A stretch of 64,000 bases of DNA, taken from Candidatus Kaiserbacteria bacterium (lineage in GTDB: Bacteria; Patescibacteriota; Minisyncoccia; Phycocordibacterales; UBA2100). The DNA lies in assembly GCA_003164215.1 (NCBI GenBank), contig PLSR01000017.1:28656-92655 (forward strand). The letters are read 5' to 3'. The position numbers and the translations under genes were made by a program. The notes beneath the pieces were generated by a model that had not been told where the DNA came from, ran no database searches, and saw only the letters and a list, made by a program, of their open reading frames with translations. Each line of letters opens with the position of its first letter. The first letter of the stretch is position 1. Below are positions 1 to 64,000 of this stretch, piece by piece.

Positions 1-70
1 TGAAGCACAGTTGCAGACCCTTCTTGCTGAGATCACCGCGCTCGGCGCGACGACCACACAAACTCAGTAA
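1..70 (+). CDS. 3' end of a CDS truncated by the window edge
   Basis: Open frame ...EAQLQTLLAEITALGATTTQTQ ending in TAA at 68-70. Confidence 0.5.
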   Translation, partial: EAQLQTLLAEITALGATTTQTQ

Positions 71-109
71 TCCTTTGGATTGTCAGGGACAATATTATTA
101 TTTGATCTT

Positions 110-471
110 CGTGACGCGGACCTCGTCAGAGCTGATCCTTGCAAGGCATTTTGTATCCCGATACCCGCTAAAATGCCCTGTTGGTAACTCGCTTCGCAAC
201 CCCCTAATACTAAGCTAGGGTCTTGGACGGTACCCGAGTCGGGGGTATCATGTTCCTTACACATCCCATAACGGCCCGAAAGGGTAACGGCCTAAACCTT
301 CAGCAATGAGGGCATGGTCGCGGAATCGCGTTCAACATAGACAACCCGTCATTCAGGGCGTTGAACGCGTTATATGGGGAAACTCATATAGGGCCTTCGG
401 GCCTCCTGGTGGCGGGCTTTGTGTATTCAAAGTCCATTCTCCAAGGAGGCGATTATAAGCTTTGTAATCGC
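110..471 (+). ncRNA. Candidate large structured ncRNA of unrecognised family
   Basis: Intergenic run of hairpins: GCCC-GAAA-GGGT; CGGCCTAAA-CCTTCA-GCAA-TGAGGG-CATGGTCG (11-nt-receptor-like); CGCGTTCAAC/GTTGAACGCG; TATATGGG-GAAA-CTCATATA; GGCC-TTCG-GGCC. G.U pairs favour the + strand. Confidence 0.6.
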
Positions 472-481
472 ACACAATGAT

Positions 482-1123
482 ATGTCCAATGACAATCAGT
501 CCTCCGAGGTTAAGACAAAAAATATCACGTTCGGTTTTGTGATCGCATGGATCTTTGCAGTCATCGTCGGTATTCCCGGCATCATGATGCTGTTTGAATC
601 TGGCAATCAAGTTGCCGGTTTGCTCTTTATCCTCGCGGCACTCGTGGCGTTGCCGCCCTTCAATGCGTTCATTAAGAGCAAGAGCAATATTGGTCTCTCT
701 GGCGGCCTCCGCTTCGCCCTCATCGTCGTGCTTTGCATCGTCGCGGGTGTAGTTGCATCAAAAGGACCCGCATCCTCTTCGGATGTTTCCGTTCCGGCCG
801 CATCTGACGCCGCCGCAGGAACGCAACAGGCCGCACCGCAAGTCCTCCTCAATATCAAAGGTAACGGTACCAAGACGACACAGACCTTTATTACCGCCGG
901 AGCATGGGATCTCTCATATACGTACGACTGTTCCAACTTCGGTGCCCAGCAGGGCAACTTCATAGTGTACGTGTATAACAGCGACGGATCGATGTCACTC
1001 AGCAACACCGGCGTGAACCAACTCGGCAAGAGCGGATCTGACGTTAATCATTACCACACCGGCGGCTCCTTCTATCTCACCATCAACTCCGAGTGCGCGT
1101 GGACGGTGACCGTGACGGGGTAG
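482..1123 (+). CDS. Membrane protein with three TM helices and a C-terminal beta-rich extracellular domain
   Basis: Hydrophobic N-terminal half, Ala/Ser linker, Cys-paired C-terminal domain; start placed at MSND. Confidence 0.7.
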   Translation: MSNDNQSSEVKTKNITFGFVIAWIFAVIVGIPGIMMLFESGNQVAGLLFILAALVALPPFNAFIKSKSNIGLSGGLRFALIVVLCIVAGVVASKGPASSSDVSVPAASDAAAGTQQAAPQVLLNIKGNGTKTTQTFITAGAWDLSYTYDCSNFGAQQGNFIVYVYNSDGSMSLSNTGVNQLGKSGSDVNHYHTGGSFYLTINSECAWTVTVTG

Positions 1124-1133
1124 GCCCCGTACT

Positions 1134-1868
1134 ATGATCAACGAGGCGATCAACTCGAAGATACTCGCGACTTGGAACAAGCACTTTGGCGCGAATGACG
1201 AAGTGCTTGCCCCGATCTTCTACGATGACTTCAAACAAGGAGGCTTGCTATTCGTCGGCATGAACCCATCGTTCAATCCGAAAGGGATGCGTGCGATCTT
1301 GCGCGGAACGGAGTTCGAGAAGCTTGATTTTGAATCTTTTTCCAAATGGAGCACTGCTATGTCGGATCCCACTCACGTCGATACCTCCATACGCATGGGG
1401 CGGCTCGTCAAAGAAAAATACTCTCCCCTCAAGCGCATGCATGAGATCGCGAAGGAGTGCAACACGCATTTCCAGCACATCGACCTCTTCGTATATCGGC
1501 AGACGAATCAAAACGAATTTCTGCCGCTCATTCGTGATACAAAGCGGGTGCTCAACGAATTTGGACGCGACCAGCTTGAGATATTTCTTGAGGCGCTCAA
1601 GGAGATACGACCTGAAGCCATCGTCGTTTCCAATGCCGGTTCCTGCGGAATCATACGGGAGCATTTCAAAGACAAGTTATTCTTCGACGAGCATCGCGGA
1701 TTCCACTGGCTCACATTGGACACCGAGCGCGTACCGGTTTTCTTTTCCTCCATGCTGAGCGGCCAGCGGGCGCTCGATACCGGATCATACGAGCGCCTCA
1801 AGTGGCACGTAGTACAAGCCGCAGGCAAACGACCGCCCGCGCGATTGAGCGTGAAGATTGAAATCTAA
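1134..1868 (+). CDS. Uracil-DNA glycosylase-like superfamily protein
   Basis: LLFVGMNPS motif-A-like segment and EIRPEAIVV strand typical of the UDG fold. Confidence 0.55.
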   Translation: MINEAINSKILATWNKHFGANDEVLAPIFYDDFKQGGLLFVGMNPSFNPKGMRAILRGTEFEKLDFESFSKWSTAMSDPTHVDTSIRMGRLVKEKYSPLKRMHEIAKECNTHFQHIDLFVYRQTNQNEFLPLIRDTKRVLNEFGRDQLEIFLEALKEIRPEAIVVSNAGSCGIIREHFKDKLFFDEHRGFHWLTLDTERVPVFFSSMLSGQRALDTGSYERLKWHVVQAAGKRPPARLSVKIEI

Positions 1869-1885
1869 CGCTTTCCCAAGAGGAA

Positions 1886-3352
1886 TTAATAGAGCGGAAT
1901 ATACCTCGGCACGACGGGCGGCTTTTGCACAACACTCAGTACGAGATTCACGAACGCATCGGACAGATCGTCGTGTTTCTCGACGCCGAAGTGAATCATT
2001 TGATTGAGGAGTGCCTCGACCCTGCTTCTTGGAAAAAGGATTCTACCTTCCTTGATCATATTCGCGGTGAGATAGAGCCTCGTGCGCTTGTCTTTAGAGC
2101 CGGGATGAACAGTCTGTACGTTCTTGAACCCCTCAGCCTTCAGTTGTTGGGGGAGGGCCGCTTGATACCCGCCGATCTCGACGATGAACGTCGGCTTCTT
2201 TGACCCCTCGGTATATTTGCGTTCGAGCGCCTTGCAGAGGTCAATTGTCTCAGGGAAGGTGATTCTACGGTTTACGATGTCGGGCAAGATGTACACTTTC
2301 GTATCCTTGCCGTCGCCGAAAAGCAGTCCGGGCACCATAGCGGTGTAGTCGGCCGTGTCTTGTTGCGATATCGCAGGATCGATGCCGATGCGAACGCTGG
2401 CATGCTTGGTATATCCGAACTCATCGCGCTCACTGCGATCGGGCAACTCATCGTAGTACTTGATCCATTCGCGGCGAATGACCTGTTCGTCGCGCGGCAC
2501 GTTCTCCAGGAGATACTCCTGCCGCCATGCCAAGTCGCTCACGACGCTTTGCCGTAGCTCCTCTATTTTCTCCGGCGTGTCGAATTTCTCCGGCCACAGC
2601 GGCTTGCCGTCTTTGATGAGCGGAAACCAACGATACAGTCCCTTCAATTCACCTTTGTCCATTTTGTCCTTCAACCGCATGACAAGCGAATCCTCGTGGA
2701 GAAAGTTGCCAACCATCATGATACGCGTACCGATGTCGCCGAGCGGCGCAATCTCGCGGGTGAACCAGTCGAAGAGCTTGTTGCGACCCTCGATCGTCTT
2801 GACCGAGTTCACGTCCTCAATATCGTCCAAGATCAAGAGGTCGGGACGGTGCTCGTGGTGCCTAATGCCGCGTATCGACTGGTCGATGGACGCGATAGTG
2901 AGTCTCGCGCCGGTGTTTTGGAAGACGAGCGATGAGATCGCCCATTGATCGTTGCTCGTTTCCTCGCGGAAGGGTCCGAGGTCGCTTCGCAAGAGCGTGT
3001 TTTGCTCCAGCTCATACTTGATGTTGGCCATTTGCTGCCTCGCTTGTGACTGGGTCTGGCAGATGATGAGTACAAACTTGCGCTGTTGCGCTCCCAAGAT
3101 TGCCCATAATGAGTAGGAGAATGTTATCAGCGTCGACTTGCCCGAGCCGCGAAACGCGACGATGCACGAAAGCTTGTTCGACATATCCTCGGTGATGCGG
3201 AATATCTCTTTTTGAAACTCCGCTACCGGATACTTGATGTAGTGCGGAAAGTAGGTGTGGAAGAACAGCACGTGGCTCTCGCGCACGACGAACTGCCGCA
3301 CCGTGCGGTCTTTGGCGAGCGCCTCCTGCAGTTCTTTTTCACTCAGATTCAT
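1886..3352 (-). CDS. Phage terminase large subunit
   Basis: Walker A FRGSGKST, Walker B LLILDD, nuclease motifs IGIDPA and HDDLSDA. Confidence 0.9.
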   Translation of the reverse strand: MNLSEKELQEALAKDRTVRQFVVRESHVLFFHTYFPHYIKYPVAEFQKEIFRITEDMSNKLSCIVAFRGSGKSTLITFSYSLWAILGAQQRKFVLIICQTQSQARQQMANIKYELEQNTLLRSDLGPFREETSNDQWAISSLVFQNTGARLTIASIDQSIRGIRHHEHRPDLLILDDIEDVNSVKTIEGRNKLFDWFTREIAPLGDIGTRIMMVGNFLHEDSLVMRLKDKMDKGELKGLYRWFPLIKDGKPLWPEKFDTPEKIEELRQSVVSDLAWRQEYLLENVPRDEQVIRREWIKYYDELPDRSERDEFGYTKHASVRIGIDPAISQQDTADYTAMVPGLLFGDGKDTKVYILPDIVNRRITFPETIDLCKALERKYTEGSKKPTFIVEIGGYQAALPQQLKAEGFKNVQTVHPGSKDKRTRLYLTANMIKEGRILFPRSRVEALLNQMIHFGVEKHDDLSDAFVNLVLSVVQKPPVVPRYIPLY

Positions 3353-3734
3353 GATGTTCGGTGAATGCCTTCGCCAACGCAATGAGCGTAGCGGATTTCT
3401 CGACCTGCTCGGGCGTCATCTCCCGCACAGTCTCGAGTGTACCCTCGATCTCCAGTCGGTTGCGATATTCCGCGCGGTAGGTTTTCAGCCACAGTCTGAT
3501 GGAGCGGTAGTCGCTCATCTTTATCATGTTCATGAGCTGTCCCTCGGCGATGTCCGAGATGAAATCGCGCCCGTCGTACACGGCGGCGTCGACCGCCGCC
3601 GCGAATTTCGGATCCTTTTTCTTCCATTCGTAGAACGCGGTCCTGCCGATGCCCGTCTTAGCACAGGCGACCTCGACGACCGGCGTTTTCTTCAGCTCCT
3701 CGATCACTTTCTTTTTTATCACCGCGCTCTTCAT
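3339..3734 (-). CDS. Terminase small subunit-like HTH protein
   Basis: VACAKTGIGRTAFYEWKKKDPKF HTH; overlaps the terL start. Confidence 0.75.
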   Translation of the reverse strand: MKSAVIKKKVIEELKKTPVVEVACAKTGIGRTAFYEWKKKDPKFAAAVDAAVYDGRDFISDIAEGQLMNMIKMSDYRSIRLWLKTYRAEYRNRLEIEGTLETVREMTPEQVEKSATLIALAKAFTEHHESE

Positions 3735-5080
3735 ATCTTTTCGGCCTTGAGCCCCGTGAGTTTCTCCAGGCGTTTGAGGATTACGGCGGTGTAAACGTTG
3801 CTCTTCTCCATGAGATAGCAGCGGCGCTTCATCTTGAGCGCGGCAGCTGCCGTAGAACCGCTACCACCGTAGGGCTCAAAAATCACATCGCCGCGCTTGC
3901 TAAGGACTTTGAGGTACGGGATGAGTATTTCCACCGGCTTGGTGCCGAAGATAATGCCTTGGCCCGACGACTTCTCATCAGCCGCGATGTGCTCGATGAA
4001 ATCAGTCGGGCAGTACTTCTTGCCCTTCGCGTACGGCTCCCAGTGCGGCTTACCCGAACTGGCGAAGAGCGCCGTTTCGTACTCTTCTTGAAGCAGTGGC
4101 TCCTCCGGCTCGAGGTTAAGGCCAACGTGGCCCGAGGTACCCACGAGCGCGATGTCGTGCTTGTTAAAAAACTTGTACTTCGCGCTAAAGCCCTGGACTC
4201 TGTTAGGTAGGTGCCAGACTATCGTGTTGCGATATCTCCAGTGCACCTCGAGCGCATTCCATATGGTGCGAAGGTTTTTGGGATGCTCGAAGATGATTAT
4301 CGAGAAGTCCGGCTTTTGAACCTTTGTCACATTGGCCATCCAGAGGTCGCTAAAGTTCTCCGGCAGTGTCTCGGTGCCCAGGTAGACGCGGTTTTTCTTC
4401 GCGCCGAACCCGCGCGTGACGCCGTCTTTCTGCTTCGTTTTGCCTTTGAGATAGTCCAAAATATAGGGAGGGTCGGTTAGGCACATGTCGGCTTTCTCGC
4501 CGTCCATGAGCGCGAGTACATCCGCTTCGACGGTGCTATCGCCGTTCATCACGATGGCGTCGCCCACACGAAAGCGATCACCGTGCTTGATATCGACGTT
4601 CGTAATTTCGAGCTTCGCAAGCTCCTTCGCGAGATCAAACACCTCCGGCTGCTCGTCGATTCCGAAGATGTCATCGAGTTCTTCGGAGCTAAACCCGATG
4701 CCCGCGAGAATGGACTCGTCGAACTCGGCGAGCGCCTTGAGATCGAACTCCGCCACGTTTTTATTCAACCGAATGATGAGCTCGGCCTCGCGCGTGGGAT
4801 CGGAGATGGTGATATACACGACCGGCACGGTTTCGTAGTGAAGTTCCTTCAGCACTTCGGCTCTCAGATTTCCTCCCAAAATTATTTTCTCGCGTCCTGG
4901 CGCGTTATTCACTATGAGGGGGTCGACGATGCCGTATCCCTTTATCGACTCCTTGACCTGCGCGATGACCTCCTTCGACCAGACGCGAGGATTTTTCTCG
5001 GGGTGCCGCAGTGACGCGAGTGGCACGTAATCGATCTTTAATGTGGCTGATACTGGCGCACTATGGATTGTTTTGTCCAT
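3731..5080 (-). CDS. ParB-like N-terminal domain fused to N6-A/N4-C DNA methyltransferase
   Basis: NPR...GIVDPLIV...ILGGNLR ParB motif; TDPPY and FEPYGGSGST MTase motifs in beta order. Confidence 0.9.
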   Translation of the reverse strand: MDKTIHSAPVSATLKIDYVPLASLRHPEKNPRVWSKEVIAQVKESIKGYGIVDPLIVNNAPGREKIILGGNLRAEVLKELHYETVPVVYITISDPTREAELIIRLNKNVAEFDLKALAEFDESILAGIGFSSEELDDIFGIDEQPEVFDLAKELAKLEITNVDIKHGDRFRVGDAIVMNGDSTVEADVLALMDGEKADMCLTDPPYILDYLKGKTKQKDGVTRGFGAKKNRVYLGTETLPENFSDLWMANVTKVQKPDFSIIIFEHPKNLRTIWNALEVHWRYRNTIVWHLPNRVQGFSAKYKFFNKHDIALVGTSGHVGLNLEPEEPLLQEEYETALFASSGKPHWEPYAKGKKYCPTDFIEHIAADEKSSGQGIIFGTKPVEILIPYLKVLSKRGDVIFEPYGGSGSTAAAALKMKRRCYLMEKSNVYTAVILKRLEKLTGLKAEKI

Positions 5081-5100
5081 GGTATTAATGGTTACGCAAC

Positions 5101-5210
5101 GAAAAAACGCCCAGACACGCACCCGACCGTAAGGTCAGATATGTGTCTGGGCGTTCCAGACGATGCTCTTCTAATTGTGGCTCACAGAACTACCTGCGCC
5201 TATTATAGCA
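5101..5210 (-). promoter_or_regulatory. Extended -10 promoter, ~90-nt leader and intrinsic terminator upstream of the MTase
   Basis: TGCTATAAT at 5210-5202; stem AACGCCCAGACAC/GTGTCTGGGCGTT (5106-5155) running into a U-tract. Confidence 0.65.
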
Positions 5211-5214
5211 TGCC

Positions 5215-5493
5215 CTAGGAAAGCGCACTATTGTCGGCCACTCCAATGGTCTCCGCGACGTGCGCGACGATATGCTCCGTCCCGCAGTCGGGGCAGGTTA
5301 TGGTCACGGTTGAGGGGTTGCCGCCCGGTTTGACGGTCTGGTAGCGCGGGCGTCCTTGTTTGGGGTGCACCATGAACTCAATGGCGTTCGTCGCCAAGTC
5401 CTTCTTATATATGGTCGTCCCGCAGTCGCATCGACCGGTACGGACGACTCTGCTATCCCCTTGGGGGATGAGCTTTATGACATCATTATCCAT
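5215..5493 (-). CDS. Small Zn-ribbon protein
   Basis: CDC...CPDC cysteine pairs; TAAAAT 6 nt before ATG. Confidence 0.7.
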   Translation of the reverse strand: MDNDVIKLIPQGDSRVVRTGRCDCGTTIYKKDLATNAIEFMVHPKQGRPRYQTVKPGGNPSTVTITCPDCGTEHIVAHVAETIGVADNSALS

Positions 5494-5895
5494 ACCTGCA
5501 TTTTACCACGCAACGGTTTTTATCGAAAAAGCGAACACGCCGTACTGGGCCTTTTCGTGTTCGGTTTGTTCGGTTTTGAAATTAGACCCCGACACACAAT
5601 CCTCAAAATCATCATTCGCGGAATCGCTCAAAAACCCTTACACTGATTGATGACCATGGGTACTTAACCCATGTCGCCGCTTGAAAATCCCAGTACGGTA
5701 TCGCTCCGCCTATTCCGTCGCAAAAATGATAGGGGAATCTCCCGAATCGCTTGGAACCGACCCATACCGGCCCCCATCAGCCGGACATACTATATAGACG
5801 CCAAAAAACCTTGTGATGCTTGACCGGTGGGGTACGGTATCGCCACGGGCAACAAATTCGAACTTCTCTATGCTCGGCGTGATAAAATTGCGCTC

Positions 5896-6555
5896 ATGGA
5901 TGTGAACAAAAAAATACGGTTGGCGAGCGTTTTTGGCATCTGTTTTCTTGTTATCACCGTCATTAAACAACTCCTCACTCCTGGATTGCATCAACTGCAG
6001 CCTGCATCGTATGCGGCGTTCTATGCGTACTTTTTCGCGTTCGCGATCCTCATGATATTTTTTTTCGGAACCTACCTCCTCTCGTTCGGCGGTTATCTGC
6101 TTCTTGCACGTAAATACCGCATTCGTGGACTCACGACCGGGGCACTGATCTTGATGGGAGCGACCGCGATCCTCTGCGTCGCAATTCTGGTGAGCTCGTT
6201 GCAAATGGATCTGCAGGGCGATGCGACGATCGCCAACGACATTGCGGCTTTGGCGCTCGGATTCTATATGATCGACCCGTTCGTCATCGGACTTTTGACG
6301 ATGCGTCTGAAAGGGGATCTCGGCGGTATTGCGTACGGCCCCGTAACTGTCGGTGCCGCTATTGCACTGTACGGGATCTATTCCTACGGTTTACCGATGC
6401 TGGGAAGTCAGCCGATAGCGTTCTTGGGGAATTTCGTTTTCATTCCCATTCCTGAGGCGGCATATGTAATCGCGAGCATTCTTCTTTTTCGCAAAGCAGC
6501 CCGTGGAGAAGAAGGAAGGGGAGTCAACAAGCCCCGTGCTATCCTTAACGTATGA
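5896..6555 (+). CDS. Multi-pass membrane protein
   Basis: About six hydrophobic segments; TAAAAT 7 nt before ATG 5896. Confidence 0.7.
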   Translation: MDVNKKIRLASVFGICFLVITVIKQLLTPGLHQLQPASYAAFYAYFFAFAILMIFFFGTYLLSFGGYLLLARKYRIRGLTTGALILMGATAILCVAILVSSLQMDLQGDATIANDIAALALGFYMIDPFVIGLLTMRLKGDLGGIAYGPVTVGAAIALYGIYSYGLPMLGSQPIAFLGNFVFIPIPEAAYVIASILLFRKAARGEEGRGVNKPRAILNV

Positions 6556-7037
6556 ACAAAGCCGAAGACAAATCATTCGCGGTGCTTCGCATCATCTTTG
6601 GCGTCATCTGGCTCATTGATGCGTCGTTCAAATGGAATCCCACGTTCATCAATAACTTCACGGACTACCTGACGGGGGGAGCCGAGGGTCAGCCCGCGCT
6701 CATTCAAGCGTGGATCAATTTGTGGGTAAAAGGTGTAAGTATTGATCCGCATTTTTTTGCAGTTCTCGTGGCTATCTGCGAGACCGCGCTCGCGCTCAGC
6801 CTTATGTTCGGATTTCTAACTGAAATCGGCATCGCGGGCGGCATTGCGCTTACACTCGTTATTTGGACCACTGCCGAGGGATTTGGTGGACCGTACGTCG
6901 CCGGGTCGACCGATATCGGAGGCGCTATTATTTATGTGATCGTTTTCGTTGCCCTGTGGCTCGGTAGATGTTGGCGTCAGTACAGTCTTGATCCGTACAT
7001 ACGGAAAATGTTGCCATTCTTATACTGGCGTTGGTAA
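6552..7037 (+). CDS. DoxX/DoxD-like membrane protein
   Basis: LRIIFGVIWLIDASFKW...EGFGGPY...STDIGG pattern. Confidence 0.65.
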   Translation: MNKAEDKSFAVLRIIFGVIWLIDASFKWNPTFINNFTDYLTGGAEGQPALIQAWINLWVKGVSIDPHFFAVLVAICETALALSLMFGFLTEIGIAGGIALTLVIWTTAEGFGGPYVAGSTDIGGAIIYVIVFVALWLGRCWRQYSLDPYIRKMLPFLYWRW

Positions 7038-7088
7038 TGACCCCGCTATGGTGTCTGACTCCGAAGCAAGTGGCTATATAATTTCCCC

Positions 7089-7712
7089 ATGCGCTCTGCC
7101 AACCGATCTCGGCTCAGGATGCTGAAGCGCTTCAGCTTCTTTATCTCGATCGTGGTGGTCGCTCTTCTGCTCGCACTGATATTCTTCAGTATTCATGACG
7201 AAGCTTCGGTGCTCACTTACGCACGGAAACAGATCCCGTTACCGACCGCCGAGAACCCTAATTTCCTGATGCAGGTCATGGATTGTTTCCTGCCGACCGC
7301 AGCCGTTTATGGATATGATCTGCGCATCACCGCCGGTTTTCGTTCGTTTGCACAACAGCAACAGATATATGATGAGGGGCGCACAGAGGATGGCAACATC
7401 GTCTCAGAAGCGCCGCCGGGGCACAGCTTGCACAACTATGGGTACGCGGTCGACGTCGTCGATCGGCTGCGGGGGTACGATATCGACTGGGCGCAGTTGA
7501 TACGCATCGGTCAGTATTGCTCGCTCGAATCCGGCGGGCCGGGCGACCTGCCGCATTTTGAATATCGCGGCGGCCTCACGACCGATCAATTCGCCGAAGG
7601 AATGCGGCCGCCGCCCTTGACGTTGCCGTGCGCGGTCATGGCGGAGCGCACGGCCTCGAGTTCGCCGCTTACCATGAGCGATCTCAACGCGTGCGGTGCG
7701 CCGAAGTTTTGA
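7089..7712 (+). CDS. M15 family peptidoglycan peptidase (CwlK-like)
   Basis: GFRS..QQ.IY..GRT, SLHNYGYAVD, DLPHFE; N-terminal TM. Confidence 0.85.
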   Translation: MRSANRSRLRMLKRFSFFISIVVVALLLALIFFSIHDEASVLTYARKQIPLPTAENPNFLMQVMDCFLPTAAVYGYDLRITAGFRSFAQQQQIYDEGRTEDGNIVSEAPPGHSLHNYGYAVDVVDRLRGYDIDWAQLIRIGQYCSLESGGPGDLPHFEYRGGLTTDQFAEGMRPPPLTLPCAVMAERTASSSPLTMSDLNACGAPKF

Positions 7713-7758
7713 ACTCGACCCAACTTCACCTCTCGATGGAGTGTTATATAATGTAGTC

Positions 7759-8223
7759 ATGCAACCGAGCGAAGCATCCGCGAACCGAACATCAAAGATC
7801 TTCAGATGGGTCCAGATCCTATCCTCGATCGGAGTGCTCCTCGCCCTGTATTTGCTCTGGGAACAGCTCTCTCATTCGCCGTTCAAGCCGTGCGATATCA
7901 ATAGTATCGTGAATTGCGATGCGATCATCTCGGGCGCCGTCTCGAAAACGCTCGGCGTTCCGACGCCGCTCTATGGTCTCATCGGATATATCGTTATTTT
8001 TATCTCGGCGACGTTCCAATGGAAACGCGTGCTCTTAGGGATGGCGACGTTCGGGCTCGCTTTTTGCCTGTGGATCGGATCCATAGAGATCTTCCAACTG
8101 CACGTAGTGTGCCCCGTGTGCATCACCTGCCAGCTCGTCATGATCACGGTGTTCGTGCTCGGGATCCTTCTACAACGAAAGTCCGTGCTTGGAACGGGAG
8201 GGGGTGATACACTTTCTGTATGA
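7759..8223 (+). CDS. Vitamin K epoxide reductase (VKOR) family protein
   Basis: CDINSIVNC and CPVC motifs with four TM helices. Confidence 0.85.
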   Translation: MQPSEASANRTSKIFRWVQILSSIGVLLALYLLWEQLSHSPFKPCDINSIVNCDAIISGAVSKTLGVPTPLYGLIGYIVIFISATFQWKRVLLGMATFGLAFCLWIGSIEIFQLHVVCPVCITCQLVMITVFVLGILLQRKSVLGTGGGDTLSV

Positions 8224-8459
8224 ATGGATTTGATCCGACATACGGTCTGGTGGGTTTCGTCCAAACGAATGGGCTGCTCTTCGCGGTCTTGACGTTGTGG
8301 AGTCTCTTCTGGAAAGGGCTCGCGCTCTGGCATTCCGGTCGCCGCGGTCAACCGTGGTGGTTCGTGATATTGCTCATCCTCAACACCGTCGGCATTCTCG
8401 AGATCATCTATCTTTTCGCGATCTGCAAACTGAAGTTCTCGCAACTATTTTCGAAATAA
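8220..8459 (+). CDS. DUF5652-like small membrane protein
   Basis: WSLFWKGLALW...WF...NTVGILEIIYLF. Confidence 0.8.
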   Translation: MNGFDPTYGLVGFVQTNGLLFAVLTLWSLFWKGLALWHSGRRGQPWWFVILLILNTVGILEIIYLFAICKLKFSQLFSK

Positions 8460-8717
8460 TCGGCTCGTGATCTCGACGATCTTTTGGCTTGATGTGTGCC
8501 CCGAGATGATGCGGATATCATTTGCGCGAACTCCGAAGTGTTTCGCTAATATTCGGATGATCGCATCGTTGGCCTTTCCGTCGGTCGGTGTCGCTTTGAC
8601 CGAGACTTTGTACGTTGGAATACCGGCTCTTATTGTATCGGTGTTGCCTGAAAGGGGCTTTATTTCCTCAACTTTTTCAACCTTCGCCTGTGGCTTCGCT
8701 TTGATGATTATTCTCAT
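8445..8717 (-). CDS. DUF167 (YggU-like) protein
   Basis: VKATPTDGKANDAII..LAKHFGV...IISGHTS. Confidence 0.85.
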   Translation of the reverse strand: MRIIIKAKPQAKVEKVEEIKPLSGNTDTIRAGIPTYKVSVKATPTDGKANDAIIRILAKHFGVRANDIRIISGHTSSQKIVEITSRLFRK

Positions 8718-8767
8718 ATGAGTTTTGTCACCATGACCGCGTAGCGTGATAGAATTGTGCTATCGCT

Positions 8768-9160
8768 ATGGAGTCTACCACTGCCAATCAGGTTTCCATC
8801 GAGCCGCTCGTTTGTTCGTACTGCCACCAGCCGGTCCTCTCGACCTACTTTTTTTGTCCGAATTGCGGTAATCGGCTTCATACGGCGCCGCTCTCGACTT
8901 CGATCGAAACGCAAGCGTGGATCTATGCTTTTAGCATAATCTTGCCGATGATGTGTTTTATTTTCGTAACGAAGTGGCCCGGGTGGAAATATTACAAATC
9001 GCGCGATCCGAAGGTAAAGACAGTCGGCGTGAATGCGATCGTGCTCATCGTTCTTTCAACGATCGTTACCCTTTGGGTCGGATATATATGGTCACAAGAG
9101 TTTATACAATCACAGGTCAGTAGCATTAATGCCGACCTTAATGCCGATATGGGGCCATGA
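8768..9160 (+). CDS. Zn-ribbon membrane protein
   Basis: CSYC...FCPNCG followed by two TM helices. Confidence 0.7.
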   Translation: MESTTANQVSIEPLVCSYCHQPVLSTYFFCPNCGNRLHTAPLSTSIETQAWIYAFSIILPMMCFIFVTKWPGWKYYKSRDPKVKTVGVNAIVLIVLSTIVTLWVGYIWSQEFIQSQVSSINADLNADMGP

Positions 9161-9256
9161 GAAAGATATCCACCATCAAATGGGGAGACGCTTTTTTGTC
9201 GGTATAATGAACGTCAGAAGGGGAAATTAACCGTGTCGTAACAACAACCTATATCT

Positions 9257-9556
9257 ATGTCGAAAAAAGTTATCATTCTGGTGGTGGTCGTTATCGTCCT
9301 CGCGCTTGGCGGTTGGTGGTACATGAATAACGCTTCCGGAAATACGGGCAACACGGCGGCAACGGCGCCCGCGCCATTGCCGACATCCACACAAACGTCA
9401 CAACCGCCCGCGCCCGGACAACCGACGACCGTCACCATTCCGGCGACCGGTTCGACGGATTCTGATCTGAGTCAGGAAGCCGCGGCAGTCGACACGCAGA
9501 TCAACGGTCTTACCACTGACAACGCAAGCGCGGACACGAGTTTGAACAGCCAATAA
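9257..9556 (+). CDS. Small membrane-anchored secreted protein
   Basis: N-terminal TM and P/T-rich linker. Confidence 0.7.
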   Translation: MSKKVIILVVVVIVLALGGWWYMNNASGNTGNTAATAPAPLPTSTQTSQPPAPGQPTTVTIPATGSTDSDLSQEAAAVDTQINGLTTDNASADTSLNSQ

Positions 9557-9569
9557 AACGTAAAACAAT

Positions 9570-10352
9570 ATGTCTACATACAAAATAACAATAACGATCG
9601 CAGGCGCCGCGGCAACGGCGATGATGATATTCGGCGCGGTGCCGGCATTGGCACAGACCGCGGCAACGACTACAAAGACCGAGGCTGCTCTCGCCGCACG
9701 ATTGTCGGCTATCGTAACGAAGGCGGATTCCGATATTTCTGCACGTATTACGGCTTTGAATGATCTCAATACACGTGTGCAGAGCTTGAAGAATGTTTCT
9801 ACTGATGAAAAGACCTCGATCGCGTCGCAGGTGCAGACCAATATCACCGGTCTTACGGCTTTGCAAACGACGATCGACGCCGACACGGTCGTCGCGACCG
9901 CGCGTACTGACGCGGCGACAATATTCACGACATTTCGCATCTATGCGCTCGTCGTACCGCAAGGATGGATACTTGCATCGGCTGATCGGGTCACAACGAT
10001 CACCGGACTTATGACGAGTTTGGCAACCAACATTCAGACACGCATCACGGCGGATCAATCCGCAGGAAAGGATGTCTCGGCGCTTACCGCGGCACTTGCG
10101 GATATGCAGGCGAAGATCACCGATGCAAATACTCAGTCGACATCGGCACAGTCCGGAGTGACGTCGCTCGTACCTGATCAAGGCAATAAGACGACGGCCG
10201 CAAGCAACCATGCGGCACTCGTCGCGGCACGTGGCGACATTAAGACCGCGACCGCTGACATTACTGCGGCGCGCAAAGACGTCACGACGCTCTTGCAAGG
10301 ATTGAGGTCGCTTGATGGGAGTGCATCGGCTTCCCCGACAGCCGCGCAATAA
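9570..10352 (+). CDS. Secreted alpha-helical A/T-rich protein
   Basis: Signal peptide ending PALA; coiled-coil-like body. Confidence 0.8.
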   Translation: MSTYKITITIAGAAATAMMIFGAVPALAQTAATTTKTEAALAARLSAIVTKADSDISARITALNDLNTRVQSLKNVSTDEKTSIASQVQTNITGLTALQTTIDADTVVATARTDAATIFTTFRIYALVVPQGWILASADRVTTITGLMTSLATNIQTRITADQSAGKDVSALTAALADMQAKITDANTQSTSAQSGVTSLVPDQGNKTTAASNHAALVAARGDIKTATADITAARKDVTTLLQGLRSLDGSASASPTAAQ

Positions 10353-10377
10353 AAACTTGCTCAATAGAAGTAAACGA

Positions 10378-10408
10378 ACGCGGGCGCCCCCTGAAGGGGC
10401 GCCCGCGT
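10378..10408. terminator. GC-rich hairpin, putative terminator
   Basis: ACGCGGGCGCCCC/GGGGCGCCCGCGT; no clear U-tract. Confidence 0.45.
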
Positions 10409-10441
10409 GAGTAATATCGAATCTTCAGGCATAATGAACGT

Positions 10442-10903
10442 ATGATCGGAAAGCCGATACCATATCGTAAGCAGGAAACGAGCGTTTATTGCGGTCCTGC
10501 AATAGTTCAGATGATACTCGCCGCATACGGCAAGGAACTGTCACAGGGGTCTATTGCACGGGAAATGGGTACCGACGAACAGGGGACGCCAGTGGCTCGT
10601 ATTGAAGATTTTCTTGGATCACATGGATTTGAAGTTCAACGCAAGAATGGAGCGGATTGGGACGACATTATCAGCGCCCTCGGTGCGGGATCGATCGTCG
10701 TCGTTGGCTATATTGAACCGTCAGACGAAAAGGCGCACTACTCGATTGCAGTCTCGACTACCGACCATGCGGTGTCCCTGCTCGATCCGTGGTTCGGAGA
10801 AGAACATATTTTGTTGCGTGATGAATTCATAAAAAGGTGGAGGGATGATGCAGACGAGGCCTACGGCGAACGCATGATGATGGCAGTTTCGATGCCACAG
10901 TAA
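10442..10903 (+). CDS. C39-like cysteine peptidase
   Basis: QETSVYCGPA...HYS...LLDP. Confidence 0.8.
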   Translation: MIGKPIPYRKQETSVYCGPAIVQMILAAYGKELSQGSIAREMGTDEQGTPVARIEDFLGSHGFEVQRKNGADWDDIISALGAGSIVVVGYIEPSDEKAHYSIAVSTTDHAVSLLDPWFGEEHILLRDEFIKRWRDDADEAYGERMMMAVSMPQ

Positions 10904-10946
10904 TCGCGCGCTTTGAGTTTCGCTCGCGATACGGTACGGTAGGACG

Positions 10947-12404
10947 GTGGCGAAGGAAGAAACGATCATCCGATTCGAAGATGTCTCATTCGAATACGGT
11001 CCCACGAAGCAGATCCTCGATGAGGTGAATTTTTCTATTCGTCGTGGAACGAAGACGACGATCATGGGTCAGAATGGGGCGGGGAAGTCGACGATCTTCG
11101 GGCTCATTACGGGTGCGCATGTGCCGGAAGAGGGAACCATCAATATGAGCAATGGACTCACGATAGCGATCGCACGCCAAGTGATACCGCGCGCGGAGCT
11201 CGATCTCACGGTGCGCGAATTCTTTCAGAAATGTTTCCCCAAGAAGGTCTATGATATCGACCCGCGCATCGACGGCGTGCTCGATATCGTCAACCTCAAG
11301 GGTCACGAAAAGATCTACGAACGCATGGTGAAATCATTTTCCGGCGGTCAGCAGGCGCGTCTTTTGCTCGCATCCGCGCTTATACAAGATCCAGACTTGC
11401 TCCTTTTAGACGAGCCGACTAACAATCTCGACTCCGCTGGTATAAAACACCTCACCGAATATCTCGTCGCGTACGACAAGTCTGTCATGGTCATTTCGCA
11501 CGATGCCGAATTTCTGAATTCATTCAGCGACGGCGTCTTGTACCTCGATGTCAGAACGAAGAAAGTCGAGCAATATGCGGGCAATTACAGCGATGTTTTA
11601 CAGGAGATCACAGCGCGCATTGAGCGCGAGAATATGAAGAATGCGCGGCTCGCGAAGAAGATCCTTGCGAACAAAGAGAAGATAAACTTTTTTGCGCACA
11701 AGGGCGGCAAGATGCGCCTCGTCGCCAAGAAGATGAAGGACGAAGTGGAAGAAATGGAGGAGGACAAAGTCGATGTCCGCAAGGAGGACAAGACGATCAA
11801 ACCCTTCACCATTCCCGCGCAACACATGGTCGGCGAACTATTGCACATCAGTTCATACAAGACGATCAAAGATCATCAGCCCGTGAAGCACAAATGCAAC
11901 GTGTCGTTGAAGCGCGGCAAGCACCTATTGCTGAAGGGTCCCAACGGCATCGGCAAATCGACCTTGCTGGAGGCGATCGCGCACAACAAAGCGGAAGGTA
12001 CGACGATCATGGACGGCATCAAGATCGGGTATTACCGGCAGGATTTTTCGACGCTTAACTTCGACGATACCGTCGGCGAGTCGCTCTTGGCAGTGATGCC
12101 CAAAGCGATCGAACAAACGATGCGTGCGACTGCGGCGGCATTTCTCATCGGCGCCGATGCGATCAATACGAAGATCGGCAGTCTTTCAGAAGGCCAGAAA
12201 GGCCTCGTGGCATTCGCGCGACTTGTGCTCGAAGCACCGGGGCTTCTCATTCTTGATGAACCGACCAACCATATCAACTTCCGCCACCTGCCGGTGATCG
12301 CCAAGGCACTTTCAGAGTATCAGGGGGCGATGGTCTTAGTAAGTCACGTTCCTGAATTCGTGTCTCAAATTCGCATAGATGATGTGTTAGATTTGGAGAG
12401 ATGA
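10947..12404 (+). CDS. ABC-F family ATPase
   Basis: Two ABC cassettes (GQNGAGKST/FSGGQ/LLLDEPTN and GPNGIGKST/LSEGQ/LILDEPTN), no TM. Confidence 0.9.
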   Translation: MAKEETIIRFEDVSFEYGPTKQILDEVNFSIRRGTKTTIMGQNGAGKSTIFGLITGAHVPEEGTINMSNGLTIAIARQVIPRAELDLTVREFFQKCFPKKVYDIDPRIDGVLDIVNLKGHEKIYERMVKSFSGGQQARLLLASALIQDPDLLLLDEPTNNLDSAGIKHLTEYLVAYDKSVMVISHDAEFLNSFSDGVLYLDVRTKKVEQYAGNYSDVLQEITARIERENMKNARLAKKILANKEKINFFAHKGGKMRLVAKKMKDEVEEMEEDKVDVRKEDKTIKPFTIPAQHMVGELLHISSYKTIKDHQPVKHKCNVSLKRGKHLLLKGPNGIGKSTLLEAIAHNKAEGTTIMDGIKIGYYRQDFSTLNFDDTVGESLLAVMPKAIEQTMRATAAAFLIGADAINTKIGSLSEGQKGLVAFARLVLEAPGLLILDEPTNHINFRHLPVIAKALSEYQGAMVLVSHVPEFVSQIRIDDVLDLER

Positions 12405-12946
12405 GTGAAGAAATTACATACACACTCAAGCGAAGCATTCGCGCGCGGGCATTGCGCATATCCATATTGAATCGCGACCAAGTGATTGTCACCGCGCCAC
12501 GCACGATGAGCGAGCGTGTCATCGAACGATTCGTCACGTCAAAATCTGACTGGATCATTTCAAAACTCGAATACTTGAAGCGTCTGCCGGACCACCTGTT
12601 CCTCAAGAACAGCAAGAAGGATTTTCAGAAGTATAAAGCGGCGGCGCTCGGCGTAGCCGAGCGCCGCATTGCGTTCTTCAACAAGATTTACGGATTCGAT
12701 TTCAAAAAAATCGTTATCCGAGACCAAAAAACGCGATGGGGAAGTTGCTCCAAGACCGGCACGATCAGCTTCAACTATAAGATAGCGCTTTTGCCGCCGC
12801 ATCTCGCTGACTACATCATCGTGCACGAACTCTGCCATTTCGGCGAGATGAATCATTCCCGGAAATTCTGGGCACTCGTCGGGCGAACGCTACCTGATTT
12901 TAAATTACTTCGTCGAGAGCTGAACGGCAAAGGAATGCGGCAATAG
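12401..12946 (+). CDS. YgjP/DUF45 metal-dependent hydrolase
   Basis: KTRWGSCS and YIIVHELCH..EMNHS. Confidence 0.9.
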   Translation: MSEEITYTLKRSIRARALRISILNRDQVIVTAPRTMSERVIERFVTSKSDWIISKLEYLKRLPDHLFLKNSKKDFQKYKAAALGVAERRIAFFNKIYGFDFKKIVIRDQKTRWGSCSKTGTISFNYKIALLPPHLADYIIVHELCHFGEMNHSRKFWALVGRTLPDFKLLRRELNGKGMRQ

Positions 12947-12970
12947 CATCGTTTGTGCTAGCATGACGGC

Positions 12971-13933
12971 ATGTTAGTCGACGAAATGACGATACGGCTC
13001 ACCGCAGGTAACGGCGGGAAAGGCCGAGCGGCTTTCAATAAGGTGAAGCTTATGCAGGGCCCCAGCGGCGGCGATGGCGGTCACGGCGGCAATATTTACC
13101 TTGAAGGTGTCGTTGATATCGGTGCCTTGGCAATGTACTCGAATAAGAAAGAGATCAAGGCGCATGACGGAAAGAACGGCGGTGCGCAATTCACCGACGG
13201 CCACCGCGGCGAAGATCTATATCTAAAAGTGCCGATCGGCACGGTGGTCACCAATCTCGATACCGGTTACACCGACGAGATCATTAAGGTCGGTCAGAAG
13301 ATCCTCGTTGCCGGCGGCGGGATCGGCGGACGCGGCAATTACAAATTCCGTTCGTCGACCAATACGACGCCGATGGAATTCGAGCCGGGCAAAAAAGGCG
13401 ACAGTGCTTCATACAAGCTCGAGTTGCGACTCATCGCCGACGTCGGATTCATCGGTCTGCCCAATGCGGGGAAGTCGAGTCTTCTTAATGAACTCACACA
13501 AGCGAGGGCCAAGGTCGCGAACTATCCGTTCACGACGCTCGAACCGAACCTTGGTTCGTATTACGGGACGGTCATCGCCGACATCCCGGGCCTTATCGAA
13601 GGAGCATCCGACGGCAAGGGTCTCGGCGTGAAATTTCTCAAGCACATCGAGCGCACTGACACGTTCTTCCACCTTGTCTCGTGCGAGAGCGATGACGTGG
13701 TGCGTGATTACAAAACGGTTCGCAAAGAATTGGAACAATATGATTCCGCGCTTTCGAAGAAACATGAGGTCGTTTTCCTGACCAAGAGCGACATGGTGAC
13801 CCCGGAGGTGATGAAAGAAAAAGTGAAGGCGCTCAAGAAAATAAAAGTTGTCGCGATCCCGTTCTCGATCCTCGAACCGGAGAGTTTGGAGCTTGTGAAG
13901 AAAGCGTTGAATGCGATTCGGGATAAGAAGTGA
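12971..13933 (+). CDS. obgE: GTPase ObgE/CgtA
   Basis: Gly-rich Obg fold, GLPNAGKS, YPFTT, DIPG. Confidence 0.95.
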   Translation: MLVDEMTIRLTAGNGGKGRAAFNKVKLMQGPSGGDGGHGGNIYLEGVVDIGALAMYSNKKEIKAHDGKNGGAQFTDGHRGEDLYLKVPIGTVVTNLDTGYTDEIIKVGQKILVAGGGIGGRGNYKFRSSTNTTPMEFEPGKKGDSASYKLELRLIADVGFIGLPNAGKSSLLNELTQARAKVANYPFTTLEPNLGSYYGTVIADIPGLIEGASDGKGLGVKFLKHIERTDTFFHLVSCESDDVVRDYKTVRKELEQYDSALSKKHEVVFLTKSDMVTPEVMKEKVKALKKIKVVAIPFSILEPESLELVKKALNAIRDKK

Positions 13934-14033
13934 TTTTTTCTACTGAGGATATCGGCATTGCACAGCGGTGCCCATATGATTTAATGTCATTGTTGTTATC
14001 GTGAGGGAGAGTTTGAACATAGTCACACTTTCT

Positions 14034-14312
14034 ATGGCTTTTGAATCCGGACCTAAGTTTGAAAAACCGTCATGCGAGAATGAGGTTCATGAACTAATTT
14101 CTGACCTTGATACGGAATTCGGCTCTGAAACAGTGGATCAGGCGCTCGACCGCATCTTCAAGCCCAGTGGAGAGATTACCAACTTACCACCCGCATCAGA
14201 TGTTTTCATCAAGCATCTTGAGTTGATAGAAAAGAAGTTCGGGCATGAACATACAATGGATGCGTTAGCTGCGGCTTACGAGAAAAGACAATCTTCGCAC
14301 GAGGCTCAATAA
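14034..14312 (+). CDS. Hypothetical protein
   Basis: Short ORF with two similar L...FG.E...AL segments. Confidence 0.5.
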   Translation: MAFESGPKFEKPSCENEVHELISDLDTEFGSETVDQALDRIFKPSGEITNLPPASDVFIKHLELIEKKFGHEHTMDALAAAYEKRQSSHEAQ

Positions 14313-14372
14313 GGAAAGACTTATCCCGTCGGCAATTCTTCGAAAGTCATTTCCATATCGTATAATCATGCG

Positions 14373-15722
14373 ATGCCTTCCGAACATCGTCGCGAACGTG
14401 GATTGATCGAAGCGATCATTGTTATCGTCGTTATCGCGCTCATCGGCGGGTATTTTTGGTATTCGCACTTCTACACGGCAATTCCCGCAACCGCCCCCGC
14501 CTATAAGACCGCTGCAGAAGCATCCAATGTATACGTCCGTTTCGACATGGAAGCGTACGATCTGATCGTTAAGAATTATTGGCAGATGCCGACCGATGCG
14601 GCCATGTCACAGCTCTTTCAATCATCGCTCGTGAAAGCGCTCTCGCTCATGAATATCGATGATGCATCGACGACGCTCGCGACCGACGATCGCACCGGTA
14701 CCGCCGAATTGCTCGCCAATGCATTCACGTATGCGACGACGACCGACGCGAAAAAGAATCTCGCGGTCGGGATCCTGCAAGTTGCGCTCTATAATCTTCC
14801 ACCCAACGGTCGCGATGAACTTCTTTCTCAGACCCAGCAGGTCGCGCTTCAACAGGAAGTGAACAACGTCAATCCATCGACGAATCTGTATGACAATCTG
14901 GGCGTGCCGACCGGCGCCTCGGTTTCCGCGGTCAACGCGGCATATACAAAAGAAGCGGCTGCGCTCGCCGCATCTACGTCACCCGTCGCAAAGGCACAAC
15001 TTGCGCAGGTCACGTACGCGCATCAGGTGCTCTCCGATACGCAGACCAAAGCCCGCTACGATACGTCGCAAGTCGAGCCGACAATTTTCAGTACGATCAT
15101 GGGTTCGACGCTCTACATTAATATCAGCAAGATGTCGCCGACGACGCTTTCTGAATTCCAGGACGCGCTCGATAATGCCTCGTCGACACCCGGACTCACG
15201 AGCATGATCATCGATCTGCGCGGCAACATCGGCGGCTCGCTTGATGACGCCGCGAGCTTCCTCGGATATTTCCTAGGGGCCAACCAATATGCGTTCGACC
15301 TCTATGCACAGAACACCTACAACGTCATTCGCACGACGAGCGATAAGAATCCACTGCTCGCGCGGTATCGCGAGGTTGCGGTCCTCACCGATGACATGAC
15401 GCAATCGACCGCTGAAGTCCTCACGGCGTCCCTGAAGCGCTATCACATCGCATATTCGGTCGGTGCGACCACGCGCGGATGGGGGACCGTCGAGAACACG
15501 TTCCCGCTAGAGACTTCGACCGATGCGAGCACAACGTATGCGTTGCTTCTGGTCCATGCGATCACCCTTCGCGATGATCAACAGCCGATCCAAGGCCGCG
15601 GCGTTGACCCCGATGTTGCTATTTCCGATTCGAATTGGAAAAGCGAACTTTCGAATTACTTCACGTCGCCGAGCATCATCGCCGCACTTGAAAAAGAAGC
15701 CGATCAGCCGCCGATCCAATAA
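14373..15722 (+). CDS. S41 family peptidase with an inserted J-like domain
   Basis: IIDLRGNIGG, TQSTAE, IQGRGVDPD; internal LYDNLGV...LSD...RYD. Confidence 0.8.
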   Translation: MPSEHRRERGLIEAIIVIVVIALIGGYFWYSHFYTAIPATAPAYKTAAEASNVYVRFDMEAYDLIVKNYWQMPTDAAMSQLFQSSLVKALSLMNIDDASTTLATDDRTGTAELLANAFTYATTTDAKKNLAVGILQVALYNLPPNGRDELLSQTQQVALQQEVNNVNPSTNLYDNLGVPTGASVSAVNAAYTKEAAALAASTSPVAKAQLAQVTYAHQVLSDTQTKARYDTSQVEPTIFSTIMGSTLYINISKMSPTTLSEFQDALDNASSTPGLTSMIIDLRGNIGGSLDDAASFLGYFLGANQYAFDLYAQNTYNVIRTTSDKNPLLARYREVAVLTDDMTQSTAEVLTASLKRYHIAYSVGATTRGWGTVENTFPLETSTDASTTYALLLVHAITLRDDQQPIQGRGVDPDVAISDSNWKSELSNYFTSPSIIAALEKEADQPPIQ

Positions 15723-15731
15723 AACGAGCAA

Positions 15732-15789
15732 AACTACAAAGCTCTGAGCTTTGTAGTTATCCCCAGAAGTCACCAAGCTCTGAGCTTGG
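15732..15789. repeat. Paired AAGCTC-N-GAGCTT palindrome repeat, copy A
   Basis: AACTACAAAGCTC-T-GAGCTTTGTAGTT plus CCAAGCTC-T-GAGCTTGG; centres 36 nt apart. Confidence 0.85.
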
Positions 15790-15906
15790 CGCAATTTTGC
15801 TCAGCCCTTGCGTTCGGAGGCTTTTTGATGCATAAATAAATCATTACTACCTAAACCGAAGCAAAAACACGGTTTTAAGCCATTTAATCAATCATTATCC
15901 AAGCGT

Positions 15907-17679
15907 ATGAAAACATCTATAAAGGCAATTTCGCTCGTCGTTCTCTTTTCGGCGGCCATGGTAACGACTGCTTCGGCGCTCGTGAATTACCCCCAGAGCT
16001 GGTATTCAGGTTCGTGCGTGAATCTTTCCCGCGATCTTTCCCGCAGTATGCGCGGCTCTGACGTCTTGAGTTTACAGACGTTCCTCGTCAGTCAGAATTT
16101 TCCGGGCGGTGGCGCATGGATGGAGACGGGTCTCTACGGCGCGGCAACGCAAGCGGCAGTGAGTGATTTCCAACAGGAGCAGAGCTTGCCGACGACGGGC
16201 ATTGCAGATTATACGACACGTAATGCGATCGAGCGCCTCACCTGCGGCGGAGTTGTAGCGTATACGACACCGACGGCAACGACCTACCCGACCACCATTC
16301 CGTGGAACGGATATAGCTCGAATTACCCCTATGGCTACGGCAACCTCGTGAGTCTCAACCTCACCGCGCTCTCTCAGAACACCGGTGCGGTCGGCACGCA
16401 GGTGACGATCTATGGCACCGGCTTCGATCAGACGAATAACACGGTCAACTTCGGTTCGGTCGCCCTGACCAACGTCCCGAGCAACGGTACTTCGATCAGC
16501 TTTATAGTTCCGGCGTACACGATCTCCGGCAACGTGAACATCACCGTTTCGGATTCCCTCGGCACGAGCAACGCGCTCGTCTTCGCCGTCAGCTCGTATG
16601 GGTACGGTTGCGGAACCAATTACTTCTACTCCCCGTACAGCTCAAATAGCGGTTCGTGCGGTTGCGGGAGCACTTATTCGAGCACGCTATACGGCACCAC
16701 CTATCCGTACGGTTACAACACGTCCGGCAATTGCGGAACGACACTTCCGTCGAGCAATCTTACCGCGCCGACCATCGTGTATCTGAACCCGATCTCCGGC
16801 GGCACCGGCACATCGGTCACTGTGCTCGGTTCCGGCTTCACGTCGACCAACAATGCGGTGCACTTCGGTACGGGGGTCATCGGCAATCTCATATCGTCGG
16901 ACGGCCAATCGGTCTCGTTCACCGTACCGACGCAGCTCGTCGGCTTCGGCAGTCAGAACACCGGGCTCGGCGTCTACAATGTATACGTCACCAACGGCGA
17001 CGGTTACTCGACCAGTATCGTGCCCTTTACGGTGACGTCGCTCGGCACCGGCGGCAGCATCGTCTCGGTCAACGGCATCAGCGGTCCGACCTCGATCGCG
17101 CTCGGCACCGTGGGCACGTGGACCGTCACCTTGAACAATCCGAGCAATAGCCTGGTCACGGTCTCGGCCAACTGGGGCGACAGCTCGACATACCCGTACA
17201 ACAACAATCTTTCCGCGCCGCAAACGACGACCGCGCAGGGGATCACGACGCTCTCATTCACACACGTCTATACCGTGAACGGCACCTATACGATCACCAT
17301 AACCGCGACGAACGGCAACGGCACGCCGTCCACTTCTACGATGACGGTCGTGGTCGGTGGTTCGGGTATCTACAACGGTAATGTGCCCGTGATCTCGTAC
17401 CTCGCACCGAATGCCGGCTATGTCGGCACGCAGGTGACGCTCTACGGATCGAATCTCTCAGGTGTGAATACGATCCTCTTCGGAAACGGCGCGATACAGA
17501 ATGTGTATTCTCAGAATGGTGCGAGCTTGACCTTCGCAGTTCCGTCGTACGTCACGGCGTATTGCGCCTCCGGCGTCGCGTGCCCGCAATATGCGCAACA
17601 GATAACGCCCGGTACGTATAACGTCTCGGTCATCGGTACGAACGGCACCAGCAACGCCATTTCGTTCAACGTTCAATAA
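15907..17679 (+). CDS. Secreted protein with peptidoglycan-binding, IPT/TIG and PKD domains
   Basis: Signal peptide; GSDVLSLQTFL...TQAAVSDFQ; repeated GT.VT..G.GF; WGD...HVY. Confidence 0.85.
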   Translation: MKTSIKAISLVVLFSAAMVTTASALVNYPQSWYSGSCVNLSRDLSRSMRGSDVLSLQTFLVSQNFPGGGAWMETGLYGAATQAAVSDFQQEQSLPTTGIADYTTRNAIERLTCGGVVAYTTPTATTYPTTIPWNGYSSNYPYGYGNLVSLNLTALSQNTGAVGTQVTIYGTGFDQTNNTVNFGSVALTNVPSNGTSISFIVPAYTISGNVNITVSDSLGTSNALVFAVSSYGYGCGTNYFYSPYSSNSGSCGCGSTYSSTLYGTTYPYGYNTSGNCGTTLPSSNLTAPTIVYLNPISGGTGTSVTVLGSGFTSTNNAVHFGTGVIGNLISSDGQSVSFTVPTQLVGFGSQNTGLGVYNVYVTNGDGYSTSIVPFTVTSLGTGGSIVSVNGISGPTSIALGTVGTWTVTLNNPSNSLVTVSANWGDSSTYPYNNNLSAPQTTTAQGITTLSFTHVYTVNGTYTITITATNGNGTPSTSTMTVVVGGSGIYNGNVPVISYLAPNAGYVGTQVTLYGSNLSGVNTILFGNGAIQNVYSQNGASLTFAVPSYVTAYCASGVACPQYAQQITPGTYNVSVIGTNGTSNAISFNVQ

Positions 17680-17688
17680 CGGCAATGT

Positions 17689-17754
17689 CTGCAAAGCTCA
17701 GAGCTTTGTAGTAATCCACAGAAACCACCAAGCGCTGAGCTTGGTGGTTTGTGG
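17689..17754. repeat. Paired palindrome repeat, copy B
   Basis: CAAAGCTC-A-GAGCTTTG, TAATCCACA, CCAAGCGC-T-GAGCTTGG; 36-nt spacing. Confidence 0.85.
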
Positions 17755-17786
17755 CTATGGCGGCCAAAGCGATACATAATGAGCAC

Positions 17787-18437
17787 ATGTGGTTCGTGCG
17801 CGCATACTATCGTTTTGTGATCATCGCGATACTACTCGTCGCGATCGTTGCGGTATGCGCGCCGATCGAAATGCGATTTGCAATGCGGCCCTTCACCTAT
17901 ACATCCATAGCGGATGTTCCGACGGCCGAGGTGGCGATCGTCCCCGGTGCGTCAGTCTTGAATGGTAAGCCATCGCCGGTCCTCTCGGCGCGCGCCGATA
18001 CGGCGATCGAGCTTTTTGAATCGGGCAAAGTATCGAAGATATTGGTCACCGGCGACAACGGGCAACTGAATTACGACGAAGTAACACCGGTCCGCCGCTA
18101 TCTTACGGAGGCAGGTATCCCTGCGGATGATATTTTTCTCGATCACGCCGGCTTCGATACGTACAGCAGCATGTATCGCGCGATCGCCGTGTTCCATGCC
18201 GAGTCGGCGATCATCGTCACACAAGATTTTCATTTGCCGCGAGCTTTATACATCGCACGCCATCTCGGCATGACCGCGTACGGTGTCGTTGCCGAAGGAG
18301 GCGGGTCGCCGCTCGATTATCTGCGCGAGGTACCGGCTTCCGATAAAGCGCTCTTCGATCTTCTTGCACATCGCATTCCGGAGTTCCTCGGCGCACCCTT
18401 TCCGTTGACTGGCAGCGGCACTTCCACGTGGTACTAG
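17787..18437 (+). CDS. SanA/YdcF (DUF218) family protein
   Basis: ILVTGDN, DHAGFDTYSS, VTQDFHLPRA. Confidence 0.85.
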   Translation: MWFVRAYYRFVIIAILLVAIVAVCAPIEMRFAMRPFTYTSIADVPTAEVAIVPGASVLNGKPSPVLSARADTAIELFESGKVSKILVTGDNGQLNYDEVTPVRRYLTEAGIPADDIFLDHAGFDTYSSMYRAIAVFHAESAIIVTQDFHLPRALYIARHLGMTAYGVVAEGGGSPLDYLREVPASDKALFDLLAHRIPEFLGAPFPLTGSGTSTWY

Positions 18438-18597
18438 GAGAAAACACAAAACCGGCGCATTTCTTCGTTGTCCTTCAAAAAATATCACTCATCATATGAA
18501 ATATATGTCTCGCGATATTTTTCTTGTACGCCTCGAACTGCCTCCGGTTTTGTGTCTTCTCATTGCCCAAACGCGCGAATTGTAGTACAAATCAGCG

Positions 18598-18891
18598 ATG
18601 CAAGTCTCGATCCCGCACAAATATTCGCAAGTGGAGGCCGTCACGCGCGTTAAGAAGGTCTTGAATGAATCGCGCTCTAAGCTAGCCAGCCATCTCACGG
18701 ATGTCGAAGAGAAATGGGAGGGAAATATGCTCCATTTCGCGTTCACCGCGCAGAAGCAGCACATCTCCGGCACGCTCGATGTGAAGGACAAGGTGTTCGA
18801 TCTCTACGCGAAACTACCGCTCACATTGCGCCTTTTTGAAGGCCGCATCGAGGCGATGATCCAAGAGCAGGCGGGGCAAATGCTCGGGTAA
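18598..18891 (+). CDS. Polyhydroxyalkanoic-acid-system-like small protein
   Basis: IPHKYSQ.EA...W.G...F...I.G.L pattern. Confidence 0.65.
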   Translation: MQVSIPHKYSQVEAVTRVKKVLNESRSKLASHLTDVEEKWEGNMLHFAFTAQKQHISGTLDVKDKVFDLYAKLPLTLRLFEGRIEAMIQEQAGQMLG

Positions 18892-18960
18892 CATTCCGCT
18901 CATGAAGGCCGTATGAACGGCTTTTCTTTTTATTTACATCATATGTAGTAGGATGTGTTC

Positions 18961-20166
18961 ATGAGAAAGAATTACACCCACGTCATACTCGCAGCACTCA
19001 TTCTTTTCGTCGCACCATTCTCCGCTTCCGCCGCGACGACGTTCGAGGTATCGGGATGGATGCCGTACTGGCGCGCTGCGACGAGCACGAACGATGTGTT
19101 ACCGCACTTGAGCGAGCTCACGGAGATCAACCCGTTCGTGTACTCAATGAGCACGATCGGCACGATCATCGACAACGGCCCGATGACATCGGCAGCATGG
19201 ACCGCTATCGTCGCGGCGGCGAAAGCACAAAAAGTCCGTGTCGTGCCGACCATTATGTGGAGCAATGGAACGGCGATCTACAATGTTTTGAGCAACGCGA
19301 AAACTCGTCAGGCATTGGAAACGAATATCGCAAAGCTTGTAAAGACCAACGGTTACGACGGCATCGACATTGACTTTGAGAACAAGACCGCCGCAACGAA
19401 AGATTATTTCTCACTGTTCCTCAAAGGTCTCTATTCGCGGATGGGCAACAAGTTCGTGACCTGCGACATCGAGGCGCGTACGCCGGTCTCCGCCGAATAC
19501 TACGGCACGGATGTCCCCTCAGGCGCCGGAGAATACGCAAACGACTACGTACAGATCAATAAATACTGCGATCGCGTGCATCTCATGACATACGATCAGC
19601 AGACCGTTGATCAACAGCTGGCCGCCGTTGCCGCTTCTTCGTCCGAGCTCTATGCGCCGGTCGCAGATCCAGCATGGGTGGAGGCAGTCGTTGATCTTGC
19701 AAAACAATCCATCAATCCCAAAAAGATCATTGTCGGCATTCCGACCTATGGATACGAGTATCAAGTGACCGCATATGCGAACAGCCAGTATGTCTATGAC
19801 ATTCTCTGGACCTTCGATCCCGGCTATGCCAAACAGATCGAGATGCAATACGGTGTCACGCCCGTGCGCAATGCCGCCGGAGAAATGACGCTGACCTATG
19901 TGCCGTCTTCATCGCCGGCCGCACCGAGCCCCGCTCTCTCGATCGGTTCGATGGATGGGCTCACTGCAGCGGCCGCCGCGAGCTTGTATGCGACGACCTA
20001 TAATTCACATCTTACGTTCAACCTGCTCGACTGGAGCGATGCACAATCGGTCACCGACAAGGTCGCGCTAGCCAAAGCGCTCGGTGTGCGCGGTGTCGCG
20101 CTCTTCGAATTCGACGGCGGTGAAGATCCCGCGATCTGGAACGCGCTTCAAGGCGTCAAAACCTAG
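18961..20166 (+). CDS. Secreted glycoside hydrolase family 18
   Basis: YDGIDIDFE catalytic motif, MTYD, signal peptide. Confidence 0.9.
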   Translation: MRKNYTHVILAALILFVAPFSASAATTFEVSGWMPYWRAATSTNDVLPHLSELTEINPFVYSMSTIGTIIDNGPMTSAAWTAIVAAAKAQKVRVVPTIMWSNGTAIYNVLSNAKTRQALETNIAKLVKTNGYDGIDIDFENKTAATKDYFSLFLKGLYSRMGNKFVTCDIEARTPVSAEYYGTDVPSGAGEYANDYVQINKYCDRVHLMTYDQQTVDQQLAAVAASSSELYAPVADPAWVEAVVDLAKQSINPKKIIVGIPTYGYEYQVTAYANSQYVYDILWTFDPGYAKQIEMQYGVTPVRNAAGEMTLTYVPSSSPAAPSPALSIGSMDGLTAAAAASLYATTYNSHLTFNLLDWSDAQSVTDKVALAKALGVRGVALFEFDGGEDPAIWNALQGVKT

Positions 20167-20169
20167 GAC

Positions 20170-20225
20170 CTACAAAGCTCAGAGCTTTGTAGTTATCCAC
20201 AGAAGTTACCAAGCTCTGAGCTTGG
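20170..20225. repeat. Paired palindrome repeat, copy C, with a perfect DnaA box
   Basis: CTACAAAGCTC-A-GAGCTTTGTAG, TTATCCACA (20193-20201), CCAAGCTC-T-GAGCTTGG. Confidence 0.85.
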
Positions 20226-20270
20226 GGCCGGGGGTTGTTTTTTTCTGACATCGTGTACAATGGGGGAACT

Positions 20271-21137
20271 ATGTCTGAAGACGCAATGAATAGGCACACA
20301 CATTCACATTCGCATCAGGATGCCCCGTCGCCACAGCCGTCAGTTGTGACGGCAGCGACCGAGCCGGAGCAGGTCGCGACACCTGTCGCGGCGCCCACAA
20401 AACGCGACTGGAGCAATTTGTACACACCTATCGCAATCGTCGTTGCCGGTATTTTCGTCGCAGGCGGCCTTATGGTCGGACTTTCACATGGTGGAACCGG
20501 GGCCACGGCGGGTACAGCACCTGCCGGCGCACAGGCCGCCGCACCGTCCGTCAACATCAAGGATGTGAAGACCGACGGTGAGTCGTATATCGGCAACGCC
20601 AATGCGCCGGTCGTCATGGCGTTCTGGTCCGACTATCAGTGCCCGTATTGCCGAGCGTTCGAAGTCGGGGGCATTCCGCAGATCACGACACCTGCTGCGT
20701 TTCCTGACATCGTAAAAAATTACGTAGATACCGGAAAGCTCAAAGTCGTTTTCAAAGACTACCAGTTCCTCGGACAGAATTCGATAGACGATGGCGAGTA
20801 TGCTCGCGCGATTTGGACATTATACCCGCAGCAATATTTTGCATGGCGCGAGGCAATGTACAACCAGCAGCCCGAAGAGAACAGTCTAAGCGAGGCGGCG
20901 AACAAGTCACATGTCGAGAAAGTCACGTCGTCGATAACTGGTATCAACTTACAAGCGGTTGAGGCGAATATTGCGAAGAATAAGGCGACCTATGACGCCG
21001 CGATGCAGGCAGACGAGGCAGAAGGCGCGAGCTTCGGTATCCAGGGCACGCCGGGATTCATCATAGGAACGACTTTGATCGCGGGAGCAGAGCCGCTTGC
21101 CACCTTCACGGCCGCGATCGACGCTCAACTTAAGTAA
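20271..21137 (+). CDS. DsbA/thioredoxin-fold protein
   Basis: SDYQCPYC and GIQGTP; TM anchor. Confidence 0.9.
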   Translation: MSEDAMNRHTHSHSHQDAPSPQPSVVTAATEPEQVATPVAAPTKRDWSNLYTPIAIVVAGIFVAGGLMVGLSHGGTGATAGTAPAGAQAAAPSVNIKDVKTDGESYIGNANAPVVMAFWSDYQCPYCRAFEVGGIPQITTPAAFPDIVKNYVDTGKLKVVFKDYQFLGQNSIDDGEYARAIWTLYPQQYFAWREAMYNQQPEENSLSEAANKSHVEKVTSSITGINLQAVEANIAKNKATYDAAMQADEAEGASFGIQGTPGFIIGTTLIAGAEPLATFTAAIDAQLK

Positions 21138-21229
21138 TTGGTGCATATTTGACGTCGAGATTAAAATAGTGCACAATGGGTCTACGGATGCCTCGAAGGG
21201 GCATTTTCTTTTGAAGCGAAACAATAATT

Positions 21230-23020
21230 ATGGAAATACGAAATATCGCAATAATCGCACACGTTGACCACGGCAAGACGACGCTGACCGATGCACTGAT
21301 GAAGCAGACCGGTGTCGCCGAGGAGGGCGTCTCGATGGACAGCAACACGCTCGAAAAAGAGCGCGGGATCACTATTTACGCCAAGAATGCAGCCGTTTTC
21401 TATAAGGACACCAAGATCAACATTGTCGACACGCCTGGCCACGCTGATTTCGGAAGCGAAGTGGAGCGCGTGCTTCGCTCGATCGACTCGGTTTTGCTCG
21501 TCGTCGATGCACAGGAAGGCCCGATGCCACAGACGCGTTTTGTCTTGAAGAAGTCCTTGGAGCTCGGTCTCAAGCCGATCGTCATCATCAACAAGATAGA
21601 CAAGCCCGCCGCTGATCCTGCACGCTGTGAAGAGCAAGTACTCGAACTTTTTCTTGAGCTCGGCGCTTCCAATGAACAGTCTGATTTTCCAGTCGTCTAT
21701 TCGATCGGGCGACAGGGGATCGCGAGGCTCAAGCTTACGGATGAGTCGACCGATCTCACACCGCTTCTTGATACGATCCTCAAACATGTTCCGCCGGCGT
21801 CTACCGCCGAAGCAGCGGCGAAGCCGTTGCGCGCGCAACCCTTTAATCTCGGCTATGACAATTTCCTCGGACGACTCGCGATCGCGCGCGTCTACGAGGG
21901 AACGCTCAAGACCGGCTCACAAGTCTTCATAAAACATCCATCGTCTCCGACGAGCTCCGGGAAGATCGTCAAAATGTTCACCTTCAGAGGATTGCAAAAG
22001 ATCGAGGCAACCGAAGTTTCCGCGGGCGATATCGTCATGATCGCCGGCCTTCCCGATATTTACATCGGAGAGACGATCACCGATGACCCGGCGACCGAGC
22101 CCTTGGCCGCAATCTCGATCGACGAACCCACCATCACCTTGAATTTCCTCGTCAATAATTCGCCATTCGCGGGGCGGGAAGGTAAATTTGTCACGTCACG
22201 TCAGATCCGTGACCGTCTCGAACGTGAGCTTGAGGTCAACGTCGGTCTCAAAGTAGATTTCGAGAGCGAGGGTGATACCGGATATCGAGTTTCCGGCCGC
22301 GGCGAATTGCACATCGCGATCTTGCTCGAGAACATGCGCCGCGAAGGTTACGAAATGCAGGTCTCACAGCCACAGGTCATTTTCCACGAAGTGGACGGCG
22401 AGAAGCTCGAACCGTTCGAGGAAGTCATCATCGACACACCACAGACCTACCAGGGCGCGATCATCGAGCGCTTGGGCACACGAAAGTTCGTCATGAAGGA
22501 TCTTAAGATCCACGAGAACCAAGTCCGTCTTACCTTCGAAGGACCGACACGCGGACTTCTCGGCTACCGCAACCAATTCGTTCTCGATACGAAAGGCGAG
22601 GGAATCATGTCGTCGCGCGTCGTCGGATTCAAACCGTATGCAGGCGAGATCAAGCGCAAGCAAGTCGGCTCGATGATCTCGATGACCTCCGGCAAGGCGC
22701 TCGGCTTCGCGTTGTGGAATCTTCAGGAGCGCGGCGTTATCTATATCTCTCCGGCAGTTGAGGTATACGAAGGCATGGTCATCGGCAACACCAGCAAGGG
22801 CGAGGAAATGGAGGTCAATCCGACCAAGGGCAAACAACTCACCAACATGCGCGCATCCGGCAGTGACGAAGCGATCAACCTCATCCCGCCGTACACCCTC
22901 ACCATCGAGCGCGGACTCGAAGTTATGGCCGAAGACGAATATCTCGAGATCACTCCGATATCCGTCCGTTTACGCAAAATGTATTTAACCGATCTTGATC
23001 GAGTACGTGCGAGGCGATAA
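21230..23020 (+). CDS. typA: Translational GTPase TypA/BipA
   Basis: [40 protein letters not shown]. Confidence 0.97.
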
Positions 23021-23122
23021 AGGGGACTTTTTGGTGCTATTGACTATTGTCAATAAAGTAGTATAATTACCCCAGTACAGTAGCACCATGCTGCTGTCAA
23101 AGATCAGACGGAGGCCACGAAG

Positions 23123-23329
23123 ATGTTGAAACATTTGCAGCCGGTCGGACTCGATGCCTATATGTGCGAGTCAGGATGCTCGCATATTTACAAGGCGGTC
23201 GATGCAACGCGGCGGAACTTCACGTGTCCGGAATGCGGTCACAATCTCGTCGGCAAGTCAGACTCGTCCCTCCTTGCCGCGAGCAAGCCCTTGATCGCTG
23301 ATATGCAGCGTCAACTTGCCGGCATGTAG
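23123..23329 (+). CDS. Small Zn-ribbon protein
   Basis: CESGC...FTCPECG; upstream TTGACT-N16-TATAAT and GGAGG. Confidence 0.6.
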   Translation: MLKHLQPVGLDAYMCESGCSHIYKAVDATRRNFTCPECGHNLVGKSDSSLLAASKPLIADMQRQLAGM

Positions 23330-23409
23330 TGTGAACATCTTCACGCACAAAAAAGGAAAGGCGACCCGTTGGGCCGCCTTTTGCTTTGTCATCATAATCA
23401 CATTGACGA

Positions 23410-23916
23410 ATGCTCAAATCCGTCCTACAATTATATCTGGCACCTTGCGGTTGCGGAAAGGTGCGTTGGCGGGAGGCCATTGTGGATCCAAAAAAGCGAA
23501 AAGCGTATATCGACTGGCTCATCGCAGAGATGCGAGCGAGGGCAAAGCTGGCGCAGCGCGAAGCGTTCGAACTCGAGGAATACATGCGGCATCAGTCGAG
23601 TGGTAGGATACCGGGTACATCGGCGATCAAGGATCTCGTGTGCTTCTTTGGGCAAGCGTTCGGAATGGTGAGCGACTCTCCTGAATTCTTTGGGGGGGAG
23701 GCTCTTCAGCTCGAACACTGGGCATTGATCCTTGGCTGCTTTTTCGGGAGCGTCCCTGACCTCGACGATACGAACATTCATCATCACGTTCGGGGTTTGT
23801 ATGACCTCTTGAGGAGGCCATTCGAGATCACCGCGCGGCGCCCCGGTGATTATGCAGAGATGGTTCGCGCATGTGCTGCGCTGCAGTGCGAAACGTTGGA
23901 TCAAATGGCGGCATAA
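23410..23916 (+). CDS. Hypothetical protein (start uncertain)
   Basis: Longest ORF between two terminator-like hairpins. Confidence 0.45.
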   Translation: MLKSVLQLYLAPCGCGKVRWREAIVDPKKRKAYIDWLIAEMRARAKLAQREAFELEEYMRHQSSGRIPGTSAIKDLVCFFGQAFGMVSDSPEFFGGEALQLEHWALILGCFFGSVPDLDDTNIHHHVRGLYDLLRRPFEITARRPGDYAEMVRACAALQCETLDQMAA

Positions 23917-24079
23917 GAACCGCAACAGAAACAGGAAATGGAGGAAGCAATCAAGCGTCGGGGACCCCGGCGCTTTCGTTTATAAAATTTTGCTATTGAC
24001 TTATTTACGTTGCATAATATGATTTCGCTTAGGTGCACTCGCGGCGGAGTGTGTCACTGTCTTCGGACGGGAGGAAGCG

Positions 24080-24271
24080 ATGCGACTTTTCAATAAAAGA
24101 CGGTCGGCGAAGACGGGGACGGCAATGTTGTTCGACGAGGTGGAAGATCGGCATGAGGCTGATATCTCTCGGCGACAATGGTTCGTGCTCGTATGGGGAG
24201 GTGGTGCGATCGGGGCCGTCATTGTCCTCGTCCCCGTGATCTTGGCGCTGAAGAAATTGATTTCCGGATGA
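24080..24271 (+). CDS. Small membrane protein
   Basis: GGAGG SD; C-terminal TM. Confidence 0.55.
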   Translation: MRLFNKRRSAKTGTAMLFDEVEDRHEADISRRQWFVLVWGGGAIGAVIVLVPVILALKKLISG

Positions 24272-24354
24272 ACGATCGAATATGGGCGCGACGGAGAATT
24301 CTCTCCGCCGCGCCCTGAACGTTTGTATGACGAGCGATTTGATATAATGCCTCA

Positions 24355-24750
24355 ATGACTGAAAAACCGATGCCCGAGAATGAAGAAGAGTGGCAGAAAA
24401 TGCTCACACCCGAGCAATATAAGATCTTGCGCGAGAAGGGGACGGAGGCGCCTTTTACTGGTGAATATGTGCACGAAAAAGCCGACGGCACCTACGCATG
24501 CGTTGCGTGCGGCAATCCGCTTTTCTCATCGGATGCGAAGTTCGATTCCGGAACCGGTTGGCCGTCCTTTGACCAGGCCCTGCCGGGCGCGGTTGAGACC
24601 ACTACCGACAATTCGCAAGGCATGTCGCGCACCGAAATAACCTGTGCACGATGCGGCTCGCATTTGGGGCATATATTCGACGACGGCCCGACCGCAACCG
24701 GAAAACGCTACTGTATCAATTCCGTCTGTCTCGACCTGGAAGAGAAATAA
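24355..24750 (+). CDS. msrB: Peptide-methionine (R)-S-oxide reductase
   Basis: GTGWPSF, HLGHIFDDGP, RYCINS. Confidence 0.97.
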   Translation: MTEKPMPENEEEWQKMLTPEQYKILREKGTEAPFTGEYVHEKADGTYACVACGNPLFSSDAKFDSGTGWPSFDQALPGAVETTTDNSQGMSRTEITCARCGSHLGHIFDDGPTATGKRYCINSVCLDLEEK

Positions 24751-24772
24751 TAATGTGTAGTATACTGAATCC

Positions 24773-25054
24773 ATGAGCCAATTCCTGGAAATGGACATAT
24801 TTTTCTTGGTGACGACCATCGTCGTCATTGCGATCGGTGTCTTTCTCGTACTCATTCTCATGCGGATCTGGCGGATTCTCGGTCACGTCGAGAATATATC
24901 GAAGGATGTATCGGAGGAGAGCGCACTTCTGCGCGACGACATCGGTGACCTGCGTGAGAAGATTCGCGTCGAAGGTTTCAAGGTTTTCACCCTCGGAGCA
25001 TTTCTCAACAAAGCGTTCAAGCGATTTACCGGCCGATCCGGCAAGCGTCAGTGA
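24773..25054 (+). CDS. Small membrane protein with coiled coil
   Basis: N-terminal TM; TATACT-N6-ATG. Confidence 0.7.
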   Translation: MSQFLEMDIFFLVTTIVVIAIGVFLVLILMRIWRILGHVENISKDVSEESALLRDDIGDLREKIRVEGFKVFTLGAFLNKAFKRFTGRSGKRQ

Positions 25055-25105
25055 TCTGGCGAACGAGACGCATGAGCGATTATTTGAATAGCTAATACCA
25101 ATCAT

Positions 25106-25516
25106 ATGGCAAATGGAAAGAATGGGGCAGGGGCATTGAAGGTGGTCGCGGCACTCGCGGGGGCGGCTGCAGCAGGATATTATTTTTACGGGAGCAAGGA
25201 GGCAAAGACACATCGCAAGATCGCGGCGAAGTGGGCGGGTAATATGAAATCAGATGTGCTCAAACAGGCAAAGAAAGTGAAGGATCTCGATCGTAAAACG
25301 CTTGAAGGCATCGTCGTCAACGCGCAAAAGACATATGCCGGCTTGAAGAATATGGATCGCAGAGAAGTCGAGCGCGCCGGGCGCGAGCTCAAGAGTAATT
25401 GGCAGGAGGTGATGAAAGAACTCGGTAAGGGTGCAGCATCGACCAAGAAAACTGCGGCCAAAGCGGTTAAGAAGAGCGTCAAGACGGTCAAGAAAGTTAC
25501 AAAAAAGATCGCATAG
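25106..25516 (+). CDS. Lys-rich hypothetical protein
   Basis: AAAAGYYFYG anchor with basic tail. Confidence 0.7.
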   Translation: MANGKNGAGALKVVAALAGAAAAGYYFYGSKEAKTHRKIAAKWAGNMKSDVLKQAKKVKDLDRKTLEGIVVNAQKTYAGLKNMDRREVERAGRELKSNWQEVMKELGKGAASTKKTAAKAVKKSVKTVKKVTKKIA

Positions 25517-25527
25517 CTGAATGTCGC

Positions 25528-26514
25528 ATGATCGAGGAAGCGATCATCGAGCGGGCGCAAAAAGCGATCGATGAACGCGTGTTCCCGGGATGCGTTGTCG
25601 GTGCGGTGTATGCGGATGGCGGGCGCATTATAATTCCACTTGGGTCACTAACCTATGAACGCGTTGCCTCCGAAGTGCGCGCCGCGACCGTGTATGATCT
25701 CGCATCTGTTACGAAATCCATACCTGTCGCATCGCTCGCGCTTGCGTTCACTGCGGAAGGGAAGCTCGCGCTCGCCGATCCTGTGGTCAACCATTTGCCA
25801 GAACTTCAGAACGACTTTGGCACCACGATCGAAGATCTCCTGCGATATCGCGTGCATGGCGTCCAGCTTTCGACCTTGCGTCGTATGACATCTGACGAAA
25901 TTCGAAACTATGTTTTCGAGCGCGGATTCGACGCGCCGCCCGGAGATTCGAACTATACGAATCTTCCCGCATTCGTTCTCGGGATGATCATTGAACGGGT
26001 CGGTGGTGCGTCGCTTGAAACACTTGGTCGATCATATTTCTTCGATCGATTCGATATGCCTGCGACAACATTCTTCCCGGATGCTGCAGATTGCGCTCCG
26101 ACGGAGGTCGACGAACGCGGTGAAGTACGCGGATCGCCGCATGATGAGAGCGCGTATCAATTCGCGATCGCACACGCATGCGCGGGACATGCAGGACTTT
26201 TTTCTACCGTTCCCGACCTCTTGAATTTTCTCGAAGCGCTGCTACGCGCAGACGATGGATTTACGAAATCCATCATGGACGCTGCGGAGGCAGGGCTCGG
26301 TTGGCAAATCGAGGGGGATTTTTTAGGTCATTACGCAGACGTTCGTGCGTTCGGCAAAACAGGATTCACCGGCACCAGTGTCTGTATCGATCCAACCAAA
26401 GGTATCGCGTTCGTCATACTTTCCAATTGTACGTATCCCAAGCGACCGGCGGATAATGCGGCAATAAATTCGTTTCGATCGGACATTGCCGACATCATTC
26501 TCGGATCTATTTAA
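25528..26514 (+). CDS. Serine hydrolase, beta-lactamase family
   Basis: ASVTK, YTN, KTGFTG. Confidence 0.85.
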   Translation: MIEEAIIERAQKAIDERVFPGCVVGAVYADGGRIIIPLGSLTYERVASEVRAATVYDLASVTKSIPVASLALAFTAEGKLALADPVVNHLPELQNDFGTTIEDLLRYRVHGVQLSTLRRMTSDEIRNYVFERGFDAPPGDSNYTNLPAFVLGMIIERVGGASLETLGRSYFFDRFDMPATTFFPDAADCAPTEVDERGEVRGSPHDESAYQFAIAHACAGHAGLFSTVPDLLNFLEALLRADDGFTKSIMDAAEAGLGWQIEGDFLGHYADVRAFGKTGFTGTSVCIDPTKGIAFVILSNCTYPKRPADNAAINSFRSDIADIILGSI

Positions 26515-28276
26515 CCGTCACGCTTTTGGCGATGTTGCGCGGCTTGTCCACGTTGTGATCAAGTTCGACCGCCATGTAGTAGGCAAGTAATTGCAAGGGG
26601 ATGATGTTGAGGATCGCGCTCGTCTCCTTGGTATCGGGGACTGCCAGAAATTCATCGAAGTTCTCGTCCGTCTGTGGGGCGATGCCGAAAACTGACGCGC
26701 CTCGGGCGCGAACTTCGTGTATCGCGTTCAATACGCTCGCGCGCACTTCGTCGTTGCTGACCGCCGTGATTACCGAGACCCCCGGCGCCATCAACGTTAT
26801 CGCATAATGTTTGAGGTCTCCCGCAGGGATCGCGTGAGCATGTACGTACGAACCCTCGATGATCTTCACCATACCTTCGCGGATGATCTGCAGGTTCTGA
26901 CCTTTACCCAAGAGATAGAGATGTTCTTTGTGCGCTAGACGTGACGCATGGCCCCTCACTTTGGCAATGAATTTGTCATCCGCGAGCAGTTTCTCGGTCT
27001 CGGTCGCCAGCTTTTTGAGATTTCGTTTTCCCTCGGCCAATTTTCCCTCGACTGCCTTCGCGACGAGGTACCCCCACGCGATCTGCGACACGAAGATCTT
27101 CGTCGACATGACACAGATCTCGGGGCCGGCATTCGCCATGAACTTATGATCCGACAGACGCGTCATCATACTGCCCGGCATATTCACGAAGCTCGCGATG
27201 GTAGCCCTGCGAGCATGTACCAGTTCGAGTACTTCGAGCACATCGGCTGTTTCGCCGCTCTGCGACGGCGCGATGAGAACGTCGCCCTTACTGATCAATG
27301 ATTTGTATTCAAACGCTTCGGCTCCGATGAGCTCCTTTGCGTCGATATGTCCATAAAGCCGAAGATAAAATGCCATTTGCGCTGCTGCGGCACCGGCAGT
27401 ACCCGAACCGATCGTATAGACGCGCCGCGCCCGTTTGATCGCTCGCGCGAGCGCGAGATACGTAGCATCCGATTCTTTGATGACCTGCCGAATGACGAAC
27501 GGCGCCTCGTAGATCTCTTTGAGCATGTAGTGATCATAGGCACCTTTTGAAACCACCACATCTTTGAGGAGGTTTTTTTCATAGACCTGCTTGATCTTCT
27601 TACCGGTCGCAATGCTCGACAGCGTAATCGCTCTTTCACGCACGGCAACCATCTCTCCGTTGTCCAACACGAGGATGGACTTCACGTGGGGGGCGCATGA
27701 GAATACGTCAGACGAAAGATAGATTTCCGATGAGGTCCCCAAGCCGAGAACGAGCGGGGAACCATTGCGTGCAGCGATGATCTCGCCACTTTTCGCGAGC
27801 ACAATGATCGTATTGCGTCCTTCGAGATCTTTGAACGACAATCGTACGGCTTCAGAAAGTGTTTTTGCTTTGCGCATGCGCCGCTCGATAAGTCGCACGA
27901 TGACCTCGGTATCTGTTTCCGAAATGAACTTGAACCCGTCTTTTTGAAGTGACGACTTAAGCGCGGGGGCGTTCTCGACGATACCGTTGTGGGCGAGCGC
28001 GAATGACCTGTCGCTCGAATAATGCGGATGCGCGTTCACATCTGTAACTTTGCCGTGCGTCGCCCAACGCGTATGACCGATACCGATGTGACTTCGTGGC
28101 AAACTCCCGGCGTCATAGCCCACGAGCCCGATATGTTTATCAACGCTGATAGATCCATTGCTCACGACGGCGATGCCCCAGCTGTCATATCCGCGGTACT
28201 CGAGTCGCTGTAAACCTTCTAACACTGCTTCGCGCGCATCACGCGCTGCTCCGGCATACCCAAAAATTCCACACAT
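26507..28276 (-). CDS. glmS: Glutamine-fructose-6-phosphate aminotransferase
   Basis: MCGIFG, LEYRGYDS, GHTRWATHG, DKPRNIAKSVTV. Confidence 0.97.
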   Translation of the reverse strand: MCGIFGYAGAARDAREAVLEGLQRLEYRGYDSWGIAVVSNGSISVDKHIGLVGYDAGSLPRSHIGIGHTRWATHGKVTDVNAHPHYSSDRSFALAHNGIVENAPALKSSLQKDGFKFISETDTEVIVRLIERRMRKAKTLSEAVRLSFKDLEGRNTIIVLAKSGEIIAARNGSPLVLGLGTSSEIYLSSDVFSCAPHVKSILVLDNGEMVAVRERAITLSSIATGKKIKQVYEKNLLKDVVVSKGAYDHYMLKEIYEAPFVIRQVIKESDATYLALARAIKRARRVYTIGSGTAGAAAAQMAFYLRLYGHIDAKELIGAEAFEYKSLISKGDVLIAPSQSGETADVLEVLELVHARRATIASFVNMPGSMMTRLSDHKFMANAGPEICVMSTKIFVSQIAWGYLVAKAVEGKLAEGKRNLKKLATETEKLLADDKFIAKVRGHASRLAHKEHLYLLGKGQNLQIIREGMVKIIEGSYVHAHAIPAGDLKHYAITLMAPGVSVITAVSNDEVRASVLNAIHEVRARGASVFGIAPQTDENFDEFLAVPDTKETSAILNIIPLQLLAYYMAVELDHNVDKPRNIAKSVTVK

Positions 28277-28291
28277 AGGTGTAAATGGAAG

Positions 28292-28471
28292 CGCTCCTCA
28301 TCGTCCCTTTGTTTTCGACGTCGCCGTCGGGTTTTTGGGAAGATGTAACGGCCTGGAGTACCGAAGGGTGCCCGCAGATACTACGAAGACGATTGCCTTC
28401 ATGTCCGATCGTCAGTCAAAGTGACTGACCCCTTTCCTCGTATCCCCACGTTCTACGTGGGGCCACACGCT
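28292..28471 (-). ncRNA. glmS ribozyme (divergent variant)
   Basis: Minus strand A|GCGTGTG, P1, ACGAGGA, ATCGG, CTGCGGGCACCCTTCGG, P3 loop CTCC pairing with 3' GGAG, and P4 with AAAA...GGCGAC...ACAAA; directly 5' of glmS. Confidence 0.75.
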
Positions 28472-28553
28472 CTCGTTCTTTTTCGCTTCGAAATTATTGC
28501 TTCTAATGCAGGCCGTTCATTCATAACGGCCTTCTTCAACAATAGCGCATATC

Positions 28554-28600
28554 AAAAAAAACAAAAGCCACCGCACCAAGACAGTACGGTGGCATTCATT
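28554..28600 (-). terminator. Intrinsic terminator after metK
   Basis: GCCACCGTAC...GTGCGGTGGC followed by TTTTGTTTTTTT on the minus strand. Confidence 0.7.
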
Positions 28601-28617
28601 CGTCGTATTCGGGCGAT

Positions 28618-29670
28618 CTAGATCTTCACGATCTCTTCCCATGAGCGACCGGCGACACCGAAGTGGCCGTACGCCGCTGTCTCACGGAATATCGGACGCG
28701 TAAGCCCGAGACGTTCGATGATCGCGCGCGGACGGAAGTCGAAATTCTTGATCACAATGTCGGTGAGGTTATTACCGCTATCGTCGAAGGCTTCGATCAT
28801 GACCGGCTCGATGCGACCGATCGCATACGCGACCGAGACGAGTGCCTTCTTCGCGTGGCCATTCGCCACGAGGTTCTTCGCGGCGAATCGGCACATATAG
28901 GCGGCCGAACGATCGACTTTCGTCGAATCTTTGCCGGAGAAGGCGCCCCCGCCGTGCGGCATAAGCCCCCCATACGTGTCGACCATGATCTTGCGACCGG
29001 TCAAGCCAGCATCGGCCGTGAATCCGCCAAGCACGAATTTGCCCGTCGGATTGACGAGGATCTCGATCTCATCGACCGAGCCAAGAATTGGGGTGAAAAG
29101 ATGTTCAATGAGTCCGGCGCGGATATCTTCCTGCGACACCTCTTCGGCATGCTGTGTCGAGGTGAGTGCGGTAATGACTTTTTTGCCGTCGATCGTGACT
29201 TGGGTCTTACCATCGGGACGAAGCCAGGTGAGTGTCTTGTCGCGACGTAATTTTTCAAGCCGACGAGCGAGCGCGTGCGAGAGCACGACGCCAAGCGGCA
29301 AGAATTCCGGCGTCTCATCCGTGGCGAATCCATACATGATGCCCTGATCGCCGGCGCCGCCGGTGTCCACTCCCTGCGCGATGTCGGGAGATTGCGCCTG
29401 GATCGTGTTAAGGACTTTTAGTTCATCGGCATAACCGATCTCCTTGTAGACCTGCCGCGCGATCGCTTCCGCGTCAATCTTGGCTGCGGTCTTTACTTCA
29501 CCGCCGAGCATAAGAGTGCCGTGGCTGCCGAATGATTCGACCGCGACGCGGCTCTTCGGATCTTGGGTGAGACATGCGTCGAGGATCGCATCGGAGATCT
29601 GATCGCACACTTTGTCGGGGTGACCTGAAGTCACGCTTTCTGTCGTATACCGCTCTAATGAATGGAACAT
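28618..29670 (-). CDS. metK: S-adenosylmethionine synthetase
   Basis: ESVTSGHPDK, GAGDQG, GGGAFSGKD. Confidence 0.97.
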   Translation of the reverse strand: MFHSLERYTTESVTSGHPDKVCDQISDAILDACLTQDPKSRVAVESFGSHGTLMLGGEVKTAAKIDAEAIARQVYKEIGYADELKVLNTIQAQSPDIAQGVDTGGAGDQGIMYGFATDETPEFLPLGVVLSHALARRLEKLRRDKTLTWLRPDGKTQVTIDGKKVITALTSTQHAEEVSQEDIRAGLIEHLFTPILGSVDEIEILVNPTGKFVLGGFTADAGLTGRKIMVDTYGGLMPHGGGAFSGKDSTKVDRSAAYMCRFAAKNLVANGHAKKALVSVAYAIGRIEPVMIEAFDDSGNNLTDIVIKNFDFRPRAIIERLGLTRPIFRETAAYGHFGVAGRSWEEIVKI

Positions 29671-29721
29671 AATTTTTTGCCTTATAACGAATAATCTCCC
29701 CAAAAGGGAGACTTAAACTAA

Positions 29722-29884
29722 TAATATCTTCCCAGTGTGGGTTACCGATTTGTCCGCGCGCAACGCGGTTACAAATAGCAATCCCTTGTGGACTGGAATT
29801 GGCACTTTATTCCTCGATGTACTCGGAACAAGTTGCCGGCGGTTCGACGAGCCAGGACTCTCACCGCACTCTTGATACGATATG
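29722..29884 (-). ncRNA. SAM-I (S-box) riboswitch
   Basis: Minus strand TATCAAGAG-TGCGGTGAGAGTCCTGGCTCGTCGAACCGC-CGGCAAC...AGTGCCAATTCCAG...CTGGGAAGATA, upstream of metK; downstream hairpin at 29693-29714. Confidence 0.9.
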
Positions 29885-29952
29885 GGGCGTGTGTGTGCAT
29901 CCTAGCAGACGCCGCGGGCGATGTCAGATGTACGCGTGTGGATAACTGTGCT

Positions 29953-30951
29953 TCAGTGCGAGACCTTCTTCGCACCCAAGAGATCGGCGACGATCTCCGC
30001 AAGTTTGGCCGGGTCGTGTCGGACAAGCGAACTTTCGCGGCTTGGCGTACCAATTTTATTGTTCGTATAAAAATGCTTCACGTGCAAATTCGCGCCGATG
30101 AGCGTACGGCCTTTCGGAAGATCGTCCCATGATGTCGGCGTGTCATTGACGCGCGCGTATCGTTTCAAAAGCTCCTCGCTCGGTTTCTTGTTGTTGTAGA
30201 TCACAATATCGACTGGGGAACCAAGATACTTCTCGATCGTCGTCGTGTAATCGGCGACGCTAAAATTGCGGGTGTGCTCGACTTTCGTCATCAAACTGCA
30301 AACGAATATCTTCTTCGCCTTGCTCTTCTTAATCGCTTCGGGGATGCCGCGAACGAGGAGGTTGGGGACGAGGCTCGCGTAAAGGTTTCCCGGACCGATG
30401 ATGATGACGTCGGCTTCATGGATCGCCTTGAGTGCTTTCGGATTCGCGCGTCCGGCAGGTTCGAGCCAGAGGCGTTTCAAGGAACCATTGAGCTTGGTCA
30501 TCTGGATCTTCTCTTCGCCGCGGATCGTGCGCGTGCCGACCTGTGCCATGAGATGCACCTCATCCAAGGTCGCCGGGACGACGCGGCCGTCGAGGCGTAA
30601 GATCTCGCTCGCTTTCTCGACGGCATCGTCGAATGAGCCGGTCACTTTTTCCAACGCAGACAAGAGCAGGTTGCCGAAATTCAATCCCTTCAATCCGCCG
30701 TTCTCAAAGCGATAGCTCATGAGGTCGCGCATCAGTTTGTCTGATCGAGAGAGCGCGACCAGACATTGGCGCACGTCGCCCGGCGGCAGGACGCCGAGCT
30801 CGTCGCGCAGGACGCCGGAGGAGCCGCCGTTATCCGACATGGCAACAATCGCCGTGAGATTAAAGGGATATTTCTTGAGGCCGGTCAGGATCGTGAACGT
30901 GCCGGTCCCGCCGCCCAAAACGACCACGTTTTTCTTCTGTTTTTTCTGCAT
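29953..30951 (-). CDS. yvcK: YvcK/GlmR gluconeogenesis factor family protein
   Basis: VVLGGGTG, SDNGGSSG.LR, PPGDVR, GPGNLY.S, RHD. Confidence 0.9.
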   Translation of the reverse strand: MQKKQKKNVVVLGGGTGTFTILTGLKKYPFNLTAIVAMSDNGGSSGVLRDELGVLPPGDVRQCLVALSRSDKLMRDLMSYRFENGGLKGLNFGNLLLSALEKVTGSFDDAVEKASEILRLDGRVVPATLDEVHLMAQVGTRTIRGEEKIQMTKLNGSLKRLWLEPAGRANPKALKAIHEADVIIIGPGNLYASLVPNLLVRGIPEAIKKSKAKKIFVCSLMTKVEHTRNFSVADYTTTIEKYLGSPVDIVIYNNKKPSEELLKRYARVNDTPTSWDDLPKGRTLIGANLHVKHFYTNNKIGTPSRESSLVRHDPAKLAEIVADLLGAKKVSH

Positions 30952-31063
30952 AGCACAATCCGGGGAATAGTAGCAGAAATCGAGCTTTTTCGCCATTGAC
31001 AGCCCACTTTGCTCGAATGAACGCATGACGTACTATGGTCGTATCGGCGGGTACGCATTATAT

Positions 31064-31567
31064 ATGACTTCGAAAACCATCAAATTTCTCATCGGCCTCA
31101 TCATCCTTCTTTTTCTCGTCATTTGCGCGATGACCGCATATCTCGTGTTCACCCCAGGTCGTCAAAAGACATCATCGAACGTTCCGATGAGCACCACAAC
31201 GCCTTCGATGACAGCGACTCCGGTCGCATCGTCGACGGAACCGCTTTCAGCGAGCGTCACCGTCTCAGCGCCGGTACCCAACTCGACGGTCGGGAAGACT
31301 TTTGCCGTCACGGGCATCGCGCCGAACGGGTGGTACTTCGAAGCGGTCTTTCCGATACAAGTTCGTGATCCAAATGACAACCTGATCGCGACAGGACAAG
31401 GACATGCGCAAAACGACTGGACTGTCGCGGGGCCTGTCGCATTCACTTCCTCGATCACACTTATCGGAGATTATTCCGGTCCTGCCGATCTCATCCTCTT
31501 GCGCGATAATCCATCGGGATTGCCCGAAAATGATGATGAAGTGACTATGCCGATCGTAATCAAATAA
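31064..31567 (+). CDS. Membrane-anchored Gmad2-like Ig domain protein
   Basis: GWYFEAVFPI...DW...DNPSGLP. Confidence 0.8.
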   Translation: MTSKTIKFLIGLIILLFLVICAMTAYLVFTPGRQKTSSNVPMSTTTPSMTATPVASSTEPLSASVTVSAPVPNSTVGKTFAVTGIAPNGWYFEAVFPIQVRDPNDNLIATGQGHAQNDWTVAGPVAFTSSITLIGDYSGPADLILLRDNPSGLPENDDEVTMPIVIK

Positions 31568-31568
31568 T

Positions 31569-32237
31569 ATGCAGGATCTGAAGGAAAAAGAACGACGCCT
31601 GCGCGCAAAAAAGATCGTCGCGTATCTCAAGCGCGCATATCCCGTGCCGAAGAGCGAGTTGACGTACAAGACGCCGTTCCAATTCGTCGTTGCGGTCATG
31701 ATGTCGGCGCAATGCACCGATAAGGTCGTTAATCGCGTGACGGATACGCTCTTCAATATATATAAGACACCCCTCGACTTTGCTGGGGCTAAACCGCAGG
31801 ACTTCGAACGAGAAATATCGTCGGTGACATTCTTCAGAAATAAAGCGAAGGCGATACGGGCGGCCGCCAAAATCGTCGTAGACGATTTTGGCGGCCGCGT
31901 CCCCAAGACTATTGCCGAGCTCACGACGCTCCCCGGAGTTGCCTATAAGACCGCCAACGTCGTCTTGGGCGAGCTTTACGATATTTGGGAAGGCATTCCG
32001 ACCGACACGCACGTGAAGCGATTCGCGTATCGGTTCGATCTTTCCGATAACTCGGACCTAACGAAAATATCAAAGGATCTCGAACGCCTTATCGCGAAAA
32101 AGGATTGGAAATATGTGAACAACGGACTCGTTCTTTACGGCCGCTATATTTGTCCGGCGCGTCCGCATGACTGTTCGACACATCCGCTTACAAAGTTGTG
32201 GCCACCGAGCGCGAGCCGGTGGCCACAATCTGCCTGA
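31569..32237 (+). CDS. nth: Endonuclease III
   Basis: SAQCTD..VN, LPGVAYKTANV, DTHV. Confidence 0.9.
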   Translation: MQDLKEKERRLRAKKIVAYLKRAYPVPKSELTYKTPFQFVVAVMMSAQCTDKVVNRVTDTLFNIYKTPLDFAGAKPQDFEREISSVTFFRNKAKAIRAAAKIVVDDFGGRVPKTIAELTTLPGVAYKTANVVLGELYDIWEGIPTDTHVKRFAYRFDLSDNSDLTKISKDLERLIAKKDWKYVNNGLVLYGRYICPARPHDCSTHPLTKLWPPSASRWPQSA

Positions 32238-32240
32238 ACA

Positions 32241-32459
32241 TTATTTTTGTTTGGCGGCGATCCCGTCCCAATCGCGCGGATCGTGCGCCGGTGTGAATGC
32301 TGCGTCGTTCGGAACATACGGAGGATCGGGTGACCTTTTGGGGAGCCACTCGACCGAGAAAACGGCGCACCGCGCGCAGACGACGCGGCCGTCCGTAAGC
32401 GAAATTGTCGCATTCGATGTGCTGCAATCGGGTGCGATATGTGATTGGCACTCTGTCAT
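32241..32459 (-). CDS. Small Cys-containing hypothetical protein
   Basis: Fills the gap between nth and the HAD gene; CARC motif. Confidence 0.4.
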   Translation of the reverse strand: MTECQSHIAPDCSTSNATISLTDGRVVCARCAVFSVEWLPKRSPDPPYVPNDAAFTPAHDPRDWDGIAAKQK

Positions 32460-32547
32460 TCATTGCCTCCCTGTCGCTTATTTCCAGTCTCGAATATACC
32501 TCTTTTGCTGACATTCGCAAAGGCGGGTTTTGCGGTAGTATGTGGGC

Positions 32548-33237
32548 ATGACAGCAAAACGTCGTGTGGCGGTATTCGATGTCGACGGAACGATATTCCG
32601 ATCATCGTTGCTCGTTCAAGTCGTCGATCAATTGATCCGCGATGGCGTATTCCCGGAAGATGCGCAGGCGACCTACGCGCGGCAGCTCGAGCGGTGGCAG
32701 AATCGCGAAGGGGACTACGAGACGTATATCGACGCCGTCGTCAAAGCATTTACCCAGCACATCGTCGGCGCGCATTATAGTGCCCTCGCGGACGCATCGA
32801 AGCGTGTCGTCGCCGCACAGTGGAAACGCACCTACGTCTATCCGCGCACCCTCATCAAGCAGCTCAAAGATCGCGGTTACTACTTGCTCGCGATCTCGCA
32901 TTCTCCAAAGACCATTCTTGATATGTTCTGCCCGCGACTCGGCTTCGATAAGGTCTACGGACTTTTGTACGAGATCGACGGTGATGAAAAATTCACCGGG
33001 AAGATCATAGAGGAACAGGCGCTCGACAAGGCGTACCTCATTCGTCGCGCGGTAGACAAGGAATCCTTGATGCTCACCAACTCGATCGGTGTCGGTGACA
33101 CAGAGAGCGACATAAAGTTCCTCGAGATCGTCGCGAAGCCGATCTGTTTCAATCCCAACGCCGCGCTCTATGCCCATGCGAAAAAAGAGAAGTGGAAAGT
33201 CGTCGTCGAGCGGAAGGATGTTATTTATCAATTATGA
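32548..33237 (+). CDS. HAD-IB family hydrolase
   Basis: FDVDGT, ISHS, GDTESD. Confidence 0.9.
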   Translation: MTAKRRVAVFDVDGTIFRSSLLVQVVDQLIRDGVFPEDAQATYARQLERWQNREGDYETYIDAVVKAFTQHIVGAHYSALADASKRVVAAQWKRTYVYPRTLIKQLKDRGYYLLAISHSPKTILDMFCPRLGFDKVYGLLYEIDGDEKFTGKIIEEQALDKAYLIRRAVDKESLMLTNSIGVGDTESDIKFLEIVAKPICFNPNAALYAHAKKEKWKVVVERKDVIYQL

Positions 33238-34223
33238 GCCGCACGTTACTGAGGCGCTCGGCATATTCTCCCGCCGAACGCCACCTTCGGCTGACGGGTC
33301 CTGGACGAGCTACGAAGGACTCCGCACCAGGCTCTGCAACGGCAGGCGAGGTTCGTCGGAGAGAACATGCCGAGCGCCCCACCCCACCTTCGGTGCGATC
33401 ATTTCAAAACGAAGTTTGGAACTATTGGAAAAAGAACGGGCGGCACGATCTCCCGTGGCGCAAGACCAAAGACCCGTACAAGATCCTTGTTTCAGAGGTG
33501 ATGCTGCAGCAGACGCAGGTGTCTCGGGTGATCGAGAAATACAAGGAATTTCTGCACGCATTTCCGAATGTAGAAACATTGGCGACGTCAAAGCTTAGCG
33601 ATGTGCTGAAAGTCTGGAGCGGAATGGGGTACAACCGGCGCGGAAAATATCTGCGCGATGCGGCGACCACGATCGTTAAGAAGTACGATGGCAAAGTTCC
33701 ACGCGACGTGGCCTCGCTCCGCGCACTTCCCGGTGTCGGTCCGTACACTGCTTCAGCGGTGTTGATCTTCGCGTTCAATATCCCTGACACGATGATCGAG
33801 ACGAATGTCCGTTCCGCGTATATCCAACATTTTTTTAATGCCCCTGCTGCTCTAAGGTTAAACCTTAGAGCACGGATCGCCGACAAAGAACTACTGCCGT
33901 TCATCGAGGCGGCCGCCGAGGGGCAGGATCCGCGGACGTGGCATTGGGCGCTGATGGATTATGGAAGCTATCTCAAGAAACGGCACAAGAACCCATCGCG
34001 TGCGAGCGCACATTACGTGAGGCAATCGAAATTCGAAGGTTCCTTGCGGCAAGTTCGTGGCGCGATTTTGCGCACACTTCACCTGGGGTCGAGAACCGAC
34101 CGCGCGCTAAGCTCCGAGCTTGGCATACAAAGCTCAGAGCTCGGTAAATTTGAAGCGGCACTTGCCGGGCTTGCGCGGGATGGGATGATCGTGAAGCGGA
34201 AGGGGAGGTGGGGAATGTGTTAG
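33234..34223 (+). CDS. mutY: A/G-specific adenine glycosylase (short form) carrying palindromic inserts
   Basis: LPWR, SEVMLQQT, WSGMGY, LPGVGPYTA, ETNVR; ATG overlaps the HAD stop (ATGA). Confidence 0.85.
   Translation: MSRTLLRRSAYSPAERHLRLTGPGRATKDSAPGSATAGEVRRREHAERPTPPSVRSFQNEVWNYWKKNGRHDLPWRKTKDPYKILVSEVMLQQTQVSRVIEKYKEFLHAFPNVETLATSKLSDVLKVWSGMGYNRRGKYLRDAATTIVKKYDGKVPRDVASLRALPGVGPYTASAVLIFAFNIPDTMIETNVRSAYIQHFFNAPAALRLNLRARIADKELLPFIEAAAEGQDPRTWHWALMDYGSYLKKRHKNPSRASAHYVRQSKFEGSLRQVRGAILRTLHLGSRTDRALSSELGIQSSELGKFEAALAGLARDGMIVKRKGRWGMC
33251..33380 (-). repeat. 130-nt long-stem hairpin element with GAACCTCGC, within the mutY 5' region
   Basis: Arms GGCGCTCGGCAT/ATGCCGAGCGCC extending to CGAAC/GTTCG. 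Confidence 0.7.
34107..34144. repeat. Paired palindrome repeat, copy D, inside mutY
   Basis: AAGCTC-C-GAGCTT plus CAAAGCTC-A-GAGCT; translated as LSSELGIQSSELG. Confidence 0.75.
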
Positions 34224-34307
34224 GAAGATGACATAAAGACGTCCCCATTGTTTTCTTTTGTTGGAATGGTAGGGTGCGCTACGGGTCGCGTCCAATCGGA
34301 GGCTCCA

Positions 34308-34769
34308 ATGGACACATTCGACGACATTATACCGGAGTACCAGTCGAGCATCATAAAGCGATATCAGTGGTGGACACTCCTGCTTAATCAGGATCAGCGT
34401 TATCTCGGTCGCGCCGTTCTGTGGCTGAAACGTGAAGGAGAGATGCAGCGTCTTTCAGATCTTACTTTGAGCGAATTCAGAGAAATGAGGACAGCGCTTC
34501 GCGAATATGACCGGGCTATTCGCCAAGAATGGTGTGCGGATCATATGAATGACGCCTGGCTCGGGAATTTTTTTCACGAACACGGCGGACATGGCCATAT
34601 GCACCTCATCCCGCGTTATAAGAATGAACGCATCTTCGCTGGGGTGACGTTCATCGATGGTCGGTGGGGAAAGAACTACACTCCGTATGAACCGTATAAG
34701 CCGGAGGAAGGTGTGTTCCTCACGATCCGAGATGAGTTGCGTAAGCGGATTCGAGGGAGTGTGAGGTGA
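34308..34769 (+). CDS. HIT family protein
   Basis: HGHMHLIPRY; GGAGG SD. Confidence 0.8.
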   Translation: MDTFDDIIPEYQSSIIKRYQWWTLLLNQDQRYLGRAVLWLKREGEMQRLSDLTLSEFREMRTALREYDRAIRQEWCADHMNDAWLGNFFHEHGGHGHMHLIPRYKNERIFAGVTFIDGRWGKNYTPYEPYKPEEGVFLTIRDELRKRIRGSVR

Positions 34770-34782
34770 CAGAACAACGAAA

Positions 34783-34814
34783 GCGGGCGCCAAAGGCGCC
34801 CGCGTTTCTTTTTT
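34783..34814 (+). terminator. Intrinsic terminator between the HIT gene and rnj
   Basis: GCGGGCGCC-AAA-GGCGCCCGC plus U-tract. Confidence 0.7.
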
Positions 34815-34828
34815 CAGAGAAGTGAAAT

Positions 34829-36847
34829 TTAGATCGAAACGATCACCGGGATCACGATCGGTCGCTTCATGGTGCTTTGCAGAAGGAATCGTGAGACAGC
34901 GTCGGCGAGATCTTCACGGGCGATATCGAGATCGGCGCCGCGCGGGTTGCGCAGTGACGTCTCGACGCTCTTTCGAATGATGAGGCGCGTCTGATCCATG
35001 AGGTCCTTGTTGTCGCGCAGATAGACGAAGCCGCGGGAGATGATGTCCGGGGACTTGTGGAGTTTGCCCGTGCGGCGGTCGACGGTCGCGACGACGACGC
35101 AGAATCCTTCCTGACCCAAGGCCTTGCGGTCGCGCATGAGGACCTCGGAGATCTCTGAGATCGTGTGTCCTTCGACGACGCGCAATTCCGCCGGCGCCTT
35201 GAATGGTTGCTTCACGATCTTTTCGCCATTAATGATCTCGATGATGGAGCTGTTATCGGGAACGATGATGTTCTCTTTCTTTACCCCCATCTCTTCGCCG
35301 AGATCAGCGTGGACGCGCAACATGTAGTGGTAGCCGTGGACCGGCACGAAGAACTTCGGCTTGATCTGTCGGTGGATCCACTTTGCTTCTTCAGCATTGC
35401 CGTGACCGGAGGCATGAACGTCGGAGGTGTGATAGGTGATGATCTTCGCCCCTTGACGCGAGAGATTGTCCTTGAGCTTCTGCACGGCGCGTTCGTTGCC
35501 CGGAATGACGGACGACGAGAGCACAATCGTATCGGTCGGTTCGATGTGGATGTACTTATGGGTCTTGTTGCCGATGCGCGCCAATGATGCGAATTCGTCG
35601 CCCTGCGCCCCTGTCGCGAGGATGATGAGATCTTCTTTTTTGTACTGCGCCATGTTCTCGACGGCGACAACGGTATCATCCTTGTATTTGAGGATGCCGA
35701 GCTCGCGTGCGATCTCGAGGTTGGTGCGCATCGAGCGTCCGTCGATGACGACTTTCTTGCCGTATTTCTCGGCGAACATCATCACGCGGATAAGACGTTC
35801 GAGGTGCGAAGCGAACATCGCGATGATGAGACGGCTGTGGGAATTCTTCACGAGCTCTTCGAGCGTACGATAGACGTTCGATTCGGGGATCGACCAACCC
35901 GGTTGCCAGACATTGGTCGAGTCCATCAAGAGCACAAGAACCTTGCGATCTTTGAACATGCCGAACTCGCGTTTCTCTTCGTCCGACGCCTCGCCGTTCT
36001 CGTGGTTGAGCTTAATGTCGCCGGTGAATACGACGTCGCCCCATGGCGTTTCGATGACGATGCCCATGGAATCCGGCACGGTGTGCGAGACGCCGAAGAA
36101 TCGGATCGAGGTGTTGCCGAGCTTGATGACCTCGTCCTTCTCGACTTCGCGAAGATTGATCGCGGGCAGGTGCGGGAATTCCTCTTGGCGCTTTTTGATC
36201 ATCATGCCGGTGAGACGACGCGTGTAGATCGTCGGATTGCCGATGCGATCAATGATATAGGGAATGCCGCCGATGTGATCGAGGTGGCCGTGCGAAACAA
36301 GGAGCCCGCGGATCTTGTCGCGGCGCTCTTCGAGGTAGCCGGTGTTGGGTAAAATATAATCAACGCCCGGCGTGTCATCTTCGGAGAAGGCGAATCCGCA
36401 GTCGAGGATGAAGATGTCGTTGCCGAATTCGACCGCGGTCATGTTGCGGCCGATCTCTTCGACACCGCCCAAGGGAATAATGCGCACGACGCCTTCGGCG
36501 GGCGGCGGGATCTTGGCAGCTGTTGATATGCGACCGAGATCGGTCGGCGTCGCGTGCGTCGGTCTGCCGCCACGCGGCTTCATCGGGCGCGCGGGTCGCT
36601 GTGAGAGCGGTCGTCCACGCCGGAAGGGTTTTGCTCCGGAACCGGAGTGAGGTCCTTGCGGGCCGGCTGAATTACTTGGTCCGCGGTTCGGTCCGCCGGG
36701 TCTTTGGAATGGTCGTTGGTTTTGTGGGCGACGTTGTTGCGGTCGTCCACCGGGAATCGGAGAGCTAGAGCCCCCCGGGGTGTGTGGTGTGTCCATACTA
36801 ATTGCTCTAATGATTCGGATCGAACGATCCGTGTCTGTTAATACCAT
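34829..36847 (-). CDS. rnj: Ribonuclease J with a disordered N-terminal extension
   Basis: PLGGVEEIGRNM, SHGHLDHIG, HASGH, SRGFVY. Confidence 0.95.
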   Translation of the reverse strand: MVLTDTDRSIRIIRAISMDTPHTPGGSSSPIPGGRPQQRRPQNQRPFQRPGGPNRGPSNSAGPQGPHSGSGAKPFRRGRPLSQRPARPMKPRGGRPTHATPTDLGRISTAAKIPPPAEGVVRIIPLGGVEEIGRNMTAVEFGNDIFILDCGFAFSEDDTPGVDYILPNTGYLEERRDKIRGLLVSHGHLDHIGGIPYIIDRIGNPTIYTRRLTGMMIKKRQEEFPHLPAINLREVEKDEVIKLGNTSIRFFGVSHTVPDSMGIVIETPWGDVVFTGDIKLNHENGEASDEEKREFGMFKDRKVLVLLMDSTNVWQPGWSIPESNVYRTLEELVKNSHSRLIIAMFASHLERLIRVMMFAEKYGKKVVIDGRSMRTNLEIARELGILKYKDDTVVAVENMAQYKKEDLIILATGAQGDEFASLARIGNKTHKYIHIEPTDTIVLSSSVIPGNERAVQKLKDNLSRQGAKIITYHTSDVHASGHGNAEEAKWIHRQIKPKFFVPVHGYHYMLRVHADLGEEMGVKKENIIVPDNSSIIEIINGEKIVKQPFKAPAELRVVEGHTISEISEVLMRDRKALGQEGFCVVVATVDRRTGKLHKSPDIISRGFVYLRDNKDLMDQTRLIIRKSVETSLRNPRGADLDIAREDLADAVSRFLLQSTMKRPIVIPVIVSI

Positions 36848-36874
36848 CTAATAAATAGCTATAAGGTTGATCGG

Positions 36875-38728
36875 CTACCGTGATGTGCCGCCGGCAAAGA
36901 TCCCCCACACGCTCTGTGTTTGTGTATACCAATCGTCGATGCCGGAAAAACGATCAGCGGGTGTTGTCAGGGCTCCCAAAGTGATGCCCTTGATTGACGG
37001 AGGAACTATATACAAAAAGTCGGGTGCGTACAAGAAGACTGCAGGCTGATCCTTTTCGACATCGGCGGCGAATTGCGTATAGAGCGCATTACGAGCCGTA
37101 ACATCAGTCGTTGCGCGCGCTTGAGAAAGCAGCGTATCCGTCGTCTCGTTCGCATACATGGCGAGGTTCAACCCCGGGTCATTGCGTTGGGACGAGTGCC
37201 AGAACGCATAGAGGTCGAGCTGGGGTCCGACGACTTCGCCGAAGAGAACGGCGTCGTAATTACGCGGGCGTATGACGGACGTATTGAGCTCGGAGATCGG
37301 ATACACCTGCACCGACGCATGGATCCCTGCAGCGCTCCAAAAATTCGCGACGGCATTCGCGGTCGCGACGAGTTCGGGCTCGTCAGCGGTGGCAAGCGTG
37401 AATGACAATTTTTCTTTTCCTTTCTCCCACATAGTGTCGGTGGTGCTGAAACTCCATCCGCCCTTTTGCAAAAGTGTTCGTGCGGCATTCGCGTACGATG
37501 ATTCATCCGGTGTCGACGAGGAACTCGCCGCCGTGTTCTTCAGCGAGAGGAACGGGAGGGGAACGGCCGGTGCGACATCGCCCAAGATGCCTGGCGGGAT
37601 CGGTCCGTCGAGCTTCACGCCATATCCGCCCAAGACCGACGAGATGATCGCTTGTTTGTCGACGGCAGCATTAAGGGCAGCACGTACGCTTGAATCGGCC
37701 AAGACCACGTTGTGGCCCTGATTGAAGAAAACGCCGAAAACACGCGGCAGCGGCGACTTCACAATGTCAGCGTCGGTGCGTGAGAGGATCGGGAGATCGC
37801 TCGGAGAGATCCCCGCCATGCTGTCGATCTCGCCATCGTTGAACGCCTTCTCCATCGTTGCGTCATCGGGGTAGAAGTGGAACGTGAGCTTGTTCAGATA
37901 GGGAACTCCGCGCGTATAGTCGCCGAATGGCACGAGGTCGTAGCGTGTTGCAGAGCCAGTCGAATCAGTGCTGACCGAAGCAACTTTGAACGGACCGCTA
38001 CCGATCGGACGTGTATTCAGCGGGTCGAACGGGAACTCCTCGTCTGAAACATTTTGCCATAAGTGTTTCGGTAAGATGCCGAGCGTGGTGTTGTCAATGA
38101 ACGGAGCATAGGCATGCGGCAAGGTGAAGACGACGGTGTGCGGATCCGGACTTGCGACGGTAACGCCGGTCCAGTTCGCCGCTTGCGGACTCTTGAGATT
38201 GGGATCTTGTGTTGCGGCGACCGTGAAGAGCACGTCGGCGGCGGTGACCGGTGTGCCATCCTGGAACTTCGCATTCGGTCGGATGGTGAACGTGTAGATC
38301 GTTCCATCGGTAGAGACCGTATACCCCAGCGCGAGATCAGGGACGAACGAACCATCGGGCAGTTGGCGCATAAGGCCGGAATAGACGAGCGCCGTAAGAT
38401 CTTCGTCAGGTTGAGAGACCGTAAGGATCGGGTTGATGAAGCGGGCCGGTCCGACCTCACCCTCAGAGAGAGATCCGCCGCGCGCAGGAATATCGACTGA
38501 TACAGCTCGATCGATGTAGGTGACCATGAGAAGCACGCTCCCGGCGAGTAGCGCGGCAAGCATATACAAAAAGAGACGTTCCGCCGGCGAGAACCGACCG
38601 AGGAGATCCTCGAGTACCGAAAGACGCCCGACTCTGCGGGTCTTGGTGAGCGTCGTCAGGAGATCTTCGTGGCGGTCGTTCGTCTGGTCTATGTGATCTG
38701 ATTGGTCGGGGTCCGAATAGGAATCCAT
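36875..38728 (-). CDS. Peptide ABC transporter substrate-binding protein (family 5)
   Basis: FQDGTPVTAADVLFT and PIGSGPF. Confidence 0.9.
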   Translation of the reverse strand: MDSYSDPDQSDHIDQTNDRHEDLLTTLTKTRRVGRLSVLEDLLGRFSPAERLFLYMLAALLAGSVLLMVTYIDRAVSVDIPARGGSLSEGEVGPARFINPILTVSQPDEDLTALVYSGLMRQLPDGSFVPDLALGYTVSTDGTIYTFTIRPNAKFQDGTPVTAADVLFTVAATQDPNLKSPQAANWTGVTVASPDPHTVVFTLPHAYAPFIDNTTLGILPKHLWQNVSDEEFPFDPLNTRPIGSGPFKVASVSTDSTGSATRYDLVPFGDYTRGVPYLNKLTFHFYPDDATMEKAFNDGEIDSMAGISPSDLPILSRTDADIVKSPLPRVFGVFFNQGHNVVLADSSVRAALNAAVDKQAIISSVLGGYGVKLDGPIPPGILGDVAPAVPLPFLSLKNTAASSSSTPDESSYANAARTLLQKGGWSFSTTDTMWEKGKEKLSFTLATADEPELVATANAVANFWSAAGIHASVQVYPISELNTSVIRPRNYDAVLFGEVVGPQLDLYAFWHSSQRNDPGLNLAMYANETTDTLLSQARATTDVTARNALYTQFAADVEKDQPAVFLYAPDFLYIVPPSIKGITLGALTTPADRFSGIDDWYTQTQSVWGIFAGGTSR

Positions 38729-38781
38729 ACCGCAGGTTGGCCGGCTTCGTGCATTCGTGTATCGAACGACGAAAGGCGGGC

Positions 38782-39015
38782 TTAACTTATAAGAAGACTT
38801 ACCAATGCTGAAATCGCAAACAGTATACCAAGGATTATGGTCGCGTAGAAGAGTGTTTTCTCTAATCCGCGGCGGGTGTGGAAACCCGAGCTGAAATTAT
38901 CGGCACCGAATGCACCGCCCAGCGATGCCCCCGTCCTCTGCATTATGACAGATACAATGATGAGTGCGGAAAGAATTATCTGCACGTAGGGGAGAACGTG
39001 AGCGATCGTGGCCAT
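38782..39015 (-). CDS. secG: Preprotein translocase subunit SecG
   Basis: Two TMs, Q...LGGAFG, TRRGLEK.LF. Confidence 0.9.
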   Translation of the reverse strand: MATIAHVLPYVQIILSALIIVSVIMQRTGASLGGAFGADNFSSGFHTRRGLEKTLFYATIILGILFAISALVSLLIS

Positions 39016-39077
39016 GTAGAGCCACTGTAGCACATAACGACCCCGTTCGCAACTTCGTACATGCTATGATTCCTGCT

Positions 39078-40229
39078 ATGAGTTTTGAATTCCCGGGGCG
39101 CATGGAACGAACGCGAGACGAACCAGAGATCGAACGTGCGAAGCGCGTCGCGGCCTGGTATGGACATTTTCAACACATGATCCAGATCGCAGCGCTGGCC
39201 GCTGCGGTCCAAGCACCGGGGATCGCACATGCGGGAGAGATCGATCAGGCGAATATGGCCCAACATACCGATACTGCACCGTTGTTGCATGAGGCGCCAT
39301 CGACAGGCAAATATCAACTCGCGTCCGGTCAGTGGATTCATATCCCAATGGAAGCGGACGGATTCAATAGAGTGACCGTACTTACATCCCCCGATGGAGG
39401 GCCTGTCGTGCGGGCGGTCATCGTCTTTCAACAAAATCATCTTAATGGCCCCGAGAAGTTGCGCGGGCTATCGAACGAACAGAAGTTAGCGGAGCTTGGT
39501 GCGGTCGAACACAGCCATGAGACTGTCTCTGCGGCGCTTAAAAAGCTGGTGAAGGAGGGAAGTATTACGAGTGTGTGCGCAGAGGGAGTTATCGACAGTC
39601 CCGATGGCAATGGTGCCCATGGCGTCAATGAAATGATCGCAGACTTCTCTGATCCGGAGTCATTCAATACCGTCACTGCCCTTATGGCTGCGCCCTACCT
39701 ACCTTCGCTTCAAGGGGCGGCCACACGGTATAACACGATCATTGATCGGAAAGGTGGGCCCGACGCCGCCGGTATCACAGAGATCAGGACGAAGCTCGAT
39801 CCTATATTCAAAGATATGGGCGAACGATACCCGAAAATTCTCAGTTCAGCTGGTGAGCTAGCCGGGCAGGGTGAGATCGATCTCTGTGCGGGGGTAGATC
39901 AAAAGACCCATGATCGAGCTCACGCGTCGGACGTCCAAAAGATACTGGAGCGGCCACAGGAGCAGCGGACGGCAGCCGAGAAAGAACTGGTGAGGAAGGT
40001 GGCATTTCATGATTGGGAAAAATCGGCCCTCGAGCTCGCGCTCAAACAAAAGGGGCCCGCGGTAGGGATCGAGATCGGGGGAGGGCACGACTTCTATGAA
40101 GTAACAGCGGAGTGGAATAAAGAGCATCCATATGAGCAGATCGTAACGGTCGTAGCGAGTGCCTTTCAATTCGTCCCTCTGAAAAAAGATGGCGGCAAAC
40201 TTTTGACCACTGAAGAACTGACTGAATAG
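39078..40229 (+). CDS. Hypothetical protein, possible TIKI/TraB/ChaN-like fold
   Basis: QNH, CAEG and IGGGHD motifs. Confidence 0.5.
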   Translation: MSFEFPGRMERTRDEPEIERAKRVAAWYGHFQHMIQIAALAAAVQAPGIAHAGEIDQANMAQHTDTAPLLHEAPSTGKYQLASGQWIHIPMEADGFNRVTVLTSPDGGPVVRAVIVFQQNHLNGPEKLRGLSNEQKLAELGAVEHSHETVSAALKKLVKEGSITSVCAEGVIDSPDGNGAHGVNEMIADFSDPESFNTVTALMAAPYLPSLQGAATRYNTIIDRKGGPDAAGITEIRTKLDPIFKDMGERYPKILSSAGELAGQGEIDLCAGVDQKTHDRAHASDVQKILERPQEQRTAAEKELVRKVAFHDWEKSALELALKQKGPAVGIEIGGGHDFYEVTAEWNKEHPYEQIVTVVASAFQFVPLKKDGGKLLTTEELTE

Positions 40230-40334
40230 ATCTCGTTTTGCGGAACGTTCAAGGGCGGGCCTTGGATGCAACTCACGAAATATATAAAATGTTCAGCCGC
40301 GGGAGCCTCTGGCTCCCGCGGCGTTTCTCCTCGT

Positions 40335-40511
40335 TCAACGTCGGCGTCTCAATTTCCATACGAGACTGGTGACGGCCGTTGCGATGGCTATCCAGCCGAC
40401 GATAAGGACCTTTTGCGAATCGAGCCCATACGATTCAGATACCCGCGTCAGAAAAGTACCCGCTATTGCGGAAACAAGGGAGATAAAGAATACGAGGATC
40501 GCGGCGCGCAT
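40335..40511 (-). CDS. Small two-TM protein
   Basis: Two hydrophobic helices and a basic tail. Confidence 0.45.
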   Translation of the reverse strand: MRAAILVFFISLVSAIAGTFLTRVSESYGLDSQKVLIVGWIAIATAVTSLVWKLRRRR

Positions 40512-40663
40512 GGCTTGGAACTCCTCAAAGAACTGATTCCATATTGATACACTATATTTACAGTGTGTCAAGTTGAGTCTTACCGCCCAATCCTCTATAG
40601 TGACCCCATCGCCACTCTGGTGGCATTCCAGTTATTAGTTTTTTAAAAGATACGAGCATCGTT

Positions 40664-41032
40664 ATGAAAAAGAAATCAAAAGTTTCTAAGAAGTCGAGCG
40701 CGCGAAAAGTGAGCCGCCCGTCACAGCCGAAGAGTTCTTTTAAAGTCCACCCATTGGCTGATCGTATCGTCGTGAAGCCCGAGGAGGCAATGGATGAACG
40801 ATCACCGTCCGGCATCATTATTCCTGACACCGCCCGCAAAGAGAAGCCGGAACGCGGTGTCGTCGTTGCGGTCGGCGAGGGTAAGCGCAACGAGCGTGGT
40901 GATGTATTGCCGATCCACGTTAAGGTTGGCGACACGGTCATGTTCTCCAAATATGGATTCGATGAGGTGAAGATCGATGATGTGGAGTATTACATTGTTT
41001 CGGAGACGAATATTCTGGCAATTATAAAGTAG
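40664..41032 (+). CDS. groES: Co-chaperonin GroES
   Basis: PLADRIVV, SGIIIPDTA.KEKP, VKVGD.V.FSKY. Confidence 0.97.
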   Translation: MKKKSKVSKKSSARKVSRPSQPKSSFKVHPLADRIVVKPEEAMDERSPSGIIIPDTARKEKPERGVVVAVGEGKRNERGDVLPIHVKVGDTVMFSKYGFDEVKIDDVEYYIVSETNILAIIK

Positions 41033-41048
41033 TAGAAGATTAAACGAA

Positions 41049-41088
41049 CCAAGGTCAGAGCTTGGGATCCCTAAAGCTCTGAGCTTGG
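41049..41088. repeat. Paired palindrome repeat, copy E, between groES and groEL
   Basis: CCAAGGTC-A-GAGCTTGG plus AAAGCTC-T-GAGCTT. Confidence 0.75.
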
Positions 41089-41101
41089 TGCAACACCTAA
41101 T

Positions 41102-42748
41102 ATGGCAAAACAAGTGATTTTTGATGCAGAAGTACGATCGGCCCTGAAGCGCGGCGTCGATATCGTCGCCAAGGCGGTCTCGGTCACCATCGGTCCGCGT
41201 GGCCGCAATGTCGCCCTCGACAAGTCGTGGGGAAGTCCGACCATCACCAACGACGGCGTTTCGATCGCGAAGGAAATAACGCTCGCCGACAAGTTCGAGA
41301 ACATGGGTGCTTCGATTGTGAAGGAGGTAGCGACCAAGACCAACGACAAGGCCGGCGACGGTACGACGACCGCCGTCATCCTCGCGCAGGCGATCATTCA
41401 CGAAGGTCTCAAGCGAACCGCCTTGGGCGCCAACAGTATGATGGTTCGCCGCGGTATCGAAGCCGCCGCCAAAGACACCGTCGAAGAATTGAAAAAGATG
41501 GCGAAGCCGGTCAAAGGTACGAGCGACATCAAGCAGGTCGCGACGATCGCGGCGGAGAGCGAGGAGCTCGGCGCCACGATCGCCGACATCGTTGAGAAAG
41601 TCGGTAAGGATGGCGTCGTCACCGTGGAGGAATCGCAATCGTTCGGCATCGAATCGGAATTCGTCGAAGGGATGGAATTCGACAAGGGTTATGTATCTGC
41701 CTACATGATCACCAATAGTGAACGCATGGAGGCCGAAGCGAAGGATGTCCCGATCCTCATCACCGACAAGAAGATCTCGACGGTCAAAGATATTCTGCCG
41801 CTTCTCGAAAAAGTCGCGCAGACCGGCAAGAAGGATCTCGTCATCATCGCTGATGATGTCGATAGCGAAGCGCTTGCCACGTTCGTCGTCAACAAATTGC
41901 GTGGCATCTTCAACGTGCTCGCGATCAAAGCGCCGGGCTACGGTGATCGCAAGAAGGAAATTCTCGCGGACATCGCGATCCTGGTCGGCGGCCAGGTGAT
42001 CTCCGAAGATCTCGGTCTCAAGCTCGAGAATACGGAGCTTGCGCAACTCGGACGTGCCGCACGCATCGTCGCGACGAAGGATTCGACCGTGATCGTCGGC
42101 GGTAAGGGGAAGAAAGATGATATCGGCAAACGCGCGGCATCTCTGCGGTCACAGCTCGAGAATACGACGTCGAAGTTCGACAAGGAAAAGCTTAACGAGC
42201 GCATCGCGAAACTTCTCGGCGGCGTCGCTGTCATCAAAGTCGGTGCTGCGACGGAGACCGAAATGAAATATCTCAAGGACAAGATCGAGGACGCGGTCAA
42301 TGCGACCAAAGCTGCGATCGCCGAAGGCATCGTGCCGGGCGGCGGAGCTGCGCTCGCGAAAGTCGCTCACAAACTCGCAAAAAAAGTCACCGTCGACGCA
42401 CACGATGAATTCTCTGTCGGCTATCGTGTACTTATATCCGCTCTCAGCGCGCCGCTCTTGCAGATCGCGCTGAATGCCGGTCGCGAAGACGGACAGGTGA
42501 TCTTGCGTGATATCACCGCAAAGGGCGGGGCGTTCGGTTATGACGCCTCTAAAGACACTGTCGAGCCGACGATCGTGGATATGTTCGAAGCGGGGATCAT
42601 CGATCCGGTGAAGGTCACGCGCTCGTGCATCGAGAACGCCGCGTCAGCCGCCGCAGTATTGCTCACAACCGAAGCAGCCGTCGCTGATATTCCTGAAGAA
42701 AAGAAAGCCCAGAATGGAGGTATGCCGGGGATGGGGGACATGGATTAA
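41102..42748 (+). CDS. groEL: Chaperonin GroEL
   Basis: [18 protein letters not shown] tail. Confidence 0.98.
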
Positions 42749-42763
42749 AGTGGCGCTGCGTGA

Positions 42764-42877
42764 GACGATGCCCTTGAGGAACTTTAAAGTTCGAGGTAGT
42801 TTCAGCCACCATCACCACTACTGTATGTCGTGGTGATTTTGGTATGCGCTGCGCGAGGTTCCTCAAGGACACCCGTC
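42764..42877 (-). repeat. Long-stem hairpin element with GAACCTCGC, second copy of the motif
   Basis: Arms CCTTGAGGAAC/GTTCCTCAAGG, extended by G.U pairs on the minus strand. Confidence 0.65.
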
Positions 42878-43060
42878 CTACTCCGCTTATTTGGAGTTCT
42901 GTGGCGAGGTTCCGTAACCTATGGGTTTGTTCCGCCTAGTGGGTTTTGAGAGGGGAAGCGAGGTTCTCCAAAGGCGCAGGTTCCCTTCGCTTAGGCGACA
43001 CGAGATATCCCAAAAGACCGCACTACTTCGCCTTGTAGCGTTCATTCCTCTGGTATCATT

Positions 43061-46000
43061 ATGCGTATCATGAACCGCAGACGTGGCGTTGCTTTCGGCT
43101 GTTGGGCATTAAGCACACTCATTTTCGTTGTCGGCTGTTTTCCAATTTTGGTTGAAGCACAATCCACGGATGTTGGCAGCTTATTGCCATCATGGCTGAT
43201 GGGGACTCCTCCCGCATCCACCGATACTGCCGATCTGCAATGTAGTAGTGATGGAGTCTACACCTGTGACTATCCAAAAATTGAGAATAATCAGCAGTGC
43301 CTTCGCGGCAAAACCTGCGCCGAGGTAAAAGACGGGTGTGTCATTTCCGGCGTGTGCGATAGGCCGAATCACTGCAACGACACGAGTGCCTGTGGCAAGG
43401 CGCCGGAGAAACCTACGGTACCGGTAATGCCGTCGCCTTCGAACTCCGGTATAACGGATACGCCGCAACAAAGTTCGGTCGGTTATCCCCAAAATCAGTC
43501 TTCAGACGTAACGCCGACGCCCGCACAGTCTGCAAGTGTCCCGACGTATGGATCATTAGATACGACGCAGTCCCAGACACAATCGCAACAATCATCGTTC
43601 AATCTATCTACCGACGGAAGTAACTATTCCGCGCCGACGGGGCAGGGTGTAAGTCCACTCACTGATGGCACACTCCAGGACGTATCGACAGTGCCGATAC
43701 CAGTCGATAGCAGAGTACCGCCCCTTTCAGGAGCGCAAGACACTGGAGGATCATCAGAAGGATCGAACGGTGTGTCAACTTTCCCGGTTGAAAATGGCCC
43801 GACGCCACAGCAGGCGGCACCTGCCTCGAGTTGCGGCTTCATCTGCTCCGCTGAGAATACCGTTTCATCGGCTTACAGTGCTGCTGCGAGTTGGATCTCG
43901 AACGAGATCTCTCCACCAGCGCCGACTGTTCCAAGCGATGCTTCGCTCAATAGCGCTCAGGCCCAGATCGATACTCCTCAATACTACGATCCGAACGCTG
44001 CAACCACCCCTGACGGCACACCTGCGATCACCGATGCGACCAAACAGGAGATGGTTCCGCTCATGCAAAACCAAGCAGACAGCATGACGAATGAGATGGT
44101 GCAGAACAATGCGCAGATACTAGCGCTGCAGGATCCGAACAATGGTATGGATCCGAATAGCGCGCAGAATGCAATCCAGGATCTCAATCAGCGGAACGCT
44201 TATTTGCAGGACCAACTCGATAAGGTGAATTCCGGCATCACCGCGCTCAATACGGGCGGACAGCTTTCGCCTGACGTACAACAGCTTGCGCAGACAGTGC
44301 AGGACGGCCAAGGTGCGCGCTCGGCGGTGCTTGACGCCGCTTCCGGCGGTCTTGCACAGGCGAGTGCATCCAATTTCGAAGCCGCAAAGCTCGCGATAAC
44401 TGATCCGAGTCTTTCGAATATTGCGTCCGCCGGAATGCACGCTTTCGAAAGCGGAGCTGACTACCTCGGTTCAGGAGTTGCGAGCCTTGTGAACACAACG
44501 TGTCAGGGAGTCGGCGTTTGCGGCCAATCGCCTGCTGAAGCAGTGGCCGCCTGGGCTGACCCGACTGCATCAAAAGTGAACACGATCGTGGCGGGAACAC
44601 AGCTGGCGGTCATGGCCGCACCATTTGCTGGCGAAGCAGTCGATGCGATCAGAGCTGCCGGAGCTGTCGACACCGGAGTAACCGCCTTTGTTTCGGACTC
44701 CGCAGTTGCGCGCACAATTGCTGATAGTGCAGGAGGTTGGACCGCATCTCTCGAAGCGCCAACGTTCGAAGCGGCCCAGACTACGGGGGGAGTGTACTCT
44801 ATTTCAGATTCTGCAGGTACCTTTGCGAATACAATTACTGACATACCGTCGGCGGCCGAACCACTTCCTGTGGGGGCATCTGCGGCACCGGCAGACGTCG
44901 CCCCAGCAGCAGCTCCCGTCGAAGAATTGTCAGCTGCCCAATTTTCAGATCAGATTGATCCGGCAATTACAGCTGAACTTGAACAAGCTAACGGTGCGGG
45001 TTCAGCACAGACGACGCAACCGGCACCGGAAGCCGCCCCGTCCGATGCGGCGGCTCCTACAGAAGCGGCGACACAAACCGCCCCTCCCATATCACCAACG
45101 TTTTCAGATGCGATGGATTACGTCTCGGCTCAAGCGCAGGCGCTCAAAGAAACCGTCACGGGCGGGATCAGCTCGATCGAGTCCGATATTAGCGACTACG
45201 TCAATTCACAGTTCGGAAATACAGAACCATCTGCGCTTACAGAGACGCCACTGCTCGCTCCCGTTTCAGAGGGGACCTCAAACGCGATGCAAAACGTCAT
45301 TGATCAAGCGGGGCAGCTCAAACTTTCTGCGACTATTCCTGCAGACGTGCCGGCAGGATCTGTGGCGCCCGAAGGAGCCGCACCTGCAGCTACGGAAGCA
45401 CCAGCACCAGCTGCACCCGAAGTATCGGCTCCTGCCGCCGACACTGAATCGTCGGCTGTACCCGCTGCTCCTGCCGCACAATCTACTCAAACCGTTTCAG
45501 ATGCGATCGCGACCGCCTACAATAATGTTCAGAACGACATAATCAACTTCAGCCAAGATATTGGCCAAAAATTGCAAGCATTCCAGTCCACGCTTTCCGA
45601 CGCATTCGGTTCGTCACCGGTTGAAACTGCACCTGGGGCGACAGTGCCATCAGCAGTAGAACCCGCTCCGGCCGCAGGTACCTCACCATCGACACCGGCT
45701 TTGGGTGACCTTTCAGGCGTCAGTGCGGGATCGAACATATCGCTGGAGACTGCGAACGATAATTATTTGATGAGTAGGGTAGTGGCGGGAGGGGTGGTCG
45801 GAGGCGCAGTCACGTTCGCGGCCATTGATTGGAGTTCCGTTTCTGTGCCTGCAACGTCGCCGGTACAGCCGGGTGATGTCGTCACCGAGATAGATCTTCA
45901 ACCACAAACTGAACCAACGCCCGCACCTACTCCTGCGGCAACCCCAGCCCCTGCTCCGACTCCTTCTCCAACTGTTATCGCAGTAGAGTCTGGGCCTGCT

Positions 46001-48991
46001 GCACCGGTGACACCAGTCGTAGCATCTGCGCTCCCAGCTCCATTGCCAACGCCTACTCCCGTCCCGACACCTTCGACCCTTGCCAATCCCGAAATGGTCG
46101 CATTCCTGAATAGTGATAGTCAGTACACTCCTCCGATCGAACCCATTACATCTGGCGAGAAGAATGTCATGACGGCATACCAAGCACCAATTGAGAACCC
46201 TGCATCTCCAGGTGCCGCACCATCGACGTCATACCCAAGTCCCCAAATGGTCTCATTCCTGACGAGCGAGAGTCAGTACACCCCTCCGATCGAACCCATT
46301 ACAGCAGGCGAGAAGAATGGCATGACGGCGTATCAGAATCCCATTGAGAGTGCTCCTGCCGCACCAAGTGGAGCGTCATCGGACCAAACTCAGGCCAAGA
46401 TCAACGCACCCGAGTACTATGGACCGCCGTATGTCCAACCTTCCGCGCCACCTACGCCCACACCAACCGCTATTGCATCGGCGGTTCCTCCGGAAGCGGA
46501 CATGTCGAACGGTTCCGCTCCAACTCCAACCTCCGCGTCGGCGGCATCTTCTCCAGCCCCAACACCCACACCGAGTGCTGCCGCTCCCGCAAGTACTCCT
46601 CCTGCGTCGACAGAAGGATCTACTCCAGCACCGACTCCTACACCTACTCAGACATCCGCCCCAACAGCTGCGCGGGCACCGGCGCCCACGGCGGGCACAA
46701 CGCCGACGCCAATACCGACGGCAACACCCGCATCTACACCTTCACCTGCGGCGACACCTGCTCCTGCAAAAACTCCTGTACCCAATCCGACACCCGCTCC
46801 AAAACCGGCTCCGACAAAATTTGCCCAGGCAATCCCGAACGAATCCGGGAAACCGTTTCAGACCGCCAGTGGTCAGGCGCTCGCCGACGCCACTGGTGTA
46901 GCCTGTGCGGCGATCGGCTGCGATGCGGCGCTCGTGCAAAAAGCACTCGCCGGTGTTTGTTCGACCGAGTCCGGCTGCAACGCACAAGTGCTGCATGTCG
47001 GTAACGGGTATCAGGGATTGTTCCAGGCCGATTCTGTCTCCACAGGGGCCGCGATGACCGCATTGAAGCAGATAGCACAATCACCGAAGCTCTCGACCGC
47101 TCAAAAGGCCCAGATCACGTCGGTCATCAATACGGCACAAGCCCAAATAAATGCGAAACAGGATCCAAATAAAGACTCTGTGCTTGGGGCGTGGATCGGC
47201 GTCGGCTATCAAACGGCCGCTGGTTCATTATCGAAGATCGGTACGGTCACCAACGACCCGGGACTTGCCGCGGCATACGGTATGCTCGCGCAGATCGCGC
47301 CCGATACGTTCTACAATTTCAGCCCTAATAAGCGGATAAGCACGATCAGCGTACTGCATTTACAAGGTAATAATTACTGGATCCCGTTCGGCGCTACGGC
47401 GGCGGATGCGGCACGAGTAATACTCGCAACGGTCGGACAAAAGATCACTACCGGCATAAACTGGAGCGGACAATTTTCTCCGAGCGTGTCATCGGCACCG
47501 AACCCGGCCGCTGCGCCTCCCGCTCCCGCCGCGACACCGCCCGTCACCCGATCTCTTTCAACTCCTCCCCCCGCGCCGACCAAAGTTGCTTCTGGCCCTG
47601 CTCCGGCCGCTTCTGCGCCCCCGAGTTCCGGTCCGTACACAAAAGATAACGTTACGATTGTCGGCGACAGCATCGGGCAGGGGACGTCAGGCTGTTCATC
47701 GGCGGTCGGCACGGCATGTGCCGGGACCACCTTCAAGGGAAATGCGGTGAGCGGTGCGGCGATGGGAGCAATGCTGAAGCAGATCAATGCGTTACCGAAT
47801 GGATCGAAGATCGCGGTCATTGCGGGAACGAATAATTACGGCGAAACGCCCGCTCAGATAGGGCAGGACGTTAAAGCACTGATCGATGCCGCTAACGCAA
47901 AAAATATTCAGATCGTCGCGTGGGCGGGGGCATCGTTAGATCCGAAAAATCCGACACTTGATGTGCAGTTCGCGGCTGCCGATACTGAGGTCAAGAACGC
48001 GCTGCCATCGAATATCCCCTTCGTCGATCTACGTTCGTCAAGTCTTGATCCCTATCGAGATGGCTATCATTACACTGCCGCAGGATATAAAGCGATCGGC
48101 GACATGATCATCGCTCAAGCGAATACCCCTGCATCTGACTCAGGTGTTGCGGTCGCATCGAGTGTTCGGCCAGCCGCTCCCGCTCCCACTCCGGCGGTGT
48201 CCGCTCCCGATGCGTCGTCCGCCCTTCAAGTACCACCACCGGCCGCAACACCGTCAAGCGCCATCGCGGAGGCCTCTTCGGCGTCGACTGCCGACTTTGC
48301 CGCAACAGAACGAGATGTTGCGAGCGCCAAGATACAACTTGGACAAACAAAACAGACGATAACCGCCGACAAATCCCAGCTCGCATCGCTCCAGACGCAG
48401 GAGGCTGCTACCGTGAAGAAAATAGCTGCGTATCAAAACACTGCGCAAGCAACAACCGATCTCTCGTCTGCAAAAGCGGGACTCGATGTATTGAACACTT
48501 TGGGAAGAAGCAAAACGGAGCCGACTGCTGCCGAACTGCCAATAATGACGAGGGCGGCGGCCGCGACCGTTCAGCTCGCGAAAGAGATCGGGGATCCCGC
48601 GCTTTCCGGTCAAATCAATGAGTATGTTACCGCTCTCGCGAACTTAAAAGCGGAACCGTCCTCCTTTACCAAGCTCACTGATCTTTGGGCTGCAGAATCG
48701 AAGGGGGCGGCGCTTGTCACGGCAATATCAACGGCCTTGGACAACACGAGTAAAAATCTTGCAGCGAGCGGGAGCCTCGCGAGTTTACAGACCACATCGG
48801 CGAAACTCGCGACGAACATCGCCAACCTCAATACGACGATCGCTTCGCTGCAGCAAACGGAAGTACAGCAGGTCGCAGAGGTCACGAATATGACCAATCT
48901 GTTGCATCAAAAAGAAGAACTTGCCGCCAGCGCTCCAACGTTGCCACACATATGGAAACCGCCGACAACTCCGTCTGCCACGACCCCGTAA
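43061..48991 (+). CDS. Giant secreted protein with SLT-like and SGNH domains
   Basis: Signal peptide, Cys-rich N-terminus, P/T/A linkers, CSTESGC...YQGLFQ, GDS...GTNN...DGYH, C-terminal coiled coil. Confidence 0.85.
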   Translation: MRIMNRRRGVAFGCWALSTLIFVVGCFPILVEAQSTDVGSLLPSWLMGTPPASTDTADLQCSSDGVYTCDYPKIENNQQCLRGKTCAEVKDGCVISGVCDRPNHCNDTSACGKAPEKPTVPVMPSPSNSGITDTPQQSSVGYPQNQSSDVTPTPAQSASVPTYGSLDTTQSQTQSQQSSFNLSTDGSNYSAPTGQGVSPLTDGTLQDVSTVPIPVDSRVPPLSGAQDTGGSSEGSNGVSTFPVENGPTPQQAAPASSCGFICSAENTVSSAYSAAASWISNEISPPAPTVPSDASLNSAQAQIDTPQYYDPNAATTPDGTPAITDATKQEMVPLMQNQADSMTNEMVQNNAQILALQDPNNGMDPNSAQNAIQDLNQRNAYLQDQLDKVNSGITALNTGGQLSPDVQQLAQTVQDGQGARSAVLDAASGGLAQASASNFEAAKLAITDPSLSNIASAGMHAFESGADYLGSGVASLVNTTCQGVGVCGQSPAEAVAAWADPTASKVNTIVAGTQLAVMAAPFAGEAVDAIRAAGAVDTGVTAFVSDSAVARTIADSAGGWTASLEAPTFEAAQTTGGVYSISDSAGTFANTITDIPSAAEPLPVGASAAPADVAPAAAPVEELSAAQFSDQIDPAITAELEQANGAGSAQTTQPAPEAAPSDAAAPTEAATQTAPPISPTFSDAMDYVSAQAQALKETVTGGISSIESDISDYVNSQFGNTEPSALTETPLLAPVSEGTSNAMQNVIDQAGQLKLSATIPADVPAGSVAPEGAAPAATEAPAPAAPEVSAPAADTESSAVPAAPAAQSTQTVSDAIATAYNNVQNDIINFSQDIGQKLQAFQSTLSDAFGSSPVETAPGATVPSAVEPAPAAGTSPSTPALGDLSGVSAGSNISLETANDNYLMSRVVAGGVVGGAVTFAAIDWSSVSVPATSPVQPGDVVTEIDLQPQTEPTPAPTPAATPAPAPTPSPTVIAVESGPAAPVTPVVASALPAPLPTPTPVPTPSTLANPEMVAFLNSDSQYTPPIEPITSGEKNVMTAYQAPIENPASPGAAPSTSYPSPQMVSFLTSESQYTPPIEPITAGEKNGMTAYQNPIESAPAAPSGASSDQTQAKINAPEYYGPPYVQPSAPPTPTPTAIASAVPPEADMSNGSAPTPTSASAASSPAPTPTPSAAAPASTPPASTEGSTPAPTPTPTQTSAPTAARAPAPTAGTTPTPIPTATPASTPSPAATPAPAKTPVPNPTPAPKPAPTKFAQAIPNESGKPFQTASGQALADATGVACAAIGCDAALVQKALAGVCSTESGCNAQVLHVGNGYQGLFQADSVSTGAAMTALKQIAQSPKLSTAQKAQITSVINTAQAQINAKQDPNKDSVLGAWIGVGYQTAAGSLSKIGTVTNDPGLAAAYGMLAQIAPDTFYNFSPNKRISTISVLHLQGNNYWIPFGATAADAARVILATVGQKITTGINWSGQFSPSVSSAPNPAAAPPAPAATPPVTRSLSTPPPAPTKVASGPAPAASAPPSSGPYTKDNVTIVGDSIGQGTSGCSSAVGTACAGTTFKGNAVSGAAMGAMLKQINALPNGSKIAVIAGTNNYGETPAQIGQDVKALIDAANAKNIQIVAWAGASLDPKNPTLDVQFAAADTEVKNALPSNIPFVDLRSSSLDPYRDGYHYTAAGYKAIGDMIIAQANTPASDSGVAVASSVRPAAPAPTPAVSAPDASSALQVPPPAATPSSAIAEASSASTADFAATERDVASAKIQLGQTKQTITADKSQLASLQTQEAATVKKIAAYQNTAQATTDLSSAKAGLDVLNTLGRSKTEPTAAELPIMTRAAAATVQLAKEIGDPALSGQINEYVTALANLKAEPSSFTKLTDLWAAESKGAALVTAISTALDNTSKNLAASGSLASLQTTSAKLATNIANLNTTIASLQQTEVQQVAEVTNMTNLLHQKEELAASAPTLPHIWKPPTTPSATTP

Positions 48992-49062
48992 GTGTCTCCA
49001 ACGCCTCCTAAGATCGCGCCCATAGCTAGCGGACAATGAAGCGAATGGTATAATTTCGGCAT

Positions 49063-49623
49063 ATGATCATTCTCTATATTGTTGTCGCGGTCGTTTTGAT
49101 TATTCTCGTTTGGCTTATGGGTTCGTATAACGGTTTCGTCACGCTTACCAATCGAGTCAAAGAAGCGCTCTCGGACATCGATGTGCAATCGAAACGCCGC
49201 TTCGATCTCATCCCGAATCTCGTCGAGACGGTCAAGGGCTACGCCGCGCATGAATCAGGTACCTTGGAGAAGGTGACCGAAATGCGCACCGCCGCGATGA
49301 GCGCGACGACGCCGGCCGGCAAAGCGCAAGCCGACGATTTGCTGAGCGGCGCCCTCAAATCGCTCTTCGCTGTTTCCGAAAATTACCCCAACCTCAAGGC
49401 GAACGAGAACTTCCTCGAGTTGCAGCGTCAGCTTGAAGACACCGAAAATAAAATGCAGGCCGCGCGCCGTTTCTACAACAGCGTCGTCGTGGATCTCAAC
49501 ACGCGATTGCAATCATTCCCTGGCAACATCGTCGGCAGTACGTTTGGCTTCAAGGCAGGTGATTTCTTCGCGCTCAGTGATGCTGATGCCGCAGCCAAAG
49601 AGCCGGTGAAAGTGCAGTTCTAG
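49063..49623 (+). CDS. lemA: LemA family protein
   Basis: RRFDLIPNLVETVKGYA.HE and ENYPNLKAN. Confidence 0.95.
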   Translation: MIILYIVVAVVLIILVWLMGSYNGFVTLTNRVKEALSDIDVQSKRRFDLIPNLVETVKGYAAHESGTLEKVTEMRTAAMSATTPAGKAQADDLLSGALKSLFAVSENYPNLKANENFLELQRQLEDTENKMQAARRFYNSVVVDLNTRLQSFPGNIVGSTFGFKAGDFFALSDADAAAKEPVKVQF

Positions 49624-49637
49624 ACGACCACGCGAAA

Positions 49638-49682
49638 GCGAAGGCGTCGGAGCGATCCGCCGCCTTCGCCCTTTTCTTTTTT
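49638..49682 (+). terminator. Intrinsic terminator between lemA and htpX
   Basis: GCGAAGGCG...CGCCTTCGC plus long U-tract. Confidence 0.7.
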
Positions 49683-49709
49683 GCCGTTCGAGAGTAATCT
49701 TTCTAAGAC

Positions 49710-50603
49710 ATGGTAAGTCTCTATACTCAGCAGTCCAAGAACGTTCTGCGCACATGGCTTCTCATGGGCGTTTTTCTTACGTTCGTGATCGGTGTCGGTT
49801 TTCTCGCGGCGCAATATTTCGGCAATTCGTCCATCCTTTATGTCGCCGTCGCTTTTGCGCTTGTCGTCAACATCTGGTCGTACTGGTTCTCCGCCTCGAT
49901 CGCAATTCGCAGTGTCGGCGCGGTACCGGCCGACCCCGATGAATATAAAGAATTGCATCGCGTCGTTGAAAATCTTGCGATCACCGCCGGGCTCCCGAAG
50001 CCTGCGGTCTATATCATCAACGACCCCGCGCCGAATGCCTTTGCAACGGGTCGAGACAAGAACCACGCCGTCATCGCCGTGACCACGGGTCTCTTGGGTA
50101 TGATGGATGACAACGAGCTCCAAGGCGTGATCGCGCACGAGCTCTCGCACGTCGGCAATAGAGACATTCTTGTCATGACCGTCGCGGTCGTTCTCGTCGG
50201 ATTCATTTCAATACTCGCGAATCTTTTTCTGCGCATTAGTTTCTTCGGCGGTGGCAATCGCGACAGGAACGCCGGGCCCTTGATCGCGATCGCGACGATC
50301 CTCGCGATGATCTTGGCTCCCATCGCGGCACAGCTCATCCAACTCGCGATCTCACGCAAACGCGAATTCCTCGCCGATGCCTCGGGAGCCCTCCTCACGC
50401 GCTATCCGGAAGGACTCGAATCGGCCTTGCGTAAGCTCGGCAGCTATCAAGCGCCGATGATGAACGCGTCGACCACGACCGCGCACATGTTCATCACCAA
50501 CCCATTCGGTGCGCATCCGGCAGGGCAGTGGGTACAGAAATTATTCTCGACGCATCCGCCGATCGAAGATCGTATAGAAGCCCTGGAAGGCCTGAAGGTG
50601 TGA
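49710..50603 (+). CDS. htpX: Zn metalloprotease HtpX (M48)
   Basis: PNAFATG, AHELSH, SRKREFLAD, STHPP. Confidence 0.95.
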   Translation: MVSLYTQQSKNVLRTWLLMGVFLTFVIGVGFLAAQYFGNSSILYVAVAFALVVNIWSYWFSASIAIRSVGAVPADPDEYKELHRVVENLAITAGLPKPAVYIINDPAPNAFATGRDKNHAVIAVTTGLLGMMDDNELQGVIAHELSHVGNRDILVMTVAVVLVGFISILANLFLRISFFGGGNRDRNAGPLIAIATILAMILAPIAAQLIQLAISRKREFLADASGALLTRYPEGLESALRKLGSYQAPMMNASTTTAHMFITNPFGAHPAGQWVQKLFSTHPPIEDRIEALEGLKV

Positions 50604-50609
50604 TCGTAT

Positions 50610-51113
50610 ATGCCGTTCTTTCGTGGCGGGAAATTCCATCGGACCGACATCTGGCGCGAAGGGAAGTGGCTCGACCTCTGGAGTGTCGTGCACCTGCTCT
50701 CCGGCGTATCGCTCGGTCTTGGTTTTTCTTTTTTCAAATTTGGTGCGCTGAGCTCGGTCGTCATCGTCTTTCTCCTTCTCATTGCGTATGAAATGTGGGA
50801 GGCGATGGTGCAGATCGAAGAGACGCCGCAAAATAGATTCATGGACGTGGTCGTCGGTATGGTGAGCTTCCTGCCGACATTCTTCTTCATCACTCCCGCG
50901 CTCGCAAAAACGGATGTCATCATCTCGTTCGTTCTTATCCTTTTGTGGAATATCACCTTGGCTGCGATCGGCTGGTATGAATCGCGAAAGGCGACCGATC
51001 TCGAGCGCAAACTCCGCGCTGACCTCGAAAAGCGCCGCGCGCGCTTCATCGCCAATAGGGAGCGTCGTCGTCTCAATAAAGAAAAGCGGATGCGTGACAG
51101 CGAAACATCCTAA
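50610..51113 (+). CDS. Membrane protein
   Basis: DLWSVVH...YEMWE...E...N...D pattern with four TMs. Confidence 0.75.
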   Translation: MPFFRGGKFHRTDIWREGKWLDLWSVVHLLSGVSLGLGFSFFKFGALSSVVIVFLLLIAYEMWEAMVQIEETPQNRFMDVVVGMVSFLPTFFFITPALAKTDVIISFVLILLWNITLAAIGWYESRKATDLERKLRADLEKRRARFIANRERRRLNKEKRMRDSETS

Positions 51114-51146
51114 GGGTAAGATTATCGCCAGCAAGGAGGTAGCGCC

Positions 51147-51401
51147 ATGGGCGAGATATACAGCTGGGAAAAGCACTTGCTCCGTGTACTGGATCATCCC
51201 AGCCCGGAGCTTGAACGGAGCGGTTGGGGCGGACGTATGACGGGATTCAATTCGCCTTCGCACTCGGCAACCGTACTCCCGTTCGTCCGCGAGCCGACAG
51301 ACGCAGCGACGAAGACCGCCCCGCCAGCGTCCACCGACACCTCGCGTACACTGGTGTTGACAGCTGCTGACTACGCGGCGCACAATGACTGGAAGATGTA
51401 A
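51147..51401 (+). CDS. Hypothetical protein
   Basis: AAGGAGG SD upstream and a hairpin downstream. Confidence 0.4.
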   Translation: MGEIYSWEKHLLRVLDHPSPELERSGWGGRMTGFNSPSHSATVLPFVREPTDAATKTAPPASTDTSRTLVLTAADYAAHNDWKM

Positions 51402-51454
51402 AGAATTTGGCGGCCCTGTACGGCCGCCAAAACTTTTAGATGAGTAGGTATGCG

Positions 51455-52246
51455 TCAGTGAATAAGGGTAATGCAGCCACCTCCGGGAGAAATGAAAGTA
51501 CAACCTATTTGTCCTTGAGAACTTCCATCCCCGGAATTTGTAGATGGCCCACTATTTGAGTTGCCTCCACCACTTCCATCGCCGGAAGACGTTGCTGCTG
51601 GAGGGGCATTGTCCGACGCGGGTGCGCTCGGATCCGATGAGTCCGGTACGGTTAAGGACAACAGTGTGGAATTTTGCTCGTTACCAGCTCCGACAGATGT
51701 CTCCACAAGCTGTACCTGATACGCTCCCGGTTGCGTGTATGTGTGACTCACGGGGGCAAGTTGATCGCACACGTTCCCGTTCGCTGAGGGAGTCTCACAT
51801 TGTAAAGCAACTTGCGTGCCATCCCCCAAATTCAACACGTAACCCTGTTGCTGCTGTGCAAATGCACCGGAGAATGTGAACTGCCAAGAACCCGAAGCGT
51901 CTGGTGTAGCCGTTATCTGACCATTTTGGTTTCGCACCGTGACAGATTGGGACGACGGAGAAGGTAGGTACTGAGTGGAAGCCGAAGTTCTGTTCGATGG
52001 CTCATCAACTCCAGCGGCAGGTTGTATCGGCACGATCTCGTCCGGCACTATCGTCGGCATGAGGTCGACTTCGGCTGGTTGTTGCGGAGTATCTGTGGTT
52101 TGCGGGGCCTGCTCATCCGTCGTAGTCGTAGAAGGAGTCGTCGGCTGTGGTGAACTTCGCGTCGAAAACCAAAAAACCGCACCGGCAATTAGTATGATCA
52201 AAAGTACGATCACCCAAACAACCGCCGCTCCTCTTTGATAGTTCAT
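51455..52246 (-). CDS. Membrane-anchored protein with a PKD-like domain
   Basis: N-terminal TM; LGDG...HTYTQPGAY. Confidence 0.7.
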   Translation of the reverse strand: MNYQRGAAVVWVIVLLIILIAGAVFWFSTRSSPQPTTPSTTTTDEQAPQTTDTPQQPAEVDLMPTIVPDEIVPIQPAAGVDEPSNRTSASTQYLPSPSSQSVTVRNQNGQITATPDASGSWQFTFSGAFAQQQQGYVLNLGDGTQVALQCETPSANGNVCDQLAPVSHTYTQPGAYQVQLVETSVGAGNEQNSTLLSLTVPDSSDPSAPASDNAPPAATSSGDGSGGGNSNSGPSTNSGDGSSQGQIGCTFISPGGGCITLIH

Positions 52247-52472
52247 AGAGATGATCGAACTCTATTATATTCGGACAGTAAGTAAACTCGGTTATCAACT
52301 ACGAGCATCGGCCGCAAAACACCGTGCTCAGTTATAAAGTAAAAAGATGTATTCGACATTACAATATGAAATTATCGGAAATATCGGACGCGTCCCCATT
52401 TTCCCATTTTCTCTGGTTGGAATTCCAAAAGAGTGATAGTGTTCATCCGGTTTCTGAACCTTGGAGGATCCA

Positions 52473-53204
52473 ATGAAGCCGAAGACAGGCATCATCTACG
52501 CGTGCGATACGAGCGATCGAGAGCTCGGCGTCCATCTGATTGGCCAAGTCGCCCCTTACATCGACGTGGTCAAGGTAGGACTGGAGGCCATGACCCTTGA
52601 AGACGAGAACGGCGTCACGCTCGCTTCCAGTTTCCGCGCTCGCGCAAAACGGGCGAGCCTCGGATGCTTCTGGGACATCAAGATGCTCGACGTCAAAAAT
52701 ACGATGGCTGCGAGCGCGAAGAATATCGCGGCGTCTGGTGTTGACATGTTCACACTGCATGCGAACGCAAGCGACAGCGCGTTGTCGGCGGTCGCACTGG
52801 CTGCCGAAGAGAGCAATGTGCTTGCGCTCGCCGTGACCGTGTTGACCGACCTCGACGACGACATGTGCCGATCTCGCTTCGGTACGACAGCGAGAAAGGC
52901 CGTGCTCCAATTCGCTCGAATCGCATACGGCTGCGGCATTCGTGGATTCGTTTGTTCGGCACAAGAAGCCGCACTGCTTCGTTCAGATCTGCCTGACAGC
53001 GATAAGATCATTCTGGTCACCCCGGCGATCCGACCGTCTTGGTCGGTTGGCACCGACGAACAGAAGCGGGTCACAACGCCAACCGATGCCGCTCGCGCAA
53101 GCGCCGACTACATCGTCGTCGGCAGACCCATCAGCAACCCTCCGCTGTCTATGGGGCATGCGCAAGCCGCGCGAATGATCAGGGAAGAACTCGACGCGGC
53201 CTGA
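52473..53204 (+). CDS. pyrF: Orotidine-5'-phosphate decarboxylase
   Basis: DIKMLDVKNT, VTVLT, VTPAIRP, YIVVGRPI. Confidence 0.92.
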   Translation: MKPKTGIIYACDTSDRELGVHLIGQVAPYIDVVKVGLEAMTLEDENGVTLASSFRARAKRASLGCFWDIKMLDVKNTMAASAKNIAASGVDMFTLHANASDSALSAVALAAEESNVLALAVTVLTDLDDDMCRSRFGTTARKAVLQFARIAYGCGIRGFVCSAQEAALLRSDLPDSDKIILVTPAIRPSWSVGTDEQKRVTTPTDAARASADYIVVGRPISNPPLSMGHAQAARMIREELDAA

Positions 53205-53217
53205 ACGCGTTGATCAC

Positions 53218-53256
53218 GAGTCGCCCGACCTTCGGTCGGGCGACTCATACTTTTAT
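53218..53256 (+). terminator. Terminator after pyrF
   Basis: GAGTCGCCCGACC/GGTCGGGCGACTC followed by an AT-rich tract. Confidence 0.65.
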
Positions 53257-53296
53257 ACGGCAAGAACATAGCGTATACTGCGCCCGTTAGGAATAA

Positions 53297-53321
53297 GGAG
53301 GGTTCGCATAGTGATTTAGTG
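53297..53321 (+). pseudogene. tRNA 5'-end remnant (Ser-type)
   Basis: GGAGGGT-TC-GCATAGTGATTTAGTG resembles an acceptor 5' strand plus D-arm; TATACT at 53274-53279 upstream. Confidence 0.5.
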
Positions 53322-53343
53322 AAATAATAGTATAATGTTCGTA

Positions 53344-54330
53344 ATGTACCGAGCACATTTCATACGTGGAGGTCAAACGATGTTCTTTGAGAATATACTC
53401 AAAACATCAGGGTTCTCGATGGAGACACTCGCACAGTTATGTAACGTAAGCGTGCGTACCATACGGGACTGGAAGCGAGAAAAGTATCGAGCGGAATATG
53501 ATGCAGTTATTTTTTTAAGTAAAAAATTTCATACTAAAACAGGTACGATCAAAAAAGTTGATATACGTGAGCATCTTCTCTCGGTAGCTTCCTCGGGTGG
53601 GATGGCTCGCTATGAACGATATGGCCCCGTGAGTAGCCAGGAAGATAGAAAAAGAGGCGGCAGAATATCTCAGTCACTGCGTCGTTCTAGCCCGCAGAAG
53701 TATCGTCTACTCGGTTGTAACGTTCGAAAAGATTTCAAAAACCCGAAGTATTCGGAGAAATTTGCCGAAGTTATCGGAATCTTATTGGGTGACGGGGCAC
53801 TCAATGATTATCAGGTGCGCGTCACACTTAGTAAAACGGTGGACAGAGAGTATGCGCACTTTGTCCGCGTACTTATGCGAGATGTATTTGGTGAGAATCC
53901 GTCATGGCGGGAGCGTCATAATGTTATCGAGATCACGCTATCAGGTGCCGCGCTCGTTGAAGTGCTAGAGAATCGGGGATTGAGACGCGGCAACAAAGTG
54001 CGTCATCAAGTGGATATACCAAAGTGGATCTTTACAAATAAGAAGTACCAGCGGGCGTGTCTACGAGGGTTGTTTGATACTGACGGCGGCATCTATCGAC
54101 ATAAGAAAGAAAAACGCACCTACGTCGGGTGGTCTTTCTCGAACCATTCCCGCCCTATCATTAAGGGAGTGATGGATATATTATACGCACACGGCATTGC
54201 AAATTCTCTGCAAAATGAGACAAAAGTGTACATATACTCGTTTGCCGATATAATGAGGTATATGGAGGTTGTGGGTTCACATAATCCGAAAAACATGCAG
54301 AGAATAGTCGGTGCTAGATCAAAGTTTTGA
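53344..54330 (+). CDS. Free-standing LAGLIDADG endonuclease with an N-terminal HTH
   Basis: EVIGILLGDG and CLRGLFDTDG motifs; LAQLCNVSVRTIRDW HTH; AT-richer than the flanks. Confidence 0.85.
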   Translation: MYRAHFIRGGQTMFFENILKTSGFSMETLAQLCNVSVRTIRDWKREKYRAEYDAVIFLSKKFHTKTGTIKKVDIREHLLSVASSGGMARYERYGPVSSQEDRKRGGRISQSLRRSSPQKYRLLGCNVRKDFKNPKYSEKFAEVIGILLGDGALNDYQVRVTLSKTVDREYAHFVRVLMRDVFGENPSWRERHNVIEITLSGAALVEVLENRGLRRGNKVRHQVDIPKWIFTNKKYQRACLRGLFDTDGGIYRHKKEKRTYVGWSFSNHSRPIIKGVMDILYAHGIANSLQNETKVYIYSFADIMRYMEVVGSHNPKNMQRIVGARSKF

Positions 54331-54337
54331 ATGCAGA

Positions 54338-54422
54338 GGAGAGATGCCTGAGTGGTCTAAAGGACACGCTTGGAAAGCGTGCGTGGGGCAACCCACCGAG
54401 GGTTCGAATCCCTCTCTCTCCG
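54338..54422 (+). tRNA. tRNA-Ser(GGA)
   Basis: GGAGAGA/TCTCTCC acceptor, CACGC-TTGGAAA-GCGTG anticodon arm, long variable arm, GGTTCGAATCC; CCA not encoded. Confidence 0.97.
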
Positions 54423-54501
54423 CCCGTAGTAGTTTTTATCGGTGCTATGCTGAGCCCCTCGGCTGTTGTGTACACCATGAAGTAGTCATAGAATCCAGTT
54501 G

Positions 54502-55536
54502 ATGGCATCTAGAAAGAAATCCAAGAGGAAATATCTAATATATCTCGATAAGGGTATTCAGGCGCTTCTCTCTGCCATAGACAGGATCAATAGTGTCCAC
54601 GACCCCTACCGGGTCGAGCAATCCTTGATCCTAGCCACTAATGCGTGGGAGCTGTTGGCCAAAAGTATTCTTTTAAGGGACAAGGTGAATATCCAGTATG
54701 CTGATGGTCGCACAATATCTGCCGAAGATGCTCTGACAAAATTGGTCTCCAGCGGATACCTTACCGAGAATCAATCGCAACATATTCAACAGATCATTTC
54801 TTTGCGAAATGCTGCTGTCCACTCGGTGTTGCCACATACGCCCGATGAAATTCTCTTTCATCTTCAATTTTATTCGGTGAAATTCTTTAAAGATCTGGTC
54901 TCCAAAGAATTCCCACCCTACGCGAAAAAGTGTAATGGTAATTTTATTTCGATAAGTTTCGACACGTTTACCACATATGCCGATAAGGTACAAAAGTTAG
55001 TAGCACGAGCAAGAAAACGAGGAACTCCCGAACAAGAACTCATGTGGTTGCTAGAGCGAGGTATTAGATTCAAGGGAGGACAATACATGTCGCAGACAAA
55101 ATTTGAAGACGAACTAAAAAAACTTGGACCAAGACGACGTCTCTATCATCATCTGAAGGTTTCTGATTTTATCAAAGATGCTCACATGGTAGTGGTTGTG
55201 CCAGTCCAAGCTCCGAAGGGCTACACCGCAGATATAAACCTTAGAAAAGGTCAAAATAAGGCTGGATCAGCACTGCCCGTTATGATTAAGAAAACGGATA
55301 TCGAAGAAGACTATCCTTATCTAACATCAGAACTCGGAAGACAAATTGGGAAGGGTACGAACTTTGTGGCTCATTCATTGCAAAAAATGAACGCGAAAGG
55401 AAATCCAACCTATCATCAGGCGGTCAGGTCCTCCAAGTCTGGAATGATTAATAGGTATTCACAAAAGGCATTGGATCTACTGAAGGATGCACTGAGCAAG
55501 GATCCAACTTATACACCCTTTCGGAAGAAGATTTGA
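54502..55536 (+). CDS. DUF3644-like protein with a HEPN-type RxxxxH motif
   Basis: ALLSAI..IN...NAWELLAK and LRNAAVH. Confidence 0.7.
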   Translation: MASRKKSKRKYLIYLDKGIQALLSAIDRINSVHDPYRVEQSLILATNAWELLAKSILLRDKVNIQYADGRTISAEDALTKLVSSGYLTENQSQHIQQIISLRNAAVHSVLPHTPDEILFHLQFYSVKFFKDLVSKEFPPYAKKCNGNFISISFDTFTTYADKVQKLVARARKRGTPEQELMWLLERGIRFKGGQYMSQTKFEDELKKLGPRRRLYHHLKVSDFIKDAHMVVVVPVQAPKGYTADINLRKGQNKAGSALPVMIKKTDIEEDYPYLTSELGRQIGKGTNFVAHSLQKMNAKGNPTYHQAVRSSKSGMINRYSQKALDLLKDALSKDPTYTPFRKKI

Positions 55537-55623
55537 GAGCGGATCGTCGGTGGTGACTCCATTGGTGACATATCGCACCGGTAGGTGGTGGCGAACCTTT
55601 TTACCAAGGAGTACCATCGAAGC

Positions 55624-56658
55624 ATGCCTCCCTGCATATACTGCAAAACAGAAAACTTTGAAAAATTCAAAGGGGTCGAGCACGTCATCCCACAAGCTTT
55701 TGGTAAGTTCGGAGCCAAGACACCGACGCTTAAATGCGTATGCGACGACTGCAACACCTTCTTTATGAAGGAACTTGATCAAGTTCTGGCACGAGAGACC
55801 CTAGAAGGGGTCACCCGCTATAAGAAAGGAATCTACTCGCGCGAGGCACGTCCGCAAACAAAATTGAAGTTCTCCCTTGCAGAATCTCCGGAAATCGGAG
55901 ACTTTCACGGTGCCATGATAGCTGTTGACGGTACAACTGGGAAATTGATGTCGCCTCCGGCTCAATACAAGATTTTGAACAAGTTGACCGGCAAATACGA
56001 AATCTATCTGGAACACCAGCTCAAGGATTTAAAAGTCACCGATGAAGTGTACGGCAAGCCAGGCGAGCGCGAGATCGGTATCATCGCGCCCTCCAGTGAG
56101 GCGCTCGATACGTTCATAAAAAAACTGAACGAGACTGGAATACCCTACAAGGAAAAGGAACGTTATCAGCCGCCATTCGTGAAGGCAATGGAGAGAATGC
56201 CTGACGATGGCGTTTCAACTCTAGAGGTTACAGTCGACGGCAAGATCGACGATCCGGTAAAGCGCGCGGTTGTAAAAATCCTTTTTAACTTCGCTACCTA
56301 CAACCTCGGTCCCGCTGAAACGTTGAAAAATGAATGGGATGCGGCGCGGAGTTTTATTCGGTTTACCGGAAAGACACTTATGGGGCGCGTCTCACAGAAG
56401 CCGTTTTGGGACGGGCAAGAGACCGAAACGATGCGCTTCTTGGACGACAGTTACAACTTGCGTATTGAGAATCAAAATGGGAATGTCGTCGGTGTTCTCC
56501 AGTTCTACAACCTGTTCACATATGAGTTTATCTTGGTCGAGGGGTATCAGATTCCACCGGAGCATGAAATAGCATATCGCTTCACTCCTGGAAAAGAGCC
56601 GATCATTGGGCGGAAAATGACTAAGTTGGAATATCTAAAGATGCAGCTGCCGGAATAA
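55624..56658 (+). CDS. HNH endonuclease domain protein
   Basis: CIYC...EHVIPQAFG...VCDDCN. Confidence 0.8.
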   Translation: MPPCIYCKTENFEKFKGVEHVIPQAFGKFGAKTPTLKCVCDDCNTFFMKELDQVLARETLEGVTRYKKGIYSREARPQTKLKFSLAESPEIGDFHGAMIAVDGTTGKLMSPPAQYKILNKLTGKYEIYLEHQLKDLKVTDEVYGKPGEREIGIIAPSSEALDTFIKKLNETGIPYKEKERYQPPFVKAMERMPDDGVSTLEVTVDGKIDDPVKRAVVKILFNFATYNLGPAETLKNEWDAARSFIRFTGKTLMGRVSQKPFWDGQETETMRFLDDSYNLRIENQNGNVVGVLQFYNLFTYEFILVEGYQIPPEHEIAYRFTPGKEPIIGRKMTKLEYLKMQLPE

Positions 56659-57990
56659 TTACTCGATCGTCACAGCGCCATTGTTGACTTTGAAGTTCGA
56701 CTTAAAGCACCCCATCAGCTCGCGCTTCTCCTCGTTGGTGCCCTCCTTGAGGATGTACTTTGCATACGTCCTGATATTGATCTCCTCATGCTTTGCATCG
56801 GGATCTGAGAGACCAAGTACGGTGCGCTGGAATTTATTGTGCCGTTTCAATTCGTCCTCGAATTTCATCTGCACGTTGATCTGGTTGATATCGATCTGAT
56901 CGATAATCTTGAGCAGTTGCTCTACGAGTTCCTCCTCACGCAGATACGTATTGCCTTTGCACTGTTTGTCACGCGTACGTCCGCATCCGTAGTAGACGTA
57001 ACGAGCGGTCGTGCCATCCTTGCGCTGCTTGTACTTTTCCTCAGCGCTGATGCACGATCCGCACTTGCCGCACGTCATGAGTTTCGTGAAGGCAAACTCG
57101 TGCGATTCCCGCTGTATGTTGTCTCGCTTGAGCTGTGCCTGCACCTTTTCGAATAATTCCTTGGGCACCAATGGTTCGTGCTTGCCCTGATACCAGTTGC
57201 CGCTATTTCGCGGATACTCAAATATGCCGTGGTAGAAGGGATTGGAGAGAATGCGGTACATATTGCCGAGCGAGAGCGGTTTCTTACCTTGTGTCTGAAA
57301 GATTAGTTCGAATCGGAGCCAGTGATACAATCGCGGCCCTGACCATTTTTCATACCCGACTTTCTCGAACATCTTCCGTATCACCGGCCCGCGATCCGGA
57401 TCGATGATGACCTCGCACTTCCGGTCCATTCGCCGTTCGTTGAGATATCCGGTCAACGTGCTTCCGGGCCGCAGTCCCATCTCGCAGCGCGTTCTAAGTC
57501 CTCGCTTTACGTTTACGCCGCGATTGTCGTTCTCGAGTTTTGCCTGACTCCCCAGAATCATCAGGAGGAACTTCTCGTTCGGGTTATTACGGAACGACTG
57601 GCTATACGTACGGATCTCCATGAGTACTCCCGCGTCCATGAGATCGATGACTTTCCCGAGGTCGCCAGCGTTGCGTGAGATGCGATCCGGTGCCCATGTC
57701 AGTATCGCGTTGAACTTTCCCGTTTTCATTTCATCGACGATCTCGTTGAAGACGGGACGCTGCCCTGCTTCTTTGGCTGAGTGGCTCTCGCGCTTCATCG
57801 CGACGATCTCGAGCCCTTCGCGCTCCGCGAGTTGGAGCATCTCCTTGATCTGGGAATCGATGGAGAGCACCTGCCGCTCCTCGCTCTCGGTGCTCTTGCG
57901 AGCGTAGAGGCAAAACTTGAGCGGCACGATCTTCAATTCCGGTCTCCCGATCTGCCCTCCGGGGAATGGTCTCTCGATGACGTTGTCCAT
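56659..57990 (-). CDS. Large serine recombinase
   Basis: YARKST, SAK...RPVF, DRISRN, recombinase domain, Zn ribbon CGKCG...YYGC. Confidence 0.93.
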   Translation of the reverse strand: MDNVIERPFPGGQIGRPELKIVPLKFCLYARKSTESEERQVLSIDSQIKEMLQLAEREGLEIVAMKRESHSAKEAGQRPVFNEIVDEMKTGKFNAILTWAPDRISRNAGDLGKVIDLMDAGVLMEIRTYSQSFRNNPNEKFLLMILGSQAKLENDNRGVNVKRGLRTRCEMGLRPGSTLTGYLNERRMDRKCEVIIDPDRGPVIRKMFEKVGYEKWSGPRLYHWLRFELIFQTQGKKPLSLGNMYRILSNPFYHGIFEYPRNSGNWYQGKHEPLVPKELFEKVQAQLKRDNIQRESHEFAFTKLMTCGKCGSCISAEEKYKQRKDGTTARYVYYGCGRTRDKQCKGNTYLREEELVEQLLKIIDQIDINQINVQMKFEDELKRHNKFQRTVLGLSDPDAKHEEINIRTYAKYILKEGTNEEKRELMGCFKSNFKVNNGAVTIE

Positions 57991-58073
57991 ATGCTTGTGG
58001 TATTTAGCTGCTACATCACAAGCAATGCCGCAACCCTCGCCACAAGTCTATTGAATACAAGGAGGTAACTATT

Positions 58074-59546
58074 TCACCATTCAGCCTCGAAAAGGCGAGC
58101 AAATTCGGTCTGGTAGTGCGTCTCGGTTTCTCCGGTACTCGACTCTATATCACTGAGTGAAATCTCTACCGTATCCGTCATGTCGAGTATGAACGTATGA
58201 TTCTCACGTAGCGCGTCTATGTTGTTCTCCACCGCGATCCGGACCTGACTATTGAGCAGTCTGACGCTGTTTTCGAGATCATCGATATATGTATTGATGC
58301 GTCGCCCCACGTCTACTTCATAGATACGCGATAGCCGCGTGAACATGTCTCGGAATGCGAGGAGCGCCGCGTATTCTCGCAAGAAGCTCTGTCGGTGCAG
58401 GAAGACGAGAAACGCTCCGGTCGGACGCAGTGCATCGATCTGCGCCTTGAACTCGTTCACGAACGGAAGATCGCTCGGGCAGTAATAGATGCTCTCGCCG
58501 GTGAGTGTCCGTACAATCTCCGACATTCCCCATATTGAATGAGGTCTGTCTTCAAGCGTAAGGTGGCCTGCTGTGATGAGTTTTTGCATCGCTTCAGTCG
58601 CGTCATTCTTTGCTCGCATCCATGCACTGAAAACTTCCTTGTGAGGATGTTTCGTTGTTGCATCGTTGCAAGTGTTCTTATGCGAACTCATACAGAGGGG
58701 TTCGTATTCATCTACAAAAAGCCCCTCATCAAGCCATCGCAGCACCGTGCGGCGAAGTACTGCCCGTATATCTTCGTGGCGGGTCTTGGTGGATGTGTGG
58801 AATTCTTGTATCAGCGCGTCATCATCGACAGCAGAAATCCCTGCGTACTGCGCCCATTTTTCCAGTATCGCCATGTGCGGCATGCTTGCGAAGTACCCTT
58901 GAAAGTACCATTGGTGACTTTCGAGACCCGCTTTTTCAAACGCGTCAGCATACCTGTTGTGCAGATCGTCGACGATTGCCGTCACAAGTTTCTGCTTCGC
59001 TTCGGTACTCAGTGATGCAGAATTGTCGAATGCGTTCGCGAGCAATTCCTCTTGCGTCAGGTATTCAGTCTCGGTTTCCGCATCGGGATACAGTGCAAGG
59101 ATATCTTGTCGTTCTGATTCGCTGAGATTTTGGAACGCCATCGTATAGACCGTACGGTCATATGGAAGACCGCTCTGTTGCAGCAGGTACTCAAGCGCCT
59201 CATTCTCGTCAATATGGAGTATCTTTTCTTTCGAGCCAGTGCGGATATGGGCGAGGTATCCCATGATTGCGAGTGACCGATACAGCGAAATCTCAGCATT
59301 GAGATACGTCGTCTGCGCGTCGAGTCGCGCGTGTAGCGCCGTATTCCAGCCACTGTTGTACTTGTTGTATTCCTGCGCTTCGTAATTATTGGCAGGTCTC
59401 CATCCTTCGCTGATCGCGTGCTTGTCTGCGGGCGTGAGGATGTCAGCGCCGCCAGTATCTTTCGCGCAATCGTTTTGCACTAAGAGCAGAATGCGCTGCT
59501 TCGGGCGCAAGGCGTTGGTACTCAGTAATTTGGTGAGGTCTTTCAT
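58074..59546 (-). CDS. Hypothetical protein
   Basis: 490-aa ORF within the island operon. Confidence 0.75.
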   Translation of the reverse strand: MKDLTKLLSTNALRPKQRILLLVQNDCAKDTGGADILTPADKHAISEGWRPANNYEAQEYNKYNSGWNTALHARLDAQTTYLNAEISLYRSLAIMGYLAHIRTGSKEKILHIDENEALEYLLQQSGLPYDRTVYTMAFQNLSESERQDILALYPDAETETEYLTQEELLANAFDNSASLSTEAKQKLVTAIVDDLHNRYADAFEKAGLESHQWYFQGYFASMPHMAILEKWAQYAGISAVDDDALIQEFHTSTKTRHEDIRAVLRRTVLRWLDEGLFVDEYEPLCMSSHKNTCNDATTKHPHKEVFSAWMRAKNDATEAMQKLITAGHLTLEDRPHSIWGMSEIVRTLTGESIYYCPSDLPFVNEFKAQIDALRPTGAFLVFLHRQSFLREYAALLAFRDMFTRLSRIYEVDVGRRINTYIDDLENSVRLLNSQVRIAVENNIDALRENHTFILDMTDTVEISLSDIESSTGETETHYQTEFARLFEAEW

Positions 59547-59550
59547 AATG

Positions 59551-59760
59551 TTATCGTTTCTTGAGCGTCTGCTCGAGAAGCTCGATGCGTGCCTTGAGTT
59601 CAGCCGTCTCAATGCTTTTTACCAATGCGGTCGCCACGCGGGAAAGAGCAAGCGCTTGCCGCAGGGTAATCTTTCGATTCTTGAGGTCGTGCATGGCCTG
59701 TGAAAGCAGTATTGTCACTTCCGCGGGAGTCAGTGATTTTGTGAGTAATTCGTGTTCCAT
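59551..59760 (-). CDS. Small helical protein
   Basis: ELKARIELLE coiled-coil end; tight operon spacing. Confidence 0.65.
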   Translation of the reverse strand: MEHELLTKSLTPAEVTILLSQAMHDLKNRKITLRQALALSRVATALVKSIETAELKARIELLEQTLKKR

Positions 59761-59772
59761 ATTGATGTGCGG

Positions 59773-60156
59773 TTATATGCCTTCTCCGTACTCAAGCCAC
59801 AGCCGTACATCGCTTGAGTGCGGATTTTTAACAATCTTTTTGAGTAATGATCCGAATACGAGCGGGGTCATCGAACGCATCCATGCGCGTGTATCATCAA
59901 GCAGTCCGTCGCGGTCGATCCTCACGTTCCATTCAGTGAGCGTGCTTTCATCAACGCTGTATCGCTCTGCAAATGCCTTTTGCGATTTGATCTCAAGCAG
60001 GTCTTGCATGCTCTCATCAAACCCCATCTTTTCGAGCGACTGGCGCGGCATGTCGCGGTAGCTTGGCGGCAGCGCTCTCCATTTGAGATACGTCTCGAAT
60101 TCACGTGCCTTGTACGCGCCACGTCCTCTGTTTGGTGGTGGTACGGCATCGCTCAT
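59773..60156 (-). CDS. Small terminase-like HTH protein
   Basis: SQKAFAERYSVDESTLTEW HTH; VRLWLEY echoes IRLWLKT of the left-island terS. Confidence 0.55.
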   Translation of the reverse strand: MSDAVPPPNRGRGAYKAREFETYLKWRALPPSYRDMPRQSLEKMGFDESMQDLLEIKSQKAFAERYSVDESTLTEWNVRIDRDGLLDDTRAWMRSMTPLVFGSLLKKIVKNPHSSDVRLWLEYGEGI

Positions 60157-60902
60157 AGTTTTCGCGCGACAAGTCCGGTGAGCTTCTCCATACGCGCTAT
60201 TGCAATTCCCGCGTACGCAGGATCAATTTCTATACCGATACACCTTCGACCGAGGTGCTCGCAGGCGACGGTGGTACTCCCGCTGCCTAAGAAGGGGTCA
60301 TACACGTAGTCTCCGAGGCGCGTCGAGTTTGGTATTAATTTGCGCAGGAGTCCTATGGGTTTCTGTGTCGGATGAAGTTTCGATGCAGCTGGTTTTGGGT
60401 GGAAGAGTATGCTTTTTGCTTTGCTGCGTTCCATCTTGTGCTTACCGCACCAGCCGTATGCGATGAGCTCGTGCATGGGCAAATAGTCCTTCCTGCCGAG
60501 GACGACCGTATTCTTGATCCATATGAGGCCTTGAGAGTAATAGAATCCGGCGTCCTTCATGCCTTGGCGCAGCGCGGGGTACATAAGATCGCTGTTGAAG
60601 ATGTAGCAGGCATTGTACGGCTCTAGGTGCGGCTTTACCGCCTCGAGCCACGCTCCCGTGAAGCGAGCGTATTCCTCGTCGGATTGCAGCTGATCGCCGA
60701 TGATCGCTTTGTCCGTATTCACGCCCAGCTTGTTGAAATCTCGCTTGCCCTCGACGTAGGAGACGGCGTACGGGGGATCAACGAGAATGCATCTGATCTT
60801 TTTGTCTCCAATGACCTTACTCACGAATGTCGCATCGAGCGAATCGCCGCACGCGATGATGTGCTCACCGACGGAGAAGATATCTCCTTGCTCGACGCTC
60901 AT
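60153..60902 (-). CDS. N6-A/N4-C DNA methyltransferase
   Basis: VDPPY, HPTQKP, DPFLGSGST. Confidence 0.92.
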   Translation of the reverse strand: MSVEQGDIFSVGEHIIACGDSLDATFVSKVIGDKKIRCILVDPPYAVSYVEGKRDFNKLGVNTDKAIIGDQLQSDEEYARFTGAWLEAVKPHLEPYNACYIFNSDLMYPALRQGMKDAGFYYSQGLIWIKNTVVLGRKDYLPMHELIAYGWCGKHKMERSKAKSILFHPKPAASKLHPTQKPIGLLRKLIPNSTRLGDYVYDPFLGSGSTTVACEHLGRRCIGIEIDPAYAGIAIARMEKLTGLVARKL

Positions 60903-62188
60903 ATGAGTGTCGCGCGTTGGTTGGTAAAGGACTCCCACCGGTCGATGCAGACGGTGGCGAAGATCGGATCGATCTCGACACCCCGCCACTTGCGATTGAG
61001 CTGTTCGCATGCGATGAGATCGCTTCCACTACCGGCAAAGCCGCTGAGCACGATGTGTCCCGGAGCACTGCAACGCTTCAGTGGCTTCTCGTTGAGCGCG
61101 ACCGGCTTTTGAGTCGGGTGCTGATATGATTGCGCGTTATCCCTACGTGCCAGCCAGAGATTGAATATGTCGAGGATTTCCTCGTGCACCTGATTACCTG
61201 ATCCGATCTCTTTGTTCAGAAGCTCGTTGGTATTGCGCAGTTCGCTATTGAGATACGGCTTACCGAGAATGCCGTACACGCACGGCTCGTATGCCTTGTT
61301 GAACGCGACCTGCGGAGTCATGTTGAAGTTGTTCTTGATCCACAGGCAGACGCGTTTGTTGTCGATGCCATTTTCTCGATACAGCGATTGCAGGAGCCAT
61401 ATGTACTTCTCATCGCACCAGTAGAACAGGTGCGCGTTCGGCTTTGCGACAGCAAGTGCGGCTTTCATGCTTGCATCGAGAAACACGCCGAATGCGGCAT
61501 CTTTTTTGGAATCTTTGGCGCTCGTATAGGTTCCTTCGTATTTGCCACCCGTACTGATCCCTTTTGAGTAATCGAGTCCGATGTTGTAGGGGCTGTCACA
61601 GTACACGACATCCGCCAGATCCGTATCCATCAGTTTCTTGACCTGTTCGGCATCGGTCGAATCGCCGACGAGAAGACGGTGTTTGCCGAGCTGCCACAGT
61701 TCACCCGGTTTTACCCGAGCAACCTTTGTCTCCTTGAGCGCCTTTTCGACGTCGAAATCGTCCTCGATTACGTCAACATCATCGAAGATCGTTTGCAGTT
61801 CCTCATCCCCGAAACCGACGTCGAGAAGTAGATCCATATCCATCGCTTTGAGTAATTCCTCATCCCAGCTGCCCGTATTTTGATTACTGCGCAGCAGATA
61901 TTCCTCGCGCTCAGTTTCGCTGAGGGCTCGATTGGGCACGCGCACGTCGATCTCTTCCTCGCCGCGTCCGGCAAGCTGCATCGCTTTCAATCGTTGATGC
62001 CCAGCCAATATCGTGTTATCAGTATCCACTACAGGTATCTCGACGAGATTGAACCGCGCGATGCTTTCTTGCAGATTCCGCATCTGCGATTCACTCATCT
62101 TGCGCGGGTTCTTCGGGTGACCGATGAGCTGGCTAATGATGCGCTTTTCCGTTTTCCATGTGAGATTCGTTTTTGTTACTTTTTTCAT
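60899..62188 (-). CDS. ParB-like domain fused to DNA methyltransferase
   Basis: KNPR...ILAGHQR; CDSPY, HPTQKP, SGFAGSGS. Confidence 0.9.
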   Translation of the reverse strand: MKKVTKTNLTWKTEKRIISQLIGHPKNPRKMSESQMRNLQESIARFNLVEIPVVDTDNTILAGHQRLKAMQLAGRGEEEIDVRVPNRALSETEREEYLLRSNQNTGSWDEELLKAMDMDLLLDVGFGDEELQTIFDDVDVIEDDFDVEKALKETKVARVKPGELWQLGKHRLLVGDSTDAEQVKKLMDTDLADVVYCDSPYNIGLDYSKGISTGGKYEGTYTSAKDSKKDAAFGVFLDASMKAALAVAKPNAHLFYWCDEKYIWLLQSLYRENGIDNKRVCLWIKNNFNMTPQVAFNKAYEPCVYGILGKPYLNSELRNTNELLNKEIGSGNQVHEEILDIFNLWLARRDNAQSYQHPTQKPVALNEKPLKRCSAPGHIVLSGFAGSGSDLIACEQLNRKWRGVEIDPIFATVCIDRWESFTNQRATLI

Positions 62189-62240
62189 GCATTGGTCATT
62201 ACGATTCTAATGACCTGTGCTTTGAGGGGGTGGTGACAGC

Positions 62241-62340
62241 AAAAAAAACCGCCAACGCCCGAGCAAAGCTCAGGCTGTTGACGGTCCTTTCTCTCGACCA
62301 TCGTGGATACCGCGCAGGTATCTATATGTTTATATTATAT
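62241..62340 (-). promoter_or_regulatory. -10 promoter, ~90-nt leader and intrinsic terminator upstream of the MTase
   Basis: TATAAT at 62339-62334; stem CCGTCAAC...GTTGGCGG followed by T8. Confidence 0.65.
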
Positions 62341-62381
62341 AAGACAGGGAGAAACCCCGCAAGGGTCGGATCTATGGAATA

Positions 62382-64000
62382 TCAAGGTAACCAGCCCCAA
62401 TCGACCTGTCGCTCAAGGTCCTCGTCACACTTCGGACATTTTGCGCGAATCGTAAGGCTGCCGTACGTAAGCTCTATGATAAAAGGAGCCTTGTTTAGCA
62501 TTCGTCCACTGAGGGTATTGCTATGAACGAACTTGCATATGACCGCATGGCAGTGGGGGCATTTCCATTCAGCGTCCTTCGTATTATCCGGAAGTTCTTT
62601 TTTCTCCCTGACGCACTCATCGCAGATTGTAGGCTGTGATTCGAAACCGTGGCGATTCGAGTCTGTATGCAACTGGATCGGCCGTTTGCGGCAGATCTTA
62701 CAAAACGCGAGTCGTGTTGACGAGACAGCTCCCCAGAATTCGCGCTCTTTTTCCTGACATGCACGCGCGTGAGCGGTAAGCCGCTTCGACTCCTTTTGAA
62801 ACAGTTTCATTCTCTCTTGCTGAGACACAACGGGGTGTTGCGCCCAAAAGGTGTGATTGAAATGCTTTGGCATATCCCATGCCGCAGTGGTGATGTTACG
62901 CAGTTGTGTGCCGACAGTATGGTACACCGTCGACAATGCACGTTGGATCTCATTGATGCGATAGTCGATGACGTCTTCGATTGTCTCCCATTCTTCCGCA
63001 TCTTGGCGTTGCAAACGCCATTGGTCAAAACGTGTCTTTGAGATATCGTCGAGTTGATCGCGCTGTACGCCGTGGTTTTCGCGAATACGGTAGCTGCCGC
63101 CGTAACTGCGGTCGCCGTATCGCTTTTTGAAGTCGTCTAAGTCGGTCACGACCTTGGTGAGGGATGCACGGATTTGTGCAGTATCGTATTTACCGTTACC
63201 TCGAATGCGACTCCATGCTTTAAAGCCGTCAATGCTATGTCGCATCGCCTGAACATCCGTGCCGTGCAAATATTCTGTCCGTGGAGTGAGATATCCGCCT
63301 CCGAGCTCTCCCGCTGCGAGTTCGAGGAGGGGCTTGGATTCTTCGCCTGTCACTCGTTCCCAGACGTCAGTAATCAGGTCGTAGATTTTATAGAGCTTTT
63401 GCGCGACTCGCGCGTCGCCCTTGAGGAAACTCTTCTTTGAATTCGGGTGCCGGTTGATGTAGTAATACCAAAGCTCGAGCGGATCAATAATGGCCGCGGC
63501 CTGAGCGACATGTGTCCTCAAGAAAGTGAGCTTCTTCGCATCAAGCCGGTACTGCTTTAATTCTTCGGGAAGCGAGACGACCGCCGACAGGTCATGATTG
63601 AATGTCGCAACGCTCTCAAACATGTCACTTTCATCAATCGGCATTTTGTACTTGTCTTTCAGTGGCGTTGTGTGGATGAAGCGGAGAAGGGCATCGAAAG
63701 TCGCTGTGAGTAGATACGGATTGAACAGAACATCATCACTCTTTTTACGTGCCGGATCATTAGCATCTCTTACAAGGAATGCCATTCCCGAACCCCATGC
63801 AATGTATCGAGGCCTTTCCTCAATCGGTTTGTCTGGATACGACTCGACACTTCCGGGATCCCACAATCGGCCATTTAGAACGATATTTTTACGCAGCTGA
63901 GTGACTATGAGCAATTGAAGCGGGCTGTAGTAATCGACGATCCCATTTTGAACACTCCCGTCTAGCTGCCGTACAGGGCCCTCTGCTGAATACAGCGGAG
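62382..64000 (-). CDS. Large hypothetical protein with C-terminal Zn ribbons (5' truncated)
   Basis: Frame is open to the window edge; CKIC...CDEC and CPHC...CPKC. Confidence 0.75.
   Translation of the reverse strand, partial: PLYSAEGPVRQLDGSVQNGIVDYYSPLQLLIVTQLRKNIVLNGRLWDPGSVESYPDKPIEERPRYIAWGSGMAFLVRDANDPARKKSDDVLFNPYLLTATFDALLRFIHTTPLKDKYKMPIDESDMFESVATFNHDLSAVVSLPEELKQYRLDAKKLTFLRTHVAQAAAIIDPLELWYYYINRHPNSKKSFLKGDARVAQKLYKIYDLITDVWERVTGEESKPLLELAAGELGGGYLTPRTEYLHGTDVQAMRHSIDGFKAWSRIRGNGKYDTAQIRASLTKVVTDLDDFKKRYGDRSYGGSYRIRENHGVQRDQLDDISKTRFDQWRLQRQDAEEWETIEDVIDYRINEIQRALSTVYHTVGTQLRNITTAAWDMPKHFNHTFWAQHPVVSQQERMKLFQKESKRLTAHARACQEKEREFWGAVSSTRLAFCKICRKRPIQLHTDSNRHGFESQPTICDECVREKKELPDNTKDAEWKCPHCHAVICKFVHSNTLSGRMLNKAPFIIELTYGSLTIRAKCPKCDEDLERQVDWGWLP

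Follow-up and report, generated by a model that had tools for sequence, protein, structure and literature searches.

The structured RNA near the beginning of the DNA analysed here, a stretch of 64 kb referred to as the window, is a further copy of LOOT (Rfam RF03000), a catalogued RNA family of CPR bacteria. Based on a comparison of this copy with its relatives, we favour, by a modest measure, the reading that LOOT, together with a predicted promoter at 223–251, an extra 5′ hairpin (P0) and a 20-nt tail, provides the opening ~165 nt of the mRNA for the gene that follows (ATG at 482), a likely membrane-protein gene, which it would control from within the same transcript as a shape-switching, cis-acting stop-or-go leader.

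A cmscan search of the 64-kb window against Rfam 15 gave a full-length match to LOOT at 289–404 (+), covering model positions 1–121 of 121 with a score of 64.8 bits (gathering score, 46.4) and E-values of 6.8e-10 for the 64-kb window and 1.3e-11 for window positions 1–1200. When both strands of positions 1–1200 were searched with permissive filters, no Rfam family besides LOOT was detected up to E 10; covariance-model matches to group I and group II introns, RNase P, tmRNA and the c-di-GMP-I riboswitch were absent at this level, as were matches to ribozyme families. The initial annotation had described an unrecognised RNA at this position and had proposed an Rfam search. Because that search returned LOOT above the cut-off, a confident match, the RNA is not new.

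The features of the window copy and its surroundings are given below in order of position.

178–258 (+), sequence-conserved upstream block (TGTTGGTAAC..CTTCGCAA..CTAAGCTAGGGT, followed by an inverted repeat at 229–249)
223–251 (+), predicted sigma-70-type promoter, with −35 TTGGAC at 223–228 and −10 TATCAT at 246–251
274–285 (+), P0, an extra 5′ hairpin GCCC-GAAA-GGGU outside the Rfam model, supported by covariation
289–319 (+), P1, with a CCUAAA...CAUGG receptor-like internal loop and a GCAA cap, from the Rfam LOOT model
327–336 and 360–369 (+), S1, the central 10-bp stem, from the Rfam model and covariation
337–357 (+), 5′ strand of the loop-to-tail helix S2, which is the apical loop of S1 (L1 at 337–343; A344 unpaired; X at 345–352 and 354–357; U353 bulged)
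371–390 (+), P4, a GAAA-loop hairpin, from the Rfam model and covariation
391–404 (+), P5, a UUCG-loop hairpin, from the Rfam model
405–424 (+), 3′ strand of S2, which is the tail (X′ at 405–416, then the U-rich CUUUGUGU at 417–424), outside the Rfam model
403–448 (+), alternative local hairpin of X′ with X″ (428–446), taking in C403–U404 of the P5 3′ strand, from MFE folds
449–471 (+), 7-bp hairpin GCGAUUA/UAAUCGC, between the Shine-Dalgarno-like GGAGG (445–449) and ATG 482, from the MFE fold
482–1123 (+), ORF of 213 aa from ATG 482, with an N-terminal hydrophobic segment and no Pfam family at E 1e-5

P1 to P5 together constitute the Rfam LOOT model at 289–404 (+), and the window copy shares the six helices of the family, P1 carrying the receptor-like loop and P4 the GAAA loop. 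The name LOOT refers to its many tetraloops. The Rfam model ends at P5 (window position 404) and does not include the tail, S2, P0 or the promoter. LOOT is named in the survey of Weinberg et al. 2017 (PMC5737381); a term search of the main text of that survey found no discussion of it, and the flanks or a pseudoknot of LOOT may already be described in its supplement. Elsewhere, LOOT is included in a figure of the Rfam 14 paper (PMC7779021) as a ‘metagenomic-based RNA’, is given ~43 bp in six helices and 28 cross-covariations in Rivas 2020 (PMC7657543), and is credited with two added covarying pairs in a table of the Rfam 15 paper (PMC11701678). Among the papers listed by full-text literature searches by name and accession, none was found to assign a function to LOOT. 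Its Rfam type is ‘Gene; sRNA’, whereas in the present analysis it appeared leader-like.

The source genome comprises 1,005,050 bases in 28 contigs (93.7% complete) and carries four LOOT copies above the cut-off. The earlier assignment to a CPR genome holds, given the titles of the Obg relatives (Candidatus Paceibacterota, Kaiserbacteria and Parcubacteria), and the genome size of 1.0 Mb is in line with it. Within the family, LOOT was matched in 49 of the 151 genomes, the source genome included (48 of them above the cut-off), which represent 7 of 11 genera and carry at most four copies each. Among 151 genomes sampled evenly over the phylum, 30 (again including the source genome) had LOOT, distributed over 27 of 131 genera, and none of the 14 well-known control genomes had a match in either the family or the phylum search. 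For comparison, we used all 73 above-cut-off matches of the family with 1.5 kb on each side (the sub-threshold match G111 was excluded); since the compared copies are kin, the counts below overstate their independence. One contig ends inside LOOT and has no 3′ flank (L069), so that 72 copies entered the 3′ comparisons. A second set consisted of 11 LOOT loci of other families.

In the alignment of 72 copies, the base pairs of P0, outer P1, S1, P4 and the loop-to-tail helix were formed in 89.9% of cells, compared with 67.4% in shuffles (0/500 reached the observed level), and changes on both sides were found at 34 of the 38 pairs; P5 and inner P1 were excluded from this count because they were poorly aligned by MAFFT. 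Such changes affected 9/10 pairs of S1, 8/8 of P4, 3/4 of outer P1 and all four of P0, which was paired in 74–81% of cells and gapped in approximately 15 of the 72 copies. The five local hairpins that the initial annotation had listed for 275–403 thus all exist, P1 to P5 from the Rfam model and P0 from covariation, and the covariation among homologues that it had suggested testing is present in P0, outer P1, S1, P4 and the loop-to-tail helix. The receptor-like consensus of LOOT is CCUAA(A/C)...(C/U)AUGG in P1, together with a GAAA-capped P4, and the window copy has both. Among the 72 copies, the CCUAA, AUGG and GAAA columns show either no variation or a conservation of at least 90%. The initial annotation was right in proposing a GAAA loop and an 11-nt-receptor-like motif, in an RNA probably folded through tertiary contacts. 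We infer that the GAAA loop of P4 docks into the receptor of P1.

The extent of the RNA differed from the single ~350-nt molecule originally drawn at 110–471. The + strand of 71–481 folded better than its shuffles (z −3.42, 0/100 shuffles as good) and the − strand gave a weaker signal (z −1.80, 5/100 shuffles as good), and conserved RNA structure extended only from ~259–274 to ~424, or about 165 nt. Approximately half of the flagged span falls outside the folded RNA, since 110–177 is unconserved and 178–258 reads as promoter or operator DNA.

A further structural element added by the comparison is S2, the helix between the loop of S1 and the tail. In the 72-copy alignment, X with X′ was paired in 92.9% of cells, compared with 74.9% in shuffles and 38–57% with slid partners; 10/12 pairs had changed on both sides, and the covariation score was reached by 0/500 shuffles. 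The helix continues beyond the A344/C417 mismatch, where L1 (337–343) pairs with the U-rich 418–424: here 87.3% of cells were paired, 6/7 pairs had changed on both sides and 0/500 shuffles reached the score, an example being ACUGAA/UUCAGU in some copies and AGAAAA/UUUUGU in others. The entire 23-nt loop of S1 is complementary to the tail, giving S2 a length of ~20 bp. In one copy that has no P5 (L053), the tail was still complementary to the S1 loop, as judged by eye. Duplex energies had medians of −23.9 kcal/mol (S2), −15.9 kcal/mol (S1) and −12.2 kcal/mol (a foreign loop with a foreign tail); in the window copy, S2 has −22.8 and S1 −15.5 kcal/mol.

In the window, X with X′ forms 12 bp, eight of them G-C, and is directly followed by the U-rich CUUUGUGU; at least five U in the 8 nt after X′ were found in 51 of the 72 copies, and the window copy has five. 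The sequence of S2, a GC-rich X/X′ duplex followed by a U-rich run, therefore resembles an intrinsic-terminator helix. Its ‘loop’ of 47 nt contains two hairpins, which explains why it was missed by a simple terminator scan. For the full S2 to form, the loop closed by S1 would need to stretch over two turns of helix, with linkers of just 0 and 2 nt, and on this purely geometric argument S1 and the full S2 appear to be mutually exclusive, alternative states. A 12-bp pseudoknot limited to X and X′ could form alongside S1. Two long-range pairs proposed earlier gave way to S2: 410–416, which had been matched to 164–170, pairs with 345–351 with covariation, and 164–170 is unconserved among the 15 loci that share the upstream region; 346–350, which had been matched to 226–230, lies within the covarying S2 helix, and 226–230 falls in the −35 region of the predicted promoter.

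Upstream of LOOT, a block of ~80 nt (178–258) is common to 15 of the 73 loci, the window copy included. Among these 15 loci, conservation begins sharply at ~178, at CTGTTGGTAAC, and no conservation was detected at 110–177. In 178–258, the conserved structure detected by RNAalifold is limited to an inverted repeat of 6 bp with three weakly covarying pairs, which shares bases with the −10 box. The same 6-bp repeat was also flagged as terminator-like by the simple scan. The motif of the upstream block was found at 17 places in 14 of the 151 genomes (the reversed pattern gave no matches); nine of these places are directly before LOOT and eight have no LOOT, five of the latter being directly before another ORF. 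We considered 178–258 as a 5′ domain of the RNA and rejected it, given that only the lone 6-bp repeat is conserved and that the motif also precedes ORFs without LOOT. The block 178–258 is probably promoter or operator DNA and not folded RNA.

A promoter scan of window positions 1–1300 detected 223–251 as the sole promoter-like site. Shuffled sequence yields at least as many such sites, and the support for this promoter therefore comes from conservation across loci. At −80 to −21 of LOOT, TGnTAnnnT was present in 36/73 loci compared with 14/501 control windows, and TAnnnT in 69/73 loci compared with 219/501 control windows. In most copies, a −10-like box is located 27–46 nt before the Rfam start and is followed, in the commonest cases, by AC after 6–7 nt. 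Transcription of the window copy is thus predicted to start near A259.

Downstream of LOOT, 67 of the 72 loci have on the same strand an ORF of 60 aa or more whose ATG is at +20 to +100, compared with control rates of 16/71 on the divergent side and 155/730 at random places (21–23%). This criterion replaced a more permissive one (at least 35 aa, +20 to +200), which was passed by 72/72 loci but also by 430/730 random places. With the permissive minimum length of 35 aa, an ORF with its ATG at +20 to +102 was present at all 11 loci of other families, a test that 430 of the 730 random places also pass. At four loci, the ATG is only 21–25 nt past the Rfam 3′ end of LOOT, or ~5–10 nt past the end of X′, so near that the ORF at these loci cannot own a separate promoter.

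Pfam searches left 48 of the 72 downstream ORF products without a match at E 0.001. The matches obtained were to PG_binding_1 (five ORFs), N6_N4_Mtase (three), Lipoprotein_Ltp (two) and tRNA_anti-like (two), and further to VRR-NUC, PDDEXK_4, DUF4357, CAP, bPH_2 and zinc ribbons; none of the 72 directly downstream ORFs matched a terminase family. A hydrophobic segment was present within the first 80 residues of 59/72 downstream ORFs, compared with 33/199 other uncurated ORFs of the same loci. This hydrophobic N-terminus is the sole common trait of the downstream genes, which share no pathway.

Next, the spacer between LOOT and the start codon was found to contain elements that could compete for the tail. 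A locus-specific downstream partner of X′, the G-rich part of the tail, was detected and termed X″; it was present at 29 of the 72 loci (top 5% against foreign X′; 3.6 expected), and an X′/X″ duplex of −12 kcal/mol or stronger was formed at 41/72. The window copy gave a background score in the 13-nt X″ test, with −9.0 kcal/mol. Its MFE folds contained the hairpin at 403–448, which is long and imperfect and has at its base CUCC (403–406) paired with GGAG (445–448) of the Shine-Dalgarno-like AAGGAGG. Both spacer hairpins of the window were also recognized by eye in L045 and L063, where the hairpin corresponding to 449–471 shows a U-A to U-G change. A canonical hairpin followed by a U-run, located 7–15 nt before the ATG, was present at 7/72 loci compared with 11/389 controls; the 5′ arm of this canonical spacer terminator overlaps X″, which yields the classical attenuator layout of 1:2, 2:3 and 3:4 pairings.

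A different partner was detected for S1. At 15 of the 72 loci, the 3′ strand of S1 is complementary to its own start region and exceeds every foreign strand in this respect, with duplexes of −17 to −26 kcal/mol compared with approximately −7 kcal/mol for foreign strands. Loci of this kind have an exact 9–15-nt repeat of the S1 5′ strand at the start codon; the window copy is without such a repeat (self duplex, −7.3 kcal/mol). The 14 strongest members of this start-codon-repeat subclass include all three methylases and most of the nuclease-like genes, and the hydrophobic N-terminus is missing in 9/14 subclass ORFs compared with 4/58 elsewhere, a contrast for which kinship makes the p-value an overstatement. 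The regulatory logic seems to vary among loci: S2 would free a terminator in some and the ribosome site in others, platforms of the terminator type and of the ribosome-site type seem to point in opposite directions, and a single on/off logic for all loci did not emerge.

Three RNA libraries were available as assembled contigs of low depth, which cannot show transcript starts, ends or level. Their contigs covered window positions 873–1144, 1219–1440 and 1483–1831 at a depth of 2–3.5; positions 395–872 were uncovered, a gap that does not count as evidence. The sole RNA contig bearing LOOT came from a foreign copy and is 163 nt long, approximately the equivalent of 263–426, in a library not shown to be DNA-free. 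A contig of this length fits a separate small RNA no less well than a leader.

On the strand opposite the window copy are genes for a large terminase (Terminase_6C) and a ParB_N/N6_N4 methylase, at distances of 1.4–4.6 kb from LOOT, in agreement with the location reported initially; the terminase neighbourhood was examined for the window copy only. Seven IMG/VR viral contigs carry LOOT, and Rfam confirmed 7/7 at 56.5–93.8 bits, the search having used a strict pattern that finds 32/84 of the LOOT loci. These data fit the carriage of LOOT on phage-like elements, from which a role in packaging does not follow. Nothing in the analysis pointed to the ribozyme, packaging or replication role suggested earlier; each copy occupies the 5′ side of a single gene, and these genes are diverse.

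Several known control RNAs offer points of comparison. In attenuators and riboswitch platforms, a conserved folded domain precedes helices that vary and exclude one another, and these helices either lead into a U-run or mask the region of the start codon. LOOT would resemble them in having a folded domain and variable, putatively alternative helices between a predicted promoter and a single ORF. Unlike attenuators, LOOT has no known ligand, leader peptide or protein partner, and the genes that it serves share no pathway; furthermore, the apical loop of S1 supplies the 5′ strand of its terminator-like helix, which makes the stem of S1 itself the competitor. The c-di-GMP-I riboswitch (GEMM-I, RF01051) is stabilized by a tetraloop/receptor contact, precedes diverse genes, many of them of the envelope, is also found in phages and occurs in ‘on’ and ‘off’ arrangements. 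The resemblance of LOOT to this riboswitch in the tetraloop/receptor contact and in the diversity of genes is a lead and not membership: RF01051, like every family other than LOOT, gave no match up to E 10 in window positions 1–1200, the helices are arranged differently and a junction suited to a binding pocket is not apparent. Phage ‘moron’ units and antitermination RNAs (HK022 put, EAR) combine a promoter, a leader and a single cargo gene in or near prophage-like DNA, terminators separating the leader from the gene. The arrangement of LOOT is alike in layout, and antitermination by LOOT would be pure conjecture.

Taken as a leader, LOOT might operate as follows. S1, flanked by P1 with its receptor and by P4 with its GAAA loop, would be clamped shut by docking of the two. 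S2, with its U-run, would act as an intrinsic terminator in competition with S1. Should the polymerase read through, the tail could pair instead with a downstream segment (403–448 in the window), forming a hairpin in contact with the site of ribosome binding. For some copies, a subclass to which that of the window does not belong, the 3′ strand of S1 could pair with the repeat of its partner at the start codon. A more ambitious extension, which we regard as tentative and rather less than probable, is that LOOT is a new type of genetic switch specific to CPR mobile DNA, with two exclusive, covarying states whose balance is set by a signal and controls the termination and translation of cargo genes. 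In the first state, the central hairpin would be clamped by the GAAA-loop/receptor contact, and in the second, the 20-bp loop-to-tail helix would form; the balance might be set by an ion, a small molecule, a protein or the state of the element. The cargo would be mostly envelope proteins, along with nucleases and methylases, whose genes would have a second lock where translation starts.

The cis-acting leader is supported by the promoter motif conserved across loci, by the covarying S1 and S2, by the variable spacer partners and by the near-constant position of LOOT just upstream of a same-strand ORF (67/72). On the other side are the 163-nt RNA contig of a foreign copy, which fits a separate RNA at least equally well, the Rfam sRNA type, the seeming differences in regulatory logic between loci and, for the window copy itself, the lack of a start-codon repeat and an X″ score at background. 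The coherent set of regulated genes expected of a riboswitch was not found in the Pfam assignments of the 72 downstream ORFs, and downstream genes without a shared pathway would be unusual for a metabolite riboswitch. It is conceivable, if on the unlikely side, that LOOT is instead a free-standing sRNA gene equipped with a separate promoter and terminator (the latter being S2 with the U-run), placed ahead of the cargo of a mobile island and acting in trans or on the neighbouring mRNA. The Rfam type, the promoter predicted directly upstream, the GC-rich helix followed by at least five U in 8 nt in 51/72 copies and the 163-nt RNA-library contig, which spans the predicted unit of a foreign copy, are all as expected of such a gene, and the complementarity between the S1 3′ strand and the start region (15/72) could equally be antisense-like. 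However, a free-standing gene leaves unaccounted for the nearly constant strand and distance of the next ORF (67/72 compared with 21–23% in controls) and the ATG within 21–25 nt of the LOOT end at four loci. Moreover, the second canonical terminator that overlaps X″ before the ATG at seven loci would be needless for a finished sRNA, and the spacer holds locus-specific partners of the tail.

We consider it improbable that LOOT is a static 5′ cap, in which S1 and the 12-bp pseudoknot coexist and stabilize or insulate the cargo mRNAs, with neither switching nor a signal. In favour of such a cap, covariation is seen in S1 as well as in X with X′, rigidity of the fold is suggested by the tetraloop/receptor pair and by the number of stable tetraloops, a single ligand-based regulon would hardly comprise downstream genes of such diversity, and LOOT is carried on the seven IMG/VR viral contigs and beside the terminase genes here. 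Against it, L1 and the U-run also take part in the pairing, so that ~20 bp would arise from a loop of 23 nt, a length difficult to reconcile with an intact S1; competing, locus-specific partners exist for both the tail and the S1 3′ strand; and terminator-like elements are located between the promoter and the ORF. Far less credible still, and to our mind hardly tenable, is the reading with which the analysis began, a new ~350-nt structured RNA or ribozyme (110–471) for packaging or replication of the mobile element. The terminase and ParB-methylase genes at 1.4–4.6 kb and the better-than-shuffled folding of the + strand of 71–481 are compatible with it, but the RNA belongs to a known Rfam family, no ribozyme family was matched up to E 10, 110–177 is unconserved, 178–258 has no conserved structure beyond one inverted repeat, and the copies precede diverse genes, with 0/72 downstream ORFs matching a terminase family in Pfam.

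As it was first flagged, the find is ordinary, being one more copy of a catalogued RNA. Comparison across the family gives testable hypotheses, namely, a promoter-proximal leader, a loop-to-tail helix and competing downstream partners, and suggests a link of LOOT to envelope-protein, nuclease and methylase genes in the mobile DNA of Patescibacteria. If the switch proved true, LOOT would be among the few gene-control devices described for uncultured Patescibacteria.

The LOOT RNA (Rfam RF03000; 289–404, + strand) lies near terminase and methylase genes encoded on the opposite strand, and seven IMG/VR contigs classed as viral (L165–L171) each carried LOOT above the Rfam cut-off. The features of the window considered here are as follows:

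178–258, + strand, conserved upstream block with the motif TGTTGGTAAC..CTTCGCAA..CTAAGCTAGG
229–249, + strand, inverted repeat GGTACCC/GGGGTATC, overlapping the predicted −10 box
1886–5122, − strand, large terminase (Terminase_6C), small 131-aa ORF and ParB_N/N6_N4-methylase fusion
26507–28276, − strand, glmS-like gene with SIS and glutamine amidotransferase domains
28289–28482, − strand, glmS ribozyme/riboswitch (RF00234; 52.6 bits versus 37)
54338–54422, + strand, tRNA (RF00005; 58.9 bits), 85 nt in length and having a long variable arm

The glmS ribozyme/riboswitch is located directly 5′ of the glmS-like gene, which is the ordinary arrangement.

On the 3′ side of LOOT, a Shine–Dalgarno-like GGAGG was found 32 nt 5′ of the ATG (window 445–482, and likewise L045 and L063), and in all three cases the two are separated by a conserved 7-bp hairpin, which would draw GGAGG and ATG nearer each other. 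This layout has precedent in a few phage genes. At nine other LOOT copies (L018, L041, L070, L039, L058, L071, L073, L014 and L055), the 5′ strand of the central stem S1 was exactly repeated at the start codon. These copies were mostly situated ahead of DNA methylase or nuclease-like genes (families N6_N4_Mtase, VRR-NUC and PDDEXK_4), not membrane-protein genes.

Within the upstream block, the inverted repeat at the −10 box was also called terminator-like by a simple scan, which counted 7 pairs ahead of a T-rich run. Both of its arms vary across loci (GGTAGCC/GGCTATC and ATAATAGC/GTTATTAT), and the repeat may be a candidate operator, hairpin or terminator.

In genome G068, for which the Rfam search gave no LOOT match, a LOOT remnant was detected approximately 80–200 nt 3′ of the upstream block (L179, contig G068:C20). 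It retains the block, the −10 box, the hairpins P0 and P1 and the S1 5′ strand, with divergence beyond. The block motif occurred at 17 places in 14 of the 151 family genomes searched, and 8 of these places did not adjoin any LOOT. At five LOOT-free sites (L175, L176, L178, L183 and L188), the block was positioned 65–94 nt 5′ of the ATG of another ORF; these ORFs encode membrane proteins, a bPH-like protein and an HTH protein resembling excisionases. The upstream block is possibly a promoter/operator common to mobile-element cargo genes.
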